Shown here: positions 1 through 64,000 of the stretch, one piece after another
Layout of the letters: each line of letters begins with the position of its first letter
How positions within the stretch are numbered: position 1 is the stretch's first letter
Source of the DNA: a phage
Length of the DNA stretch: 64,000 bases
Assembly (NCBI GenBank): GCA_023551395.1
Contig: GCA_023551395.1_3945.1
Strand: one strand, 5' to 3'
Notes under the pieces: generated by a model
The model's input: only the letters and a program-made list of their open reading frames with translations
Databases searched by the model: none
Told to the model about the DNA's origin: nothing
Translations under genes and position numbers: made by a program

Positions 1-28
1 AAAAAAACACGGTCTGGCAATGTATTAA

Positions 29-105
29 GGTTAGGAAGCACATAAGGTATGTGCGGTCGCCTGTTAAGCGAATGGCACAGGGTTCGAATCCCTGACTAAC
101 CGCCA
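29..105 (+). tRNA. tRNA-Asn (anticodon GTT)
   Basis: Cloverleaf read by hand: T-arm CAGGG-TTCGAAT-CCCTG, anticodon loop CTGTTAA, 6/7 acceptor pairs, encoded CCA. Confidence 0.7.
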
Positions 106-113
106 AATTAAAT

Positions 114-201
114 GTGTCGTTATCCCGTAGATGGTAGCGGTGGGGACTGTAAATCCCTTGTCATTGAGACTCGGTAGGTTCGACTCCTACACGGCACACC
201 A
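114..201 (+). tRNA. tRNA-Tyr (anticodon GTA), long variable arm
   Basis: Acceptor GTGTCGT/ACGGCAC, anticodon stem GGGGA/TCCCT with loop CTGTAAA, ~15-nt variable arm, T-arm GTAGG-TTCGACT-CCTAC, CCA encoded. Confidence 0.75.
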
Positions 202-207
202 AATAAA

Positions 208-285
208 GGTTATGTAGTTTAATCTGGTTAAAATACTCCCCTGTCACGGGAGATGATGAGGGTTCAAATCCCTTCGTAACCGCCA
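208..285 (+). tRNA. tRNA-Asp (anticodon GTC)
   Basis: Acceptor GGTTATG/CGTAACC, anticodon stem CTCCC/GGGAG loop CTGTCAC, T-loop TTCAAAT, CCA encoded. Confidence 0.8.
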
Positions 286-744
286 AATTATAATAAGTAT
301 TTCAAAATGATGTTTTGAGAGGGCTATTTAGCCCCTCCCTTAAAGAGTTCTTACGAGTATTCTTTAAAGGAGCAGAAGACCAAATTCAGCAAATATGTAT
401 GATATTTTCAAGCCAATTTAATTTTGAAAAAATTTAAAACTTGGTCTGGCTCAACAAATTTACAGAAGACCGTTTACAGCAAAAACTTAAACAATCTATT
501 TCTCCGGTAAAGAAAAGGCGAAGGTTCGATTCCTTCACTCGGCAGATGTCGAGTTGGTGTAATGGTAGCACTTAAGATGATAAACAACGGTCTGGTAATT
601 ATCTTTGTAGATAAGTTATTAAGCTTACCTGTGAGTATGCGACCACAAAGGGTGAAAGGGTAAATTCTAGATTTAAACCCAACAAGGCACATCGCTACAG
701 ACCTTAAGCAAGTCTGGGTAGCTTATCTACAAAGATAATTTAAT

Positions 745-820
745 GGAAGTGTAGCAGAATGGTGATGCGGCAGACTTTTAATCTGACAGGCGATGGGTTC
801 GAATCCCTCCACTTCTACCA
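745..820 (+). tRNA. tRNA-Lys (anticodon TTT), atypical weak T-stem
   Basis: Acceptor GGAAGTG/CACTTCT, 3-bp D-stem GCA/TGC, anticodon loop CTTTTAA, T-arm ATGGG-TTCGAAT-CCCTC with only 3 clean pairs, CCA encoded. Confidence 0.6.
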
Positions 821-824
821 AAAT

Positions 825-901
825 GGTTCAGTCGCAGATAAGGTAATGCAAGGGTCTCATAAGCCCTATGAATGTGGGTTCGATTCCCATCTGAACCTCC
901 A
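825..901 (+). tRNA. tRNA-Met (anticodon CAT; could be elongator, initiator or lysidine-Ile)
   Basis: Acceptor GGTTCAG/CTGAACC, anticodon stem AGGGT/GCCCT loop CTCATAA, T-loop TTCGATT, CCA encoded. Confidence 0.7.
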
Positions 902-902
902 A

Positions 903-978
903 GCTGGTATAGTTAAGAAGGTTATAACACTCCCCTGATAAGGGAACATCGGTGGTTCGATTCCACCTACCAGTACCA
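903..978 (+). tRNA. tRNA-Ile (anticodon GAT)
   Basis: Acceptor GCTGGTA/TACCAGT, anticodon loop CTGATAA, T-arm GGTGG-TTCGATT-CCACC, CCA encoded. Confidence 0.75.
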
Positions 979-993
979 ATTTCAATAAAGTTG

Positions 994-1022
994 TTGACAT
1001 TGAGATGTGACCACTTTATAGT
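994..1022 (+). promoter_or_regulatory. sigma70-like promoter (TTGACA, 17-bp spacer, TATAGT) inside the tRNA array
   Basis: Near-consensus -35 at 994-999 and -10 at 1017-1022 with a 17-bp spacer; followed by ~200 nt of non-tRNA leader before tRNA-Arg. Confidence 0.5.
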
Positions 1023-1226
1023 AACCTTAGTTTTCGTTGCGTAGCGTCTATTTTGCAAATTTAAAATAAATGCAAACGACAATGTTTTTCTGGCAGTAGC
1101 TTGATAGGCTAAACACCAGTGAGGTCTTCCAATCCCTCATCAAAGAATTTGGCGTACTCGCCCACGGTATGATTAATAAGGTGGGCATCTTTAAGGGCTT
1201 TCTAAGAGAGTCTTTAAAGATTAATG

Positions 1227-1302
1227 CACCCTTAGTTCAATTGGATAGAGCAACGGTCTTCTAAATCGTTAGTTACAGGTTCGAATCCTGTAGGGTGTGC
1301 CA
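1227..1302 (+). tRNA. tRNA-Arg (anticodon TCT)
   Basis: Acceptor GCACCCT/AGGGTGT, D-arm GTTC-AATTGGATA-GAGC, anticodon stem ACGGT/ATCGT loop CTTCTAA, T-arm ACAGG-TTCGAAT-CCTGT, CCA encoded. Confidence 0.8.
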
Positions 1303-1444
1303 AATAGTTAGCAGATTACTTATACGACCTAAGCGGGTCTTCCTGTAGGGAGGTGGTCTGTATCTCATGTTTTCCAGAACATGTAAATAATCTGAGAAGG
1401 GGCTTTACAGTGTTGAGATAATACGGTAAGCTTCGAATTATAGT

Positions 1445-1527
1445 ATGGGACGATGTTAAGACTCTAAGGCATGAGCAACGGCCTCCAAAACCGTTTCAAA
1501 GGGGTTCAACTCCTCCGTCCCATGCCA
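1445..1527 (+). tRNA. tRNA-Trp-like (anticodon CCA) with enlarged D-region
   Basis: Perfect acceptor ATGGGAC/GTCCCAT, anticodon loop CTCCAAA as in bacterial tRNA-Trp, G discriminator, T-loop TTCAACT; 26 nt between acceptor and anticodon stem instead of ~19. Confidence 0.5.
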
Positions 1528-1540
1528 AAGTCTTATTAGG

Positions 1541-1628
1541 GGTAGGTAGCGGCTAATGGCAGCCAAACAGTCTTGAAAACTGTTGCCACTGTAGAGATAC
1601 GGTGAGGGTTCGACTCCTTTACTTACCG
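1541..1628 (+). tRNA. tRNA-Ser (anticodon TGA), long variable arm
   Basis: Acceptor GGTAGGT/ACTTACC, D-stem GGCT/AGCC, anticodon stem ACAGT/ACTGT loop CTTGAAA, ~20-nt variable arm, T-loop TTCGACT. Confidence 0.65.
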
Positions 1629-1786
1629 CCTAATAAGATTTAAAGCCAAGCTTCATTCGGATGTTGCTTTGGTATCCCTCGTGTATTGTCGTACACGCAC
1701 AGTAAAGCACCTAGTAGGTGTCACGGAGAAGAGATAATATCAAGCTCTCCAAAGGTTCTAGTCACCGGATTAAACAAGACTATGCA

Positions 1787-1809
1787 AAGACCAAATTAGG
1801 TCTTTTTAG
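1787..1809 (+). terminator. intrinsic terminator-like hairpin within tRNA array
   Basis: Stem AAGACC/GGTCTT with loop AAATTA followed by TTTTT. Confidence 0.45.
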
Positions 1810-1886
1810 AGGGCTTCTAAGGTTATTACAGCTTGTTGTGGAACCTTGTTGCTTAGGTTCTTAGAAGTTCTCTAAAAAGATTTAAT

Positions 1887-1965
1887 GGGAGATTGACGGC
1901 AACTTGGTAGACCTATCTCGCTTAGAACGAGATGCTTGAGGGTTCGAATCCCTTGTCTCCTACCA
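1887..1965 (+). tRNA. tRNA with anticodon TAG (Leu by anticodon) but short variable arm
   Basis: Acceptor GGGAGAT/GTCTCCT, perfect anticodon stem TCTCG/CGAGA with loop CTTAGAA, 5-nt variable loop, T-arm GAGGG-TTCGAAT-CCCTT, A discriminator, CCA encoded. Confidence 0.6.
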
Positions 1966-1972
1966 AATTAAT

Positions 1973-2048
1973 GCAGGTGTAGCAAAATGGTTATGCGGCT
2001 GACTCTTAATCAGTAAGACGATGGGTTCAATTCCCTCCACCTGTACCA
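1973..2048 (+). tRNA. tRNA-Lys (anticodon CTT), paralogue of 745-820
   Basis: Acceptor GCAGGTG/CACCTGT, D-stem GCA/TGC, anticodon stem GCTGA/TCAGT loop CTCTTAA, same atypical T-arm ATGGG-TTCAATT-CCCTC, CCA encoded. Confidence 0.6.
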
Positions 2049-2054
2049 AACAAT

Positions 2055-2129
2055 GGGGTCATAGTTTATATGGTTAAAATTCGAGTTTTGCAAACTTGGG
2101 AACTGAGTTCAATTCTCAGTGACTCCACC
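2055..2129 (+). tRNA. tRNA-Ala (anticodon TGC)
   Basis: Acceptor GGGGTCA/TGACTCC giving the G3:U70 alanine identity pair, anticodon loop TTTGCAA, T-arm CTGAG-TTCAATT-CTCAG, CCA encoded. Confidence 0.8.
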
Positions 2130-2136
2130 AATTAGT

Positions 2137-2211
2137 GCATCCATAGTTTAAACGGGAAAATTACAGTCTTCCAAACTGAGGTTGAGGGTTCGATTCCCTC
2201 TGGATGCTCCA
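2137..2211 (+). tRNA. tRNA-Gly (anticodon TCC)
   Basis: Perfect acceptor GCATCCA/TGGATGC, anticodon loop CTTCCAA, T-arm GAGGG-TTCGATT-CCCTC, CCA encoded. Confidence 0.75.
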
Positions 2212-2218
2212 AATTAAT

Positions 2219-2294
2219 GCTCCTATCGTATAATTGGTTATTACGGTTGCCTTGTAAGCAACTTATCAGGGTTCGAGTCCTTGTGGGAGCACCA
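2219..2294 (+). tRNA. tRNA-Thr (anticodon TGT)
   Basis: Acceptor GCTCCTA/TGGGAGC, perfect anticodon stem GTTGC/GCAAC loop CTTGTAA, T-loop TTCGAGT, CCA encoded. Confidence 0.8.
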
Positions 2295-2390
2295 ATTCAG
2301 AGGTCAAGTGAAAGACCGCTTTGAGTCAACTGAAGACCGTAACAAATTCCACGGAGTTGAGTTAGCGGCACAACTCCAGACCTCTTTCAT

Positions 2391-2465
2391 ACTCGCTTAG
2401 TTTATATGGTAAAACATCACCCTTACAAGATGAAGAAAAAGGTTCAAGTCCTTTAGTGAGTACCA
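2391..2465 (+). tRNA. tRNA-Val (anticodon TAC), A1 start
   Basis: Acceptor ACTCGCT/AGTGAGT, D-stem GTTT/AAAC, anticodon loop CTTACAA with one C-A mismatch in stem, T-arm AAAGG-TTCAAGT-CCTTT, CCA encoded. Confidence 0.6.
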
Positions 2466-2466
2466 T

Positions 2467-2544
2467 GTTCCAGTATCCCAATTGGCAGAGGATGCAAGCT
2501 CAAACCTTGTACTAGTGACGGTTCGAATCCGTCTTGGAACACCA
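2467..2544 (+). tRNA. tRNA with anticodon CAA (Leu by anticodon) but short variable arm
   Basis: Acceptor GTTCCAG/TTGGAAC, anticodon stem GCAAG/CTTGT loop CTCAAAC, 6-nt variable loop, T-arm GACGG-TTCGAAT-CCGTC, A discriminator, CCA encoded. Confidence 0.6.
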
Positions 2545-2549
2545 ATTTT

Positions 2550-2625
2550 GCAGGATTAGTTCAAATGGATAGAGCAACAGTCTACGAAGCTGTTAATAGG
2601 GGTTCGAATCCCTTATCCTGCGCCA
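2550..2625 (+). tRNA. tRNA-Arg (anticodon ACG)
   Basis: Perfect acceptor GCAGGAT/ATCCTGC, D-arm GTTC-AAATGGATA-GAGC, anticodon stem ACAGT/GCTGT loop CTACGAA, T-loop TTCGAAT, CCA encoded. Confidence 0.8.
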
Positions 2626-2643
2626 GATAAGCAAGAGGAATTT

Positions 2644-2886
2644 ATGCAAACATTAATCGTCGTTGAACATGAAAATCCCAATAGTATTGAGTTTGTAAGG
2701 GTTCCCACTATAGATACCCACATTTTCTTGAAAGTCGGATGGGAATGCGACCCAATAAAAGTAGAAAGATTTATTGGTCATTGCTTTGGTGGAAGACAAC
2801 TTAAAAGCGTCAATTTTGAGACAATGTTACCAGAAAGCTCAGAAACAAATAATAATGCTTACCTCCTTACGAGGGTTAGACAATGA
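2644..2886 (+). CDS. hypothetical small protein inside tRNA array
   Basis: 80-aa ORF with GAGGA ribosome-binding site upstream of ATG; stop overlaps start of next ORF (ATGA). Confidence 0.4.
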   Translation: MQTLIVVEHENPNSIEFVRVPTIDTHIFLKVGWECDPIKVERFIGHCFGGRQLKSVNFETMLPESSETNNNAYLLTRVRQ

Positions 2887-3440
2887 GATACTTAAAATAT
2901 GTTTCATGGATTTTCTTAGCTTTGTTAGAACCATTTGCAGCAACCCTAGCAGTCATCTTAGCACCTTTCGTAGTTCCATTCTACAGTGAGAAGAAAGGAC
3001 ATCTACCTTTTGGATTCAGATGGATGGAGACCTATGACAACCCGATTGATGGTGATGAAGGCCACGTTAAAAGATGGGCTAAGATTAGAAAGATTGGTAA
3101 GCTGGGTGTCTACATGCAGAGAGTTGGATGGCTCTGGAGAAACAAAGCTTATAACTTCTCTTACCATGTATTAGGAAGAGATGTAAAAGATGTTACTAAG
3201 TGGAAAGGTAATATCAACGTAAGTTCTGACCCTGAAGATAATCAGACTGGTTATCTCCTAATGTGGAACAGTAATGCTTGGGGATTATTCGCTTTTATCC
3301 CATCAATTAAAGTCTTTGGTAAACAGTTTTACTGGAGAATTTATATTGGATGGAAACTAAAAAGTGTTGTCCCAGAAGAAAGAGCATTCTCAAGGGAAAG
3401 AGTTATGTTGGCATTCTTTATTCATCCACTGAGAAAGTAA
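2883..3440 (+). CDS. hypothetical membrane protein (Trp-rich) inside tRNA array
   Basis: 185-aa ORF with hydrophobic N-terminal segment; translationally coupled to upstream ORF; no recognisable catalytic motif. Confidence 0.5.
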   Translation: MRYLKYVSWIFLALLEPFAATLAVILAPFVVPFYSEKKGHLPFGFRWMETYDNPIDGDEGHVKRWAKIRKIGKLGVYMQRVGWLWRNKAYNFSYHVLGRDVKDVTKWKGNINVSSDPEDNQTGYLLMWNSNAWGLFAFIPSIKVFGKQFYWRIYIGWKLKSVVPEERAFSRERVMLAFFIHPLRK

Positions 3441-3448
3441 AGATTTAA

Positions 3449-3524
3449 AGGGGATTAGTTTACAAGGTTAAAACCTCGGTCTTTGAAATCGAAGAAGTTG
3501 GTTCAATTCCAACATCCCCCGCCA
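3449..3524 (+). tRNA. tRNA-Gln (anticodon TTG)
   Basis: Acceptor AGGGGAT/ATCCCCC with 1:72 mismatch, D-stem GTTT/AAAC, anticodon stem TCGGT/ATCGA loop CTTTGAA, T-arm GTTGG-TTCAATT-CCAAC, CCA encoded. Confidence 0.7.
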
Positions 3525-3526
3525 AT

Positions 3527-3605
3527 GCTCCATTACTCCAATTGGCAGAGAGGCCAGACTTAAAATCTGTGTTATGTATCGGTTCGAATCCGATATGGAG
3601 TACCA
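3527..3605 (+). tRNA. tRNA with anticodon TAA (Leu by anticodon) but short variable arm
   Basis: Acceptor GCTCCAT/ATGGAGT, anticodon stem CAGA/TCTG loop CTTAAAA, 7-nt variable loop, perfect T-arm ATCGG-TTCGAAT-CCGAT, A discriminator, CCA encoded. Confidence 0.6.
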
Positions 3606-3610
3606 AATTT

Positions 3611-3685
3611 AGCGGTATAGCATAACTGGCAATGCAACAGTCTCTGAAGCTGTCCTATTAAGGTTCAAATCCTTATGCCGCTGCC
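3611..3685 (+). tRNA. tRNA-Gln (anticodon CTG)
   Basis: Acceptor AGCGGTA/TGCCGCT, D-stem GCAT/ATGC, anticodon stem ACAGT/GCTGT loop CTCTGAA, perfect T-arm TAAGG-TTCAAAT-CCTTA, CCA encoded. Confidence 0.65.
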
Positions 3686-3717
3686 ACTTCTAAGGGTTCT
3701 TACGAGAGTCCTTAAAT

Positions 3718-3793
3718 GTGGCCTTATCATAAATGGTAATGACCCATGCTGTGAACATGGTCTATACGGGTTCAAATCCCGTAGGTCACCCCA
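3718..3793 (+). tRNA. tRNA-His (anticodon GTG)
   Basis: Acceptor GTGGCCT/AGGTCAC, perfect D-stem TCAT/ATGA, perfect anticodon stem CCATG/CATGG loop CTGTGAA, C discriminator, CCA encoded. Confidence 0.8.
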
Positions 3794-3798
3794 ATTTA

Positions 3799-3875
3799 TA
3801 GTCCAAGTAGCTTATATGGTTAAAGCGCGTGTCTGAAAAACATGAGAAGAGGGTTCAAATCCCACTGGACTACCA
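3799..3875 (+). tRNA. tRNA-Phe (anticodon GAA), irregular acceptor/D junction
   Basis: Anticodon stem CGTGT/ACATG loop CTGAAAA, D-stem GCTT/AAGC, T-loop TTCAAAT; exact 5' end ambiguous between 3799 and 3801. Confidence 0.6.
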
Positions 3876-3891
3876 ATTTCAAAGGTGCTTA

Positions 3892-4626
3892 ATGAAAGAG
3901 ATGACAGAACAAGGTAAGGAGATTTTTAATCTCTTAAAAACCGGTAAAGGGTTCTCTAACCCACTTATTACTGGTGCAGCAGTTCTCGGTGGAACCGTAG
4001 CTGCTTCTACATCACTTGTAAGCTCTATTAGTTCTGTAACAGACCCTACAATGAAGGAGAAACTTGTTGCTGCTGGACTTACAACAGTCCTTCTAAACAG
4101 CTTTACAACAAGCCTTACAAGCACTACAGCAACTACTAAGACCCTAACAGACTACGGTCAAAAGTCTATTGATGAGTTTTCATCACGTATGCAGGTAGCA
4201 AAGGGATACTCCAATGTTATGGGTGCAGCAGGAGAACAAGTTGGTTGTACACCATTCAGTGGTATTATGGGTGTTGCTACAGAGTATGGTCAAAAAGCTA
4301 TTAACATGATTAACAGTACACTAGATAGTGTTAATGGTGTATTAAGTGACTTACAAGATGCTATTGATAAGGGTCTTGATACTGTTTCTGATTTAGCTAA
4401 CCAAGCTGTCAGTAAGATTAATGAAGGTATCTCAAAGATTACCGCTTATGCAGATGAAGTTGTGCAGATGATTGAAGAAGAAGCTTCCCTTATTGCAGAG
4501 TACCTTAAAACGAATATCAATGGGTTCTTAGCAGGTATCTTACCAGACTGGTTTGATGATGCTTGTAAAACTGGTGTGATTGACACTATTGCAACACCAG
4601 AAATGAAGAACGCATTACAGAAATAA
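3892..4626 (+). CDS. hypothetical Ser/Thr/Ala-rich protein
   Basis: ORF-track frame 3829-4626, start moved to internal ATG at 3892 (AAAGG ribosome-binding site) because upstream part overlaps tRNA-Phe. Confidence 0.5.
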   Translation: MKEMTEQGKEIFNLLKTGKGFSNPLITGAAVLGGTVAASTSLVSSISSVTDPTMKEKLVAAGLTTVLLNSFTTSLTSTTATTKTLTDYGQKSIDEFSSRMQVAKGYSNVMGAAGEQVGCTPFSGIMGVATEYGQKAINMINSTLDSVNGVLSDLQDAIDKGLDTVSDLANQAVSKINEGISKITAYADEVVQMIEEEASLIAEYLKTNINGFLAGILPDWFDDACKTGVIDTIATPEMKNALQK

Positions 4627-4627
4627 T

Positions 4628-4720
4628 GGAAGATTAACCCTAAAAGGTAAGGGAGCAGTTTGCTAAACTGCCAGTAGCTGAGAAATCGGTGTACCAGTTC
4701 AAGTCTGGTATCTTCCTCCA
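4628..4720 (+). tRNA. tRNA-Ser (anticodon GCT), long variable arm
   Basis: Perfect acceptor GGAAGAT/ATCTTCC, perfect anticodon stem GCAGT/ACTGC loop TTGCTAA, ~21-nt variable arm, T-arm ACCAG-TTCAAGT-CTGGT, CCA encoded. Confidence 0.8.
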
Positions 4721-4724
4721 ATTT

Positions 4725-4799
4725 GAATCCGTGACAGAAATGGCTATGTGCCTGTCTGCAAAACAGGTTTATAAGGGTTCGAGTCCCTTCGGATTCTCC
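4725..4799 (+). tRNA. tRNA-Cys (anticodon GCA)
   Basis: Perfect acceptor GAATCCG/CGGATTC, perfect anticodon stem CCTGT/ACAGG loop CTGCAAA, T-arm AAGGG-TTCGAGT-CCCTT, CCA encoded. Confidence 0.75.
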
Positions 4800-4837
4800 A
4801 AGTTATTTTACTCTCTCTCAATTAAAATAATAATAAT

Positions 4838-4897
4838 GCCCTGCTATAAGTATTCTTCCTTTCGCTACCGAAGAGTATTTTTAGACAGGGCTTTTTT
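4838..4897 (+). terminator. terminator closing tRNA array (nested hairpin + T6)
   Basis: Outer stem GCCCTG/CAGGGC enclosing an inner hairpin, followed by TTTTTT. Confidence 0.5.
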
Positions 4898-4962
4898 ACA
4901 GAGTTATACTTTATAAGAAGGCTTATACAGTATGTCTCTGACGTACATTGTGGTTTCTCCTT

Positions 4963-4988
4963 GACGGTCTCTGTACCGTCTTTTTTAA
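4963..4988 (+). terminator. intrinsic terminator
   Basis: Stem GACGGT/ACCGTC with loop CTCTGT followed by TTTTTT; second of two tandem terminators. Confidence 0.6.
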
Positions 4989-5022
4989 GGGGGAACATGG
5001 TTAATTATTTGGAGAAAACATA

Positions 5023-5223
5023 ATGAGCGAGACCGTTTATAAAGAACTTTATGAAGCTAACAAGAAGCTAGAATTTATGCAGAATACTATCATGGCAATT
5101 GCAGACAGATTATCTGTAGCAACAGGCATTGATATTAAAGAAGCATCTATGGATGCACTTCTTGATGCTGTTGATGCAAAGTTCGAAGTTAAGAAAGAAG
5201 AGACTGCTACAGACTCTGAATAA
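5023..5223 (+). CDS. hypothetical small acidic protein upstream of terminase
   Basis: 66-aa ORF with GGAG ribosome-binding site; position immediately before terL. Confidence 0.4.
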   Translation: MSETVYKELYEANKKLEFMQNTIMAIADRLSVATGIDIKEASMDALLDAVDAKFEVKKEETATDSE

Positions 5224-5244
5224 TTCTATTTGCGGAGGTGCTTA

Positions 5245-6846
5245 ATGGACTTAAATGCTGTTAAGCAGAAGCGAGTGGAAGATGTTAGGAAAGTCCTAGC
5301 TGGAGAGTTGGGGCTTTCTGATGAAGTAAAAGAAATTATCAAATCATTCGGTAAAGACCCCTCTAAATTCCTTCCAACTCAAATTCTGACTTTATTAAGA
5401 TACACACCAGACCAAGTTAGACTTATCTTCAAATTGATGACTGATAAGAACTATGTAGCCCCTCAGCCGGGTTCTCAAGAGGTCTTTTTAAATACTAATG
5501 CTGACTTGGTTCTTTATGGTGGTGCTGCTGGTGCTGGTAAAACTGCTGCATTGTTAATGGACTCTTTAAGATTTATTGAAGACCCTAACTATAATGCTGT
5601 ATATTTCCGTCGAAATACAACACAGTTACAAGGTGGTTTATGGCCTGCTGCAAAGAAACTATTTGGTAAGTTTGGTGGGGTTCCTCACGAGCAGAAGATG
5701 ACTATCACATTCCCTTCTGGGGCAACTATCAAGTTTACCTATCTAGAACTTGAAAAGCACGCTGAAGGTCATCAGGGTATTGAATACTCAGCTATTTACT
5801 TTGACGAAGGTACGCACTTCTCTGCTTCACAGATTTCATACCTACAGACTCGTCTACGTTCTGGGGCTGAAGGCGATTCATACATGAAGATTTCTATGAA
5901 CCCAGACAGAGACCATTTTATTTACGATTGGGTAGAACCTTTCTTAGATGAAGAAGGTTATCCAGACCCTGAAAAGTGTGGTCGTATTCGTTGGTATGTA
6001 ATGAATGATGGTGTGATGGTTTCTGATTGGGAGAGAGACAAGATTCTTGAAATGTTCCCTCTTGAGATTCCTCAAACATACACCTTTATCTCTGGTACGA
6101 TTGATGATAACCCAATCCTTGACTTCTTAGAACCTAAGTACCGTGGTAAGTTGGAAAACAACACCCCTGTAAACGTTGCAAGACTTCGTTTCGGTAACTG
6201 GAAGGCTCGTGCAGAAGGCTCAAACTACTGGCAAAGACAATGGTGTGAGATTGTTGATTCACTCCCAGAAGATGTATTTGATGTTAGAGCATGGGACTTA
6301 GCAGCAACTTTACCATCTGAGATTAACCCTAATCCAGACTGGACAGCAGGTGTTAAGATGGGTAAATCTAAAAAAGACGGTTGCTATTATATCATTGATG
6401 TAGTAAGATTTAGAGATAGACCCTCTGGAGTCGAAACACAAATTAATTTGACTGCTGAAAGTGACGGTAAGCGAACTGGTATTTTTATCCCTCAAGACCC
6501 AGGCGCTGCTGGTAAATCCTACGCAACATCCCTCATCAGGAAACTTGCCGAGAAAGGTTATCGAGCAAGAGCCAAACCAACAAATAAAGATAAAGTTACC
6601 CGCTTTGCGGGATTTTCTGCTGCTTCTGAAGCTGGACTTGTAAAAGTCTTGAGAGGTAGTTGGAACGAAGCTTATTTTCAAGAACTTGAAGGCTTTTGTG
6701 GTGACGGCAAAACTAAAGATGACCAAGTGGATGCTACCAGTGATGCTTTCAACAGTCTGAACGAAGTTAAATTATTCAAGCCACCATCAATGGGTGCTCA
6801 CACAGACTTAGTGAGAGGAAACCCATATGAGGGGCTTAGACGTTGA
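5245..6846 (+). CDS. terL: terminase large subunit
   Basis: Walker A-like VLYGGAAGAGKT near N-terminus plus acidic nuclease-type C-terminal half; start moved to ATG 5245 behind GGAGG (track start is TTG 5230). Confidence 0.9.
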   Translation: MDLNAVKQKRVEDVRKVLAGELGLSDEVKEIIKSFGKDPSKFLPTQILTLLRYTPDQVRLIFKLMTDKNYVAPQPGSQEVFLNTNADLVLYGGAAGAGKTAALLMDSLRFIEDPNYNAVYFRRNTTQLQGGLWPAAKKLFGKFGGVPHEQKMTITFPSGATIKFTYLELEKHAEGHQGIEYSAIYFDEGTHFSASQISYLQTRLRSGAEGDSYMKISMNPDRDHFIYDWVEPFLDEEGYPDPEKCGRIRWYVMNDGVMVSDWERDKILEMFPLEIPQTYTFISGTIDDNPILDFLEPKYRGKLENNTPVNVARLRFGNWKARAEGSNYWQRQWCEIVDSLPEDVFDVRAWDLAATLPSEINPNPDWTAGVKMGKSKKDGCYYIIDVVRFRDRPSGVETQINLTAESDGKRTGIFIPQDPGAAGKSYATSLIRKLAEKGYRARAKPTNKDKVTRFAGFSAASEAGLVKVLRGSWNEAYFQELEGFCGDGKTKDDQVDATSDAFNSLNEVKLFKPPSMGAHTDLVRGNPYEGLRR

Positions 6847-6862
6847 TAGCTAGGTGAGAAGA

Positions 6863-8329
6863 ATGGCAGATATTACAGAAACACAAGAAAGCTTACCACC
6901 ATTTAGAATGGGTGAAGTAGGTTCTTTGGGTCTGAAGGTTAAGAATGGAAGAATCTATGAAGAACCTCGTCAGGCACTAAGGTTCCCTGAAAGTATTAAA
7001 ACTTTCCAATTAATGATGCGTGACCCTGCTGTAGCAGCATCTGTAAATATTATTAAGATGTTTGTCAGAAAAGTCAACTGGAGATTCGTACCTCCAAAGG
7101 GAAAAGAGCAAGACCCTAAAATGCTTGAAAGAGCAGACTTCTTTAATTCTTTAATGGATGACATGGAGCATGATTGGGCAGATTTTATTAATTCTGTAAT
7201 GTCATTCTGCACTTATGGGTTCTGTGTTAACGAGAAAGTTTATAAGAAGCGACAGGGTAAAAAAGGAAAGTACCAGTCAAAATTTGATGATGGTCTAATT
7301 GGATGGGCTAAATTACCAATCAGAAACCAATCAACACTTGATAAGTGGTATTTTGACGAAGACTTTAGAAAAGTTACTGGTGTCAGACAGAATCTGAGAA
7401 ATGTTTCACATATTGCTGGAGCAATTAATCTTGGAGAAAGACCGCTAACAAGAAAACTCCCACGAGCTAAATTCATGCTGTTTAAGTATGATGATGAATA
7501 TGGAAACCCAGAAGGTCGTTCACCATTACTTAATGCCTATGTACCGTGGAAGTATAAAGTTCAGATTGAAGAGTACGAAGCTGTTGGTGTTTCAAGAGAC
7601 TTGGTAGGTATGCCAAAGATTGGTTTACCACCAGATTATCTGGATGAAAATGCAGAACCTGAAAAGAAAGCTTTCGTACAATACTGCAAAACTGTTGTTA
7701 ACGATATGATTGCTAATGATAGAGCAGGTTTAATCTGGCCTAGATATATCGACCCAGATACTAAAGAGGATATTTTCGAGTTCTCATTAGTTTCTAGACA
7801 GGGTGCTAAAGCATACGATACAGGTTCTATTATTGACAGATATTCCAAGCAGATTATGATGGCATTTATGTCAGATGTTCTTGCTATGGGTCAGTCAAAA
7901 TATGGTTCATTCTCTCTTGCAGATTCTAAGACAAGCTTACTAGCAATGTCAGTAGATATTCTGCTGAAGCAAATTAAGAACGTAATTAACCGTGATTTAG
8001 TTGCACAGACTTATGCTCTTAATATGTGGGATGATGAAGAACATGTACAAATCACATATGATGATATCGAAACTCCAGACCTTGAAGCAATTGGTTCTTA
8101 TATCCAGAAGACTGTTGCAGTAGGTGCTTTGGAAGTTGACAAAGAGCTATCTAACAAGCTTAGAGAGCATATTGGTCTTCCTCCTGCTGATGAGTCTCAA
8201 CCAGTATCTGAAAAGCTTTCTCCAAATAGCCAAAGCCGTTCAGGAGATGGTTATAAGACCGCTGGAGAAGGTACTGCAAAGACACCTTCAGCGAAAGACC
8301 CAAGCACAGCAAATAAGGCAAATAAATAA
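6863..8329 (+). CDS. portal protein
   Basis: ~490-aa ORF directly after terL, canonical gene order; start moved to ATG 6863 (track start GTG 6854); no motif-level confirmation. Confidence 0.7.
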   Translation: MADITETQESLPPFRMGEVGSLGLKVKNGRIYEEPRQALRFPESIKTFQLMMRDPAVAASVNIIKMFVRKVNWRFVPPKGKEQDPKMLERADFFNSLMDDMEHDWADFINSVMSFCTYGFCVNEKVYKKRQGKKGKYQSKFDDGLIGWAKLPIRNQSTLDKWYFDEDFRKVTGVRQNLRNVSHIAGAINLGERPLTRKLPRAKFMLFKYDDEYGNPEGRSPLLNAYVPWKYKVQIEEYEAVGVSRDLVGMPKIGLPPDYLDENAEPEKKAFVQYCKTVVNDMIANDRAGLIWPRYIDPDTKEDIFEFSLVSRQGAKAYDTGSIIDRYSKQIMMAFMSDVLAMGQSKYGSFSLADSKTSLLAMSVDILLKQIKNVINRDLVAQTYALNMWDDEEHVQITYDDIETPDLEAIGSYIQKTVAVGALEVDKELSNKLREHIGLPPADESQPVSEKLSPNSQSRSGDGYKTAGEGTAKTPSAKDPSTANKANK

Positions 8330-8829
8330 TGGCTGAAGTTATCTCTATTTCAAATGCTACACGAGTGCATTCGTATAGAGGTGTTCTTATTATCACTGAC
8401 AAATTATCTGTAGAGGCTGGCTCAAGGGTCAGCCTTTCAGGTTATGTAAGTGATGGTGGAACCTCTGACGTTTTCACTATTTGCAGGTTACTTGATGCAC
8501 CAATGAGTGGAAAACCGTTTATTTTAGGAAATTGTAGTGAAATTGTTAAAATTCCATTTGACAGTTCATGCCTTTTGGGTGTAAAGTTATATAACTGCGA
8601 GAATAAACGTATCAATGTTAATAGCATTGAAGCCGCTTTCATTACCCTCGACACTGCATTTCAATCTCCAATGACAGTTAATAAAGAAACAAACAGACTT
8701 GAGTACATTTTTTCACAAAATGATTACAAAGTACTTGTCAAAGGCAAAGTATATGATATGATTGTAAATGTGGTAGATGAATCTGGTAACCATTCAACAG
8801 TCCTTAAACAAAAAGTAAGGTTTAATTAA
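8329..8829 (+). CDS. hypothetical head-associated protein
   Basis: 166-aa ORF between portal and protease; ATGA overlap with portal stop. Confidence 0.4.
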   Translation: MAEVISISNATRVHSYRGVLIITDKLSVEAGSRVSLSGYVSDGGTSDVFTICRLLDAPMSGKPFILGNCSEIVKIPFDSSCLLGVKLYNCENKRINVNSIEAAFITLDTAFQSPMTVNKETNRLEYIFSQNDYKVLVKGKVYDMIVNVVDESGNHSTVLKQKVRFN

Positions 8830-9161
8830 TGGGAACATTAACTATTGATGGTAAGAATAAAATCCTCGCCACGCTAACCCCAACGACTATTATTTTACAC
8901 AATGTAGACCCAACGGCAGACCCTACAGCAAATAAGGTTACTCAGCCAGTGGCTATTTATTTTTCTGAACCGGATAATGGCTTAATTGCCTCAGAAGACA
9001 CAGTTAATATTACTGTCCCAGCTTCTGCAACGGTCTCACACTATAGCTTGTGGGATGCTAACGATAAATGCGTGGCAACTGGTGCTCTTAGCAAACCTCA
9101 ATTCTTCGCTGAAGAAGGTATCTATGTTATCTCTTCAGTCTCTGTAGATTTAAACAAATAG
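8829..9161 (+). CDS. hypothetical protein
   Basis: 110-aa ORF, TAATG coupling to upstream gene. Confidence 0.4.
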   Translation: MGTLTIDGKNKILATLTPTTIILHNVDPTADPTANKVTQPVAIYFSEPDNGLIASEDTVNITVPASATVSHYSLWDANDKCVATGALSKPQFFAEEGIYVISSVSVDLNK

Positions 9162-9172
9162 GGTGAGTAAAA

Positions 9173-10519
9173 ATGAGTTCGAATATCTTCAGACTTGCTG
9201 ATAGATTATTCAACCAACCTTTACTAGCCACTGAATCATTAGCTCACTCAGCAGCAACTTATGTGAATAACAGATTGCTGGGTGATGTCCAAGCAGCAGT
9301 AAACTTTGATAAACCCAAAGGTGAAGCAAGAAGTCTTTTAAAAGTAAAAGATGACATTGCTATTATTCCTATTATGGGTGGTTTAACCCATCGTATGACA
9401 TTCATTGATGCAATGTGTACAGGTGGATTAAGCTCTTATGAAGGTTTGCGTAGAGGCTTTGACGAAGCTTTAGCAGATGAGTCAATCAAGACTATTGTTC
9501 TGCACATCGATTCTGGTGGTGGTGAAGCTTCAGGTTGCTTTGAATTAGCACGTCACATTATGGCTTCAAGAGGCCAAAAGAAAATTATTGCTTATGTAGA
9601 TGAGTTCGCTTGTTCCGCTGCATACGCTCTTGCATCTTCTGCTGAAGAAATTATTGCATCACCAGATGCAGATGTTGGTTCTATTGGTGTAATTATGGTT
9701 CATCAGGAATTAACTAAGGCATTTGAAAAGAATGGCGTAACAATTAACGTCATCAAAGCTGGTGAGTTTAAAGGTATGGGTTCACCATTCCAAGCACTCT
9801 CAGAAGAAAGCAAAGAAAGACTTCAAAAGAGAATTAATGATACCTACGCAACCTTTACAGGTTTTGTAGCCGAATCTCGTAATCTCTCTGAAGAAGCTGT
9901 AAAGAATACTGAGGCGAATGTTTATTCTGCTCAGGAAGCTCTTGAACTTGGTTTAATTAACTCAATCATGTCTCAAGATGATTTCTTAAATTACTTACAA
10001 GGTTCTGAAGAGGCTCCTGTAAGTTTAAACGTTAACAATTCAGGTGAAGAAATGACTGAACAAGAAAAGCAAGAACTAGAAGCTTTGCGTCTTCAGGTTG
10101 CTCAAATGAAAGCTAAAGAACAGGAAGCTGCTTTGTCAGATTTGACTAATAAGATTTCTGCTTCTGCTGAAGCTTTTGGATTTGATGCAAAAGAAGCTGC
10201 AACGACTATTTTAGGTGCTGGTCTTGATAACCCTCTGAGTGTTCTGTTTATGAATGCTATGGAAGGTGCTAACCAGAAACTTAATGAAACTATCGCGTCC
10301 CATGCTTCTGCAATGGAAGAAAAAGAATCAGAAATTACCAAGCTGAAAGAAACTGCTGGTGCTGTTCTTGAACATTCTAATGCTATGGAAGAAATGGGTA
10401 ATGACGGCGAAGCTGATTTGGTTGAAGAAGAAAAAGAACCAGCTAAGAATGCTTCCGAAGACACCGCTGAACAACGCAAACTGGCTCTCCAGAATGCTCT
10501 AAAATCTCTTATCAAATAA
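9173..10519 (+). CDS. prohead protease fused to scaffold-like C-terminal domain
   Basis: N-terminal half resembles ClpP/S49-type serine peptidases (VLHIDSGGGEASG, IIAYVDEFACSAAYALAS); C-terminal ~150 aa acidic and Ala/Glu-rich, coiled-coil-like. Confidence 0.65.
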   Translation: MSSNIFRLADRLFNQPLLATESLAHSAATYVNNRLLGDVQAAVNFDKPKGEARSLLKVKDDIAIIPIMGGLTHRMTFIDAMCTGGLSSYEGLRRGFDEALADESIKTIVLHIDSGGGEASGCFELARHIMASRGQKKIIAYVDEFACSAAYALASSAEEIIASPDADVGSIGVIMVHQELTKAFEKNGVTINVIKAGEFKGMGSPFQALSEESKERLQKRINDTYATFTGFVAESRNLSEEAVKNTEANVYSAQEALELGLINSIMSQDDFLNYLQGSEEAPVSLNVNNSGEEMTEQEKQELEALRLQVAQMKAKEQEAALSDLTNKISASAEAFGFDAKEAATTILGAGLDNPLSVLFMNAMEGANQKLNETIASHASAMEEKESEITKLKETAGAVLEHSNAMEEMGNDGEADLVEEEKEPAKNASEDTAEQRKLALQNALKSLIK

Positions 10520-10530
10520 GGAACACAATA

Positions 10531-10908
10531 ATGGCATATCAAGGTTTTACTAAGTTAGGTAACAGAGAACCTCTGAATGATATCATTCTTTGGGAACAGA
10601 TTACCCCAACAGGCCACTCTCGTAAAGAGTACACTCCAGTTGCTTCAACAGAATACCGTGTAGGTGAAGTTCTGAAAGCAGATGGTACTAAGGTACAAGC
10701 TGGAGAAGAAGCACAAGCAGACTCTGTATGTATCGTTAATTTCTACGCAGACCTGCAACTGTCTTACCACGGTCAGTTGAAAGTTGTTGGTATTCACCGT
10801 GACGCAGAACTAAAAGACCTGCTTACTCTTGAATCAGGTGTTGATGCTGATGCAGTCAAGACAGCTCTGGCTGCTAAAGGTATTGATTTCGTACCAACTG
10901 GCCTGTAA
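10531..10908 (+). CDS. small head protein (possible decoration or scaffold-associated)
   Basis: 125-aa ORF between protease and capsid gene; assignment by position only. Confidence 0.3.
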   Translation: MAYQGFTKLGNREPLNDIILWEQITPTGHSRKEYTPVASTEYRVGEVLKADGTKVQAGEEAQADSVCIVNFYADLQLSYHGQLKVVGIHRDAELKDLLTLESGVDADAVKTALAAKGIDFVPTGL

Positions 10909-10941
10909 TAACAATAATAAGACATTCTGGAGAATTTTACA

Positions 10942-12051
10942 ATGTTGACTAATTCTGAAAAAAGCAGATTTTTCCTTGCTGACCTGACTGGTGAAGTCCA
11001 GTCTATCCCAAACACTTATGGGTATATTTCCAACTTAGGTCTATTCCGTTCAGCACCAATCACCCAAACTACTTTCCTTATGGACTTGACTGATTGGGAT
11101 GTTAGCTTGCTTGATGCGGTAGACCGTGATAGCCGTAAAGCAGAGACTAGCGCACCTGAGCGTGTTCGTCAAATCAGCTTCCCAATGATGTACTTCAAAG
11201 AAGTTGAAAGCATTACTCCTGATGAGATTCAGGGTGTACGTCAGCCAGGCACTGCAAACGAACTGACTACTGAAGCTGTAGTACGTGCCAAGAAGCTGAT
11301 GAAGATTCGTACCAAGTTCGATATTACTCGTGAGTTCCTGTTTATGCAAGCTCTGAAGGGTAAAGTTGTTGATGCTCGTGGTACTCTGTACGCTGACCTG
11401 TACAAGCAGTTTGACGTTGAGAAGAAGACTGTTTACTTCGACCTTGACAACCCTAATGCTGACATTGACGCTTCTATTGAAGAACTGCGTATGCACATGG
11501 AAGACGAAGCTAAGACTGGCACTGTAATCAACGGTGAAGAAATTCACGTAGTTGTTGACCGTGTATTCTTCAGCAAACTGGTTAAGCATCCTAAGATTCG
11601 TGACGCTTATCTTGCACAGCAGACTCCACTTGCTTGGCAACAGATTACTGGTTCTCTGAGAACTGGTGGTACTGACGGCGTTCAGGCTCATATGAACACC
11701 TTCTACTACGGTGGTGTTAAGTTTGTCCAGTACAACGGTAAGTTCAAAGACAAGCGTGGTAAAGTTCACACTCTGGTTAGCATTGATGGTGTTACTCAGG
11801 ATGGAACTGTAGGTGTAGGACATGCTTTCCCTAACGTTTCTATGCTGGGTGAAGCAAACAACATCTTCGAAGTGGCATATGGCCCATGTCCTAAGATGGG
11901 TTATGCGAATACACTTGGTCAGGAACTATACGTATTCGAATACGAAAAAGACCGTGACGAAGGTATCGACTTTGAAGCTCACTCTTACATGCTGCCATAC
12001 TGTACTCGTCCTCAGTTGCTGGTAGATGTTCGTTCTGACGCTAAAGACTAA
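10942..12051 (+). CDS. major capsid protein
   Basis: 369-aa ORF after protease/scaffold, GGAG ribosome-binding site, codon usage typical of highly expressed gene; assignment by order and size. Confidence 0.65.
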   Translation: MLTNSEKSRFFLADLTGEVQSIPNTYGYISNLGLFRSAPITQTTFLMDLTDWDVSLLDAVDRDSRKAETSAPERVRQISFPMMYFKEVESITPDEIQGVRQPGTANELTTEAVVRAKKLMKIRTKFDITREFLFMQALKGKVVDARGTLYADLYKQFDVEKKTVYFDLDNPNADIDASIEELRMHMEDEAKTGTVINGEEIHVVVDRVFFSKLVKHPKIRDAYLAQQTPLAWQQITGSLRTGGTDGVQAHMNTFYYGGVKFVQYNGKFKDKRGKVHTLVSIDGVTQDGTVGVGHAFPNVSMLGEANNIFEVAYGPCPKMGYANTLGQELYVFEYEKDRDEGIDFEAHSYMLPYCTRPQLLVDVRSDAKD

Positions 12052-12072
12052 TATTCTTAAGGAGGGTTATGA

Positions 12073-12522
12073 ATGTGTTATACAGGCGACCCAGCCAATA
12101 ACCCTCTTGATAGAGTAAGAATCCTCTGCACAGACACCAATAATGACGAAATTCTTATTGAACAGTCTGTGCTAGAGTGGTTCTACCTAGAATCTGGAAA
12201 GGATGAAAAGAAAGCAGCCATCAAAGCTCTTAAATATTTACTCTTTCAAGTAGCCAAGATGGGAGATGAGAAGGTTGGTGGTGTTTATTTACGTAACTCT
12301 TCCAGATTCAAGTCTCTGAAAGCTGTTTATGACGACCTTGTTAAAAGCTCTGTTTCAGGACTACCCTATGCAGGTGGTATTAATCAGTGTGATATTGACA
12401 TGCGTCGTCAGAATCCTTGCTCTGTCAAGAAATACACAGAATATGGTGATGCTGCCAGATACGAAGGCAGAGATTACTGCAACCGTGTTAATGGCGTATT
12501 TATTATCGAGCGAGATGAATAA
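12073..12522 (+). CDS. hypothetical head-tail joining protein
   Basis: 149-aa ORF in head-completion slot; GGAGGG ribosome-binding site. Confidence 0.4.
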   Translation: MCYTGDPANNPLDRVRILCTDTNNDEILIEQSVLEWFYLESGKDEKKAAIKALKYLLFQVAKMGDEKVGGVYLRNSSRFKSLKAVYDDLVKSSVSGLPYAGGINQCDIDMRRQNPCSVKKYTEYGDAARYEGRDYCNRVNGVFIIERDE

Positions 12523-13004
12523 TGGTTAAAAGGGTTATTCACCCCGCGAGAGCAAAATTAGTCGGGGCTATGAAGAACTTGCAAACGGCTAATGCTCAAG
12601 TTGGGTATTTTCAAGAACAAGGTCAACATAGCTCTGGTTTTTCTTATCCTGCTTTAATGTATTTACAAGAAGTTATTGGTGTTCCTTCAGCTTCTGGTAA
12701 AGTATATCGTAGGTTGTTTGAAATCACTATGATGCTAAACAAACAGACCTTGTTAGAGCAGACTAAGAAGAATCTATATAAGCAACTTAGCAGTCTCAAC
12801 ACAGACCCTTCAAATACCTTAGAAGCATTTGCAAAGAATGCTCAAAAGGCAATTAAAAGGGGTTTTGGTAATTCTGCTATCCTCCCTCCTAACGCACCTT
12901 CCACAGTCAAGAAAAAAGGCTTTAATGCACCTCTTGTTGAGACAGGTGACTTAAGAGATAACCTTGCTTATAAAATTTCTACTAAGAAGGGTATTAAGAA
13001 ATGA
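12522..13004 (+). CDS. hypothetical head-tail joining protein
   Basis: 160-aa ORF, ATGA-type overlap with neighbours. Confidence 0.4.
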   Translation: MVKRVIHPARAKLVGAMKNLQTANAQVGYFQEQGQHSSGFSYPALMYLQEVIGVPSASGKVYRRLFEITMMLNKQTLLEQTKKNLYKQLSSLNTDPSNTLEAFAKNAQKAIKRGFGNSAILPPNAPSTVKKKGFNAPLVETGDLRDNLAYKISTKKGIKK

Positions 13005-13402
13005 GACTCTTAAACAGACACAGCTTTGTAGTAAAGCGTAAAGTCTCTGAAGACGGTTATTATAATGATGATGGTGATTGGGTAGCTTCACAAGATGTTG
13101 TAGAGGTTAACTGTAAAGGTAATATCCAGCCATATATCAAAGGTTCTGTAAAGAATGGTACACAGATTGCTTTACCGGAAGGTATTAGGCTTACCGATAC
13201 AAGAATCCTGTATACCACATATAAACTTAGAACTTCAGATGATGTAGAGTGGAATGAGTCTGACATTGTTATGATTGATGGTCATGAGTATGAAGTATTT
13301 ATGACTATGGATTGGTCACAGCAATTAGCCCATACATCCCATTATGAATATATCATTATTAGAAGGGATAAAATGAATGCAGTTAGAAACAGCAGAACTT
13401 GA
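13001..13402 (+). CDS. hypothetical head-tail joining protein
   Basis: 133-aa ORF, overlapping start/stop with neighbours. Confidence 0.4.
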   Translation: MRLLNRHSFVVKRKVSEDGYYNDDGDWVASQDVVEVNCKGNIQPYIKGSVKNGTQIALPEGIRLTDTRILYTTYKLRTSDDVEWNESDIVMIDGHEYEVFMTMDWSQQLAHTSHYEYIIIRRDKMNAVRNSRT

Positions 13403-13976
13403 AAAAGGTCTAGTTAGAACCTTAGTGGATGTTATTGGTCACAGACTAGCTCGTGATAAGAATAATAGACCAAATGTAATTAGAGCTTACCCTTCTGATA
13501 ACTCAAATGACAAAGGTTTAAAACCTGACCAGCCATTTATTACCGTATATTGTCAAGATGCTGCAACACCTTATGGTTGGGTTCTTGATAAGTTTGTTGA
13601 GGATGATGTAGTTTGCTACAGAATTGCTTTTCAGATTCCTGTATTAATTACGGTGAATGGTAAAGGTGCTCACAGTATTATGCTTGAGCTTAAACAACGA
13701 TTAGAGATGAGTTCAGTCAGAGATTTAATCCTTGAAGAAACAGGAGCTACAGTACTGGACACTGGAGCTATCCCGAATGACTATACTTATCTCAATACAG
13801 ATTTCGAAAATTCTGCACCTCTTGTTGTAACTCTTGTAAAAAACTCAGTCCTGAAGGATGAACGTGGAAGTATTATTGAGCGTGTCATTGTTGATGGTGA
13901 GTTGGTTTATGAAGAAGGACAAGAGCCACCAGAATATACTATCCATCTAGATGTAGACTCCAAAGGGGTAAAATAA
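13377..13976 (+). CDS. hypothetical tail completion protein
   Basis: 199-aa ORF immediately before putative sheath gene. Confidence 0.4.
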   Translation: MQLETAELEKGLVRTLVDVIGHRLARDKNNRPNVIRAYPSDNSNDKGLKPDQPFITVYCQDAATPYGWVLDKFVEDDVVCYRIAFQIPVLITVNGKGAHSIMLELKQRLEMSSVRDLILEETGATVLDTGAIPNDYTYLNTDFENSAPLVVTLVKNSVLKDERGSIIERVIVDGELVYEEGQEPPEYTIHLDVDSKGVK

Positions 13977-15329
13977 ATGTGGAATCCAATTGTTAATGTA
14001 GATATTACATTGAACACCGCAGGAACTACAAGAGAAGGTTTTGGTTTGCCACTATTCTTAGCTTCAACAGATAATTTTGAAGAAAGAGTACGTGGTTACA
14101 CTTCCTTAACTGAAGTTGCTGAAGATTTCGATGAAAACTCTGCTGCATATAAGGCTGCTAAACAACTTTGGAGCCAGACTCCTAAAGTAACTCAGCTTTA
14201 TATTGGTAGACGTGCTATGCAGTACACTGTATCAATTCCTGATGCCGTTACCGAAAGTACAGACTACTCAATTACTGTAGCTGCTGGCGGTGGAATTTCT
14301 CAACCATACCAGTATACAGCACAAGATTCAGACACTGCTGAGGTAGTGTTGCAACAGTTTAAAACACAGATTGAAGCTGACCCAACAATCAAAGATAAGG
14401 TTTCTGTGAATGTAACTGGTAGCAATGGCTCTGCCACAATGATTATTACCAAAGCTGGTGATAATGACTTTGTGAAAGTAACAACCACAGCACAGACTGT
14501 ATACATTGCAAGTACAACTGCCGATACAGCATCAACTGCTCTGGCAGCTATCGAAGCTTATTCTACCGACTGGTATTTCATTGCAGCAGAAGACAGAACT
14601 CAACAGTTTATCTTAGCAATGGCTTCTGAGATTCAGGCTCGTAAGAAAATCTTCTTTACGGCTAACTCCGATGTAACAGCCCTACAAGGTACAGAATTAG
14701 CCAGTGCAAATGATGTTCCAGCACAGCTTGCTAAGAATATGTACACTCGTACAGTTTGCTTGTGGCATCACGCAGCAGCAGAAGATTATCCAGAGATGGC
14801 ATACATTGCTTATGGTGCTCCATATGATGCAGGCTCAATTGCTTGGGGTAATGCTCAGCTAACTGGCGTAGCAGCTTCTCTACAACCATCTAATCAGAGA
14901 CCTCTGACAAGTATTCAGAAGTCTGCTTTAGATGTACGTCACTGTAACTTTATTGACCTTGATGGTGGTGTTCCAGTGGTTCGTAGAGGGATTACTTCTG
15001 GTGGGGAATGGATTGATATCGTCCGTGGTGTTGACTGGTTAGAATCAGACCTGAAAACTTCTCTGAGAGACTTGCTAATTAACCAGAAGGGTGGTAAGAT
15101 TACTTATGATGATACTGGTATTACCCGTATTCGTCAAGTCATTGAAACCTCTCTGCAAAGAGCAGTCAACAGAAACTTCCTGTCATCTTACACAGTTAAT
15201 GTTCCTAAAGCCTCTCAAGTTGCTTTGGCAGACAAGAAAGCACGTATCCTGAAAGACGTTACCTTCGCAGGTATCTTAGCAGGGGCTATCTTGGATGTTG
15301 ACTTGAAAGGTACAGTGGCTTACGAATAA
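13977..15329 (+). CDS. tail sheath protein (putative)
   Basis: 450-aa ORF followed by a ~150-aa ORF, a strong terminator, two small ORFs and tape measure; myovirus-type order. Confidence 0.5.
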   Translation: MWNPIVNVDITLNTAGTTREGFGLPLFLASTDNFEERVRGYTSLTEVAEDFDENSAAYKAAKQLWSQTPKVTQLYIGRRAMQYTVSIPDAVTESTDYSITVAAGGGISQPYQYTAQDSDTAEVVLQQFKTQIEADPTIKDKVSVNVTGSNGSATMIITKAGDNDFVKVTTTAQTVYIASTTADTASTALAAIEAYSTDWYFIAAEDRTQQFILAMASEIQARKKIFFTANSDVTALQGTELASANDVPAQLAKNMYTRTVCLWHHAAAEDYPEMAYIAYGAPYDAGSIAWGNAQLTGVAASLQPSNQRPLTSIQKSALDVRHCNFIDLDGGVPVVRRGITSGGEWIDIVRGVDWLESDLKTSLRDLLINQKGGKITYDDTGITRIRQVIETSLQRAVNRNFLSSYTVNVPKASQVALADKKARILKDVTFAGILAGAILDVDLKGTVAYE

Positions 15330-15344
15330 TAGAGGTAAATTGGA

Positions 15345-15791
15345 ATGGCTATGTATCAGCAATATTCCCCTAAAGACGTTGTATGTAGCTGGAATGGTAT
15401 TGCCATTGAAGGCTTTGCCCCAGACTCATTCTTGCGTCTACAGAGAACATCACCACTTGTGACACCAGTTGTTGGTGCAGGTGGTCAGGTTGCTCTGACA
15501 AGAAATGCAGACAAGACAGGTACTATTGAGATTGAGTTAATGCAGACTTCTCTCTCTAACCAGATGCTTTCTGCAATTCAAGCTAAACAAGACAATATGG
15601 AACTTGAAGAAGATATCTCTTCTAACTTCGTAATCTACGACCCATCAGGCTCTGTTCTGGCAACTGGTATTAATGCTTGGTTGCAGGAATTACCACAGAT
15701 TGAACTTGGTCGTGACCAGAACTCTAAAACTTGGATTTTTGGTTGTGAGAAGCTAGACTACACTTCTACAATTCCAGCGTCAAGTGTTTAA
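15345..15791 (+). CDS. tail tube protein (putative)
   Basis: 148-aa ORF after sheath candidate and before strong terminator. Confidence 0.5.
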   Translation: MAMYQQYSPKDVVCSWNGIAIEGFAPDSFLRLQRTSPLVTPVVGAGGQVALTRNADKTGTIEIELMQTSLSNQMLSAIQAKQDNMELEEDISSNFVIYDPSGSVLATGINAWLQELPQIELGRDQNSKTWIFGCEKLDYTSTIPASSV

Positions 15792-15803
15792 TAAATCCTA
15801 TAA

Positions 15804-15838
15804 GGGGGAGACTTTAAAAGGTCTTCCCCTTTTTTGTT
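15804..15838 (+). terminator. intrinsic terminator after tube gene
   Basis: GC-rich stem GGGGAGAC/GTCTTCCCC with loop TTTAAAA followed by TTTTTT. Confidence 0.75.
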
Positions 15839-15864
15839 TCTTTTAAAAGTATTAAGGAATCACA

Positions 15865-16263
15865 ATGAAAACAGAATCTAGAGTAATTAATGGCAAGAAA
15901 GTAAATATCGTTCTGCTTGGGGCAAGAGATGGTATTAAGATGTCTATGAAGTTGGGTAAAATTGTTGTTCCAACCTTTGCACAGATGCTATCAAGTCTGA
16001 CTGACAAGGGTAAGAAGGAAGCTCCAATGGTTCCATTTAAAGAGCTTGTTGAAGCTTGTTTTGACAGAATTGAAGAAATTAACCTTGAAGAGATGGCTAC
16101 CTTATTATTTCAAGGGGCAACTGTTGACGACTTCCCACTTAATATTGATACGTACTTCCAAGCAAACTACGGTGAGTTTATTGATTACTTAGCATTTGCG
16201 CTGGAGGCAAACTTCGGAAGTTTTTTCGAAGCAAGCATTTTCAAAAGCCTAACTTCTCAGTAA
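15865..16263 (+). CDS. tail assembly chaperone (putative)
   Basis: 132-aa acidic ORF directly upstream of tape measure. Confidence 0.45.
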   Translation: MKTESRVINGKKVNIVLLGARDGIKMSMKLGKIVVPTFAQMLSSLTDKGKKEAPMVPFKELVEACFDRIEEINLEEMATLLFQGATVDDFPLNIDTYFQANYGEFIDYLAFALEANFGSFFEASIFKSLTSQ

Positions 16264-16265
16264 AC

Positions 16266-16504
16266 ATGGGTAACACTCTACAGACACCACTAACTGATGC
16301 TGCTGTAGAGGCAACCTATGAAGAAGCAGACGAGATGAAATTTGTGCTTGCTATTTATGGTATGGAAGGGTGTAAAGAAACACTTGACCAACTCTTTGCT
16401 ATGACATTCTCTGATTTATTATCATTGAGACAATTTCTTGAGATTCAGAGGTCGTATAAAGAGGAAATTGCTTACAACGAACTTAGAAGAGCAGGAAAAA
16501 TGTA

Positions 16505-16505
<1 letters not shown>
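16266..16505 (+). CDS. tail assembly chaperone, second ORF (putative)
   Basis: 79-aa ORF between chaperone candidate and tape measure; ATGTAATG overlap with TMP start. Confidence 0.4.
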
Positions 16506-24524
<8,019 letters not shown>

Positions 24525-24526
24525 TA

Positions 24527-25714
24527 ATGGCAGTAGGTGAAATTCAAATTAGTGCCTTGCCTCAAGCAGCCTTACCAATTGACCTTAGTGATATCTTCCA
24601 TCTTAAACAAGGTATTGAGGATAAGAGATGCACTCTTGAGCAATTACTTGCTCCACACTCAAGCCTAAGAAATAACCCTCATGGTGTTACTAAAACACAA
24701 ATTGGTTTAGATAACGTTATCAATGCTCTTCAGTTAGTTGCTGCAAATAACTTATCAGACGTTACTAATGTAGCTCAGGCAAGAGCAAATCTACAGATTA
24801 TGTCTTCAGAAGAGGTTAATAATCTTGTTCAACAGCATATTCAGGACAAGAGCAACCCACATAATACAACTAAGGCACAGGTAGGATTGAGTAATGTTCA
24901 GAACTGGACAACATCTAACCTTTATAACGAAGATGCAGATAAGTATGCTACAGCAAGAGCAGTAAATAACTTGTACAAGGCTGTTCAGGCTTCTTATCCA
25001 GTAGGTACTATCCATCTTTCCATGAACTCTGCAAACCCTTCTACGTATTTAATTTGTGGAGGAACTTGGGAGTTAGTTTCAAAAGGTAGAGCATTGGTTG
25101 GTTATGACTCTGACACAAGACCAGCAGGTTCTGTATTTGGTGCTTCAACTGTCACTTTGTCAGTTAATAACATGCCTCAACACTCTCACTCTGTGTCTCT
25201 TAGTGGTGGTGGTCATACTCATAATGCAACGGTGTCAATTTCAGCTTTTGACTATGGGACTAAGACTACCAACTCTTTTGACTATGGAACTAAGACCACT
25301 AACACAACTGGTAACCACAACCATGTTGGTAGTGGGTCAACAAGTTCTGCTGGTGCTCATAACCACAGATTGACCTATGAATCAGGTGGTGGTTTATCGG
25401 AAAGACCTGCAATGGTTTGGTCTTCAAGGAATGACCAATCATGGTACTCAGCAGATGCTGTCTGTGAAGTAGCTGGTGCACACACTCACTCTTTCAGTGT
25501 TACCACTAACACAACTGGTAACCACAACCATACGGTTGGTATTGGTGCTCATAGCCACACAGTTGGTATTGGTTCGCATACACATAATGGTACTGTAACA
25601 GTTTCTTCTTCTGAACATACGCATAGCGGGAACACTAATAGTGTTGGTGGTGGACAAGCTTTCAATATTGAGCAGCCATCCTTCGTACTGTATGTATGGC
25701 AGAGAACGGCTTAA
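24527..25714 (+). CDS. tail fibre protein (short) with His-rich HxH C-terminal domain
   Basis: N-terminal tail-fibre-type repeats (NPHGVTKTQIGLDNV, NPHNTTKAQVGLSNV); C-terminal repeated NHNH/HTHS/HSHT motifs; C-terminus homologous to that of 25761-28139. Confidence 0.75.
   Translation: MAVGEIQISALPQAALPIDLSDIFHLKQGIEDKRCTLEQLLAPHSSLRNNPHGVTKTQIGLDNVINALQLVAANNLSDVTNVAQARANLQIMSSEEVNNLVQQHIQDKSNPHNTTKAQVGLSNVQNWTTSNLYNEDADKYATARAVNNLYKAVQASYPVGTIHLSMNSANPSTYLICGGTWELVSKGRALVGYDSDTRPAGSVFGASTVTLSVNNMPQHSHSVSLSGGGHTHNATVSISAFDYGTKTTNSFDYGTKTTNTTGNHNHVGSGSTSSAGAHNHRLTYESGGGLSERPAMVWSSRNDQSWYSADAVCEVAGAHTHSFSVTTNTTGNHNHTVGIGAHSHTVGIGSHTHNGTVTVSSSEHTHSGNTNSVGGGQAFNIEQPSFVLYVWQRTA
25247..25306. repeat. 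30-bp in-frame tandem duplication inside tail-fibre gene
   Basis: Two adjacent 30-nt units, ~26/30 identical, encoding FDYGTKTTNS / FDYGTKTTNT. Confidence 0.8.
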
Positions 25715-25723
25715 TTTCTTTAC

Positions 25724-25745
25724 AGGGGCTTTATAGCCCCTTTTA
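25724..25745 (+). terminator. intrinsic terminator
   Basis: Stem GGGGCT/AGCCCC with loop TTAT followed by TTTT. Confidence 0.6.
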
Positions 25746-25760
25746 AGAGGAAAATTTATA

Positions 25761-28139
25761 ATGGCAGATTACAAGTTGAGTGAATTAAACTCAATCGATA
25801 CAATCCGTTCAGATGACCTTCTTCATGTCAGAGTTAAAAAGAGACCTGAAATGCTGGGTGATGAAGACCGTCGAATGACCTATCAAGACTTCTTAGCATC
25901 TTTTAAACTCGAAAGATTTGTTCAGATTGCTGGTAGCACTATGACGGGTGACTTAGGTATTGTCAAACTTCTTTATGGTGGTAAGGCAGTATTTGACCCA
26001 ACAGGCTCTTCTGAGATTAATATTGGGGACGTTTTAAAGACTTTTAAAATTAACTCAAACGGTCTTAAGCTAACTATTGCAGACGCTTCAAGGTCGGCAA
26101 CTGTTTATCACACTCTGAATAAACCAAGTCCTAATGAACTTGGAATGAGAACTAATGAAGAGAATGATGCAAGATACTCAAGATTAGCTGCAAATAACAT
26201 CTTTACCTTCCAACAGGTTATTCAAGCAAATGGCGAAGCTATTAGACTAAAAAACTCTTCTGAGAACTCCCCGTTGTATATTAGAGGTCAGGATAGCACT
26301 GGTGCTAATAGGTGGTATGTAGGTAATGGTTCAGGGAATGATGATGTTATTATCCACAACTACAAGACAGGTTGTGAAGTTAATCTGTCTAGTGTTGCTG
26401 CTATTAGCAAGACACTAAGAATCACTGGTCAAGTTCAACCATCTGACTTCTCTAACTTAGATGCTAGATATTTTACTCAGACAGTAGCTAATCAGAGATT
26501 TGCACAGTTAAATGCTAGTAATGTTCTTTATGGTGCTAATACATTTAAAAAAGATGTTGTATTTAACTCAGATATCCCTGTCATTCTTAAGAGTCTAACA
26601 GCTAACAAACCATTATATATTCTAGGTAGAGATGACCAAAACTCCAACTTGTGGTTTGTTGGTAAAGGTGGTTCGGGAACAGAGATTAAATTCTATAACT
26701 ATGTGAGTGATACGGTTTTAGAGTTGTCTGAGACGGCAAGATTTAATAAAACTTTGAAGATTACTGGTCAAGTTCAACCATCTGATTGGACTAACATTGA
26801 CTCTAGATATATTCCAGCAGCAACTTTGAGTAATCTTGCTAAGATTAATGTGGCTAACACTTTTACAAATGTGCAGACTATTGTATCTAACAATGAAGGT
26901 CTAGTATTGAGGAACTTAACACAGGGTCAGCCACAATATATCCGTGGTGTTGATACTGCGAATGTATCTAGGTGGTGGGTAGGTGTAGGTGGTACAAATT
27001 CTACTGATGTAGCCTTAAACAACAGCTCATCTGGGACTCAAATTACCCTTATGACTTCAGCGATTAAGGCTAATAAGAATCTAACCATTACTGGTCAAGT
27101 TCAACCTTCTGATTGGTCTAACTTAGATGCTAGATATTTTGTTAAAACTCAGTTATTAAACCAATCCTTAATGACTGTCTCTGTAGATAACCTTGAAAAC
27201 CCTTCAGGTTTTAATCTTGGATATTCAGGTTTTGTCAGAAACAATGCGGTTACTAGTGGACTGAAAGAATTGGCAATCCATGTTGCGCACTCTAATAAGA
27301 CTGCTGCACATGCAAGAGGAATCTCTTTTGTGTATGGCTCAAATGGACTGGCAACATTTACCTATGCCTATGACAAAAATGGTGACTATGCCGGAGAAGC
27401 ACAGATTTATACAACTGATTTTAAACCAACCCCTTCAGATATTGGTGCATACACTAAAGCTGAAACTGACCAGAAGATTGCACAAGCTGTAAGCGACTCC
27501 ACAGACCTTAACAAAATCTATCCAGTGGGTATTGTAACGTGGTTTAACAGTAATGTTGACCCTAATACGGCACTTCCTGGTCTAACTTGGACGTACCTGA
27601 ACAATGGTGTTGGTAGAACTATCAGAATTGCAGCAGCAAACGGTTCAGATGTTGCTACAACTGGTGGTTCAGATTCTGTGACGTTAGCTGTTGGTAACTT
27701 ACCATCACACACCCATAGTTTCTCTGCTACCACTTCATCTTTTGATTATGGTACGAAGAACACTAATAGCACTGGTGGTCATACTCACTCTGTAAGTGGT
27801 ACAACAAGTGCTGCTGGTAACCACGCTCACCACTTAGGTCTGCTATTGGTTAATGGTGGTGATGCTCAGTACGGATATACCACTATTGGTAACAATAAGA
27901 CAAGAACTCTTGACTGGCTTGACAGAACTGATAACAAATTCCCTAACACTAACACAACTGGTAACCATACACACACATGGTCTGGTACTACAAGTAACAC
28001 TGGTGCTCACACCCACTCTGTAGGTATCGGTGCTCACACTCATACAGTTAGTGGTAACACTGGTGGTACAGGTTCTGGTTCAGCATTTAGTGTTACTAAC
28101 CAGTTCTACAAGTTAATGGCTTGGGTAAGAACTGCTTAA
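25761..28139 (+). CDS. tail fibre protein (long) with three internal ~95-aa repeats and HxH C-terminal domain
   Basis: 792 aa; three copies of ...ITGQVQPSD(F/W)(S/T)N(L/I)D(A/S)RY...; C-terminal [27 protein letters not shown] motifs shared with 24527-25714. Confidence 0.8.
26270..27130. repeat. three tandem ~285-bp coding repeats within long tail-fibre gene
   Basis: DNA segments containing ACTGGTCAAGTTCAACC(A/T)TCTGA recur at ~26424, ~26764 and ~27091. Confidence 0.75.
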
Positions 28140-28145
28140 TCCCTT

Positions 28146-28174
28146 GTTGACTGATTGTTGAGATGGTGTTAATA
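28146..28174 (+). promoter_or_regulatory. sigma70-like promoter (TTGACT, 17 bp, TAATAT)
   Basis: -35 at 28146-28151 and -10 at 28169-28174; upstream of small membrane-protein genes. Confidence 0.5.
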
Positions 28175-28218
28175 TTCTTTATTGGTATTCTCACCATCTT
28201 GGCTGATGAGGTGATTAA

Positions 28219-28416
28219 ATGCCTACAATCCTAGCAATTCTTCTAAAAAATCTAGGTAGCTTCTTCTGGAAACTCATTTTATCCCTTCTAAGTGAATACA
28301 TGATTGAGAAAGTGTTCTTTAGGCTTGCAAGATACCTTGCGAGTAAAACAGACACACCTATTGATGATGAGTTCGTAGATAACTTAGAAAAAGCTTTTAA
28401 GGGGGAGAATAAATGA
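28219..28416 (+). CDS. hypothetical small hydrophobic protein
   Basis: 65-aa ORF with hydrophobic N-terminus downstream of promoter; overlaps start of next ORF. Confidence 0.35.
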   Translation: MPTILAILLKNLGSFFWKLILSLLSEYMIEKVFFRLARYLASKTDTPIDDEFVDNLEKAFKGENK

Positions 28417-28784
28417 AGTGGCTAGAGGAAGCTTTTAAAAATAATATTGGTGCAATTGTTGTTGGTATTTTTAGTGTTATTGGGATGTATACCACTATGC
28501 AAGTTTCAAGTGGTAAGCAAGAAGTGTCTGTCACAACAAAGTTACAGCAGCTAGATAATTATTCCAAAAGTAACTATTCAGCTATTCGTGATTTACAGTC
28601 TGACATGAGACTGATTCAGCTAGGGATGGAGAACCAGAAAGTTCAGTTAGAGAACGTTAAGGGTGAGAATGCAAAACTTACCAAAACTCTTGATAAATTC
28701 TCTGACAGTGTGAATAATCTGGCTCAATCAGTATCAGCCTTGCAAGCTATTACTGAAAAGAACACAAAGAATACTGAAAAATAA
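28413..28784 (+). CDS. membrane-anchored coiled-coil protein (possible lysis/spanin-like or fibre accessory)
   Basis: 123 aa: N-terminal transmembrane segment (IGAIVVGIFSVIGMY) then heptad-like helical region; function not assignable. Confidence 0.4.
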   Translation: MKWLEEAFKNNIGAIVVGIFSVIGMYTTMQVSSGKQEVSVTTKLQQLDNYSKSNYSAIRDLQSDMRLIQLGMENQKVQLENVKGENAKLTKTLDKFSDSVNNLAQSVSALQAITEKNTKNTEK

Positions 28785-28789
28785 AGTTT

Positions 28790-28818
28790 AAGGCTCCTTT
28801 TTACGGGAGCCTTTTTTG
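28790..28818. terminator. terminator between convergent gene blocks
   Basis: Stem AGGCTCC/GGAGCCT followed by TTTTTTGTTTT on + strand; sits between + gene ending 28784 and - gene ending 28821. Confidence 0.7.
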
Positions 28819-28820
28819 TT

Positions 28821-29720
28821 TTACTTGCCTACTGACAGAGGTGCTTCAATCTTCCCTGCATGTTGGTAGTTGTTAATTCCACCAATAAAGTCACTTGCAG
28901 TAAGATGTTTTAAGTCACTTAAAGTGTTAAGCTGTACACCAATCTCAAAAGTAGGTGCATGGAACTCTTCATTGTTCATCAGTTCATAAACCTGCTTCAT
29001 ATGGTTCTGATAAATCTGAGTATCTCCAAAGACACCTATCAAGTACCGTGGAGTGTATCCAGTCATCTTGCAAAGAACTTCCAGAATAAAACCATAAGAC
29101 GCAATATTAAATGGAAGTCCTAAAAAGGTGTCTACAGAACGTTGATACCATTGTAAGTCAACTTCACCTTCATTAGTGATATAAATCTGAAACAGAACAT
29201 GACAAGGTGCTAAAGCCATTGAGTTTGCTGCAATATCTGCTGCATTCCAAGCATTAACAAGCATGTAACGGTCTGTGATATCACCCTTCATCTTCGTTAC
29301 TAAGGCCTCTAACTGGTCTACAACACAACCATTATGACCTTCGAAGTTTCTCCACTGAACCCCGTAGATTCTCCCACCTGCATCTTCTAACCAGTCTTGC
29401 TCAGAAGAATAGTTAGAGCTTAACCAACGTTTAAAATCATCTGACCAGATGGTCCAACGTTCTCCATCATTTTCACCCCAAGTGCGATAACGGAGTTCAC
29501 CAAGTTTATTCTCACCATTCAGGAACCATAAAGCTTCCCCAATAACTTGCCGTGTAAACACCTGTTTAGATGTTAAGAGTGGGAAACCAGTACGCATATC
29601 AAAACGAAACTGTGGTGGAGCAAATGCAGAGATAACATCTCCAGTTCGTGTAGTACGCAGTTCACCAACGGATAAAACATGGTTCAGGATATTTTTGTAA
29701 CTTGAATCTGCTTGTGACAT
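28821..29720 (-). CDS. thyA: thymidylate synthase
   Basis: 299 aa with active-site region LAPCHVLFQ and other ThyA-family conserved blocks. Confidence 0.9.
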   Translation of the reverse strand: MSQADSSYKNILNHVLSVGELRTTRTGDVISAFAPPQFRFDMRTGFPLLTSKQVFTRQVIGEALWFLNGENKLGELRYRTWGENDGERWTIWSDDFKRWLSSNYSSEQDWLEDAGGRIYGVQWRNFEGHNGCVVDQLEALVTKMKGDITDRYMLVNAWNAADIAANSMALAPCHVLFQIYITNEGEVDLQWYQRSVDTFLGLPFNIASYGFILEVLCKMTGYTPRYLIGVFGDTQIYQNHMKQVYELMNNEEFHAPTFEIGVQLNTLSDLKHLTASDFIGGINNYQHAGKIEAPLSVGK

Positions 29721-29721
29721 A

Positions 29722-30267
29722 TCAAAAGTGTCCTTTTACTTGTGGAACATAAATTTCAAAAGTTGCTTTACCATCCTCTGATGGTTTTGACTGTACCTTT
29801 GTAAATACACGGTTATCATACAGCTTCTCAAAGAAGTTTTCAAAAGGTAAATGCACAGTAGCCTCTTCAGTAACTTTATGGAAGACTGTATGGAACACCA
29901 CACCAGCATACGGTAAAGCATTGACAAGGACACCTGCACCACCAATTACAAAGACATCTTCATCAATAGAGCTATCAAGATACTTCAAAAATGCTCCAAA
30001 GGATTCTTTGCTGGCCTTAGCATACATTACACCATCTTTGCCAAAATCTATACCTAAGTATGGTACAGAATTTGTTAAGATTAGGTTTGCACGTTCTGGT
30101 AGAGGTTTACTACCCAGAGTCTTAAAAGTCTCATTACCCATGACTACTAAGTTATTTTTAGTGAGTCTCTTAAACTCTTGCATGTCCTGTTTATGTCGAG
30201 GCCACGGCATACCAGTTGGAGTACCAAATTCACCGTTTTCACCACTTGCAAATATCAGCTTAATCAT
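29722..30267 (-). CDS. dihydrofolate reductase
   Basis: 181 aa; N-terminal DHFR signature MIKLIFASGENGEFGTPTGMPWP; adjacent to thyA. Confidence 0.85.
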   Translation of the reverse strand: MIKLIFASGENGEFGTPTGMPWPRHKQDMQEFKRLTKNNLVVMGNETFKTLGSKPLPERANLILTNSVPYLGIDFGKDGVMYAKASKESFGAFLKYLDSSIDEDVFVIGGAGVLVNALPYAGVVFHTVFHKVTEEATVHLPFENFFEKLYDNRVFTKVQSKPSEDGKATFEIYVPQVKGHF

Positions 30268-30524
30268 TTTGTAAACCCTTTCTTAATGAACCAGTTGATG
30301 ACACTCTTCACAACTTTACTACGATGGTAGATAAAATGTGGAGAGGGTTGGTATGAACCATAAGCCCAGAAAGCGATAATTTCATTACACCCTGTGCATC
30401 GGGTACTTTCTTCAGCAATATGACCGTTGACTATTTCACTTACCTCACCTTGTAAGTCTGTACACCCGCAATGTGGACATCGGATAGGTGTTCCATCAGA
30501 CTCATAGCAGTGTTCAATTTTCAT
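30264..30524 (-). CDS. small zinc-ribbon protein
   Basis: 86 aa with CPHCGC ... CTGCN cysteine pairs. Confidence 0.5.
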   Translation of the reverse strand: MKIEHCYESDGTPIRCPHCGCTDLQGEVSEIVNGHIAEESTRCTGCNEIIAFWAYGSYQPSPHFIYHRSKVVKSVINWFIKKGFTK

Positions 30525-31040
30525 TTATTTAACCTCAAAAACTGGTTCAAGAACCAATATAAAATCTACACAGTCATCTTCTTCATCCAGAATACCATCA
30601 AAGTTCTTAGGAACGAAGTCGAAGAGGCTCATAACAAAGCAGTCAGAAGTAACCCTGATAGTTCCTCCCATATTCTCTACAGTCAACACTGTACGACTTT
30701 CTTTTACCTCTCTCAGAAGATTACTCACAAAGTCATCTAAGAAGTACTTCATCAGTGACTTAAAGCCTTTAGGGTAATCTGTACCAGAGTATGTTTCAAT
30801 TTGAGGTACAAGCTTAACATTTATACTGGTCTTTGTTAAGAATGTGCTAGAGAACATGCTATCAGGTAACTTACAAACAGTCTTTCCAGTACCTTCATGT
30901 TCAATCTCAACAAAACCAGCTTCGTCGCCACATGTAACTATTTTAAAAGATGCTTCATTCTCATACTGTGAAGCCATAAACTTTTTAAGCATTTCCTTAA
31001 GGAAATCTGCATGAGCATCTTGTAAGTAGATATCAATCAT
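30525..31040 (-). CDS. hypothetical protein
   Basis: 171-aa ORF in same operon, no recognisable motif. Confidence 0.45.
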   Translation of the reverse strand: MIDIYLQDAHADFLKEMLKKFMASQYENEASFKIVTCGDEAGFVEIEHEGTGKTVCKLPDSMFSSTFLTKTSINVKLVPQIETYSGTDYPKGFKSLMKYFLDDFVSNLLREVKESRTVLTVENMGGTIRVTSDCFVMSLFDFVPKNFDGILDEEDDCVDFILVLEPVFEVK

Positions 31041-31053
31041 AGTTAATTACCTA

Positions 31054-31413
31054 TTATGGGAACAGACACTTGATGTCATCATTTTTGAAAACGAAACTTG
31101 TGTAGTTGTGACCGTCAACATCCAACCAAACAGCCTGAACATCTACACCATCAAGATTCTGGTAAAGCTCTTTGATGAAGTGGTCTTTCACAACCTGACT
31201 GCTAGTGGTTTCCAGCTTAATGTTTGAGATTGCTGAACCTACAGCCATATAACCCATGACACGTTTCTTCTCAGTATGCTTAATCTTACCATCTTTGTAA
31301 GCCATAATGAGATTGGAAAGAATCTTCACACCATAATATTTTTCAAGGTGAGTAGGTACACCATAAAAGCCTAATGCGAAGTTTTCAGAGTGGATAATGT
31401 TTTCACGTTTCAT
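31054..31413 (-). CDS. hypothetical protein
   Basis: 119-aa ORF, no recognisable motif. Confidence 0.45.
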   Translation of the reverse strand: MKRENIIHSENFALGFYGVPTHLEKYYGVKILSNLIMAYKDGKIKHTEKKRVMGYMAVGSAISNIKLETTSSQVVKDHFIKELYQNLDGVDVQAVWLDVDGHNYTSFVFKNDDIKCLFP

Positions 31414-31414
31414 A

Positions 31415-31714
31415 TTAATCTGCCAGCCTTAAATTAAAATTAACACCAAATTTTTCGCATACTTCCAACATATACTCAAGGGAGACATTACCAGTGAGGT
31501 GGATTATGTTGGATACACGAGCCTGAGAGATACCACAAATTTTAGCAACTTGCTCTTGAGAAAGACCTCTGGATTTAATCTCTCTCTTAAAACGATGTGC
31601 AACGAAGTCTCTCATTTCGTCTACATCCATTGGACAAATATAACTCTCCATTTCAGCCTCTCTATCAGCCTCCCAATCATCTTGTGGAGCATAAGGGTCA
31701 AAAACCTCATTCAT
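31415..31714 (-). CDS. helix-turn-helix DNA-binding protein (XRE-like)
   Basis: HTH-like segment LSQEQVAKICGISQARVSNIIH; start moved to internal ATG (MNEVFDP) to limit overlap with upstream ORF. Confidence 0.5.
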   Translation of the reverse strand: MNEVFDPYAPQDDWEADREAEMESYICPMDVDEMRDFVAHRFKREIKSRGLSQEQVAKICGISQARVSNIIHLTGNVSLEYMLEVCEKFGVNFNLRLAD

Positions 31715-31919
31715 CTTTCTTCTTCCGTTTACGTGAAGTATCAATTAATGAGTCTATGTTTGTAGCTCTGACCTTTTCACGTTCATCATTAAGATAATCG
31801 TCAAGAGCCTTTTCAATCTGTGAATCATCCTGACAGATGACTGTAAAGACTGTAAAGCCGTCTGTATCGTCAATTATCTTACCATAACCGCTTCTGGGAT
31901 GTAACTTTTTAAGAGCCAT
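31707..31919 (-). CDS. hypothetical small protein with basic C-terminus
   Basis: 70-aa ORF ending in SRKRKKKDE. Confidence 0.35.
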   Translation of the reverse strand: MALKKLHPRSGYGKIIDDTDGFTVFTVICQDDSQIEKALDDYLNDEREKVRATNIDSLIDTSRKRKKKDE

Positions 31920-31920
31920 A

Positions 31921-32304
31921 TCAAATACCTGTGCAGCTTCTGTTTTCTAAGAAATACTCAACACCATACATAGCTTTTTGCATCAAATCTTCTTTAAACT
32001 GGATACGATGATTGAGCATAGCCTGTACATCAATATCATCAGGGTGCTTCTCTTTAATATTTGCAGATTGCAGGAAATACTCTGCAAGAACACGATACTG
32101 ATAGTCAGTTACCTTATCAGTCATCTCTGTTAAAGACTCTTCAGAGATTGGTTTAAGTAGTTCACCTTTAGATAGGGCAACACCTTTAACAATCTGGCAA
32201 GTGTCTTCTGGAACACCTGATAAGTCCACATTTGGAAGTTCTGTTGCATTGACTGGTAAATTCATTGCCATAACCATTGCAGCAGCTAATAAAATCTTTT
32301 TCAT
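31921..32304 (-). CDS. secreted/periplasmic protein with cleavable signal peptide
   Basis: 127 aa; N-terminus MKKILLAAAMVMAMNLPVNA is a typical Sec signal peptide. Confidence 0.5.
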   Translation of the reverse strand: MKKILLAAAMVMAMNLPVNATELPNVDLSGVPEDTCQIVKGVALSKGELLKPISEESLTEMTDKVTDYQYRVLAEYFLQSANIKEKHPDDIDVQAMLNHRIQFKEDLMQKAMYGVEYFLENRSCTGI

Positions 32305-32348
32305 AATGACCTCAAAGTTATATTAAATTTTGTATTACATTGAGTATA

Positions 32349-32395
32349 AAAATAAGCTATAACACCTGACTTGTCAACAGATTTTATAGCTTATT
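32349..32395 (-). promoter_or_regulatory. sigma70-like promoter (TTGACA, 17 bp, TATTTT) bracketed by a 12-bp perfect inverted repeat
   Basis: Minus-strand -35 at 32372-32377; arms AATAAGCTATAA (32351-32362) and TTATAGCTTATT (32384-32395) are exact reverse complements with a 21-bp spacer. Confidence 0.5.
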
Positions 32396-32410
32396 TGGCA
32401 GATTTTTTAT

Positions 32411-32680
32411 AAGGCTACTGCCATCCTTCCATACCTTACCTTACCACACCTAACCATACCTAACCATACCTAACCAAACTACACCATACAATACCTTGTT
32501 AAAAGACCCTTTTAAAGACCTTTTAAAAAGGTAAGTCTCATTTTAATGTAGCTGAGACTAACTACCCATACCAGACCCTACCTTACCAAACCAGACCTCA
32601 CCCTACCCCACCATACCGTATACTACCTCATTAAAAGACCCTCTTAAAGACCTTTTAAAAAGGAGCCTCCGAAGAGGCTA
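32411..32680. repeat. intergenic repeat element copy A (degenerate CCNWACC-type pyrimidine tracts plus conserved hairpin core)
   Basis: GGCTACTGCCATCC, runs of CCATACC/TAACC/AGACC units, and a core TTAAAGACCTTTTAAAAAGG + hairpin AGTCTCA...TGAGACT shared with 33811-34095. Confidence 0.75.
32655..32680 (-). terminator. intrinsic terminator (minus strand)
   Basis: On minus strand: stem AGCCTC/GAGGCT with TTCG loop then TTTTT; directly downstream of gene 32691-33131. Confidence 0.6.
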
Positions 32681-32690
32681 CCTAGTCAAC

Positions 32691-33131
32691 TTAGAAAGGT
32701 TTTCTGCGTTGCTTGTTAATGTTAGCTTTCATAGCAACTAAGTGGTTTTGCTGTTCAATTAGTCGTGAACGTTCTTGGTGGCTAAGTGCCATAGTGTTCA
32801 CATTCTCAATTGCTTGAGTAGCTTGCTTTAAAGCACGACCAATTTTACCAGACATTTTACGTTTTGCAATAGTTGCTTGATGTTTAGGCTCAACCACACG
32901 ATAACCAACACCCATTGAAGCAACCAGATAAATCTTCTCTTCTTTAAGAAGCTTTTCAATAAACTTCTCAAGTCGGTTTAGTCGTGTAAGTGCATAAGCC
33001 TTCATTTCATCTTCGTACTTAACAATGTCACCTTGATAAGTTGGCTTCACAATACCTAAGAAGGTATCCATCTCAGAATGTGATACAGTGTCACCGTAAC
33101 TAAACTTTGCTGCTAATGCTTTTGTATTCAT
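32691..33131 (-). CDS. hypothetical protein (cassette gene 2)
   Basis: 146-aa ORF between the two repeat elements, no recognisable motif. Confidence 0.45.
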   Translation of the reverse strand: MNTKALAAKFSYGDTVSHSEMDTFLGIVKPTYQGDIVKYEDEMKAYALTRLNRLEKFIEKLLKEEKIYLVASMGVGYRVVEPKHQATIAKRKMSGKIGRALKQATQAIENVNTMALSHQERSRLIEQQNHLVAMKANINKQRRKPF

Positions 33132-33133
33132 AA

Positions 33134-33739
<606 letters not shown>

Positions 33740-33810
33740 TTAGTTGATTGTTAAGTTGTTTGTAAAGAACCCTCAACAGAAGACTCTTTAGAAACTTGGT
33801 AGATTTTTAA

Positions 33811-34095
33811 CGTGGCTACTACCATCCACCCATACCATACCGAACCTTACCTTACCAAACCAGACCGCGCCTTACCAAACCAGACCAAACATTACTTTAC
33901 CCTACCTCATTAAAAAACCCTCTTAAAGACCTTTTAAAAAGGTAAGTCTCATTTTAATGTAGATGAGACTAACTACCCATACTGTACCGCACCTGACCCG
34001 ACCTGACCAGACCTAGCATTACCGTGCCACACCGTACCGAACAGAACACTACCATACCTCACATCACTTAAAAACCCTCTTAGAAGACTCTTAAG
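33811..34095. repeat. intergenic repeat element copy B
   Basis: GGCTACTACCATCC, pyrimidine-rich CC(N)ACC tracts, and a ~60-bp core almost identical to copy A (one mismatch in the hairpin loop). Confidence 0.75.
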
Positions 34096-34315
34096 TGATG
34101 CTGGTGAGTACCCGTTGGTTTATGCTGCTCAGTATACTCACCAAATTTTCTATGTCAACAACTTTTTATAAAAAAGTTCTGATAGCTATATGTGTCACGA
34201 AACAAAAGATTGTAAACAAGACACCCATTGCAAAAGATGTGTCCAAAAGCTTACTTGCAACGTATGACAATACAAAGACAACCAGTATAAACAGAATGAC
34301 TGTACTGAACATAGT

Positions 34316-35416
34316 TTATTCATAATCCCTAATAACTAGCCCGACAGGGAACTGTAAAGAACCCTTACGAGTCATCTTCTGGAACTGTACCGTTAAAGGT
34401 TTCCCGATAAACTCTTCAGGATGCTCAGCAAGATACTGTTTCTTCTCATGAGTAGTCTTCCATGAGACATCTACAAAGACGTTAGGAAGAGTCTCTACAA
34501 CGAACTTACCGTGGCCACGCTTATCAGTCTTTACACCAGTCACTTTAAACTCTTCAGTGTGCATCTTCTTGTGCTTAATCAAGAAGTATGAACGGTGACA
34601 ACACTCATAGAATGAGTCTTCAGAGATTGAACGGTACATTGCACCTTCAAACTTAGCCTCAACCCACTTATCATGAGCTTCATCAAATTCTTCCCAAGAG
34701 TTCACACGGATAGTCTGTACAGGAACCACTCTACAGGTATCACCAAGCTCAACAATGGGTGAATTATCAATAACTTCACGACGCTCAGGCCAAGATTTTG
34801 AATTGTCACAGATATCATACCAGTAGAATTTAAGAAGGTGGCGGTCTGGATTGTCAGCATTCTTAATCATAGAGACAATATCTTCTAAGTCCCAACCATG
34901 AGCATAAATCTCACCATCAAAGTCTTCAACTTGTGGATGTAATTTAAGCAACAAAAGCAAATCTGGAATTAGTTCTGCTGGAACGTTGTAAACAGTATTC
35001 TCACGAGAATAAGCCGTGAAGTTAACTAAATCAGCATCTCTTGAAATTCTACAACGGACACCATCAAGTTTTGGTTGAGCATCAGCAGGGAACTTCAGAT
35101 ACTTTGCATGACTAACCTTTGCAGCATCATGAGCAAGCTGTACACCTACCTTCTCAGTATTCTGTGCAGATTCTTTTGTGTAAGCATAACCTTTACGGTC
35201 AACTTGCTTTTTATACTTAGCAGCAACTTCAAAGAGAGCTTGCTGTTCAGCATTACGCTCATTCTTTTTACCGATGTTCTTAGGCTCTGCTGTGTACTCT
35301 TCAAACATCATCTTGCCATTTTCTTTGCCATAGGTTGTAATAACTTTGTCACCTACAGCGACACATGACCAGACGTTAAAAGAGCCATCTTTATTTTGTT
35401 TGTATAGAATTGTCAT
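34316..35416 (-). CDS. ATP-dependent DNA ligase
   Basis: 366 aa with adenylation motif I PKLDGVRC (KxDG) and downstream nucleotidyltransferase-like blocks (FDGEIYAHG, EGAMYRS). Confidence 0.7.
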   Translation of the reverse strand: MTILYKQNKDGSFNVWSCVAVGDKVITTYGKENGKMMFEEYTAEPKNIGKKNERNAEQQALFEVAAKYKKQVDRKGYAYTKESAQNTEKVGVQLAHDAAKVSHAKYLKFPADAQPKLDGVRCRISRDADLVNFTAYSRENTVYNVPAELIPDLLLLLKLHPQVEDFDGEIYAHGWDLEDIVSMIKNADNPDRHLLKFYWYDICDNSKSWPERREVIDNSPIVELGDTCRVVPVQTIRVNSWEEFDEAHDKWVEAKFEGAMYRSISEDSFYECCHRSYFLIKHKKMHTEEFKVTGVKTDKRGHGKFVVETLPNVFVDVSWKTTHEKKQYLAEHPEEFIGKPLTVQFQKMTRKGSLQFPVGLVIRDYE

Positions 35417-35421
35417 TCAAA

Positions 35422-35979
35422 TTACCTTAGCATGTGTGATTTTACTGGAATAAAGATACCAAATTGTGAGACTGCTAAATCAGATAGTGACATACACTGT
35501 TCAGGTAAGTACACAAAAACCCCTGTGTAGAAGTCTATAAAAGAACCATCATCTTGTTTGCAGGCTAGTTTTCCATAACCATAGTTGTACAACTTTAATG
35601 AACCATCATCATACTTTAAGTAGTTCTTGAACTGAACATTAAAAGCATATTCAGAGAACCTTGTGTACAGGTCATAAAGCAATCCAATACTGTCGTCGAC
35701 TATTGCTACACCAAACTTTTTACAAACATCTACATAGTTTTTGTATAATTTATTATGATTTTCAGGTGTTGCAAAGTTTGTATACCAATGTTCTAAGATA
35801 GATAACTTAATTGGCTGATTTTTAGAATATTCTAATACCTTCATGTCATACCAAGATTTCCTAAGTCTGACATCATCTAGCCTTAAATTTTGAGACACTT
35901 CGCGGAAGTTTTTGATGATTATATTTCTGCGCCTATTGTCAATCATAATCAATCCTCTGAGTGATACCAAGTATTGCAA
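35422..35979 (-). CDS. hypothetical protein
   Basis: 185-aa ORF, no recognisable motif. Confidence 0.4.
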   Translation of the reverse strand: MQYLVSLRGLIMIDNRRRNIIIKNFREVSQNLRLDDVRLRKSWYDMKVLEYSKNQPIKLSILEHWYTNFATPENHNKLYKNYVDVCKKFGVAIVDDSIGLLYDLYTRFSEYAFNVQFKNYLKYDDGSLKLYNYGYGKLACKQDDGSFIDFYTGVFVYLPEQCMSLSDLAVSQFGIFIPVKSHMLR

Positions 35980-36140
35980 GCATTACATGCGTAAAGCTCT
36001 AAGTCATTTTTATCTGGTTTATGAAAACAGTTTGCTCCGCAGTGGCAACGAAACGGCTTTCCACCAACTGTCAGGATGAAGGATTGAACCTTTCCATCAG
36101 GAGTCCGTACAGCATTTTTATGCTTATCTTCTTTGTTCAT
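35949..36140 (-). CDS. small Cys/His-rich zinc-binding protein
   Basis: 63 aa with CHCGANCFHK ... CNACN. Confidence 0.4.
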   Translation of the reverse strand: MNKEDKHKNAVRTPDGKVQSFILTVGGKPFRCHCGANCFHKPDKNDLELYACNACNTWYHSED

Positions 36141-36442
36141 TTTCTCTTACCACCAATCTCTACGTCAATAACTTGAACATCACCAGCAACATCAAACTTA
36201 TGAATGATGTTTTCCACAGTGTAAGTCCAACCCTCAATGCGAACCAATTCACCTTCTCGCGGTACGATTGGGTTACGTTGGGCCACGGTTGCAGTGGAAT
36301 AAACAACATCGTAGCAGTAGATATAGTGTACTAAAACTTGCATATTAGTCTCATCCATCAATAACAGTAGTGTGTGATTGACCATTTTTGCCATATCTAT
36401 AAGATGTTGTTGTTTGAGAGTTTGGGCATCTGACAACAACAA
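36137..36442 (-). CDS. hypothetical protein (start uncertain)
   Basis: 101-aa ORF; 5' part overlaps the lipoprotein ORF in another frame, so true start is probably internal. Confidence 0.3.
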   Translation of the reverse strand: MLLSDAQTLKQQHLIDMAKMVNHTLLLLMDETNMQVLVHYIYCYDVVYSTATVAQRNPIVPREGELVRIEGWTYTVENIIHKFDVAGDVQVIDVEIGGKRK

Positions 36443-36611
36443 TATCCCTGCTTATAGCATCCCCATTGAGTTTGTAGATTTTGCAGTCTTGCATCTCTGG
36501 AGGGAGGCTGTAAGAGGCATCTTTGTTTTCATAAGATGGGTTACAGCCAGCCAGAAAAATTACTACAAGTGCAACCATTGCTTTCACACAACTCTTAACC
36601 TTATTGTTCAC
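36351..36611 (-). CDS. small lipoprotein
   Basis: 86 aa; signal peptide followed by lipobox LAGC (MVALVVIFLAGCNP); four further cysteines. Confidence 0.5.
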   Translation of the reverse strand: MNNKVKSCVKAMVALVVIFLAGCNPSYENKDASYSLPPEMQDCKIYKLNGDAISRDIVVVRCPNSQTTTSYRYGKNGQSHTTVIDG

Positions 36612-36743
36612 GATAATCTACCTCTCTGTATGTTTTTAAATAGTGAGTGATGAGTTCTGGTAATTCACTACGTTTAACGTTTGAACGAAGAAGTGTCCAG
36701 TCAAAACCTTTACCAACCCTCCCCCAGAGACTGTACATTTTCT

Positions 36744-36977
36744 TCATAGCAACTCCAGAATATCAATACGTTCACCTTTGAGTACTCCAGTACGGTCTTT
36801 TGCAATCTTACCTTCAACAATAAGAATGTGTGCAGACCTTAAAGTGTCACTGTTAAAGGTTTTTACGAACCTACTAGGCATGACTACAATGCACATCTCC
36901 TGAATCAGCTCTGGAGTATAGCAGTTATCATGAAGTTGCTGAATAACGTCTGCAAGTGTCATTTTTGATGTCTCCAA
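36744..36977 (-). CDS. hypothetical protein
   Basis: 77-aa ORF upstream of the polymerase operon. Confidence 0.35.
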   Translation of the reverse strand: METSKMTLADVIQQLHDNCYTPELIQEMCIVVMPSRFVKTFNSDTLRSAHILIVEGKIAKDRTGVLKGERIDILELL

Positions 36978-37168
36978 TATTCAATGTCTATAAGCTCTTG
37001 TGCAATGCTTTTCAGATTACCTTTCAAGAAAACCTTCTCAGAACCTGAAAGAGATGAATTGTCAATTAACCTGTTCATTCTCTCAAACAACTTCTGCTTA
37101 CGATTTTTGATAGTTTCCTTTGAAGCACCTTTCATCATCGCTGCATGGGTTCTTCCACGATGGCTCAT
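36959..37168 (-). CDS. hypothetical basic protein
   Basis: 69-aa ORF, Lys/Arg-rich. Confidence 0.35.
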   Translation of the reverse strand: MSHRGRTHAAMMKGASKETIKNRKQKLFERMNRLIDNSSLSGSEKVFLKGNLKSIAQELIDIEYWRHQK

Positions 37169-37229
37169 AAGCCCTCCTATATAAGATATAGTATAAGGTA
37201 CTCTTCCATGAGCACCTTGTCAACACTAA

Positions 37230-39929
37230 TTAGTGAACCTCAAGCCAGCTTTTACCAACCTTACCAGTACCTGTAACAAGCGTTTCTTTCTTAAGACCTA
37301 AGTTCTTAGAAGCTTGTCCATAATACCAGTCAGTAACTGCTTTCACTTCTGCCGTCATACTTTCTGGACATTCCCAACTCGTCTCGTCGTGATATGCGCA
37401 GAGTAAACGAGCACCAATAGCTGGTTTACGCCCATTTAACTTCATTAAGCCTTCGTCAATCATACGACGGCAAGCAAGGTTAATTGCCTCATTTTGAATC
37501 TGAGCCTCTGAACCCATGAGCAAATAATTCAATAGCTTATGCGGAGATTTACACCACAACCAAGCTCCAGCAACCTTTACAAAACCCCCTTTAGAGATTG
37601 CAGCAGTCTTACCAAACACCTCTTCAAGTGCCTTTTTAGTTGCTTTGTAGTCAGCTTCCAAGTCATCTAACAGCTTCTTAATTTTAGGCAAACGTATAAA
37701 GTAAGTCTGTTTAGTCAGCGCACCTTCCTGAGTAGTCGCAGCTTTAATCGTCTTAGCAAACTTCTCATCACCTGCACCGAACAGCAGTGCATAGATACCA
37801 TTCTTAGCTTTCTTACGACCTTTGCTAATCTCATGAAGAAGATTCTCATCCTGAGTAGCTCGACAAGTCAAGATGTCCTGCTCATCATTCAAGCTAAAGT
37901 AAATACTGTTCAGTGTATGTGCATCAGTCCCTGAATAGACAACGTACAGGTCATTCTCAGAGTCATAGCGAAGGTACTTATCAATCTCTGGGTTGAGGTA
38001 CTCATCAAAGTGTTTGCAGTAATAGCGTCCATCTTCTTGACGAATGAACTCAATTTCTTCTTTACCTTGCGTTACCGCTTTGGTGAAGTCTTTATCACCC
38101 ATAAAGTTACAAAGTAGAACTAGCTGGGCTGAGTTCATATCTACAGAGACAACGTTAGTACCTTCCTCACAAATCCACACTGCCCTCATTGGTTCCCCAT
38201 AGACAGCAGCACCAGACGGTACGTTTACAATACCATATTGTGTCATACGTCCAGTTGAAGTACCAAACACCATTGCACCAGCACTAAGGCGACCATCAGG
38301 ACGAATCTGGTTCAACCAACCTTTTTCATCATCCTTTGAGTTCTCAATAGTTCTGCGTCGGTGCATCAAAGTATAGTACTTAGCAATCTTCTGTCCAAGC
38401 TCACCTTCAATCGTATCATAAGATGATTCAGTAAGTTTTGGTGAAGTACGGATTAAGCAAGGCTCAAGCAAATCTGTGTACTTCTTCACAGACCAGTTAT
38501 GCTCAATGTACTGTACACCTTCATGTTCAACATAGCTCAAACCACACCGCTCAACCATTTCCTGCCACTTAGGATGTTTTGTAATCATCTTTTTATTGTC
38601 TTTGAAACGACAAACTTTGACAGGGCGACCGTCTGAGTCTTTCTTGTAGTTCCAGTCATCTGGAATCCAACCAACTGATTTCAAGTAGTCTTTTACAACT
38701 GCTACCTGAGTCATACGAGAAACTTCAAACTCAATTGGTGTATATGGTGCATCAATCAATCCTGTGTAGCGACTTGACTCAAGTTCAAAGTGGTTAACAA
38801 CGTGGCTGTTATAGTACTTCACAGTTTTGACTGTTTTTACTGGCTTCCAGTCTTTGCATTTCTTACCAATCTTTGCATTCAACTCATTGCAAATTGCACG
38901 AGCATCCTTCATTGCTACAAAGCCTTCCTTGTACTCTTCACCAGTTACAGAGTTGGTTGGTGTATAGCAATTTCTCTTTTCAATGTTAAAAATCTTTGTA
39001 GTTGGCTTACCAAATGGTTTGATTTCATAAGTCTGCATCTCACCATTACGCACCTGCTGACGATACTTCGTCTTAGGGTACTTGGTAATTCTTTTCAGTC
39101 CATCTGCATGACCAAATGCTTCAACATACTCATTCCAAGCTTTTGCAAACTCTTCTCCAGTGACTTTACCTTTGGTCTTAATAGTTGGAGGTAGATGTGG
39201 TTCAACCTCTGAAGCAAGCTCATTAGTCAACTTGTCAAGTTCCTTTACATGGAACTCCATAAGCTCTTTATCAGCTTTCCAACCATTGATAGCTTGCTGG
39301 CTCATCCAGAAAGATGTTTCTTTAGCTCGCATGTAGGTTTCATAAGTATCTATGCCACACTTCTTAAGCTTGAGATACTCATTATCAAGTGCCCGTTTAG
39401 TTTTGGCGTTAATACGGATATCTTCTACAACACGAGTGAAGATTTCTGCATTCCACACACCCCAATGTTCAATCTCTGGTTTACGAACACCAACACGAGC
39501 ACCCCATGCAGCCAAACCATGAGCACCTTTATAGCCCTTTGGAGTTGGTCTATCCATCCACTGAACACGAGACTGGATAAGAGAATCCTGAAAGAAATTA
39601 CTCCACGGTTTACACTTTGGATTATCAAAGTTCCATAAATCAGGTGCAATGTGATTGAAAACCCACCAGTCATAACCGAGACCATTATGGATGCAAAGAC
39701 GTTTTGCCTTTAACGCAAACTCAATACCTTCACGTAAACCACCCTTAATGTACTTGGTATACTTGTGACCGAGGATAGGTTCATCTGTAAAGACCCATAC
39801 AGGTGGCTCTTCATCGTCAGATTTATAGTCTGCGAAAGCCATTACGTGCACTTTAGTGAACTCAAGGAGTAAACCATCAGTTTCTGTATCACCAACTAAA
39901 TGTAAGTTTTTAAAATCTACGTTTTCCAT
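37230..39929 (-). CDS. DNA polymerase, family A (Pol I/T7-like) with 3'-5' exonuclease domain
   Basis: Exo I motif DTETDG near N-terminus, motif B region KNGIYALLFGAGDEKFA, motif C LLCAYHDE; start set to internal ATG (MENVDF) preceded by GAGGGAG. Confidence 0.9.
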   Translation of the reverse strand: MENVDFKNLHLVGDTETDGLLLEFTKVHVMAFADYKSDDEEPPVWVFTDEPILGHKYTKYIKGGLREGIEFALKAKRLCIHNGLGYDWWVFNHIAPDLWNFDNPKCKPWSNFFQDSLIQSRVQWMDRPTPKGYKGAHGLAAWGARVGVRKPEIEHWGVWNAEIFTRVVEDIRINAKTKRALDNEYLKLKKCGIDTYETYMRAKETSFWMSQQAINGWKADKELMEFHVKELDKLTNELASEVEPHLPPTIKTKGKVTGEEFAKAWNEYVEAFGHADGLKRITKYPKTKYRQQVRNGEMQTYEIKPFGKPTTKIFNIEKRNCYTPTNSVTGEEYKEGFVAMKDARAICNELNAKIGKKCKDWKPVKTVKTVKYYNSHVVNHFELESSRYTGLIDAPYTPIEFEVSRMTQVAVVKDYLKSVGWIPDDWNYKKDSDGRPVKVCRFKDNKKMITKHPKWQEMVERCGLSYVEHEGVQYIEHNWSVKKYTDLLEPCLIRTSPKLTESSYDTIEGELGQKIAKYYTLMHRRRTIENSKDDEKGWLNQIRPDGRLSAGAMVFGTSTGRMTQYGIVNVPSGAAVYGEPMRAVWICEEGTNVVSVDMNSAQLVLLCNFMGDKDFTKAVTQGKEEIEFIRQEDGRYYCKHFDEYLNPEIDKYLRYDSENDLYVVYSGTDAHTLNSIYFSLNDEQDILTCRATQDENLLHEISKGRKKAKNGIYALLFGAGDEKFAKTIKAATTQEGALTKQTYFIRLPKIKKLLDDLEADYKATKKALEEVFGKTAAISKGGFVKVAGAWLWCKSPHKLLNYLLMGSEAQIQNEAINLACRRMIDEGLMKLNGRKPAIGARLLCAYHDETSWECPESMTAEVKAVTDWYYGQASKNLGLKKETLVTGTGKVGKSWLEVH

Positions 39930-39989
39930 TTTTACTCCCTCTAAAATCATTAACCTCATACATTACTGCAAAAAATTATAAAAAGCAAG

Positions 39990-40019
39990 TTGACAATGCA
40001 CTTGACAAGGTGTTAATCT
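39990..40019 (+). promoter_or_regulatory. sigma70-like promoter in divergent intergenic region
   Basis: TTGACA at 39990-39995, 18-bp spacer, TGT-TAATCT extended -10; lies between the divergent polymerase and 40188 operons. Confidence 0.4.
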
Positions 40020-40187
40020 TTGCGAAGTGGGTTTTTTACTTAAAAGGTTACTTAACAGTTTAACTATACAGATACTTTAAAACTCTTAAAAGATTATTTA
40101 ATAGCTTTTAAAAAGCTTTAAAGTATAACGTATAGAATACGTTAAGATAAAAGATTAAAACTTAATAGTTACTTAAAAGAGGCTTAC

Positions 40188-40610
40188 ATGCAGAAAATGT
40201 TTGTTCACCCAGACATAGCTGACTTTGTTAGAGCTTTGCAGAAGTTGGAAGAACTTGACATTGCTGCTCAACGGGAATATGCTCACCATCACAGGAGGAT
40301 GGTTGATATACAACATGAAATAGAGTTGTCTGAAAACTATGAAGATGACTTAAAATGCTCTGTATTTGAGCATATGAAAGATGTTGCTACAGCGAGACGT
40401 AAAGCTAAAGACACAGTTGCTTTACTAGATTCTCTTAAAAAGAGGTTGCAAAGTGGTACAGACCTGTGTAATCTAGCGTCACTGATTAACGATGTTGAAA
40501 CTTCTTGGGATAGGCACTATTATCCACGTTCTGAAAAGACACTTGACTTTTCTTCATCCGAAAACTTAAAATGTTCTAGAAAGAAACTTAACCAACTGAG
40601 AGAGAAATAA
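40188..40610 (+). CDS. hypothetical protein (first gene of + strand operon)
   Basis: 140-aa ORF with His- and charge-rich N-terminus. Confidence 0.4.
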   Translation: MQKMFVHPDIADFVRALQKLEELDIAAQREYAHHHRRMVDIQHEIELSENYEDDLKCSVFEHMKDVATARRKAKDTVALLDSLKKRLQSGTDLCNLASLINDVETSWDRHYYPRSEKTLDFSSSENLKCSRKKLNQLREK

Positions 40611-40611
40611 T

Positions 40612-41412
40612 ATGAATATCAATGTAGAAAAGATGCTTGAAGAGAAAGGTGTTGATGAAGCATTCTTAATCAATGCCGTAGAAAGCATGGCTATGATTCT
40701 TCGTGGTAATAACTACACAGAACAGTTTATGCCTGCAAGCTATAACTTGCCTGAAGACAAGTCTGATAACGGTGCTTTTGCAGAACAGGTTAATATGATG
40801 TTGACAGACACTACACTTGCTCTGGCATCTATTGCGGTTGGTGTTGATGCACTTGCTGAGTTCATTTTTTATGAAATGCAAAAGAATGACTATATCAGGA
40901 TGTCAGACGAAGATAAGGAACTGTTGCTGACTAAGGACACTGATTTCATTATTGATACGCTTATCTCATCAACGAGTGCTGTTATGGCTGTTCTTGAGAA
41001 GCGTATGGAAGAGAAACTTTCACGATATGAAAAACTTGATTGGGGCGTAGAAGAATTAAACCCACGAATCAAAGAGATTATACAGCAAACTAAAGAGTCT
41101 TTGGAAGAAGCTGTTGAAAATGACTCTGTAGCTGATATAGAACCACTTCAGGTGAAAGTTGCACTGATGATTCCAGCTATCTCCACGATGATGAATATCG
41201 TTGCACTAATCCAACTTTCACAGATGATGGGTGTGAGTATTGAGTTCATTGAGGAGATGACTGGTGGCGTTAGTATGCAAGCAATCAATGATGTTTTGGT
41301 GAACATTGGTGCTTCAATCATTGAAGAGAAACTACGCATTAACTTCGGTGATGATTTTGTGAAGCAAATCTCAGCTATGGCTGAAAAAGAGTCTGCTGAG
41401 CAAATGCACTAA
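40612..41412 (+). CDS. hypothetical acidic protein
   Basis: 266-aa ORF, strongly Glu/Asp-rich, translationally coupled to upstream gene. Confidence 0.4.
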   Translation: MNINVEKMLEEKGVDEAFLINAVESMAMILRGNNYTEQFMPASYNLPEDKSDNGAFAEQVNMMLTDTTLALASIAVGVDALAEFIFYEMQKNDYIRMSDEDKELLLTKDTDFIIDTLISSTSAVMAVLEKRMEEKLSRYEKLDWGVEELNPRIKEIIQQTKESLEEAVENDSVADIEPLQVKVALMIPAISTMMNIVALIQLSQMMGVSIEFIEEMTGGVSMQAINDVLVNIGASIIEEKLRINFGDDFVKQISAMAEKESAEQMH

Positions 41413-41429
41413 GTCTTTATAAATCTTAC

Positions 41430-41455
41430 AAGCCTCCTTAGTTGGGGGCTTTTTA
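41430..41455 (+). terminator. terminator-like hairpin
   Basis: Stem AGCCTCC/GGGGGCT (one mismatch) followed by TTTT. Confidence 0.4.
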
Positions 41456-41473
41456 GTAATTAAGGGAGATAAA

Positions 41474-42217
41474 ATGAGTAATATTATCGCATTTACTGGA
41501 AAGGCACGTTCTGGAAAAGACACCTCATGTTCTATTGTGAAGAACATCTTAGAGGATGAGTATGGCTACAATGTTGCTGTAATGGCCTTTGCAGACAACC
41601 TTAAACTGTCTGCATCAAAGATATTTGACCTGACTTGGAATGACCTGTATGGTGAAACTAAAGAGACTCCACAGGTTTTTGACTTATCATATCCTGAACT
41701 GATGTTTAAAGTTACGGAAGCTATGGAGTTCACCTTCAGAGATGAACGTTACCATATGGACTTCAAGCTTATATCAGAGTTAACCGGACGATTAATCATG
41801 GAGCTTAAGAATGTTGCTAAACCGACTCTATTGACACGTCTGGGGTTTAGTAAAAAGTATAAATTCTCATCAAGACAAATTCAACAGATTTGGGGTACTG
41901 AAGTTGTCCGTAAAGTAATGGGCGACAAGTTCTGGTCTAAAGACCTTGAAAAAAGAATGGTTAGATTCCATGAAATGTGCTCACTTAGAAACCAATATGG
42001 TTTTGTCTTAATCAGTGATTTAAGATTTGACTCTGAAGCTGAATGGCTGAGTAGATTTGCACACCAAACTATTGAAGTAAAAAGAGACAATGTGGACAAA
42101 GTTTCATCACATGTTTCAGAAAATGGGATTTCTACAAAATATGAGCGTGACATTATTCATAATAATGGTACTCTTGCAGACCTTGAGAACAAGCTAAGAG
42201 CCATCATTAAAGTTTAA
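41474..42217 (+). CDS. deoxynucleoside monophosphate kinase (T4 gp1-like)
   Basis: N-terminal P-loop IIAFTGKARSGKDT resembles the T4 dNMP kinase N-terminus (recalled). Confidence 0.55.
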   Translation: MSNIIAFTGKARSGKDTSCSIVKNILEDEYGYNVAVMAFADNLKLSASKIFDLTWNDLYGETKETPQVFDLSYPELMFKVTEAMEFTFRDERYHMDFKLISELTGRLIMELKNVAKPTLLTRLGFSKKYKFSSRQIQQIWGTEVVRKVMGDKFWSKDLEKRMVRFHEMCSLRNQYGFVLISDLRFDSEAEWLSRFAHQTIEVKRDNVDKVSSHVSENGISTKYERDIIHNNGTLADLENKLRAIIKV

Positions 42218-42225
42218 AAGAGAGA

Positions 42226-42426
42226 ATGAAGATGAGAGTAAAAGACAATTTTAAAGTTATTGACCACCGTTTAGTGGAACTCTCATCTCTTTCCAATGAG
42301 GTAATGATTGAACGTCTTAAGAGAGTTGAATCACGAAGGAAAGAGATTGCAGATGAAATTCATGAACTGGACAAGATTGAAAATGGATTGAAGGAAGAAC
42401 TACAACGAAGAGGTGCTAATGTCTAA
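42226..42426 (+). CDS. hypothetical small coiled-coil protein
   Basis: 66-aa charged helical ORF; overlaps primase start. Confidence 0.3.
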   Translation: MKMRVKDNFKVIDHRLVELSSLSNEVMIERLKRVESRRKEIADEIHELDKIENGLKEELQRRGANV

Positions 42427-44404
42427 AGGTCGTAAATTGAAAGAGGCTGGTCAGTTTGTTGGTCATTGCGCATGTCCACGTTGTGGTTCATCAGATGCTG
42501 GTTCAATCTATCATCATGACGATGGTTCTTATTCAATGACTTGCTTTAGTTGTAACAAAGGTTTCCCAGAGTGGGATTTTGATAAAGGACAAATCGTGAG
42601 CACTTATTCTACTGGTTCAGACAATAAAAACCGTACTTTCCGTGGAATGGATTTAGACGATGTGAAAGAAAACCTTGAAGCGATGGACTTGAAAGACAGG
42701 AAGATTCCTGCAAAAGTTCTTGAGCGTTTGGGTATCAAGGTTGACATTGACAGTGATGGTGAAATTGACGCGCATTTCTACCCAACTTACAAACGCAATG
42801 AAGATGGCAAGCTAGAGCATGTTGGATACCGTGTTCGTCACCGTTACCCAGAAGACCATCCAAAAGAGCACCTACGAGGTAAGTTAAAAGACTTTTCTGG
42901 TGGTGTTGGAGACATTAAAGGTGAACTGGCAATGTTCGGTTCATGGATTGCTCCAGAAGGTGGTAACCGTCTATTCATCTGGGAAGGTGAGATGGAATGT
43001 GCGACAGCAATCTATATGACTTCTCTTGCGATTAAGGACAAGTCTCGTCGTAAGAATTACTGTCACGTATCTGTTCCATCAGGTGCAAACATTAAGTCTA
43101 TCAAAGACAACTATCAGTACATCACATCATTTGATGAGATTTACTTGTGCTTTGATAACGATGAAGCAGGTGCTAAAGCTACCAAAGAGGCTGCTGGTAT
43201 CCTACCTATTGAGAAGGTTCGCTTATTCCAGTATCCAGAAGGTGTAAAAGACCTTAACGAGTGGTGGACAAAGTTCTATAAAGAGAAAGATACAGTTCTG
43301 GAAGGATTTAAGCAGCGTATCTACAATGCACCTCGTTACTGTCCTGCTGGTATCAAGAACTTCGCAGATGGTTTTGAGGCAATGAAGAATCGTGGTCAGA
43401 TTCCATTGATTCCTTTCCCAGAATCTTTCGGAGATTTGAACAGACTGACTTATGGTGGTTACGGTTTAGGTGAGATTACAACTCTGGCAGCACCATCTTC
43501 AGTGGGTAAATCTGCATACACTCGTGAAATGATTTATACTGCTTGGAAAGATACCGATTACAATATTGGTGTAATTCCTGTAGAAGATACCTATGAAGAG
43601 TTGATGGAGATGCTCTGTGCAATCCACCTCAGCAAGCAGATTTCTGAGATTCCTTATGACGAACGTGATTGGGATGAATTGAAGGAAGCACACGCAGAAC
43701 TATCTAAAGGTCGTCGTATCCACATCGTAGACCATCAAGGGGCAATTGACCAAGATAACTTGCTGGAGTTTGTTGATTATCTTGTTAATAGCTTAGACTG
43801 TAAGATTATTATTCTTGACCCTATTACATTGGCTCTGTCACGTTCCGATACGGATGAAGAAGAAGTCTTGTCTGAGTTATTGCGTCGTTGCAAGCGCTAC
43901 CAGTATGCACAGGTGAACGTCTGTCACGTTCGTAAGAGCGCAGGGGGTCAGAAAGCCAACTCTGAAGGTGGAGATATCTCTGAAGAGGATATCAAAGGCT
44001 CTGGTGCGTATTTCCAGATTTCTATGAACAACATTCTGTTAATGCGTAACAAGGTTGACCCAGACCCTGTTAAGAAAAACTTGACAAAAATCAAGTTAAC
44101 TAAGTGCCGTCGGCATGGTAAGTCAACTGGTATTGCTGGTCATACTTGGTACAATCCAGATACAGGACGTCTCATCAAAGCATCTGGTTGTGGAGTTGAC
44201 ATTGATGGTGCAGCAGAAAACATTCGCCAGCAGTTTGGTATTGGTGAAGCTGAAGACCATTACGATGACTCTTTGCCACATTATGAGGATGAAGTGTTTG
44301 ACCGTGAGACTGGTGAAGTCTATACTGAAGAGCAGCGTCAAAGCTCAACGATTCCCCCTGTATTAAGTGAGGATGTAGATGACTGCCCGTTCGAAACTGA
44401 GTGA
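42413..44404 (+). CDS. DNA primase-helicase (T7 gp4-like)
   Basis: N-terminal zinc ribbon CPRCGSSD...CFSC, TOPRIM-like LCFDNDEAG, Walker A APSSVGKSAY and helicase-type C-terminal domain. Confidence 0.85.
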   Translation: MLMSKGRKLKEAGQFVGHCACPRCGSSDAGSIYHHDDGSYSMTCFSCNKGFPEWDFDKGQIVSTYSTGSDNKNRTFRGMDLDDVKENLEAMDLKDRKIPAKVLERLGIKVDIDSDGEIDAHFYPTYKRNEDGKLEHVGYRVRHRYPEDHPKEHLRGKLKDFSGGVGDIKGELAMFGSWIAPEGGNRLFIWEGEMECATAIYMTSLAIKDKSRRKNYCHVSVPSGANIKSIKDNYQYITSFDEIYLCFDNDEAGAKATKEAAGILPIEKVRLFQYPEGVKDLNEWWTKFYKEKDTVLEGFKQRIYNAPRYCPAGIKNFADGFEAMKNRGQIPLIPFPESFGDLNRLTYGGYGLGEITTLAAPSSVGKSAYTREMIYTAWKDTDYNIGVIPVEDTYEELMEMLCAIHLSKQISEIPYDERDWDELKEAHAELSKGRRIHIVDHQGAIDQDNLLEFVDYLVNSLDCKIIILDPITLALSRSDTDEEEVLSELLRRCKRYQYAQVNVCHVRKSAGGQKANSEGGDISEEDIKGSGAYFQISMNNILLMRNKVDPDPVKKNLTKIKLTKCRRHGKSTGIAGHTWYNPDTGRLIKASGCGVDIDGAAENIRQQFGIGEAEDHYDDSLPHYEDEVFDRETGEVYTEEQRQSSTIPPVLSEDVDDCPFETE

Positions 44405-44814
44405 TAGCTATAAAAGAGAGGGGTTCATACCCTTCTTTGAAGAAAAAAGTTTAAATAAATTTCAGGAAGAGTGTTTGACAAAGATTGATAGGTTCTATAG
44501 AATGCTCTACATGAAATGTGATGGAGGCGTTGAGGTAGAAGAAAACTTCCATCACAGTATTATTACAGTCACTATTACTATACCTCAGCATAATATTGGT
44601 TGGCTGTTTATAATGAAAGAAAATGTGTTTGAATATCAAGTATATCGGAGAATATCATGAAACACTCTAAAGCATTTGAAAAAATTTTTGGGGATTCCTT
44701 AAAAGCCACTGCTGGAAAACCAGCAAAATACTATGAAGAAAAACGTGTAAGAACTGGAAAAACTGCACGTAAAGCAGCTTCTAAAGATAAGCACAACTTC
44801 CAGTAATTAGTATT

Positions 44815-44843
44815 TGACAATAGAGTATCAACAAACTAGAATT
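44815..44843 (+). promoter_or_regulatory. sigma70-like promoter (TTGACA, 17 bp, TAGAAT)
   Basis: -35 at 44815-44820 and -10 at 44838-44843; upstream of 44879 gene. Confidence 0.5.
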
Positions 44844-44878
44844 GGTACTCTTCATAAATTGAGATAGAGGTTTAAATA

Positions 44879-45736
44879 ATGTCTAAAGTTGTTAAAATGA
44901 AAGCTCCGGTAGAGAAGTACAACGGTACTGAACGCCAAACTCTGCGTTACCTGCTGAAAGATGTCTGGTTTTATTACCTGAACACTTCACCACGTCCGGG
45001 AAAAGGTAAGTCTATTGATAAGAAATTCCCAGGCAAAGACTGTAACTACAGCGTATCAATTCTGGCAGAAGACGGTAACAAACTGTTTAAAGAGTTTACT
45101 AAGTCTAAGAAGAACCCAGAAGGTTGGGATAAAGTTACTACTGAAGCAGTTGATGCAGATGACTTCGAAGAGAAGTTTGGTTGCAAACCACCATTTGAAG
45201 CAGACACTTACTACATCTTGAAAGTAAGTCGTGCAGCAGCTTATAAAGATGGTGCTGTGTGGACAGCTAAACAGTCATTCCCTGTAATGCTGATTGAAGA
45301 AGTAAATGGTAAGCGTGTAGCTGTTAAGCAGCCGATGAAGAAAATCAAAGCTCAAGCATCTGATAAACATGAAGATGACAAGAACTATGACGTAATTCAT
45401 CCAGATATCGCAGTTGGTAACGGTTCTTTTGGTAGTGTGATTCTTTCTACTCACTTCTACACTTTTGAGAACAATGTTCTGACAAAACCTATTCAGGAAC
45501 AGTTTATCATTGATACTCTTGTACCTTACACTGGTGGTAACGGTGCTAATGGTGAACCTGAACTGGATGAAGATGAACTGGCTATGCTTGGTCTTGATGG
45601 TGTTGAAGATAACGGTGAAATCACTGAAGAAGACGCAACAGACCATAAACCTTCGAATGATTCTGATGATGGTGATGATGAAGACTTGCCAGACCCAGAT
45701 GACGAAGAAGATGAAGACTTCGATACAGAAGATTAA
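44879..45736 (+). CDS. putative single-stranded DNA-binding protein with acidic C-terminal tail
   Basis: 285 aa ending DDGDDEDLPDPDDEEDEDFDTED, as in T7 gp2.5/T4 gp32-type SSBs; sits among replication genes. Confidence 0.45.
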   Translation: MSKVVKMKAPVEKYNGTERQTLRYLLKDVWFYYLNTSPRPGKGKSIDKKFPGKDCNYSVSILAEDGNKLFKEFTKSKKNPEGWDKVTTEAVDADDFEEKFGCKPPFEADTYYILKVSRAAAYKDGAVWTAKQSFPVMLIEEVNGKRVAVKQPMKKIKAQASDKHEDDKNYDVIHPDIAVGNGSFGSVILSTHFYTFENNVLTKPIQEQFIIDTLVPYTGGNGANGEPELDEDELAMLGLDGVEDNGEITEEDATDHKPSNDSDDGDDEDLPDPDDEEDEDFDTED

Positions 45737-45753
45737 TCTCTAAAAGTTACTTT

Positions 45754-45783
45754 AAAGCCCTGTACTTAGTATGGGGCTTTTTC
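45754..45783 (+). terminator. intrinsic terminator
   Basis: Stem AAAGCCC/GGGCTTT with 13-nt loop followed by TTTTT. Confidence 0.5.
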
Positions 45784-45798
45784 ATATGGAGAGCCATA

Positions 45799-46839
45799 AT
45801 GGAGAAGTACACATTAACAAAACTTCCCGATTCAGTTACACATGTTTTTATTGACTCTGACAGTATTGCCTATAAAGGTGCTTGTGTAGTTGAGAAAGCA
45901 AAATATAAATACATCAATAAACTCACAGCAGAAGAATCTGAGCCATTTGATAATGCGAAAGATGCTGCAAGATGGTTAGCAGACCAGAGAATCCTTGTGG
46001 AAGAGCTTGGCCTGACATTTGATGAAGATGAATGGGAAAGACAGACTTGGAAAGAAGCTAAGAGTGAAAAAGAAGCTATCATGGCTACTCAACAGGTGCT
46101 TCAGGAATGGCTTAAGATTGTTGGTAAAGAGAGAACTTGGGTAGGTTATTTAACAGAGAAAGGTGTACATAAACATAAAGACATTAAAGGTCTTGAGCAC
46201 CAATATCAAGGTAACCGTAAAGATGCTGTCACACCAACACACTTAGTTGCTTGTCGTGAGTATCTTCTGTCAAGACCAGAGTTCAAACTCTTAAAGGGTG
46301 GCTTCGAAGCCGATTCAATCGTAATTGCTAAAGCTGAAAAGATGGGTAAGAAAGCTGCTCTTATGAGTATTGACAAAGACCTTCGACAAGCTGAAGGAAC
46401 TTATTGTATTGATATGACCTATGAAAAATCACCACTAATTTTTATTGCTGATAATAATGTTGGTGATATCTGGGATTGTCCTATCAAATCAAAACCAAAA
46501 GCTTCAAAAACAGTTGGTGTAGGTTTTAAATTCTTGTGTTATCAGGCTGTTGCTGGAGATAATGCAGACAACTACTTTGGCCTTAAAGGTGCTGGTAAAG
46601 TAGCTGTGATGAATGCTTTAGACGGTAAAGAGACCTACAAAGAGTGTCTTGATGCTATCTATGAACTTTATGCTAAAAAAGACTCTTATACCTATGTGTC
46701 ATGGGATGGACAGACTGTTACAAAGACACCGTTAGAGTTAATGGAACAGCATTTCTGGATAGCATATCAAGAGAGAAATCCAAAAGACAATTTCTCTTTC
46801 AAGAAATATAATTGGGAGCCGTGTATGAATGAAGATTAA
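45799..46839 (+). CDS. putative 5'-3' exonuclease / flap endonuclease
   Basis: N-terminal VFIDSDSIAYKGA and later LMSIDKDLRQ resemble the acidic-cluster motifs of FEN/Pol I 5'-nuclease domains. Confidence 0.5.
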   Translation: MEKYTLTKLPDSVTHVFIDSDSIAYKGACVVEKAKYKYINKLTAEESEPFDNAKDAARWLADQRILVEELGLTFDEDEWERQTWKEAKSEKEAIMATQQVLQEWLKIVGKERTWVGYLTEKGVHKHKDIKGLEHQYQGNRKDAVTPTHLVACREYLLSRPEFKLLKGGFEADSIVIAKAEKMGKKAALMSIDKDLRQAEGTYCIDMTYEKSPLIFIADNNVGDIWDCPIKSKPKASKTVGVGFKFLCYQAVAGDNADNYFGLKGAGKVAVMNALDGKETYKECLDAIYELYAKKDSYTYVSWDGQTVTKTPLELMEQHFWIAYQERNPKDNFSFKKYNWEPCMNED

Positions 46840-47326
46840 AGGATTTGGCAATTGCCCCACCTATGGTCATTGGGTATCTTTATGTGGGGAAGTTGACCCC
46901 ACTAAACATTTTGGCTTTGTCTATTTAGTACACTGTAAGAAGACTGGACAATATTATATCGGAAAGAAACAGCTTAATAGTGTGACTAAAAGAAAAGTTG
47001 CTGGCAAGACTCGGAAGAAGGTAGTCACTAAGGAGAGTGATTGGATGACTTATGAGACTTCTTCTGAGTATATTAAAAAAGATATTGAGAGCTTTGGAAA
47101 AGAATTTTTTGACTTTTACATTATTCAGACCTACTACACAAAAGGTGGCCTAGTCTATGGTGAAGCAAACCTTCAACATAAATTCGATGTAATGACAAAA
47201 AGGATTGACTCGAAGCTCAGACTCTTCTACAATGCCAATATTGCAGCAATTAAGTTTATTACTAAAGAAACTTATGAAGATGCTGAAAAAAGAATCCATA
47301 AGGTAATGAAAGCAAATTGTGCTTGA
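46829..47326 (+). CDS. GIY-YIG-like domain protein (possible freestanding endonuclease)
   Basis: FGFVYLVHCKKTGQYYIGKK fits the GIY-x10-YIG pattern. Confidence 0.4.
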   Translation: MKIKGFGNCPTYGHWVSLCGEVDPTKHFGFVYLVHCKKTGQYYIGKKQLNSVTKRKVAGKTRKKVVTKESDWMTYETSSEYIKKDIESFGKEFFDFYIIQTYYTKGGLVYGEANLQHKFDVMTKRIDSKLRLFYNANIAAIKFITKETYEDAEKRIHKVMKANCA

Positions 47327-47347
47327 TAACTATTGAGAGAGAATAAA

Positions 47348-47596
47348 ATGTTTAACAAAAGCAAAGCTGTGAGTCATGTAGCAAAAGTTGACAGCAAGAT
47401 TGAAGAACTTGAGCGCATCCTTGCAAATGCTAGAGAGTCAATAATCAAAGAAGTTGAAGCTGTTGAATCTCAAATGCAGCACCTAATGCTTAAACGTCAA
47501 GAGCTACGTGAGCATCTAGAATATATTGAAACACGAGAGCTAAAAGTTAACAGATATTTTAAGGAGTCCGAATGTTTAACTCAAGAGAATCAGTAA
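47348..47596 (+). CDS. hypothetical small coiled-coil protein
   Basis: 82 aa from ATG 47348 (track start is TTG 47333); charged helical sequence. Confidence 0.3.
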   Translation: MFNKSKAVSHVAKVDSKIEELERILANARESIIKEVEAVESQMQHLMLKRQELREHLEYIETRELKVNRYFKESECLTQENQ

Positions 47597-48327
47597 AAAA
47601 CTGGAACCTTCGTTGTGGAAACACTCAAAAGCAACCTTACAGTAATGAGTATTGGGAATCTTTAAAATCTCAATCTCTGTGTATGCTTGAAGAAGCAAAA
47701 GAGCTTGTAAAAGCAATTGAAGAGAAAGACCCCATTGAGACACTGGATGCTCAGGCAGATTTACAATATGTTCTTGACGGTTTGATTTACCTGTCACAAC
47801 ATGACCATAACGGTGCTATGGAAGCTGTTTGCCATAATAATGACCTGAAGTACACAGATGACTATGAAGAAGCTTTAAAACGTCTTGCAGACATTGAAAA
47901 GCGTACTGGTCAAGAGTGTATTATTCGAATGTCAGTGGTTGATGGTAAAGAGTGGTATGCGATTGTCCGTGCAGCCGATGGGAAGATTATGAAGCAATCA
48001 AATCTCCCTAAAGTACAGCTTGGTGAATACATTGTAGAGCTTGAAAGCCAAGAACTTTTTGTGGTAGTATCTGAGACATGCGTTATCTGCAAAGGTATTG
48101 TAGGTAGCTTAAAGGATTTGGGTGTAGATGGTTTTGTAGAAGTTAATCCAATTACCTCTAAAGCAGATAAAGACTTCTGTAAAGAGAATGGACTATGGAT
48201 TGCAGATATTGTCTACTATGATGGTGAGCAGTTCCATGTAACCTCATACCCGAAACTGAATTATGATGCTAATAACCTGAAGTGCTGGTTAAAAGGGGTT
48301 GGTTATAATGGATTCACAGAACATTAA
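47572..48327 (+). CDS. MazG-like nucleotide pyrophosphohydrolase domain protein
   Basis: N-terminal region LCMLEEAKELVKAIEEKDPIETLDAQADLQYVLDG matches the MazG EExxE...D pattern. Confidence 0.45.
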   Translation: MFNSRESVKNWNLRCGNTQKQPYSNEYWESLKSQSLCMLEEAKELVKAIEEKDPIETLDAQADLQYVLDGLIYLSQHDHNGAMEAVCHNNDLKYTDDYEEALKRLADIEKRTGQECIIRMSVVDGKEWYAIVRAADGKIMKQSNLPKVQLGEYIVELESQELFVVVSETCVICKGIVGSLKDLGVDGFVEVNPITSKADKDFCKENGLWIADIVYYDGEQFHVTSYPKLNYDANNLKCWLKGVGYNGFTEH

Positions 48328-48631
48328 TAAAGAGGGTGTGGCTCAGAAGAGCCACTTCTCAAACTACAATATTTCTATGACGGTGTTTATGAATGACCCG
48401 TTACTTGAAAAGTATGGTGAGACTCCAGATACACTTCTGGATAATGAACAAGTTTTAAAAGCAGTCCTGTACAAATACGGGATTGACATTGAGAAAGAGT
48501 ATTCTTTTGAAATCTGCCAACACAGGAATACTTTTGGTAAAGTTGTGATGGCTCCACTTTTTATGGGTGTAGAAAGGACTGACTACGGTTGGTTATATCT
48601 AAAAAGAAACTTGGAGAAATACCGTGTTTAA
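48299..48631 (+). CDS. hypothetical protein
   Basis: 110-aa ORF. Confidence 0.35.
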   Translation: MVIMDSQNINKEGVAQKSHFSNYNISMTVFMNDPLLEKYGETPDTLLDNEQVLKAVLYKYGIDIEKEYSFEICQHRNTFGKVVMAPLFMGVERTDYGWLYLKRNLEKYRV

Positions 48632-48959
48632 AGCAAAGAAGTTAGATTACGATGCCATTATCTCTGGTGCTAAATTAGGTGTTGACAGTCTCGGACGGGA
48701 CGTTAAACACGGAGACACAGTTATGTACTGTGATGACCGAAGAGGAAGAAGTGCAATCTTGTTTGGAAAAGTTGTATGTAAAATACGCGGTAATTATGTT
48801 GTTTCAGATATGGATGGCAACGTCGCACAAAAGCTCAAAATAATCATGGATAGCAAGACTCCATCATGGCTCTTAAATTGTATGCACGCTTCGTCTATCA
48901 CAAAAGTAAGTGATAAGTTTTACGATATGTGGCAGAATGAGCAAATTTTCAAGATTTAA
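48624..48959 (+). CDS. hypothetical protein
   Basis: 111-aa ORF ending just before terminator. Confidence 0.35.
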   Translation: MFKAKKLDYDAIISGAKLGVDSLGRDVKHGDTVMYCDDRRGRSAILFGKVVCKIRGNYVVSDMDGNVAQKLKIIMDSKTPSWLLNCMHASSITKVSDKFYDMWQNEQIFKI

Positions 48960-48965
48960 ACTAGG

Positions 48966-48989
48966 GAGCCTCTTCGGAGGCTCTTTTCA
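48966..48989 (+). terminator. intrinsic terminator (TTCG tetraloop)
   Basis: Stem GGAGCCTC/GAGGCTC with TTCG loop followed by TTTTC. Confidence 0.65.
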
Positions 48990-49005
48990 TCTGTAGGATT
49001 CGAAA

Positions 49006-51240
49006 ATGATTAAGACAATTAAAAAATCAAATGGTACAGTAGTAAGCTTTGACCCAGAAAGACTGAATAAGTGGGCATCATGGGCAGATAAACGTGGAAT
49101 TATCTGGTCAGAAGTCACTATGGAAGCTATGAAACGTGTCTATGAGGGTTGCACTACAAAAGAGATGCACCAAGCCATGATTGATGTTTGTGTTGATAAA
49201 CAAACTCAAGAGTACTCAGATATGGCTGGACGACTGCTTTTGGGTATTATCTACAAAGAAGCCTTTGGAGGCTTTACTAAGGTTCCTACGCTGATTACCT
49301 TCGTTAAAAATATGGAGAGAGCAGGACTTTGGGAGAAGATGGATTATTCACAGGAAGAGCTTGAATACCTGCAAGGTTACATCGTGCACTCAAAAGATAT
49401 CTCTTACGGTTATGCAGTCTTGAAACAGTTCAGAGACAAGTATGGTATCCGTGATATTAAAACGGGGAGACTGTTTGAGTCACCACAATTTATGTTTATG
49501 GGTATGGCTATGAAAGCCTTTGAGAAGCAACCAAAGCACCGTAGGCTGCAAGATGTTATCAAGCTGTACACTTATCTATCTGACCTGAAGATTAACGCTC
49601 CTACGCCTTATTTAAATGGTTTAAGAGCAACTAAATCCGGTTATGCGTCATGCTGTTTGATTAAGGCAAATGATACTGCTGAGTCTCTCGGTATTGCTGC
49701 AAAGGTTGCTTATGATATGACCACAAAGCAAGCTGGTATTGGTATGCTGATGGAGACACGTACTATTGGTGATGGTATCCGTCAAAATACGATTGAGCAC
49801 ATGGGTAAACTACCTTATTACAAGCTTGTACGTTCATCTGTAGAGGCAAACAAACAGAAGAGCCGTGGTGGTTCAGCTAACAACTTCTACACTGCTCTAG
49901 ACCCACAGATTGAGGACTTACTGCGTTTGAAGCACCCTACAACGGTTCCTTCTAAACGTATTAATGAGATGGACTACTCATTCGGCACAAACGATTATTT
50001 CTGGCAGTGTGTTCAGTATGATACGGATTGGTTGCTATTCTCTTACAAAGATGCACCAAAACTCTATGACATGTTCTACACAGCATCTGCTGATGAGTTT
50101 GCTATGGCAGTTGGTCACGCAGTACATTCAGGAGTTAAGCACAGACGAGTAAAGGCTCGTGAAATTGCCAAGCTGTTTATTCAACAGCGTTATGCTACAG
50201 GTCGTGTGTATCCATTCTTCACTAACAATGCGAACACACATACACCATTTAAAGAACCATTGAAGATGTCAAATCTTTGTATGGAAATTGTGTTGCCAGT
50301 GTATGGTTTTGAGAAAGAGACAGACCTTTACAGAGACGATGCTGTGAAAGAGGATGGTGAGGTGGCTCTTTGCTTCCTAGCTAGTTTGGTTGCAGGGAGA
50401 ATTTCAGAAGATGAATACGCTGACGTTGCTTATTATGCTCTTGCAATGGTTGACTCCGTTATTGACCTTATGGATTATCCGTATCCGTCGATGCGTAACC
50501 ATGTTCAGAAGCGTCGTTCTGTTGGGATTGGCCTTACAAATGTGGCTCATTACCTTGCGAAGAACTACGTGAACTACTCTTCACGAGCAGGTAAAACGAA
50601 ACTTCATGAACTTGCAGAGATGCACTCTTACTATCTGCATGAAGCCTCGCTGAGACTTGCTAAAGAGCGTGGCGTTCCAGAATACATGAAGTTCACTAAG
50701 TATCCCGAAGGCTGGGTTCCTCCAAAGACAGCTAACAAGAAGATTGATGAAAAGCATGATGCAAAACTACGATATGATTGGGATGACTTAGCACAACGTA
50801 TCAAAGAAAATGGTGGAATCCGAAACTCTGTATTAGAAGCTTACATGCCTAATGAGAGTTCTTCACTGGCAACCAATACGACAAATGGCTTGTATCCAAT
50901 TCGTGACTTTATTTTAACTAAAAAGTCTGCAACTGGTAACGTACTGTTTATTGTTCCAGATTATGAAGAGTTGAAGTATGTATATGAAATTGCTTGGGGT
51001 ATTGACACCTTTGACCTGATTGATTGTTATGCAATTGTTCAAAAGTTCACTGGTCAAGCTATCTCTTCAGATTTCTATGTTGACTACGCAAAAGCTAAGA
51101 AGGTATCATTGGCTCAAGCTTTGAAGTACATGATTTATGCCAACTCGGTAGGTATGAAAACCATGTACTACCTTAACAGTCGCATTGGTGTAGGTAAATC
51201 TGCACTGCAAGATGCTTATTGCGAGGGTTGTGGTGTTTAG
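49006..51240 (+). CDS. nrdA: ribonucleotide reductase class I, large subunit
   Basis: 744 aa; ATP-cone-like N-terminus, active-site block NLCMEIVLP, C-terminal cysteine pair CEGCGV. Confidence 0.9.
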   Translation: MIKTIKKSNGTVVSFDPERLNKWASWADKRGIIWSEVTMEAMKRVYEGCTTKEMHQAMIDVCVDKQTQEYSDMAGRLLLGIIYKEAFGGFTKVPTLITFVKNMERAGLWEKMDYSQEELEYLQGYIVHSKDISYGYAVLKQFRDKYGIRDIKTGRLFESPQFMFMGMAMKAFEKQPKHRRLQDVIKLYTYLSDLKINAPTPYLNGLRATKSGYASCCLIKANDTAESLGIAAKVAYDMTTKQAGIGMLMETRTIGDGIRQNTIEHMGKLPYYKLVRSSVEANKQKSRGGSANNFYTALDPQIEDLLRLKHPTTVPSKRINEMDYSFGTNDYFWQCVQYDTDWLLFSYKDAPKLYDMFYTASADEFAMAVGHAVHSGVKHRRVKAREIAKLFIQQRYATGRVYPFFTNNANTHTPFKEPLKMSNLCMEIVLPVYGFEKETDLYRDDAVKEDGEVALCFLASLVAGRISEDEYADVAYYALAMVDSVIDLMDYPYPSMRNHVQKRRSVGIGLTNVAHYLAKNYVNYSSRAGKTKLHELAEMHSYYLHEASLRLAKERGVPEYMKFTKYPEGWVPPKTANKKIDEKHDAKLRYDWDDLAQRIKENGGIRNSVLEAYMPNESSSLATNTTNGLYPIRDFILTKKSATGNVLFIVPDYEELKYVYEIAWGIDTFDLIDCYAIVQKFTGQAISSDFYVDYAKAKKVSLAQALKYMIYANSVGMKTMYYLNSRIGVGKSALQDAYCEGCGV

Positions 51241-51295
51241 TTTTAACAATTATGAGGGTCGTAAAAGACCCTCTAAAAATAACTTTGGAGAGACC

Positions 51296-51553
51296 ATGAA
51301 AGATTTAATAGAAAAACATGAGCGACCAATATACTTGCTCTACAAACCCCGCAAAACATTGTACTATGTGAGCAGCACAGGTATCATGATAAAGCAGAAT
51401 GATGACTTATGGGTCACTGGAGCCTCTTATATCTCTACAGCAGATGGTAAAATTTACGCAAGACCTTATGAGATGTTTAACAAAGAAAATTGGGAAGTTT
51501 TAGACAGAAAACAAGCCTTAGAAATGATAAAGAAAGGAGAAATCACGCTATGA
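51296..51553 (+). CDS. hypothetical small protein between nrdA and nrdB
   Basis: 85 aa from ATG 51296 behind GGAG (track ORF 51212-51553 overlaps nrdA 3' end). Confidence 0.35.
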   Translation: MKDLIEKHERPIYLLYKPRKTLYYVSSTGIMIKQNDDLWVTGASYISTADGKIYARPYEMFNKENWEVLDRKQALEMIKKGEITL

Positions 51554-52623
51554 TTAACCAGCACCCAATCTTTTTAGGTGGTGAGAGAAAAACTTTTGAC
51601 TCACTTAATAAGCACTACCCAAAAATCTTTGAACTTTATAAACAACAAAAAGCACAAGACTGGTCAGAAGATGAGTTCCCTTTTGAACAATCACGTCTTG
51701 ATTTTGAGAGTGTTCCAGCATCAATGTCAGGTGTAATGCTTGAGATTCTTAAGTGGCAATGGGAAGCAGACACTCAAGTTGCTAAGAGCTTGGCATTTGC
51801 CTTTGCACCCTTTATCTCTGATGACATCTATGCAACTGCAATTATGAAGCAGTCTGAGATTGAAAACCTACATGCTCTTACTTACTCAGAGATTGTAAGA
51901 CAATGTATTAAAAACCCTGAAACAATCTTAGATGAGATTAACCAGAATGTTGCTGTGCAAGACCGATTAAAAACTGTGAATCGTGTTCTTGAAGAATTAC
52001 TGGATGAAGGTATAAACTATCGCCTGAGTTATGTGCGTGATTCGCTTCTGGACAAAGACCCTTTACACTTCCATAAAGTGATTCTAAAAGGTCTATTTGC
52101 AGTGACTGCACTGGAAGGTATATCTTTTATGGCATCCTTTGCATGTACTTTTGCACTTGATGCTCAAGATAAATTTCAGGGTATTGCTCAAGCTGTGCAG
52201 AAGATTATGCTTGATGAAATCCTTCACACTAAAATTGATATTGAAGTTTTAAAAGAAACTTTAAGAGATGATGAGTGGCAGAAAGCTTTTCAACAAATTC
52301 TTCCAGAGATTAAAGTAATCTTAGATGAAGTAGTTGAAAGTGAAGAGAAATGGTCGTATTATATCTTCTCCGAAGGACGTGCTGTAGTTGGCTTAAATAC
52401 AAAGCTTCTTCATGAGTGGGTTTACTATAATGCTGCCCCACTGTATGATATGTTTGGCATTCCCAGAGATTTTGTAGCTCCTAAAGAACCACCTTTGAAG
52501 TATATGATTAAGAAGATGGAAATTGATAAAGAGCAGAATGCTAATCAGGAGCAACAGAACGGTGCGTACCTGTTGAATACTATTGTAGATGATTTGAATA
52601 GTGGATTTTTAGAGGTTCCTTAA
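51550..52623 (+). CDS. nrdB: ribonucleotide reductase class I, small subunit
   Basis: Ferritin-like helical protein with Glu/His-rich blocks; start moved to ATG 51550 (MINQHPIF) behind AAAGGAGA. Confidence 0.8.
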   Translation: MINQHPIFLGGERKTFDSLNKHYPKIFELYKQQKAQDWSEDEFPFEQSRLDFESVPASMSGVMLEILKWQWEADTQVAKSLAFAFAPFISDDIYATAIMKQSEIENLHALTYSEIVRQCIKNPETILDEINQNVAVQDRLKTVNRVLEELLDEGINYRLSYVRDSLLDKDPLHFHKVILKGLFAVTALEGISFMASFACTFALDAQDKFQGIAQAVQKIMLDEILHTKIDIEVLKETLRDDEWQKAFQQILPEIKVILDEVVESEEKWSYYIFSEGRAVVGLNTKLLHEWVYYNAAPLYDMFGIPRDFVAPKEPPLKYMIKKMEIDKEQNANQEQQNGAYLLNTIVDDLNSGFLEVP

Positions 52624-52865
52624 TGACTTATGTGATTTACTCCAAAACTGGATGCCCTCAGTGTGAGACTGCAAAGAATTTTGCAAAAGCTCGTGGTATT
52701 GACCATGTTGTGAGAATGTTAGGGCAGGATTATGAACTGTCAGACCTGATGGATATTGCACAGATGCCAGTTCGTCAGATGCCGTTCATCATGAAAACTG
52801 ATGGACAAAACCTAAAACCTGTTGGAACGCTACAGAATTTTATGGCAGAGGTGAATAATGCTTAA
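52623..52865 (+). CDS. glutaredoxin/NrdH-like redoxin
   Basis: 80 aa with CPQC active-site motif near N-terminus; translationally coupled to nrdB. Confidence 0.6.
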   Translation: MTYVIYSKTGCPQCETAKNFAKARGIDHVVRMLGQDYELSDLMDIAQMPVRQMPFIMKTDGQNLKPVGTLQNFMAEVNNA

Positions 52866-53067
52866 ACGCCTTTGGGAAGGTTTGGTTGTTGATGCACCAG
52901 CTATTGTGATTGGTATGCTTATTGTTAACCTATTTACTGACTTTGAACAAGGTTCATTGTTTGGAGCCATGTTACTATGGGTTATCTTCGAAATATTAGA
53001 GATACAGCTAGGCATCACTGAAAAACTGAGAAAACTCGTTTCTAAGTTTTCTAAAAAGATTTAAAAT

Positions 53068-53090
53068 GAAAGGGTCTCTTCGGAGACCTT
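53068..53090 (+). terminator. intrinsic terminator (TTCG tetraloop)
   Basis: Stem GGTCTC/GAGACC with TTCG loop followed by TTTTT. Confidence 0.65.
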
Positions 53091-53112
53091 TTTAGCATGT
53101 AAAGGGGCAATA

Positions 53113-55257
53113 ATGAACAAAGTACAGATTATTAAAAAGAACGGCTCACTTGAAGAACCCGATATCAAAAAAGTTTTAGCAGCAGTAGCTAAGTCAGCTA
53201 ACAGGGTTGGATATAAAGAACTTCCACCAGATGTTACCCAAGCTCTTGAGTCAGCATTCATGAGGATTTTGGTAAAGTCCACTAAGCAGAATAATTTGCT
53301 TATCTCGGTAAATGATATTCACAGTATTGTTGAAGGTGCTTTGGCAGAGGTCAATCACGAGATTTATGAGTCTTACTCAACATACAGAAATTACCGTAAA
53401 GAGGTTGCTCAAAATTGGGACGAACTCTACCAGAAGACTAAAGATACACTCTTCTTAGGTGACCGTGAAAATGCTAACTTTGACAGCAGTTTAATTTCTA
53501 CGAAAGGTTCAATTATCCGTGGTTACCTGACTAAAGAAATATTTAAACAGTATCATCTAACACCAGAGGAACTTGAAGCCATTGAGAAAGGCTTTATCTA
53601 TATCCACGATTTGAGAGACCTGATTTTTGGTGGTATTAACTGTTGCCTGTTTGACATTGGTAAAGTACTAAAAGGTGGCTTTGAAATGTCCGGCATTGAG
53701 TACTGTGAACCTAAATCTGTACTGTCAGCGTTGCAGGTTATTGGTGACGTAGTACTTTCAGCAACTGCACAGCAATTTGGTGGTTTTACTTTAGCAGAGA
53801 TTGATAAGGTACTTGTACCGTATGCTAAGAAGTCTCTACGCTATCATGCTGAGAAAGCATCATCTTATGGTATTCCTAAAGAGCATTACCACAATTATGT
53901 AATGGAGCAGCTACAGATTGAACTAACTCAAGGTTTCCAGTCACTTGAAATGAAACTAAATACCGTACCTTGTAGCCGTGGGGATTTTGCATTTACAACT
54001 TTGACATTCGGGTTACTTGACTCAGATATGTCTAATGAAGATAACCGACTGCAATATATGATTGCAAGTACTCTCCTAGATGTTCGTATGAATGGACAAG
54101 GTAAGAGCAAGAAACCTGTTGTATTCCCTAAACTGGTTTATATTTATGACCAGAAGAGACACGATGAGAATATCTGTCAAGGCCAACTGTACAGCAAAGC
54201 TATTGAGTGTTGCTCTAAAGCGATGTATCCAGATTTCTTAAGTGTATCTGGTCATGGTGCTGTAGCAGAAGCTTTTGAGCGTTCTGGCAAGGTAATTTCA
54301 CCGATGGGTTGCAGAGCTTTCTTATCCCCATATCTTAACGAGAATGGAGAAGAGTTCTACGTTGGTCGTGCTAATATTGGTGCTGCATCTTTGAACTTAC
54401 CAATGATTTACCAGTATTCTAAAGAGAATGGTTTAGATTTCTGGAAAGAGCTTGATAAGTACCTAGAAATGATTCGCAGCTTCCATAAGAAACGTTACGA
54501 AATGATTGCCAATATGCCAGCAAGTTCTAACCCTCTTGCATTCACACAAGGTGGTCTGTATAAAGGGACTAAGAAGCCTACTGACAAGGTTGGTTGGGAT
54601 ATTGTGAAATCCTTCACAGCTTCTTTTGGGGTTACTGCTCTTGATGAGTTATCTGTTCTTGCTGAAGGTAAACGACTTCATGAAGTTGGAAGTTCTAGTT
54701 TTGCATACGATGTTCTGGCATACATTAACATGAAAACTGAAGAGTTTAAGAATGAAGATGGCTTCCTGTATGCAGTATATGGCACTCCAGCAGAGTCATT
54801 GTGTGGAACTCAGCTAAAACAGTTCAGAGATATGTTTGGTGTTATTAAAGGCGTTTCTGACAAGGAATACTTTACAAACAGTTTCCATATGAATGTTGCA
54901 GCAAACATCTCACCATTTGAGAAGCAGGACTTAGAAGAGCCATTCTTCCATATCTGTAGAGGTGGCAGAATCCAGTATGTAAGGGTAGCTAACCCAGAAA
55001 ACTTACCAGCACTTAAAAGTTGTATTACCAGAGGGATGTTGAAGGGTTTTTATCAGGGACTTAACTTTGACTTAGCAATCTGTGAACATTGTGGTAACAG
55101 ACCAAAGGCTGATGTTGAAGAATGTGAGGTTTGCCATTCACATGATATCTCTGTGATTAACAGGGTGTGCGGATATCTGGGATGGACTAAGATTAAAGGT
55201 GAATCCCGAATGAACGATGCAAAAATCGCTGAGATTCGTGACAGGATTTCTATGTAA
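53113..55257 (+). CDS. nrdD: anaerobic ribonucleoside-triphosphate reductase (class III)
   Basis: 714 aa; ATP-cone N-terminus, C-terminal zinc ribbon CEHCGN...CEVCHS and glycyl-radical motif RVCGYLG. Confidence 0.85.
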   Translation: MNKVQIIKKNGSLEEPDIKKVLAAVAKSANRVGYKELPPDVTQALESAFMRILVKSTKQNNLLISVNDIHSIVEGALAEVNHEIYESYSTYRNYRKEVAQNWDELYQKTKDTLFLGDRENANFDSSLISTKGSIIRGYLTKEIFKQYHLTPEELEAIEKGFIYIHDLRDLIFGGINCCLFDIGKVLKGGFEMSGIEYCEPKSVLSALQVIGDVVLSATAQQFGGFTLAEIDKVLVPYAKKSLRYHAEKASSYGIPKEHYHNYVMEQLQIELTQGFQSLEMKLNTVPCSRGDFAFTTLTFGLLDSDMSNEDNRLQYMIASTLLDVRMNGQGKSKKPVVFPKLVYIYDQKRHDENICQGQLYSKAIECCSKAMYPDFLSVSGHGAVAEAFERSGKVISPMGCRAFLSPYLNENGEEFYVGRANIGAASLNLPMIYQYSKENGLDFWKELDKYLEMIRSFHKKRYEMIANMPASSNPLAFTQGGLYKGTKKPTDKVGWDIVKSFTASFGVTALDELSVLAEGKRLHEVGSSSFAYDVLAYINMKTEEFKNEDGFLYAVYGTPAESLCGTQLKQFRDMFGVIKGVSDKEYFTNSFHMNVAANISPFEKQDLEEPFFHICRGGRIQYVRVANPENLPALKSCITRGMLKGFYQGLNFDLAICEHCGNRPKADVEECEVCHSHDISVINRVCGYLGWTKIKGESRMNDAKIAEIRDRISM

Positions 55258-55410
55258 AACTTGACAAGGTGGTGTGGGTCTTGATAGGCTTGCATCACCT
55301 TTTTATTGGATGTTAGATATGGCAGAGAGTATTATTGGGTTGTTCATAGGTTCTGTCTTACTAGGGTTCTTTTTAGGACTCTCTTATTGTGAATTGAGAG
55401 ATAAGTTAAA

Positions 55411-55611
55411 ATGTTTAAGATATCAAAAACGATGATATACATACTCCACATTCTAATCTTCTTCTTTGGGGTTAGTGTTATGGTATGGGGTTTTTCAGAC
55501 CCACAATGGGGTTTCTCATATCATGGTCAGATGGATTTATGGTCATGCTTCAAACCATTTTTAGGGTTAGCTATAGCATTCAGTGCATTACCAACTAAGG
55601 TGAAATTATGA
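55411..55611 (+). CDS. hypothetical small membrane protein
   Basis: 66-aa ORF, mostly hydrophobic. Confidence 0.3.
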   Translation: MFKISKTMIYILHILIFFFGVSVMVWGFSDPQWGFSYHGQMDLWSCFKPFLGLAIAFSALPTKVKL

Positions 55612-56003
55612 TTAAGTTAAACCAAAAACAGTTAGAGTGGCTTAAAGATTACGCCTCAGAGTGTGGCTCTTGCGAAAAGAATCACGTAAAATACTCAACA
55701 TTCCATACGACATTCACATTGTATATCAGCGACAACGTTCTAAGCGATTCCGTAGAAGATGGTGTAGCATTGCCTAATGAATTGCTTGATAAATTAGCTG
55801 TAGTCACTGGAACGTGGAGTGAAGAAGATGGTCACGAGCTATCTGACGATGTTGTCTTCTACAGTCTTGAAAATATTATGAATCCAGAGTACATTATGCT
55901 AATGACTTGTGCACAAGACTGTGTGCCACTACAAAACTTCATTAAAGAGCACTGTGAAGAGTTTATTACTAAACAGGTTCCTTGTCAGGTGGTGTTTGAA
56001 TGA
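55608..56003 (+). CDS. hypothetical Cys-containing protein
   Basis: 131-aa ORF between nrdD and nrdG. Confidence 0.35.
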   Translation: MIKLNQKQLEWLKDYASECGSCEKNHVKYSTFHTTFTLYISDNVLSDSVEDGVALPNELLDKLAVVTGTWSEEDGHELSDDVVFYSLENIMNPEYIMLMTCAQDCVPLQNFIKEHCEEFITKQVPCQVVFE

Positions 56004-56062
56004 GCAAAACAATTCGAAGAAAAGGTTTAAAGAACGCTTATATGTATTGGTGAGGTAACTAG

Positions 56063-56548
56063 ATGAATTACATGGAGATTAGACCATTTGACACAGCTAA
56101 TGGTGAAGGGGTTCGTGTAAGCCTCTTCGTAGCTGGTTGTAAGCATCACTGTGAAGGCTGCTTTAACAGGGAGTCTTGGAAGTTTAATGCTGGTAAAGCA
56201 TTTACTTATGCAAACCTCTACGGCATCATTAAGTTAATGGATGATGAGGCCATCAGTGGGTTGTCAATACTTGGTGGAGAACCTCTGGATGATAGAAATA
56301 TTCAAGAGGTTACCAACATATGCAAACGTATTAAAACTGTTTACCCAGAGAAGTCTATCTGGCTATGGACAGGTTTTCAGTTACACGAAAAAATTCACCT
56401 AGATGTAATGAAATATGTTGACGTGGTGATTGATGGTAAGTATGATTCATCTAAACCAACAGTTAAACCATATCGTGGTTCTGATAACCAAAACCTCTGG
56501 AGAAAAGAGTATGGGTGGCAAGGCGATTGTCAATGGAGAGCCGAGTAA
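56063..56548 (+). CDS. nrdG: anaerobic RNR activating enzyme (radical SAM)
   Basis: 161 aa with CKHHCEGC (CxxxCxxC) near N-terminus; GAGG ribosome-binding site. Confidence 0.8.
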   Translation: MNYMEIRPFDTANGEGVRVSLFVAGCKHHCEGCFNRESWKFNAGKAFTYANLYGIIKLMDDEAISGLSILGGEPLDDRNIQEVTNICKRIKTVYPEKSIWLWTGFQLHEKIHLDVMKYVDVVIDGKYDSSKPTVKPYRGSDNQNLWRKEYGWQGDCQWRAE

Positions 56549-56672
56549 GTCTCGTCGTAAAGTAGGTTATCGGTAAAGGGCACTTTACAATGTTCTACAG
56601 AACAAACTTAACCGTTTGTGTCACTGAAAAAGAACTTAAAACATTTTGTGAAAAGATTGAGAGAGATATGAA

Positions 56673-56930
56673 ATGGGACTCTGGAATAGTTTTAAATCAA
56701 AAGTAAAAGCAGCACTAGCTTCATTAGGCATGCTCACTGGTGTTGATGTGACTCATCTTATGCAGAACTTTAAGATGGATGAGAAGCTGGCTAATGAGAT
56801 TATGAAAAGTATCTATGTAGGCCGTGGCAAAGGTGGTAAGAAACAAGCCCACCGTCCGTCTGGTGCAGCAGCTATTAAACGAGCAGCTAAGAAAGCTCGT
56901 AACCGTAAACGTAATAAGAAGGCTAAATAA
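56673..56930 (+). CDS. hypothetical protein with highly basic C-terminus
   Basis: 85 aa ending KRAAKKARNRKRNKKAK. Confidence 0.35.
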   Translation: MGLWNSFKSKVKAALASLGMLTGVDVTHLMQNFKMDEKLANEIMKSIYVGRGKGGKKQAHRPSGAAAIKRAAKKARNRKRNKKAK

Positions 56931-56932
56931 TC

Positions 56933-57253
56933 ATGAGCAAAGTTTATAACACTCGTAAATTACAGATTTTCGTACTGTGCCAGTTTATGGCTAAAGAATA
57001 TAACTTCTACTATTGTGGCACAGGATTCATTAGTGACGATGATGGCTCGTATCTACCATTCAAAGAGGCTGTAAAACTCTTCAATGAAGAGAAAAGCTCT
57101 AAGAAAGATATTGAAAAGGTTAAGCTAACCTACAGCAAGAAAGATAAGAAGATTATCTGCCTAGATAACTTTGTAAAAGTTACTGGAGAAGCAAAAGAGT
57201 TTATGGATGAGAGTGAGATTTCATTCACAAGCATCTTGAAAGTAGCTCAGTAA
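56933..57253 (+). CDS. hypothetical protein
   Basis: 106-aa ORF. Confidence 0.35.
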   Translation: MSKVYNTRKLQIFVLCQFMAKEYNFYYCGTGFISDDDGSYLPFKEAVKLFNEEKSSKKDIEKVKLTYSKKDKKIICLDNFVKVTGEAKEFMDESEISFTSILKVAQ

Positions 57254-57265
57254 ATAGATACTATA

Positions 57266-57295
57266 AGGGAACTGTAAAGGTTCCCTTTTTATTTT
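57266..57295 (+). terminator. intrinsic terminator
   Basis: Stem AGGGAAC/GTTCCCT followed by TTTTTATTTT. Confidence 0.6.
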
Positions 57296-57304
57296 GGAGA
57301 TGAT

Positions 57305-57820
57305 ATGTATCTGTCAAACCTAAAACGTTCTGCTGCAATGTCAGTGTTAAGACTCAGCTTTGAGGAACGTCAAGAGTTCATTGACTCCCACCAATACGAC
57401 CCCTCAAACTCCAATCACATGATTCTCTGGAATCGTGAGAGTACTCGTGAAAGAGCATTATTCCGATATTACCCACACTACACCATAGATAACCTGTATG
57501 AATGTTTTGTTGTGAAGAACACCATTACAGTGCTCAATAAACTCTGTAGATACACAGGCAGTCAATCCTTCACATTAGGCCATCACAAACCTGTTACAAA
57601 GGGTGGTGAGCATCACTGTGCAAACTGGTTTATTCAGACTAAACTTGATAACCAGAAGCAAGGGGATAACCTTCTAAGCACCCCTAAGATGACCTACGAA
57701 GAGCAAGAGAAATATATCAAAAATAATATGCCAGATGTGCTTGACAACAACTATACAGATTTGGCAATATCTCTCCTGTTGAAGTTCGAGACAGTTTATA
57801 GGGCAACTTACAATGGCTAA
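57305..57820 (+). CDS. HNH endonuclease (freestanding, homing-endonuclease-like)
   Basis: HNH-type motif LGHHKPVTKGGEHHCANWFIQTKLDN. Confidence 0.55.
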   Translation: MYLSNLKRSAAMSVLRLSFEERQEFIDSHQYDPSNSNHMILWNRESTRERALFRYYPHYTIDNLYECFVVKNTITVLNKLCRYTGSQSFTLGHHKPVTKGGEHHCANWFIQTKLDNQKQGDNLLSTPKMTYEEQEKYIKNNMPDVLDNNYTDLAISLLLKFETVYRATYNG

Positions 57821-58091
57821 AGAAAAGTGGGAGATTTTACCATTAGTCAGTGAAGGTGGTAATGGTTGTGAGATGTACATGATACGTGGTCATGTTCCAG
57901 AACCAATTGCGCTTGAGATGGTAAACAACTTTACAGATGGTTCTTACAAAGACTTAGGAGAGCCAACTATAAAGCATCAATGGGTAAAACCTGTACCAGA
58001 CAGCACAGGTAACTGTAGTGTACTTTACCACGTTGTAGACCCTGTAAAATGCAAATCTGCAATGGCAGTAACAAACGTAACCTTTGATTGA
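57813..58091 (+). CDS. hypothetical protein
   Basis: 92-aa ORF overlapping neighbours at both ends. Confidence 0.3.
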   Translation: MAKEKWEILPLVSEGGNGCEMYMIRGHVPEPIALEMVNNFTDGSYKDLGEPTIKHQWVKPVPDSTGNCSVLYHVVDPVKCKSAMAVTNVTFD

Positions 58092-58984
58092 GAGACAAAA
58101 CTATGAAAACTGTTATTGAAGCCGTCGTCACCGCACAAGAGAAATTCTTCCACACAGAAAAATTTAATATCATTCAATTCCCATCTGGAGAAATTGGTGG
58201 AAACTTCTCTGAAGATTTTGTTAAGTTTACTGAGCGTAATGCTGGTAAGATTGATAATGTTATACTTACTGTACAGGGATATGACAAAGATACACTGTTT
58301 GCATTGGCTTTGGCTAAGGATGCCGTTGACAGTCTTGTTCCCCAGAAATCAGCGATGAAAACCGTTGTTTTCGGGTTCTTACCAAATGCTCGATATGACC
58401 GCCACATGTTCAAAGGTGATGCAGCAGCACTGAAAGTCTTTGCCAACCTAGTTAATGCAATGGGCTTTGATGCAGTATGTGCTCTTGACCCTCACAGCAA
58501 TGTTGCAGAAAACCTATTTAAGTGCTTTCAGAGCATGAAGCAAAAAGATGTGGCAGTACACTTTGCAAGTGACCCACGCATTGATTTCTTGGTAGCCCCA
58601 GATGCAGGTGCAGCTAAGAAGACTGAAGATGCCGCTAAAGAGGTGGATAAACCATATATCACAATGACTAAGGTGCGAAACCTTAAGACTGGAGAAATCA
58701 CTGGTATGCGAATCCTTGACGATGTTGATTTAACCGATAAAACCGTCATGATTCTTGATGATATCTGTGATGGTGGTCGAACTTTCGTAGAGGCAGCTAA
58801 ACACCTACGTGAAGCAGGTGCAAAACGTGTGGAACTCTATGTAACTCATGGTATTTTCTCTAAAGGTGTTGAAAACTTACTTGACAATGGTATTGACCAT
58901 ATCTACACTACAAACACTTTAGGTGAAGCTAAAGACCGTGGCTTAACACATTATAGTCAAGTTACTGTAGCAACCATTGATTGA
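58088..58984 (+). CDS. ribose-phosphate pyrophosphokinase (PRPP synthetase) family protein; candidate ADPR-pyrophosphate synthetase
   Basis: PRPP-synthetase-family blocks FGFLPNARYDRH, VAPDAGAAKK and PRPP-binding loop VMILDDICDGGRTF...GAKRV...THGIFS, aligning with E. coli Prs from memory. Confidence 0.8.
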   Translation: MRDKTMKTVIEAVVTAQEKFFHTEKFNIIQFPSGEIGGNFSEDFVKFTERNAGKIDNVILTVQGYDKDTLFALALAKDAVDSLVPQKSAMKTVVFGFLPNARYDRHMFKGDAAALKVFANLVNAMGFDAVCALDPHSNVAENLFKCFQSMKQKDVAVHFASDPRIDFLVAPDAGAAKKTEDAAKEVDKPYITMTKVRNLKTGEITGMRILDDVDLTDKTVMILDDICDGGRTFVEAAKHLREAGAKRVELYVTHGIFSKGVENLLDNGIDHIYTTNTLGEAKDRGLTHYSQVTVATID

Positions 58985-59031
58985 AACTTTATAGGGGCTT
59001 GAAAGACCCATTTTGAGAGAGAGATTAAAAG

Positions 59032-60813
59032 ATGACTAAATCACTTTATGCAGTACCAGCAGGTTTAAACGCGGATGCTTACAAATCTGGCCATGTTTAC
59101 CAGTACCCTAGTGCAACAGAATACTTGATGTTCAACCTGACACCACGTAGTGACAAATGGTTTAACAGCCCCTTAGCAATTGATGGTGTAGTAGCTTTTG
59201 GTATTCAACGTTTCGTTAAAGATTACTTGATAGACCACTGGAACGCCACTTTCTTTGAACGTGATAAAAAAGAAGCCATTGATGAAATCTTAGAAGTCAT
59301 GAATGGTGTTCTGGGTAAAGATGCTATCGGTCGAGAGCATTGGGAAGCACTTCACGACTTAGGCTATCTACCAGTTGAAGTATACGCTGTAGAAGAAGGT
59401 ACAGTTGTTCCTATGCGTGTCCCAATGATTGTCTTCCAGAATACTGTTTCAGGCTTCCATTGGGTAGCGGGATATCTGGAAGATGCTTTCTCTGCTGAGA
59501 TTTGGAAGGCTTGTACCATTGCAACTATTGCATTGCATTATAAACGCATCTGTAAGAAGTGGGCTGACCTTACTTGTGACAATGACTTGCATTTACCTTA
59601 CCAGTGCCATGACTTTGCTATGCGCGGTATGTCCGGCTTTACTGATGACGCATTTAACGCTGTAGGTCACTTAACCAGCTTTAAAGGAACTGATAGTTTC
59701 CCTGCTGTTTATACAGCTAAACGTATCTATGGACAGTCCTACCCAATCTCTGATATTGGTAGCTCTGTACCAGCCACTGAACACTCTGTAATGTGTGCAA
59801 ACATTGCTTGGGAAGGCGGTAATGAATTGATTGAAGAAGAAAGACGCTTTAAAGGTGAGTTACAAACCTTCCGCCGTTTCTTAACAGAAACTTACCCAAC
59901 TGGTATTGCAAGCATTGTTTCAGATACTTATAACTTCTGGAGAACTGTGTCAGAAATCTTACCAGCACTCCGCAAAGAAATTATGGAACGTGACGGCAAA
60001 CTGGTAATTCGTCCTGACTCTGGAGACCCTGTACATATTGTCACAGGTTATAAAGCAATCCACTTAGAGTGTGCTAAGAAGGCTTATTACGAACACCTAA
60101 GCAAGCTGGAAGCCAGCGACACAATGTTGAATGCTGTCCTGAACATGAAGCTTGAGAACATCAACTATGGTATTGCTGGATGGCTACTGTCAGAAGGCTA
60201 CGAAATGGTTGTTGACAGAGAAGATTTTGAAGCTGCTGATACGGTGCTATTGAAGAATACTTATATGGTTGGCTCTGCAAACGTTGTAACACGTCCTGTA
60301 GCGGAGATTGATGGAGCTATTAAGACACTGTATAACATCTTTGGAGGAACTATTAACTCTAAGGGTTTTAAGGTACTGGATGAACACATTGGCCTTATTT
60401 ATGGTGACTCTATCACACTGGAACGTGCAAACGAAATCCTGAAGCGTCTGTATGAAATGGGTTTTGCAAGCTCTAACGTAGTGTTTGGCGTAGGCTCTTA
60501 CACTTACCAGTACATGACTCGTGACACCTTTGCATTTGCTGTTAAAGCAACTCTTGCAAGCATTGGTGGTAAAGAGATTATGCTTGCAAAAGACCCTAAA
60601 ACAGATAGTGGTGTTAAGAAGTCTGCTTTTGGTGGTGTAGCACCTATGTGGGATGGTGATAAGTTGAAAGCTGTAGATGGCTATGGATTCCAGAGCTTTG
60701 CAGATGTACTTGAACATCCAGCTTGTGCTCTACGTTTAGTCTTTAGTGACTCTGAGCAGTACGGTTACACATCTCTTGGTGATATTCGAAATAATATTGA
60801 CAAGCAGCTTTAA
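59032..60813 (+). CDS. nadV: nicotinamide phosphoribosyltransferase-family protein (NadV/Namat-like)
   Basis: NAMPT-family blocks CHDFAMRGMSGF...HLTSFKGTDSF, SVPATEHS and IRPDSGDP, aligning with human NAMPT from memory. Confidence 0.85.
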   Translation: MTKSLYAVPAGLNADAYKSGHVYQYPSATEYLMFNLTPRSDKWFNSPLAIDGVVAFGIQRFVKDYLIDHWNATFFERDKKEAIDEILEVMNGVLGKDAIGREHWEALHDLGYLPVEVYAVEEGTVVPMRVPMIVFQNTVSGFHWVAGYLEDAFSAEIWKACTIATIALHYKRICKKWADLTCDNDLHLPYQCHDFAMRGMSGFTDDAFNAVGHLTSFKGTDSFPAVYTAKRIYGQSYPISDIGSSVPATEHSVMCANIAWEGGNELIEEERRFKGELQTFRRFLTETYPTGIASIVSDTYNFWRTVSEILPALRKEIMERDGKLVIRPDSGDPVHIVTGYKAIHLECAKKAYYEHLSKLEASDTMLNAVLNMKLENINYGIAGWLLSEGYEMVVDREDFEAADTVLLKNTYMVGSANVVTRPVAEIDGAIKTLYNIFGGTINSKGFKVLDEHIGLIYGDSITLERANEILKRLYEMGFASSNVVFGVGSYTYQYMTRDTFAFAVKATLASIGGKEIMLAKDPKTDSGVKKSAFGGVAPMWDGDKLKAVDGYGFQSFADVLEHPACALRLVFSDSEQYGYTSLGDIRNNIDKQL

Positions 60814-60823
60814 AAGTATATGA

Positions 60824-60848
60824 TAAGAGGCTCCTACGGGAGCCTTTT
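60824..60848 (+). terminator. intrinsic terminator
   Basis: Stem GAGGCTCC/GGAGCCT with TACG loop followed by TTTTT. Confidence 0.65.
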
Positions 60849-60866
60849 TAATTTCTGGAGAAGACT

Positions 60867-61202
60867 ATGAAAATCAAAGAAATGAACATCAACATTGTCT
60901 TAGAAGAACGTTGGGAGAACATCAAGAAGCCTGAAGATGGCCATAAGTTTCTTAACAAAATTTTAGTAGCAGCTAAAGAAGAACTAACTGGCAAGGTCGC
61001 AGCAGCAATTACAATAAAGGTCTGTGTAAAAGGTCTTCCAGATAATCACCAATTTGCACTTGACGAGTTTAAAGAAAGCTTCTACAATCCAAACAAACAG
61101 ATGCTTGAAAGTAACTTTGCAGTGTCTACAAGTATCGTCCATGACAGAAGCTTTATCCTTTACAAGAATATGAGAGGTGAGTCATGCAAGCATATTGGAT
61201 AG
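60867..61202 (+). CDS. hypothetical protein
   Basis: 111-aa ORF after terminator. Confidence 0.35.
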   Translation: MKIKEMNINIVLEERWENIKKPEDGHKFLNKILVAAKEELTGKVAAAITIKVCVKGLPDNHQFALDEFKESFYNPNKQMLESNFAVSTSIVHDRSFILYKNMRGESCKHIG

Positions 61203-61360
61203 AAATTTTACTGTCACTTGGTAGTGTAGCAGTATTTGTCTACCTCCTTTGTAAGTACTTTGCAGAGCACAAAAAATGTGACTACTGTAATGGAGAGGGG
61301 TACATAAGGGCAGGTTGTTGCCCTATGTGTGGTGGTTCTGGTAAAATGTTTAATAAGTAA
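61184..61360 (+). CDS. small membrane-anchored protein with double CxxC zinc-finger
   Basis: 58-aa ORF not in the ORF track (below size cut-off): hydrophobic N-terminus then CDYCNGEG...CCPMCGGSG; GAGAGG ribosome-binding site. Confidence 0.35.
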   Translation: MQAYWIEILLSLGSVAVFVYLLCKYFAEHKKCDYCNGEGYIRAGCCPMCGGSGKMFNK

Positions 61361-61388
61361 TTTAACAGTAAACTAAGAGGAAAGTATT

Positions 61389-63755
61389 ATGCGCATGGTA
61401 AACGACCACGCAGAAGTGATTAAGAGTTCAACTTCTTTAGAGACGTCTCAAGCACAGATTACAATGACACCTGAAATGTTCAGCCTTTTGAGTTCCGGTG
61501 TATACACATTTAAAGAAAGGGCAGTGATTCGTGAACTGTCATGTAACGCAGTAGATGCTCAAAAAGAATCTGGAAAAGAGAACATCCCGTTCCATGTGCA
61601 TTTACCTACTCGATTTGAGCCTTACTTTGAAGTCCGTGACTTTGGAACTGGTTTAACCCATGACAAAGTAATGAGTTTGTATCTGAACTATGGGGCTTCT
61701 ACGAAGAATGACTCTAATGACTACATTGGTGCAATGGGTATCGGCTCAAAGTCACCGTTTGCGATTGCTCAGTCATTCACAGTGTCTAGTTATGTTGATG
61801 GTGTTGTTAATAAGTACTCTGTTTACCTTGAGAATGGTATTCCTCAAGTAACTAAGCTTACTACTAACCAAACAAATGAACCTAATGGTTTAGCTGTACG
61901 TGTGGCAGTTGCTGACCACCGTATTTCAAAGTTCTTTGAAGAGGCTGGTAATGTATACTCATACTTTGCTGTAAAACCAGAGAGTAATGTGGAGTATAAT
62001 GATATATTAGCAGATATGGATGTGATTGCTCGTGAAGAAGGTGTCTATGATGCCATGACTCATAAGCATAGCTGGCGTTCAAGCAGCAATAGAACAGAGT
62101 TTAACGTGGTTATGGGTAATATTGCCTACCCAGTTAATATGGAGGCATTACTTGGTGATGATTTCTTCAAAGTATTACCAGAATTTTTCCGCAGGAGCAT
62201 AGACCTTGTAAACATCTACATGCCTATTGGTTCAGTTGCTATTGCAGCTTCTCGTGAAGCATTGCAGATGAATGACACGACAAAAAATGTTATCATCGAG
62301 GCTACTAAAAAGATAACTGAAGCAATTACAAAGGATGTTATCAAGAAAGTTAATAGTCAACCTACACTCATGGATGCTGCACAGGCTTATGCTGAGTTAC
62401 GCTTGAACTCACGAGAGATGTTTAATGCTGTGTGTCCAAAGCTAGAGTGGGGAGGCGTTAAGCTTGATTCTCTGGAAGAAGAATTGTTAAACATTCGTCG
62501 TGGAATTATCTACGCAGAAGACGGCTCAGTCATTTATGAACGTGACGGTAAAGGCAATATTAAGGTTGATAGGAACGGGAACAATATCCCTAAAGTAGAT
62601 TATCTTTATGACCCAGTTGCTTATGTCAAGTTCAACTCTTTAGAGAGTAAGATTCGTGCAACAGCACTTTCCTACACTCAAGAGGCAAGCATGTTCAATA
62701 TCTTTGGTGCAATGCGTAAAAGCCAAATTGAACAGTTTTTGTTCGTGATTAATGACCGTCGCAATAAAAACGGTACTGAGAAGACTGTAGGACGCAATCA
62801 AATTTTGCGTGGTGCATGTCGAGACTACGCCAGTGAGTCAAATCTGTTTCACAGATACAATGGTATTGTCTTTGTATTCTCTACAGAGAAAGAGCTAGAT
62901 GACTTAATCAATCTGCACAAACTTGATAAAAGCTTGTTAAAGATTGTGAAAATGTCTGATAAGGAACACCATTACCAACGTAAAGAAGCTGTAAGAGGTG
63001 TTGTAAAACTCTGGAAAGCTGTTCCAGCAGAAGGTGTAGCCTCCTACAAAGAGGTGTCAGAGGACTTAGACACAATTGAAGAACCTCAGCTTTACATTAA
63101 GGCAATTGGTGACACAGTTGATGGTGAATGTTTTTGCTCATCTCCAGAAGATGTAGCTAAGTCAGTTGCTAATGTTACAGGTAAGACAGTCTATGTTTTC
63201 CGAAAAGCAAATTGGAAAAAGATACCAGAAGATTGGATTGAAGTAGATGAGAAACTCTTGAACGACAGCTTAACTGATGTTCACTGGATTAACCATAACA
63301 GATATATGACGCGTATCTATATGAATGGTGTCCTTGACCTTACAAGCAGTTGGATTATTGCCAGAAACTTTACGTTTAATAACAGGAAGATTTCTCGCGG
63401 GTATTGTTATTCAAGGGATACAAACAAAACTATCTTCCTAGAAGGAAATGAAGAGGCTGTAGAGGCAATGTTCGGTAAAATCCAATACGTTGCTGCACCA
63501 TTTGCATACACTTATACCATTAGTGTATTGAAAACTTTGAAAGACTGTCTTGACAACGATACAAAGCTTTACAAGAAAATTAAGAAAGCTGGTGACCGTA
63601 TGGTTATTAAGGTGACAAACTATCTTTCAAAAAGAAAACAAGAAAACTTCTTGCTTTCTCATTTGGATTGGAATAAAGTGTCACCCATCGAAGTGAGTAA
63701 GTTCTTAGGCTTTGATGTAAAATGTGTTCCAGAAGGGACTACAATTTACGATTAA
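61389..63755 (+). CDS. rIIA: rIIA-like protein with GHKL-type ATPase N-terminal domain
   Basis: 788 aa; N-terminus has GHKL-like boxes (ELSCNAVDA, RDFGTGL, GAMGIGSKS); size and next gene consistent with an rIIA/rIIB pair. Confidence 0.5.
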   Translation: MRMVNDHAEVIKSSTSLETSQAQITMTPEMFSLLSSGVYTFKERAVIRELSCNAVDAQKESGKENIPFHVHLPTRFEPYFEVRDFGTGLTHDKVMSLYLNYGASTKNDSNDYIGAMGIGSKSPFAIAQSFTVSSYVDGVVNKYSVYLENGIPQVTKLTTNQTNEPNGLAVRVAVADHRISKFFEEAGNVYSYFAVKPESNVEYNDILADMDVIAREEGVYDAMTHKHSWRSSSNRTEFNVVMGNIAYPVNMEALLGDDFFKVLPEFFRRSIDLVNIYMPIGSVAIAASREALQMNDTTKNVIIEATKKITEAITKDVIKKVNSQPTLMDAAQAYAELRLNSREMFNAVCPKLEWGGVKLDSLEEELLNIRRGIIYAEDGSVIYERDGKGNIKVDRNGNNIPKVDYLYDPVAYVKFNSLESKIRATALSYTQEASMFNIFGAMRKSQIEQFLFVINDRRNKNGTEKTVGRNQILRGACRDYASESNLFHRYNGIVFVFSTEKELDDLINLHKLDKSLLKIVKMSDKEHHYQRKEAVRGVVKLWKAVPAEGVASYKEVSEDLDTIEEPQLYIKAIGDTVDGECFCSSPEDVAKSVANVTGKTVYVFRKANWKKIPEDWIEVDEKLLNDSLTDVHWINHNRYMTRIYMNGVLDLTSSWIIARNFTFNNRKISRGYCYSRDTNKTIFLEGNEEAVEAMFGKIQYVAAPFAYTYTISVLKTLKDCLDNDTKLYKKIKKAGDRMVIKVTNYLSKRKQENFLLSHLDWNKVSPIEVSKFLGFDVKCVPEGTTIYD

Positions 63756-63760
63756 AGTGT

Positions 63761-63790
63761 TTGACAAGGGGCTTCAAAGCCCCTTAAAAT
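63761..63790 (+). promoter_or_regulatory. sigma70-like promoter whose spacer is a GC hairpin
   Basis: TTGACA at 63761-63766, 17-18-bp spacer containing GGGGCT/AGCCCC hairpin, then TAAAAT; upstream of 63836 gene. Confidence 0.4.
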
Positions 63791-63835
63791 GGCATCACAA
63801 AATGATTTATTAACTAACAAGAGAGAGTAATAAGA

Positions 63836-64000
63836 TGACTACTAAAACTAAAGCACAGATTGACGCAGAAATTTACAAACTGGTTAAAGAGGGCAAGCTG
63901 ACTAAAACCGCTATTGCACAGAAATTTAACACCTCAACCCGTTCAGTCGGTCGTGCTGTAGAGCGTCATGAAGCAACCTTAAAAGGGAATAAGAAGGTGA
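63836..64000 (+). CDS. rIIB-like protein, N-terminal fragment (runs off window)
   Basis: ORF opening MTTKTKAQIDAEIYKL with HTH-like TAIAQKFNTSTRSVGRAVE, following rIIA-like gene; partial. Confidence 0.35.

Follow-up and report, generated by a model that had tools for sequence, protein, structure and literature searches.

A conserved palindrome around the -35 element of a predicted promoter in Felix O1-like phages, possibly part of a composite stem-loop/promoter cassette

The -35 element of a predicted σ70-like promoter in a Felix O1-like phage is enclosed by a long inverted repeat, which is non-random and conserved among related phages. Our preferred reading, which we hold tentatively, is that this palindrome provides the stem-loop part of a composite stem-loop/promoter cassette located at a mosaic junction, functionally similar to the promoter-early stem-loops (PeSLs) of T4-type phages (Arbiol et al. 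2010, PMC2839356; Comeau et al. 2014, PMC4122927). The cassette is a defined 90-bp element and not a new kind of system. Its promoter is known from the annotation of phages AYO145A and ASO1B, and the palindrome is newly described here.

The analysis was performed on a stretch of 64,000 nucleotides, referred to as the window, which comes from a Felix O1-like phage (Felixounavirus). The region of the palindrome matches more than 230 such genomes at 84-99% identity, including those of TH10, KhF3, wV8 and AYO145A. On the minus strand, the genes follow each other in the order DNA ligase, small membrane protein, two-gene module, an intergenic region of 386 bp, and the operon that the promoter would drive. 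The earlier calls of a protein with a signal-like N-terminus and of a Pfam HTH_3 protein within this operon hold. The top PDB match of the HTH protein, 8vd6 ("CAP REPEAT"), which we take to be a designed repeat protein, was discarded as uninformative, as it consists of four weak repeated stretches, none of which reaches E <0.001 alone. The features used throughout this work are the following.

33131-32691 and 33736-33134, minus strand: two-gene module for proteins of 146 aa and 200 aa, which belong to PHROGs 5926 and 4652 without an assigned function.
32492-32690, minus strand: upstream intergenic array, with a terminator (32664-32679), an X hairpin (32624-32665), a (GGTNN)n array, a second terminator (32531-32562) and a second X hairpin (32492-32533).
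32343-32433, minus strand: conservation island of about 90 bp, about -88 to -1, hypervariable on both sides, 28 distinct sequences.
32397-32422, minus strand: upstream hairpin GGCAG-N16-CTGCC; its paralogue at 33798-33823 is GGTAG...CTACC, a compensated change.
32350-32396, minus strand: full 47-bp imperfect palindrome.
32384-32396, minus strand: 5' (upstream) arm AAATAAGCTATAA, about -54 to -42, A-rich, at the position of an UP element, invariant in all relatives.
32372-32377, minus strand: -35 hexamer TTGACA in the palindrome loop, found by consensus scan, promoter annotated in relatives.
32350-32362, minus strand: 3' (downstream) arm TTATAGCTTATTT, about -20 to -8, in the spacer and overlapping the -10 element, invariant in all relatives.
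32349-32354, minus strand: predicted -10 element TATTTT after a 17-bp spacer, invariant; the T-tract behind the hairpin begins with it.
32343-32348, minus strand: TATACT, 23 bp after the -35 element, last block of the conserved island.
32320-32335, minus strand: AT-rich pseudo-palindrome ATACAAAATTTAATAT in the 5' leader, its position kept in all promoter variants of the subfamily.
31921-32304, minus strand: operon gene 1, 127 aa, signal-like N-terminus, PHROG 4332, function unassigned.
31415-31714, minus strand: operon gene 3, XRE/Cro-type HTH protein of 99 aa, Pfam HTH_3.

The original prediction described a perfect repeat of 12 bp around the -35 element, and a check of the sequence confirmed that AATAAGCTATAA (32351-32362) and TTATAGCTTATT (32384-32395) are exact reverse complements separated by 21 bp. 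The exact repeat is larger than first noted, at 13 bp on each side (32350-32362 and 32384-32396), and it extends imperfectly to arms of 19 nt (32350-32368 and 32378-32396) that are complementary at 17 of 19 positions and leave a gap of 9 nt, inside which TTGACA is located (minus-strand 32377-32372). Of the two remaining positions, one is an A.G mismatch in the sense RNA and the other pairs as G.U. Only one perfect inverted repeat of at least 13 bp with a loop of at most 40 nt is present in the window, compared to a mean of 0.1 in dinucleotide shuffles, and arms matching at 17 or more of 19 positions were obtained in none of 40 shuffles.

The search for more half-site copies in the genome, proposed with the original prediction, was carried out in the window and in the remaining 27.5 kb of AYO145A, and neither the half-site nor the inner motif was found there above chance. 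No Rfam family matched across 32200-34300, and to our knowledge the palindrome bears no resemblance to the consensus sites of LexA, CRP/FNR, IHF, DnaA or sigma54. We found no description of the palindrome in the literature; the papers on Felix O1 (PMC3185647) and wV8 are silent on it, the latter without any mention of promoters or repeats, and no transcriptome or map of start sites was found for the Felix O1-like group. In the GenBank record of KhF3, the intergenic region of the palindrome is covered by a 519-bp overlap between the two ends of the record (1-519 of segment L166 and 705-1217 of segment L174). A true terminal repeat was considered in this case and rejected: with an identity of only 96% between the copies and Ns in their sequence, the overlap is probably one of assembly.

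The predicted promoter, TTGACA-17-TATTTT with A-rich sequence upstream, matches the consensus, and a promoter has already been annotated by consensus at the same site in AYO145A and ASO1B. A σ70-like promoter, as originally proposed, is thus plausible: the -35 hexamer is perfect, TATTTT lies at 17 bp, and the conserved island ends at the predicted start. The sequence TATACT was also considered as the true -10 element, which is unlikely given its distance of 23 bp from the -35 element and its variants TATACC and TACACT in metagenome relatives. Since TATTTT is invariant while TATACT varies, we argue that the former is the -10 element, and that TATACT is here probably the discriminator. In the homologous promoter of Mordin-type phages, TATACT is the -10 element, and AAAGTTGTTGACA-N17-TATACT serves as the promoter of this operon where the palindrome is lacking. 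Every promoter variant has TATACT together with the leader pseudo-palindrome ATAyAAAATTTnATAT.

In order to describe the conservation of this region, homologous sequences were collected from IMG/VR, GenBank phages and metagenomes. Among 28 distinct versions of a 560-bp region, the island 32433-32343 shows only a few changes of low frequency, and it is nearly invariant in about 35 distinct relatives, ending at the predicted start site. The flanks are hypervariable, namely the (GGTNN)n repeats on the upstream side and the 5' leader on the downstream side. The 13-bp arms show no variation in any of the relatives, with about 60 loci examined, and accordingly no compensatory changes either. The rare polymorphisms are located in the loop (ASO1B), at the symmetric position 15 of the inner stem, or in the upstream hairpin. 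Position 15 carries G instead of A in 8 loci, a change that gives G.U pairing in the sense RNA, and C instead of T in 2. A scan of IMG/VR with a 15-nt core pattern returned mostly unrelated coding matches, and the cassette itself was found only in Ounavirinae.

Across the island, phiSUSP1 (genus Suspvirus) and SflM_004 have 100% identity to the window, and their first downstream protein shares only 34% and 42% identity, respectively, with that of the window. The two upstream genes of these phages have 91-92% DNA identity to those of the window, compared to about 72-75% beyond TATACT, and the cassette is therefore located at a mosaic junction. In LinBro the cassette is kept and the two upstream genes are absent, and in Mordin, EcSzw-2 and ESh22 both the two-gene module and the cassette are missing, so that the cassette is found at boundaries of insertion, deletion or replacement between related phages. 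From these sequence comparisons, the invariant cassette appears to mark a boundary where phages have exchanged gene modules. The two-gene module (32691-33736) is present or absent among related phages and is bordered by repeated units of terminator, X hairpin and (GGTNN)n array; this arrangement suggests that it is gained or lost by recombination between those repeats.

A symmetry without a function of its own could arise at such a site, as an A-rich UP element and a T-rich spacer and -10 element are naturally complementary in part and would be fixed by selection for a strong promoter. A-rich and T-rich repeats do bracket the -35 element at other consensus promoters, namely ATAAAGT/ACTTTAT at 994 (plus strand) of the window, and TAAAAA/TTTTTA at 11748 and TATTTT/AAAATA at 26326 of AYO145A; moreover, conservation spans the whole promoter and does not single out the arms. 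Against this explanation, which we consider quite unlikely, a match of 13 out of 13 with the non-trivial core GCTATAA, extended to 17 out of 19, was never produced by the shuffles. Additionally, the sequence of a promoter spacer is normally free to vary, and here the spacer is invariant and mirrors the upstream arm.

The original prediction interpreted the repeat as the operator of a dimeric regulator, suggesting autoregulation or a temporal switch. In the version with autoregulation, the XRE-type HTH protein (31415-31714) would bind the palindrome as a dimer and regulate its own promoter. Its gene is located in the operon driven by that promoter, and small XRE/Cro proteins commonly autoregulate via dyad-symmetric sites. 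The palindrome shares with the Cro/CI/XRE operators, such as lambda OR/OL, a dyad that lies over core promoter elements and the presence of an XRE-type HTH gene in the operon. Small HTH dimers normally have half-sites spaced by about one helical turn, and operators of this type measure 14-20 bp, are usually found as several copies and show co-variation with the repressor. In contrast, the palindrome is a single copy with a dyad of 47 bp and exact half-sites 33 bp apart from centre to centre, a geometry that is not typical of a dimeric operator and is atypical for a dimer of a 99-aa HTH protein.

Moreover, the palindrome is uncoupled from the HTH sequence among the seven phages compared, and neither co-occurrence nor co-variation of the site with the regulator was found. 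The HTH proteins of phiSUSP1, which has the palindrome, and EcSzw-2, which has a different promoter and no palindrome, differ at one residue, located outside the HTH. Those of SflM_004 (with the palindrome) and Mordin (without) are near-identical across the HTH, and the recognition helix ISQ[A/S]RVSNI is common to all seven. A further point against binding of the HTH protein to the palindrome is provided by the leader pseudo-palindrome, which is kept in position in phiSUSP1, Mordin, EcSzw-2 and ESh22 despite a diverged surrounding leader. As judged from its sequence, this element, which has no second copy in the window, is a better candidate site for the conserved HTH autoregulator than the 47-bp palindrome. 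We therefore regard autoregulation through the palindrome as very unlikely. In summary, a plausible promoter and the non-random, conserved repeat of the original operator proposal are supported, and its operator geometry and the link to the HTH protein are not supported.

Alternatively, the palindrome could be the operator of some other DNA-binding protein, of phage or host origin, and not of the neighbouring HTH protein. A multimer would bind both 13-bp arms, three helical turns apart on one face of the DNA, and by occluding the UP element and the -10 element it would turn the promoter off, or on, at a defined stage of infection. Several observations are in agreement with such a site. Neither arm varies at all among about 35 distinct sequences whose flanks are hypervariable, and both cover promoter elements, which suits a repressor. 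The island (about -88 to -1) has its end at the predicted start, which would be expected if it is recognised as DNA, whereas the neighbouring hairpins of the X family, unlike the palindrome arms, vary with compensation. Furthermore, the temporal control of Felix O1 has been stated to be unknown (PMC3185647). However, the half-site has no second copy in the genome, no candidate protein for binding of the arms is at hand, a half-site spacing of 33 bp in a dyad of 47 bp is unusual, and a promoter in which every base must pair would be invariant too. On balance, we regard an operator for such another protein as unlikely but as a serious rival of the reading that we prefer. We consider it rather doubtful that the palindrome is the single genomic target of a multimeric phage or host protein that clamps the UP element and the -10 element, and a repressor site for some protein, the HTH protein included, is possible, though on the unlikely side.

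In the composite stem-loop/promoter cassette that we favour, the stretch of about 90 bp would, as DNA, act as a strong promoter for host RNA polymerase, from which transcription of the signal-peptide/HTH operon would resume downstream of the terminator array at the end of the upstream two-gene module. These bases would at the same time be read as an A-tract (AAATAA), the 5' arm, the loop, the 3' arm and a T-tract (TTATTTTTAT), with the A-rich arm at the position of the UP element, the loop providing the -35 element, the 3' arm the spacer and the T-tract the -10 element. Given this layout, a transcript arriving from upstream would form a hairpin of 19 bp with a U-run behind it, which may attenuate or end read-through and thereby insulate the promoter. 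The sequence would be frozen because each base would serve both promoter and hairpin. We infer promoter activity, hairpin formation in vivo and attenuation from these sequence features. The composite cassette and a protein-binding site are not mutually exclusive.

The predicted fold of the sense RNA has a free energy of -17.8 kcal/mol (z -4.1), compared to -14.1 for the antisense RNA; the sense fold is the more stable because one position pairs as G.U in the sense RNA only. After the GC-containing core of the stem, U is found at 8 of 10 bases. The location of the polymorphisms in the loop or the imperfect inner stem is also in favour of this reading. With 4 G-C pairs in 18, the stem is AT-rich; it also has one mismatch and a loop of 9 nt, so that no more than weak intrinsic termination would be expected. 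The palindrome was not called by a simple terminator consensus scan, and in ASO1B, annotated with TransTermHP and WebGeSTer, the neighbouring hairpin is annotated and the palindrome is not. Two canonical terminators are located upstream, so that little read-through may reach it. The lack of compensatory variation in the arms, together with an island that ends at the predicted start, points to a constraint on DNA rather than on RNA. Further points against the composite reading are that repeats of at least 6 bp bracketing -35-like hexamers showed no enrichment genome-wide, with 11 observed and 8.6 in shuffles, that the palindrome is missed by a covariance model of the neighbouring X hairpins, and that each genome has only one such cassette.

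PeSLs consist of stem-loops located between the -35 and -10 elements or overlapping the -10 element, they have terminator activity, and recombination takes place at the cassette; promoter and terminator functions as well as cassette-mediated exchange of modules were shown experimentally (PMC2839356, PMC4122927). The position of the palindrome at a mosaic junction is in keeping with such a role in recombination. The element described here shares with PeSLs a conserved intergenic cassette of about 100 bp, a strong σ70-like promoter matching the consensus with AT-rich sequence upstream, a stem-loop (in this case with a 19-bp stem) that overlaps the promoter, and a location at boundaries of gene insertion, deletion or replacement. 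Whereas the stems of PeSLs are GC-rich (GGGG...CCCC) and occur in many near-identical copies per genome, the stem of the palindrome is AT-rich and encloses the -35 element. It is present as one copy plus one partial paralogue that shares only about 35 bp of the upstream part, and its phage belongs to a different subfamily, Ounavirinae.

A closer counterpart was observed within the same phage group. The Felix O1 hairpin t42/t43 has been listed as a bidirectional terminator and not as a promoter (PMC3185647, Table 2). In AYO145A (26227-26258) it reads AAAGGGTAT[TGACAATGTGTTTG]ATACCCTTT followed by TAATAT, with the consensus TTGACA in the loop and a -10 element in the T-tract at 17 bp, immediately ahead of the tRNA cluster. 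The order of A-tract, 5' arm, loop with the -35 element, 3' arm within the spacer, and T-tract with the -10 element is the same as in the palindrome. The stem of t42/t43 is short and contains GC (GGGTAT/ATACCC), and it was called by terminator software; in contrast, that of the palindrome is longer (13-19 bp), AT-rich and uncalled. The region 26227-26265 of AYO145A, which corresponds to t42/t43, thus appears to be a composite terminator/promoter, and its promoter is unannotated in genome records.

The intergenic regions 32400-32690 and 33740-34160 are built from repeated units of a terminator hairpin, an X hairpin and a (GGTNN)n array. The X hairpins are a family of sense-strand RNA elements of about 40 nt with a 17-bp stem rich in G.U and a loop of 3-4 nt; since these stems are rich in G.U, they would pair only in the sense RNA. 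Copies are found on the minus strand at 34060-34102, 33903-33944, 33756-33798, 32624-32665 and 32492-32533, with a weak copy on the plus strand at 1190-1218. Among 20 variants, 5 of the 17 stem pairs show compensatory double changes, and no Rfam match was found for the family. The X hairpins follow terminators or promoters between genes, one of them adjoining tRNA-Arg, and they could be elements of RNA processing or stability. The only other long inverted repeat of the window besides the palindrome, at 1802-1880 (plus strand; 17/19 arms, loop of about 40 nt), is located just upstream of tRNA-Leu in the tRNA cluster and carries the X-like motif GTCTTTTTAGAGGGC.

The upstream hairpin element GGATGGCAGTAGCC...CTGCC has a paralogue at 33827-33798, after which an X hairpin follows that overlaps a weaker promoter. 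The element GGATGGYAGTAGCC...CTRCC is followed by the palindrome here and by a different hairpin of 16 bp in the paralogous cassette at 33756-33798. In a contig from IMG/VR (2579779076_000012, L154), a canonical GC-rich terminator with T6 occupies the position of the palindrome, and this positional homology favours the composite reading. Membership of the palindrome in the X-hairpin family was considered and rejected. A covariance model of the X hairpins (R1) recovered five copies with E-values from 1e-16 to 8.5e-11, and it missed 32350-32396 even at E up to 10; the palindrome was therefore kept out of the family, with which it shares only its position relative to the upstream hairpin.

The (GGTNN)n arrays of 5-nt units are located on the minus (coding) strand at 32432-32489, 32566-32617, 33830-33895 and 33991-34014, with 5-14 units each. 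They are C-rich and G-poor on the plus strand, are hypervariable between otherwise near-identical phages, and would give RNA with regularly spaced GG tracts; in wV8 and tootiki they are partly annotated, as "repeat_region" only. An ORF-less unit in contig L154 (350-600) consists of TTGACG-N17-TATAAT, about 60 nt, a (GGTNN)n array, the hairpin GGATGGTAGTAGCC...CTACC and a canonical terminator, and looks like a gene for a non-coding RNA of about 170-200 nt. The same layout, from a promoter to a terminator near 33950-33985, can be observed in the window at 34158-33945 on the minus strand.

Inverted repeats are also associated with other promoters. In those of the type AAAGTTGTTGACA-N16/17-TATACT (34100-34165, minus strand, in the window, and upstream of the signal-peptide gene in other phages), a repeat reaches from the spacer to about +30, and its arms vary and are still complementary (TGGTGAGTA, CCTGACGGGT, CCGGTAGTT, CTAGTGGGT). 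At 34158 (minus strand) it spans the -10 element, and its arms differ among the window, Mordin, EcSzw-2 and ESh22 with complementarity kept. As the 5' arm of this class lies upstream of the expected start, a hairpin would be possible only in read-through RNA or in DNA. Additionally, at 63761-63795 (plus strand) the sequence TTGACA-AGGGGCTTCAAAGCCCCT-TAAAAT contains a GC-rich GGGGCT/AGCCCC hairpin that fills the spacer exactly, which is the commonest arrangement of the PeSLs of T4-type phages.

The cassette is among the most conserved non-coding stretches of the group, identical across genera despite 34% identity of the gene behind it. Felix O1-like phages are widely used in the typing of Salmonella and E. 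coli, in biocontrol and in therapy, and it has been stated to be unknown how Felix O1 transcription passes its many terminators and how it is timed (PMC3185647). If the palindrome is protein-bound, it would provide an entry point to the temporal programme; a clamping protein, if it exists, would time the expression of the nucleotide-metabolism/HTH operon and give a first means of approaching the temporal switch in the Felix O1-like group. If the cassette is a composite terminator/promoter, as we tentatively favour, it would show how these phages insulate and restart their transcription units and where modules are swapped, and it would extend the PeSL idea beyond T4-type phages.

What the first reader, a model, noticed from the sequence alone, without database searches (positions are those of the whole stretch)
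58088..60813. Prs-like + NAMPT-like gene pair: candidate two-enzyme NAD+ reconstitution anti-defence module
Two adjacent, co-oriented genes encode a PRPP-synthetase-family enzyme (PRPP-binding loop VMILDDICDGGRTF, FGFLPNARYDRH) and a NAMPT-family enzyme (HDFAMRGMSG...FKGTD, SVPATEHS, IRPDSGDP). A salvage route through NMN would also need an NMN adenylyltransferase, and none is recognisable in this 64 kb. The pairing matches what I recall of the recently described phage NARP1 pathway, in which a Prs homologue pyrophosphorylates ADP-ribose and a NAMPT homologue joins it to nicotinamide to regenerate NAD+, countering NAD+-depleting defences such as Thoeris, DSR and SIR2-type systems. The conventional reading (PRPP synthesis plus NMN formation to boost the nucleotide pool) cannot be excluded from sequence alone.
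Basis: partly seen in the sequence, partly recalled or inferred. Interest (0 to 1): 0.85.

Follow-up and report, generated by a model that had tools for sequence, protein, structure and literature searches.

The report
Known phage NAD+ rebuilding operon (NARP1)

Summary
Two co-oriented ORFs 47 bp apart encode a Prs-family protein (58103-58984, 293 aa from the likely ATG) and a NAMPT-family protein (59032-60813, 593 aa).

The window is a Felixounavirus genome. The two proteins are 98% identical (288/293 and 583/593) to bas63_0079 and bas63_0080 of Escherichia phage JohannRWettstein (Bas63). Deleting that operon is what led Osterman et al. to define NARP1 (Adps + Namat).

The NAMPT-like protein carries the published Namat selectivity signature (GSYTYQYMTRD, K42-W43). 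True Nampt enzymes lack it. All catalytic residues are conserved, and so is the catalytic lysine of Adps (K190). dN/dS against Bas63 is 0.03-0.04.

No NMNAT, Nudix, Macro (Adpp) or RyR domain was found among 63 window ORFs. This is therefore the plain two-gene NARP1, not NARP2 or NARP1-AP.

The only item not described in the papers I read is an ~85-residue insertion in this lineage's Namat. It folds confidently as a small alpha/beta domain with no structural match.

The parts
58103..58984 (+). adps: ADP-ribose pyrophosphate synthetase (Prs-family), 293 aa. The mechanical ORF start is the TTG at 58088.
   Evidence: It is 288/293 identical to bas63_0079 and 32% identical to the biochemically characterised SPbetaL1 Adps. 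dN/dS against Bas63 is 0.041.
58670..58672 (+). Codon of Adps K190, the catalytic lysine.
   Evidence: It aligns with K162 of SPbetaL1 Adps, the residue whose K162A mutation abolished NAD+ reconstitution. It also aligns with the KRR-loop lysine of E. coli Prs and human PRPS1.
58751..58792 (+). Adps phosphoribosyl-binding loop ILDDICDGGRTFVE (residues 217-230).
   Evidence: E. coli Prs has VLVDDMIDTGGTLC here and SPbetaL1 Adps has IIVDDLSSFGGTFI.
59032..60813 (+). namat: nicotinamide ADP-ribose transferase (NAMPT-family), 593 aa.
   Evidence: It is 583/593 identical to bas63_0080. The best PDB sequence hit is the Namat crystal structure 9w5w/9w5x at 431 bits, against about 143 bits for human NAMPT. 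The AF2 model has pLDDT 91.7, and its best fold match is 9w5x with TM 0.94. dN/dS is 0.034.
59140..59184 (+). Namat selectivity-clamp loop (SCL), residues 37-51 TPRSDKWFNSPLAID, with K42-W43.
   Evidence: The alignment to 9w5x places K42 opposite SPbetaL1 R40. The paper states that when Lys occupies this position the next residue stacks on adenine, as in Bas63 Namat.
60493..60525 (+). Namat selectivity-clamp helix (SCH) motif GSYTYQYMTRD, residues 488-498.
   Evidence: [quoted passage not shown] Controls: SPbetaL1 Namat has GSFTYQYNTRD, H. ducreyi NadV has GAQTYQRNTRD and Xanthomonas Nampt has GGALLQKVDRD.
60061..60312 (+). Lineage-specific insertion of about 84 residues in Namat (residues 344-427). 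It is predicted to be a small alpha/beta domain of unknown role.
60825..60848 (+). Terminator-like hairpin 12 nt after the namat stop codon; probable 3' end of the transcription unit.
   Evidence: 10-bp stem with 5 G-C pairs, followed by a T-run.
57265..57287 (+). Upstream terminator-like hairpin. The stretch from here to 60848 holds four genes: 57305-57820, 57813-58091, adps and namat.
   Evidence: Co-transcription of the two upstream genes is inferred only from the lack of another terminator-like site.

Best explanation
This is the two-gene NAD+ reconstitution pathway 1 (NARP1) of a Felixounavirus phage, orthologous to Bas63 gp79-gp80.

A host defence such as SIR2-HerA, Thoeris, DSR1/2 or SEFIR cleaves NAD+ into ADP-ribose and nicotinamide. 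Adps, a Prs-family pyrophosphokinase, then transfers pyrophosphate from ATP to the terminal ribose of ADP-ribose to give ADPR-PP. Namat, a NAMPT-family transferase, uses its adenine-binding clamp to select ADPR-PP over PRPP and replaces the pyrophosphate with nicotinamide. This yields NAD+ directly, without NMN or an NMN adenylyltransferase.

Shown here by computation: orthology, conserved catalytic and selectivity residues, purifying selection, and absence of NMNAT, Macro and RyR partners. Shown elsewhere by experiment on the 98%-identical Bas63 operon: the anti-defence phenotype, the partial NAD+ rescue, and ADPR-PP in infected cells. Shown in vitro on the SPbetaL1 homologues: the two reactions themselves. 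Inferred: that the window's own proteins behave the same way.
For: - The proteins are 98% identical to bas63_0079/0080, with the same gene order and neighbours (nrdD/nrdG upstream, rIIA downstream).
- Deleting Bas63 genes 79-80 cut plaquing about 20-fold on SIR2-HerA cells. NAD+ depletion was less severe with the wild-type phage. [quoted passage not shown] ADPR-PP (m/z 720.010) appeared only with wild-type phage plus the defence system.
- SPbetaL1 Adps gave no measurable product with the canonical Prs substrate but made ADPR-PP from ADPR + ATP. SPbetaL1 Namat made only NAD+ when given ADPR-PP and PRPP together.
- The Namat SCH signature and the SCL K-W pair are present, and real Nampt enzymes lack them.
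- Every catalytic or NAD+-contact residue of SPbetaL1 Namat has an identical counterpart or, at three backbone- or stacking-type contacts, a conservative one: F195, R198, D221, A248, H251, R327, D329, G458-D459, G488-S489, T496-R497-D498.
- Adps K190 corresponds to K162.
- None of the 15 substitutions relative to Bas63 touches these residues.
- dN/dS is 0.03-0.04.
- No NMNAT or Nudix domain was found.
Against: - Nothing was measured on this phage itself.
- The purified-enzyme work used SPbetaL1 proteins, which are only about 32% (Adps) and 38% (Namat) identical, because Bas63 Adps did not purify well.
- No Adps-specific residue signature turned up in the papers read or the PDB search, and the closest PDB hit for Adps is an ordinary Prs (4twb, 70 bits). 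Adps identity therefore rests on orthology, not on a pocket test.
- Namat keeps NMN-forming activity with PRPP in vitro.
- This lineage's Namat carries an extra domain of unknown role.
Confidence: 0.93

Rival explanations
1. Conventional salvage: the Prs-like enzyme makes PRPP from ribose-5-phosphate and the NAMPT-like enzyme makes NMN, which host NadR or PncC-dependent routes turn into NAD+. The pair would boost the nucleotide and NAD+ pool whether or not a defence is active.
For: Automated family models give exactly these names: TIGR01251 and NF006629, both above their cutoffs. All deposited annotations say the same. [quoted passage not shown]
Against: [quoted passage not shown]
- ADPR-PP, not extra NMN, was the operon-dependent metabolite, and no excess NAD+ was made without a defence system.
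- SPbetaL1 Adps gave no product with the canonical Prs substrate.
- The protein fails every Prs equivalog cutoff in NCBIfam, for example 113 bits against 296.
- The Namat adenine clamp is present.
Confidence: 0.04
2. The pair is a NARP1 operon in sequence but serves mainly a housekeeping role for the phage. It would recycle ADP-ribose produced by non-defence NAD+ consumers during infection, and would not act as an anti-defence device.
For: The operon sits in the nucleotide-metabolism block (nrdA/B, nrdD/G, thymidylate synthase, DHFR, dNMP kinase). It is strictly conserved across 229 phage records that cover at least 80% of the region. NARP1 homologues also exist in bacterial chromosomes.
Against: The Bas63 deletion mutant was compared with wild type on cells without a defence system as the control, and the reported defect was on SIR2-HerA cells. 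ADPR-PP was not seen without the defence system.
Confidence: 0.03

Closest known systems
NARP1 operon of Escherichia phage JohannRWettstein (Bas63), genes bas63_0079 (Adps) and bas63_0080 (Namat); Osterman et al., bioRxiv 10.1101/2024.02.11.579819 (published in Nature in 2024, from my own knowledge)
   Same: Same genus (Felixounavirus), and the same neighbours apart from one gene (below). The two proteins have the same lengths, are 98% identical and carry the same clamp residues.
   Different: There are 5 + 10 conservative substitutions, none at a functional residue. The window lacks the small gene bas63_0081 that follows namat in Bas63. DNA identity is about 95%.
NARP1 of Bacillus phage SPbetaL1 (Adps WIT26982.1; Namat WIT26983.1, PDB 9w5w/9w5x), the biochemically and structurally characterised pair
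   Same: Same two-gene order. The same catalytic Lys in Adps. The same Namat catalytic core and SCH motif, and a fold TM-score of 0.94.
   Different: Identity is only about 32% for Adps and 38% for Namat. The SPbetaL1 genes abut, whereas here there is a 47-bp spacer. SPbetaL1 uses R40 as the stacking residue where this protein uses K42-W43. SPbetaL1 Namat lacks the 84-residue and 15-residue insertions.
NARP2 of Vibrio phage KVP40 (Nampt/NadV + Nmnat/NatV)
   Same: A NAMPT-family enzyme encoded by a phage and used to restore NAD+ against depleting defences.
   Different: NARP2 uses PRPP, goes through NMN and needs a phage NMNAT. No NMNAT is present here, and the enzyme carries the Namat clamp.
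NARP1-AP (Adps - Macro-domain phosphatase Adpp - Namat, Vibrio phage Gary) and RyDEP-containing NARP1 loci (mycobacteriophage DyoEdafos)
   Same: The same Adps and Namat core.
   Different: Pfam finds no Macro or RyR-domain gene in or next to this operon. By inference from the published result, this phage's pathway should fail against aRES, whose product is ADPR-1''-phosphate.
Housekeeping Prs (E. coli b1207) and Nampt/NadV (H. ducreyi 9ke8, Xanthomonas 7yqo, human NAMPT)
   Same: The same folds and the same catalytic chemistry: pyrophosphoryl transfer to C1 of a ribose, then displacement of pyrophosphate by nicotinamide.
   Different: Identity to E. coli Prs is 28%, and the protein scores below all Prs equivalog cutoffs. 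Real Nampt enzymes lack the aromatic SCH residues.

Membership tests
NARP1 (Adps + Namat) | A Prs-family protein belonging to the phage Adps clade. | tested here: met
   It hits PF14572, PF00156, TIGR01251 and phrog_619. It is 288/293 identical to Bas63 Adps, one of the query sequences used to define the clade. No tree was built here.
NARP1 (Adps + Namat) | The Adps catalytic lysine (SPbetaL1 K162, B. subtilis Prs K197) is present. | tested here: met
   K190 aligns with K162.
NARP1 (Adps + Namat) | A Namat homologue lies immediately next to adps in the same orientation (97% of Adps-clade genes have one). | tested here: met
   There is a 47-bp gap, both genes are on the + strand, and a terminator-like hairpin appears only after namat.
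NARP1 (Adps + Namat) | The Namat catalytic core (F189, R192, D215, catalytic His, R306, D308 in SPbetaL1 numbering) is conserved. | tested here: met
   The counterparts are F195, R198, D221, H251, R327 and D329.
NARP1 (Adps + Namat) | [quoted passage not shown] | tested here: met
   The motif is GSYTYQYMTRD at residues 488-498. The Nampt controls lack it (GAQTYQRNTRD and GGALLQKVDRD).
NARP1 (Adps + Namat) | The selectivity-clamp loop supplies an adenine-stacking residue. | tested here: inconclusive
   K42-W43 fits the pattern described for Bas63 Namat (Lys, then a stacking residue). I could not model the ligand to confirm the contact.
NARP1 (Adps + Namat) | Adps converts ADPR + ATP to ADPR-PP, and Namat converts ADPR-PP + nicotinamide to NAD+. 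| not testable with these tools
   This was shown in vitro for the SPbetaL1 enzymes. ADPR-PP was detected in cells infected with Bas63 but not with Bas63 delta-79-80.
NARP1 (Adps + Namat) | The operon counters NAD+-depleting defence systems. | not testable with these tools
   This was shown for the 98%-identical Bas63 operon against SIR2-HerA.
NARP2 (Nampt + Nmnat) | The phage encodes an NMN adenylyltransferase, and the Nampt lacks an Adps partner. | tested here: not met
   No CTP_transf_like or NUDIX hit appeared in 63 ORFs, and none is annotated in bases 58000-87100 of the Bas63 record. An Adps partner is present.
NARP1-AP (with Adpp phosphatase) | A Macro-domain gene (PF14519, PF01661 or PF20016) lies within the operon or within two genes of it. 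| tested here: not met
   The neighbours at 56933-58091 and 60867-61202 gave no Macro hit even at E<=10. They belong to PHROGs of unknown function.
Housekeeping ribose-phosphate diphosphokinase (Prs) | The protein reaches the curated equivalog score of a bona fide Prs model. | tested here: not met
   The best equivalog, NF002095, scores 113 bits against a cutoff of 296. Only the broad subfamily model TIGR01251 passes.

The most novel reading that the evidence does not exclude
Among the homologues listed, the 582-610-aa long-form Namats (those named are from Ounavirinae-type phages) carry an ~85-residue insertion (residues 344-427), and it may be more than a passive decoration. It is an autonomously folding alpha/beta domain with no detectable structural relative. 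It could add a function that the SPbetaL1 enzyme lacks, for example docking Adps so that the hydrolysis-prone ADPR-PP is channelled, or regulating or shielding the enzyme. [quoted passage not shown]
Probability: 0.12. Interest if true: 0.35.

Novelty: already known. Interest (0 to 1): 0.1.

Why it matters
Nothing new is gained for the field, because this operon is the type example of NARP1. The result has practical value in three ways.

- It shows that a reader working from sequence alone can recognise NARP1.
- It gives a quick sequence test that separates Namat from Nampt: the GS-aromatic-x-x-x-aromatic-x-TRD motif together with an adjacent Adps.
- It documents that curated family models (NF006629, TIGR01251) and every deposited annotation still call these genes nicotinate/nicotinamide phosphoribosyltransferase and ribose-phosphate pyrophosphokinase. 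That naming hides an anti-defence function, which matters when choosing Felix O1-like phages for therapy or biocontrol.

Tried and rejected
- **Conventional Prs + Nampt reading.** Rejected on orthology to the tested Bas63 operon and on the presence of the clamp motif.
- **NARP2.** Rejected because no NMNAT or Nudix domain was found.
- **NARP1-AP or a RyDEP-extended locus.** Rejected because the neighbours have no Macro or RyR domain.
- **An Adps-specific pocket signature.** I compared the window protein with SPbetaL1 Adps and E. coli Prs. The phosphoribosyl loop differs (DGGRT, SFGGT and DTGGT respectively), but there is no consistent pattern, no published rule and no Adps structure in the PDB. 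I make no claim from this.
- **Promoter scan.** It gave only weak consensus matches, 18 found against 10.9 expected, and I did not use it as evidence.
Full report
**Observation**

The + strand carries two adjacent ORFs: 58088-58984 (298 aa counted from a TTG) and 59032-60813 (593 aa). The TTG at 58088 overlaps the stop codon of the upstream ORF. The ATG at 58103 has a GAGAG Shine-Dalgarno-like element 8 nt upstream, and it is the start annotated in the closest characterised relative. The first protein is therefore most likely 293 aa.

ORF1 matches Pribosyltran (PF00156, 7e-12), Pribosyl_synth (PF14572, 2.4e-10), TIGR01251 (139 bits, cutoff 113) and phrog_619 (4e-99). It misses every Prs equivalog cutoff by a wide margin, for example 113 bits against 296. 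ORF2 matches NAPRTase (PF04095, 6e-35), NAMPT_N (PF18127), NF006629 (468 bits, cutoff 405) and phrog_448 (2e-202).

**What the window is**

Megablast of 57800-61400 finds 258 phage records, 229 of them covering at least 80% of the region. Almost all are Felix O1-like phages of Escherichia, Salmonella, Shigella and Citrobacter, at 90-96% DNA identity. The window also carries the terminase, capsid and tail block, a family A DNA polymerase, both aerobic and anaerobic ribonucleotide reductases, thymidylate synthase, DHFR, a dNMP kinase and rIIA. This layout is that of a Felixounavirus genome.

**Identity with the published system**

One of the hits is Escherichia phage JohannRWettstein (Bas63, MZ501086.1). 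The two window proteins are 288/293 and 583/593 identical to bas63_0079 and bas63_0080, with the same neighbours.

Osterman et al. (bioRxiv 10.1101/2024.02.11.579819) started from exactly this operon:
- Deleting genes 79-80 reduced plaquing about 20-fold on cells with SIR2-HerA.
- NAD+ depletion was less severe with the wild-type phage.
- Untargeted mass spectrometry found ADPR pyrophosphate only in cells that had both the wild-type phage and the defence system.

The Bas63 protein purified poorly, so the reactions were shown with the SPbetaL1 homologues. Adps makes ADPR-PP from ADPR + ATP and gives no product with the canonical Prs substrate. Namat joins ADPR-PP to nicotinamide to give NAD+, and it makes only NAD+ when PRPP is offered as well. 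The authors named the pathway NARP1.

**Independent sequence and structure tests**

A 2026 structural paper (PMC12774641) defines what separates Namat from Nampt. [quoted passage not shown] There is also a variable loop that supplies a further stacking residue.

- The window protein has GSYTYQYMTRD at residues 488-498.
- In the same PDB alignments, SPbetaL1 Namat has GSFTYQYNTRD, the genuine NadV of Haemophilus ducreyi has GAQTYQRNTRD, and Xanthomonas Nampt has GGALLQKVDRD.
- In the loop, K42-W43 fits the Lys-then-stacker arrangement that the paper describes for Bas63 Namat.
- All catalytic and NAD+-contact residues map onto identical or conservative counterparts: F195, R198, D221, A248, H251, R327, D329, G458-D459-S460 and T496-R497-D498.
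- An AlphaFold2 model (pLDDT 91.7) is closest to the Namat crystal structures 9w5x/9w5w (TM 0.94), ahead of HdNadV and human NAMPT.

For Adps, K190 aligns with SPbetaL1 K162, whose alanine mutant is inactive. Adps is 32% identical to SPbetaL1 Adps and 28% identical to E. coli Prs. Its assignment therefore rests on orthology to Bas63 and not on a pocket signature. No such signature turned up in the papers I read, and the closest PDB hit is an ordinary Prs.

Against Bas63, dN/dS is 0.041 for adps and 0.034 for namat. None of the 15 substitutions touches a functional residue.

**Which variant of the pathway**

Pfam scans of 63 ORFs found no NMNAT (CTP_transf_like), Nudix, Macro or RyR domain. In one search, four of the 29 matched families were not displayed; the table's ordering suggests they were the weakest. 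The immediate neighbours have no Pfam hit apart from one DUF, even at E<=10, and belong to PHROGs of unknown function. Bases 58000-87100 of the Bas63 record, from rIIA onward, have no such annotation either.

This is therefore not NARP2 (Nampt + Nmnat, phage KVP40). It is also not the extended NARP1-AP with the Adpp phosphatase (bioRxiv 10.64898/2026.01.28.702374), and it is not a RyDEP-containing locus (10.64898/2026.05.28.727677). By inference from the aRES study, the plain two-gene pathway should be ineffective against aRES, which leaves ADPR-1''-phosphate.

**Anatomy of the unit**

Terminator-like hairpins lie at 57265-57287 and at 60825-60848, the second 12 nt after the namat stop codon. 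Four genes lie between them: a 171-aa protein with a weak HNH-like match, a 92-aa protein, adps and namat. Co-transcription of the first two with NARP1 is only an inference. The same gene order is kept in a Felixounavirus whose Adps is 77% identical.

**The one feature not covered by the papers I read**

This Namat is about 100 residues longer than the SPbetaL1 enzyme. The difference comes from an 84-residue insertion (residues 344-427) between the RPDSGDP strand and the GLIYGDS strand, plus a 15-residue insertion at 258-272.

- Among the listed homologues the long forms (582-610 aa), those named being from Ounavirinae-type phages, range down to 46% identity, and the eleven of them that I aligned all carry the large insertion. 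It is missing from the 495-aa homologues in Klebsiella, Cronobacter and other enterobacterial chromosomes, which do carry the Namat motif.
- It is predicted with high confidence both in context and on its own (pLDDT 92, pTM 0.81). The fold has three main helices, a three-stranded sheet and two short helices.
- Five of the ten Namat substitutions relative to Bas63 fall inside it.
- The structural paper aligns Bas63 Namat but does not mention an insertion.

Its role is unknown. I rate a distinct function as unlikely, at about 0.12.

**Verdict**

The system is already known; it is effectively the type operon of the family. Interest is low (0.1), despite the intrinsic appeal of the biology.

Noticed in passing
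window 60061-60312 (Namat residues 344-427); also 59803-59847 (residues 258-272): This lineage's Namat has an ~84-residue insertion that folds confidently as a separate small alpha/beta domain. It has no sequence or fold relative in Pfam, PDB or BFVD. There is also a 15-residue insertion. Both are absent from the crystallised SPbetaL1 Namat and from the enterobacterial chromosomal homologues.
   Followed up: yes
window 57305-57820 and 57813-58091: Two genes of unknown function (171 aa, phrog_3500, with a weak HNH-like match to phrog_2214 at E 2e-4; and 92 aa, phrog_4726). They overlap each other by 8 nt and the second ends 11 nt before the adps ATG. They lie with NARP1 between the same pair of terminator-like hairpins. 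The order is conserved in a Felixounavirus whose Adps is 77% identical (L005).
   Followed up: partly
window 60797-60848: A near-consensus sigma-70-like promoter (TTGACA-16-TATGAT, 11 of 12) overlaps the last codons of namat and abuts the terminator-like hairpin at 60825-60848. This suggests a compact terminator/promoter junction ahead of the next gene (60867-61202).
   Followed up: no
L001 6066-6410 (bas63_0081), compared with window 60814-60866: Bas63 and several relatives (hits H8, H9 and H13, each aligned in two pieces) carry an extra gene of about 345 bp right after namat. The window lacks it. Phages ekra and TH10 have an insertion of about 470 bp in this region, annotated in ekra as an HNH homing endonuclease.
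   Followed up: no
PHROG matches of window 59032-60813: Besides the full-length family phrog_448, there are separate PHROG families for the N-terminal half (phrog_16547, residues 1-320) and the C-terminal half (phrog_15800, residues 268-593). In some relatives namat is therefore annotated as two ORFs, either split or frameshifted.
   Followed up: no
proteins P0067, P0070, P0082 and P0114: Chromosomes of Klebsiella, Cronobacter, Erwinia and Kosakonia encode 495-aa homologues that are about 47% identical to the window's Namat. They carry the Namat motif (GSFTYQYNTRD or GSYTYQYNTRD) but are annotated as nicotinate phosphoribosyltransferase. One cluster has more than 1200 member sequences. They are probably bacterial NARP1 of the kind noted in PMC12774641. 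I did not check their neighbourhoods.
   Followed up: no
window, one of the 33 ORFs listed (not localised): The phage encodes a deoxynucleotide monophosphate kinase (PF21448, 5.6e-21). PMC12774641 describes a phage dNMP kinase as the trigger of the NAD+-depleting Kongming (KomABC) defence, which NARP1 counters. The phage may therefore carry both a trigger and the antidote.
   Followed up: no
GenBank GU169904.1 (hit H22): The record named Staphylococcus phage SA1 holds this Felixounavirus region at 94.5% identity over the full 3.6 kb. This looks like a mixed or misattributed record, not a real staphylococcal phage locus.
   Followed up: no
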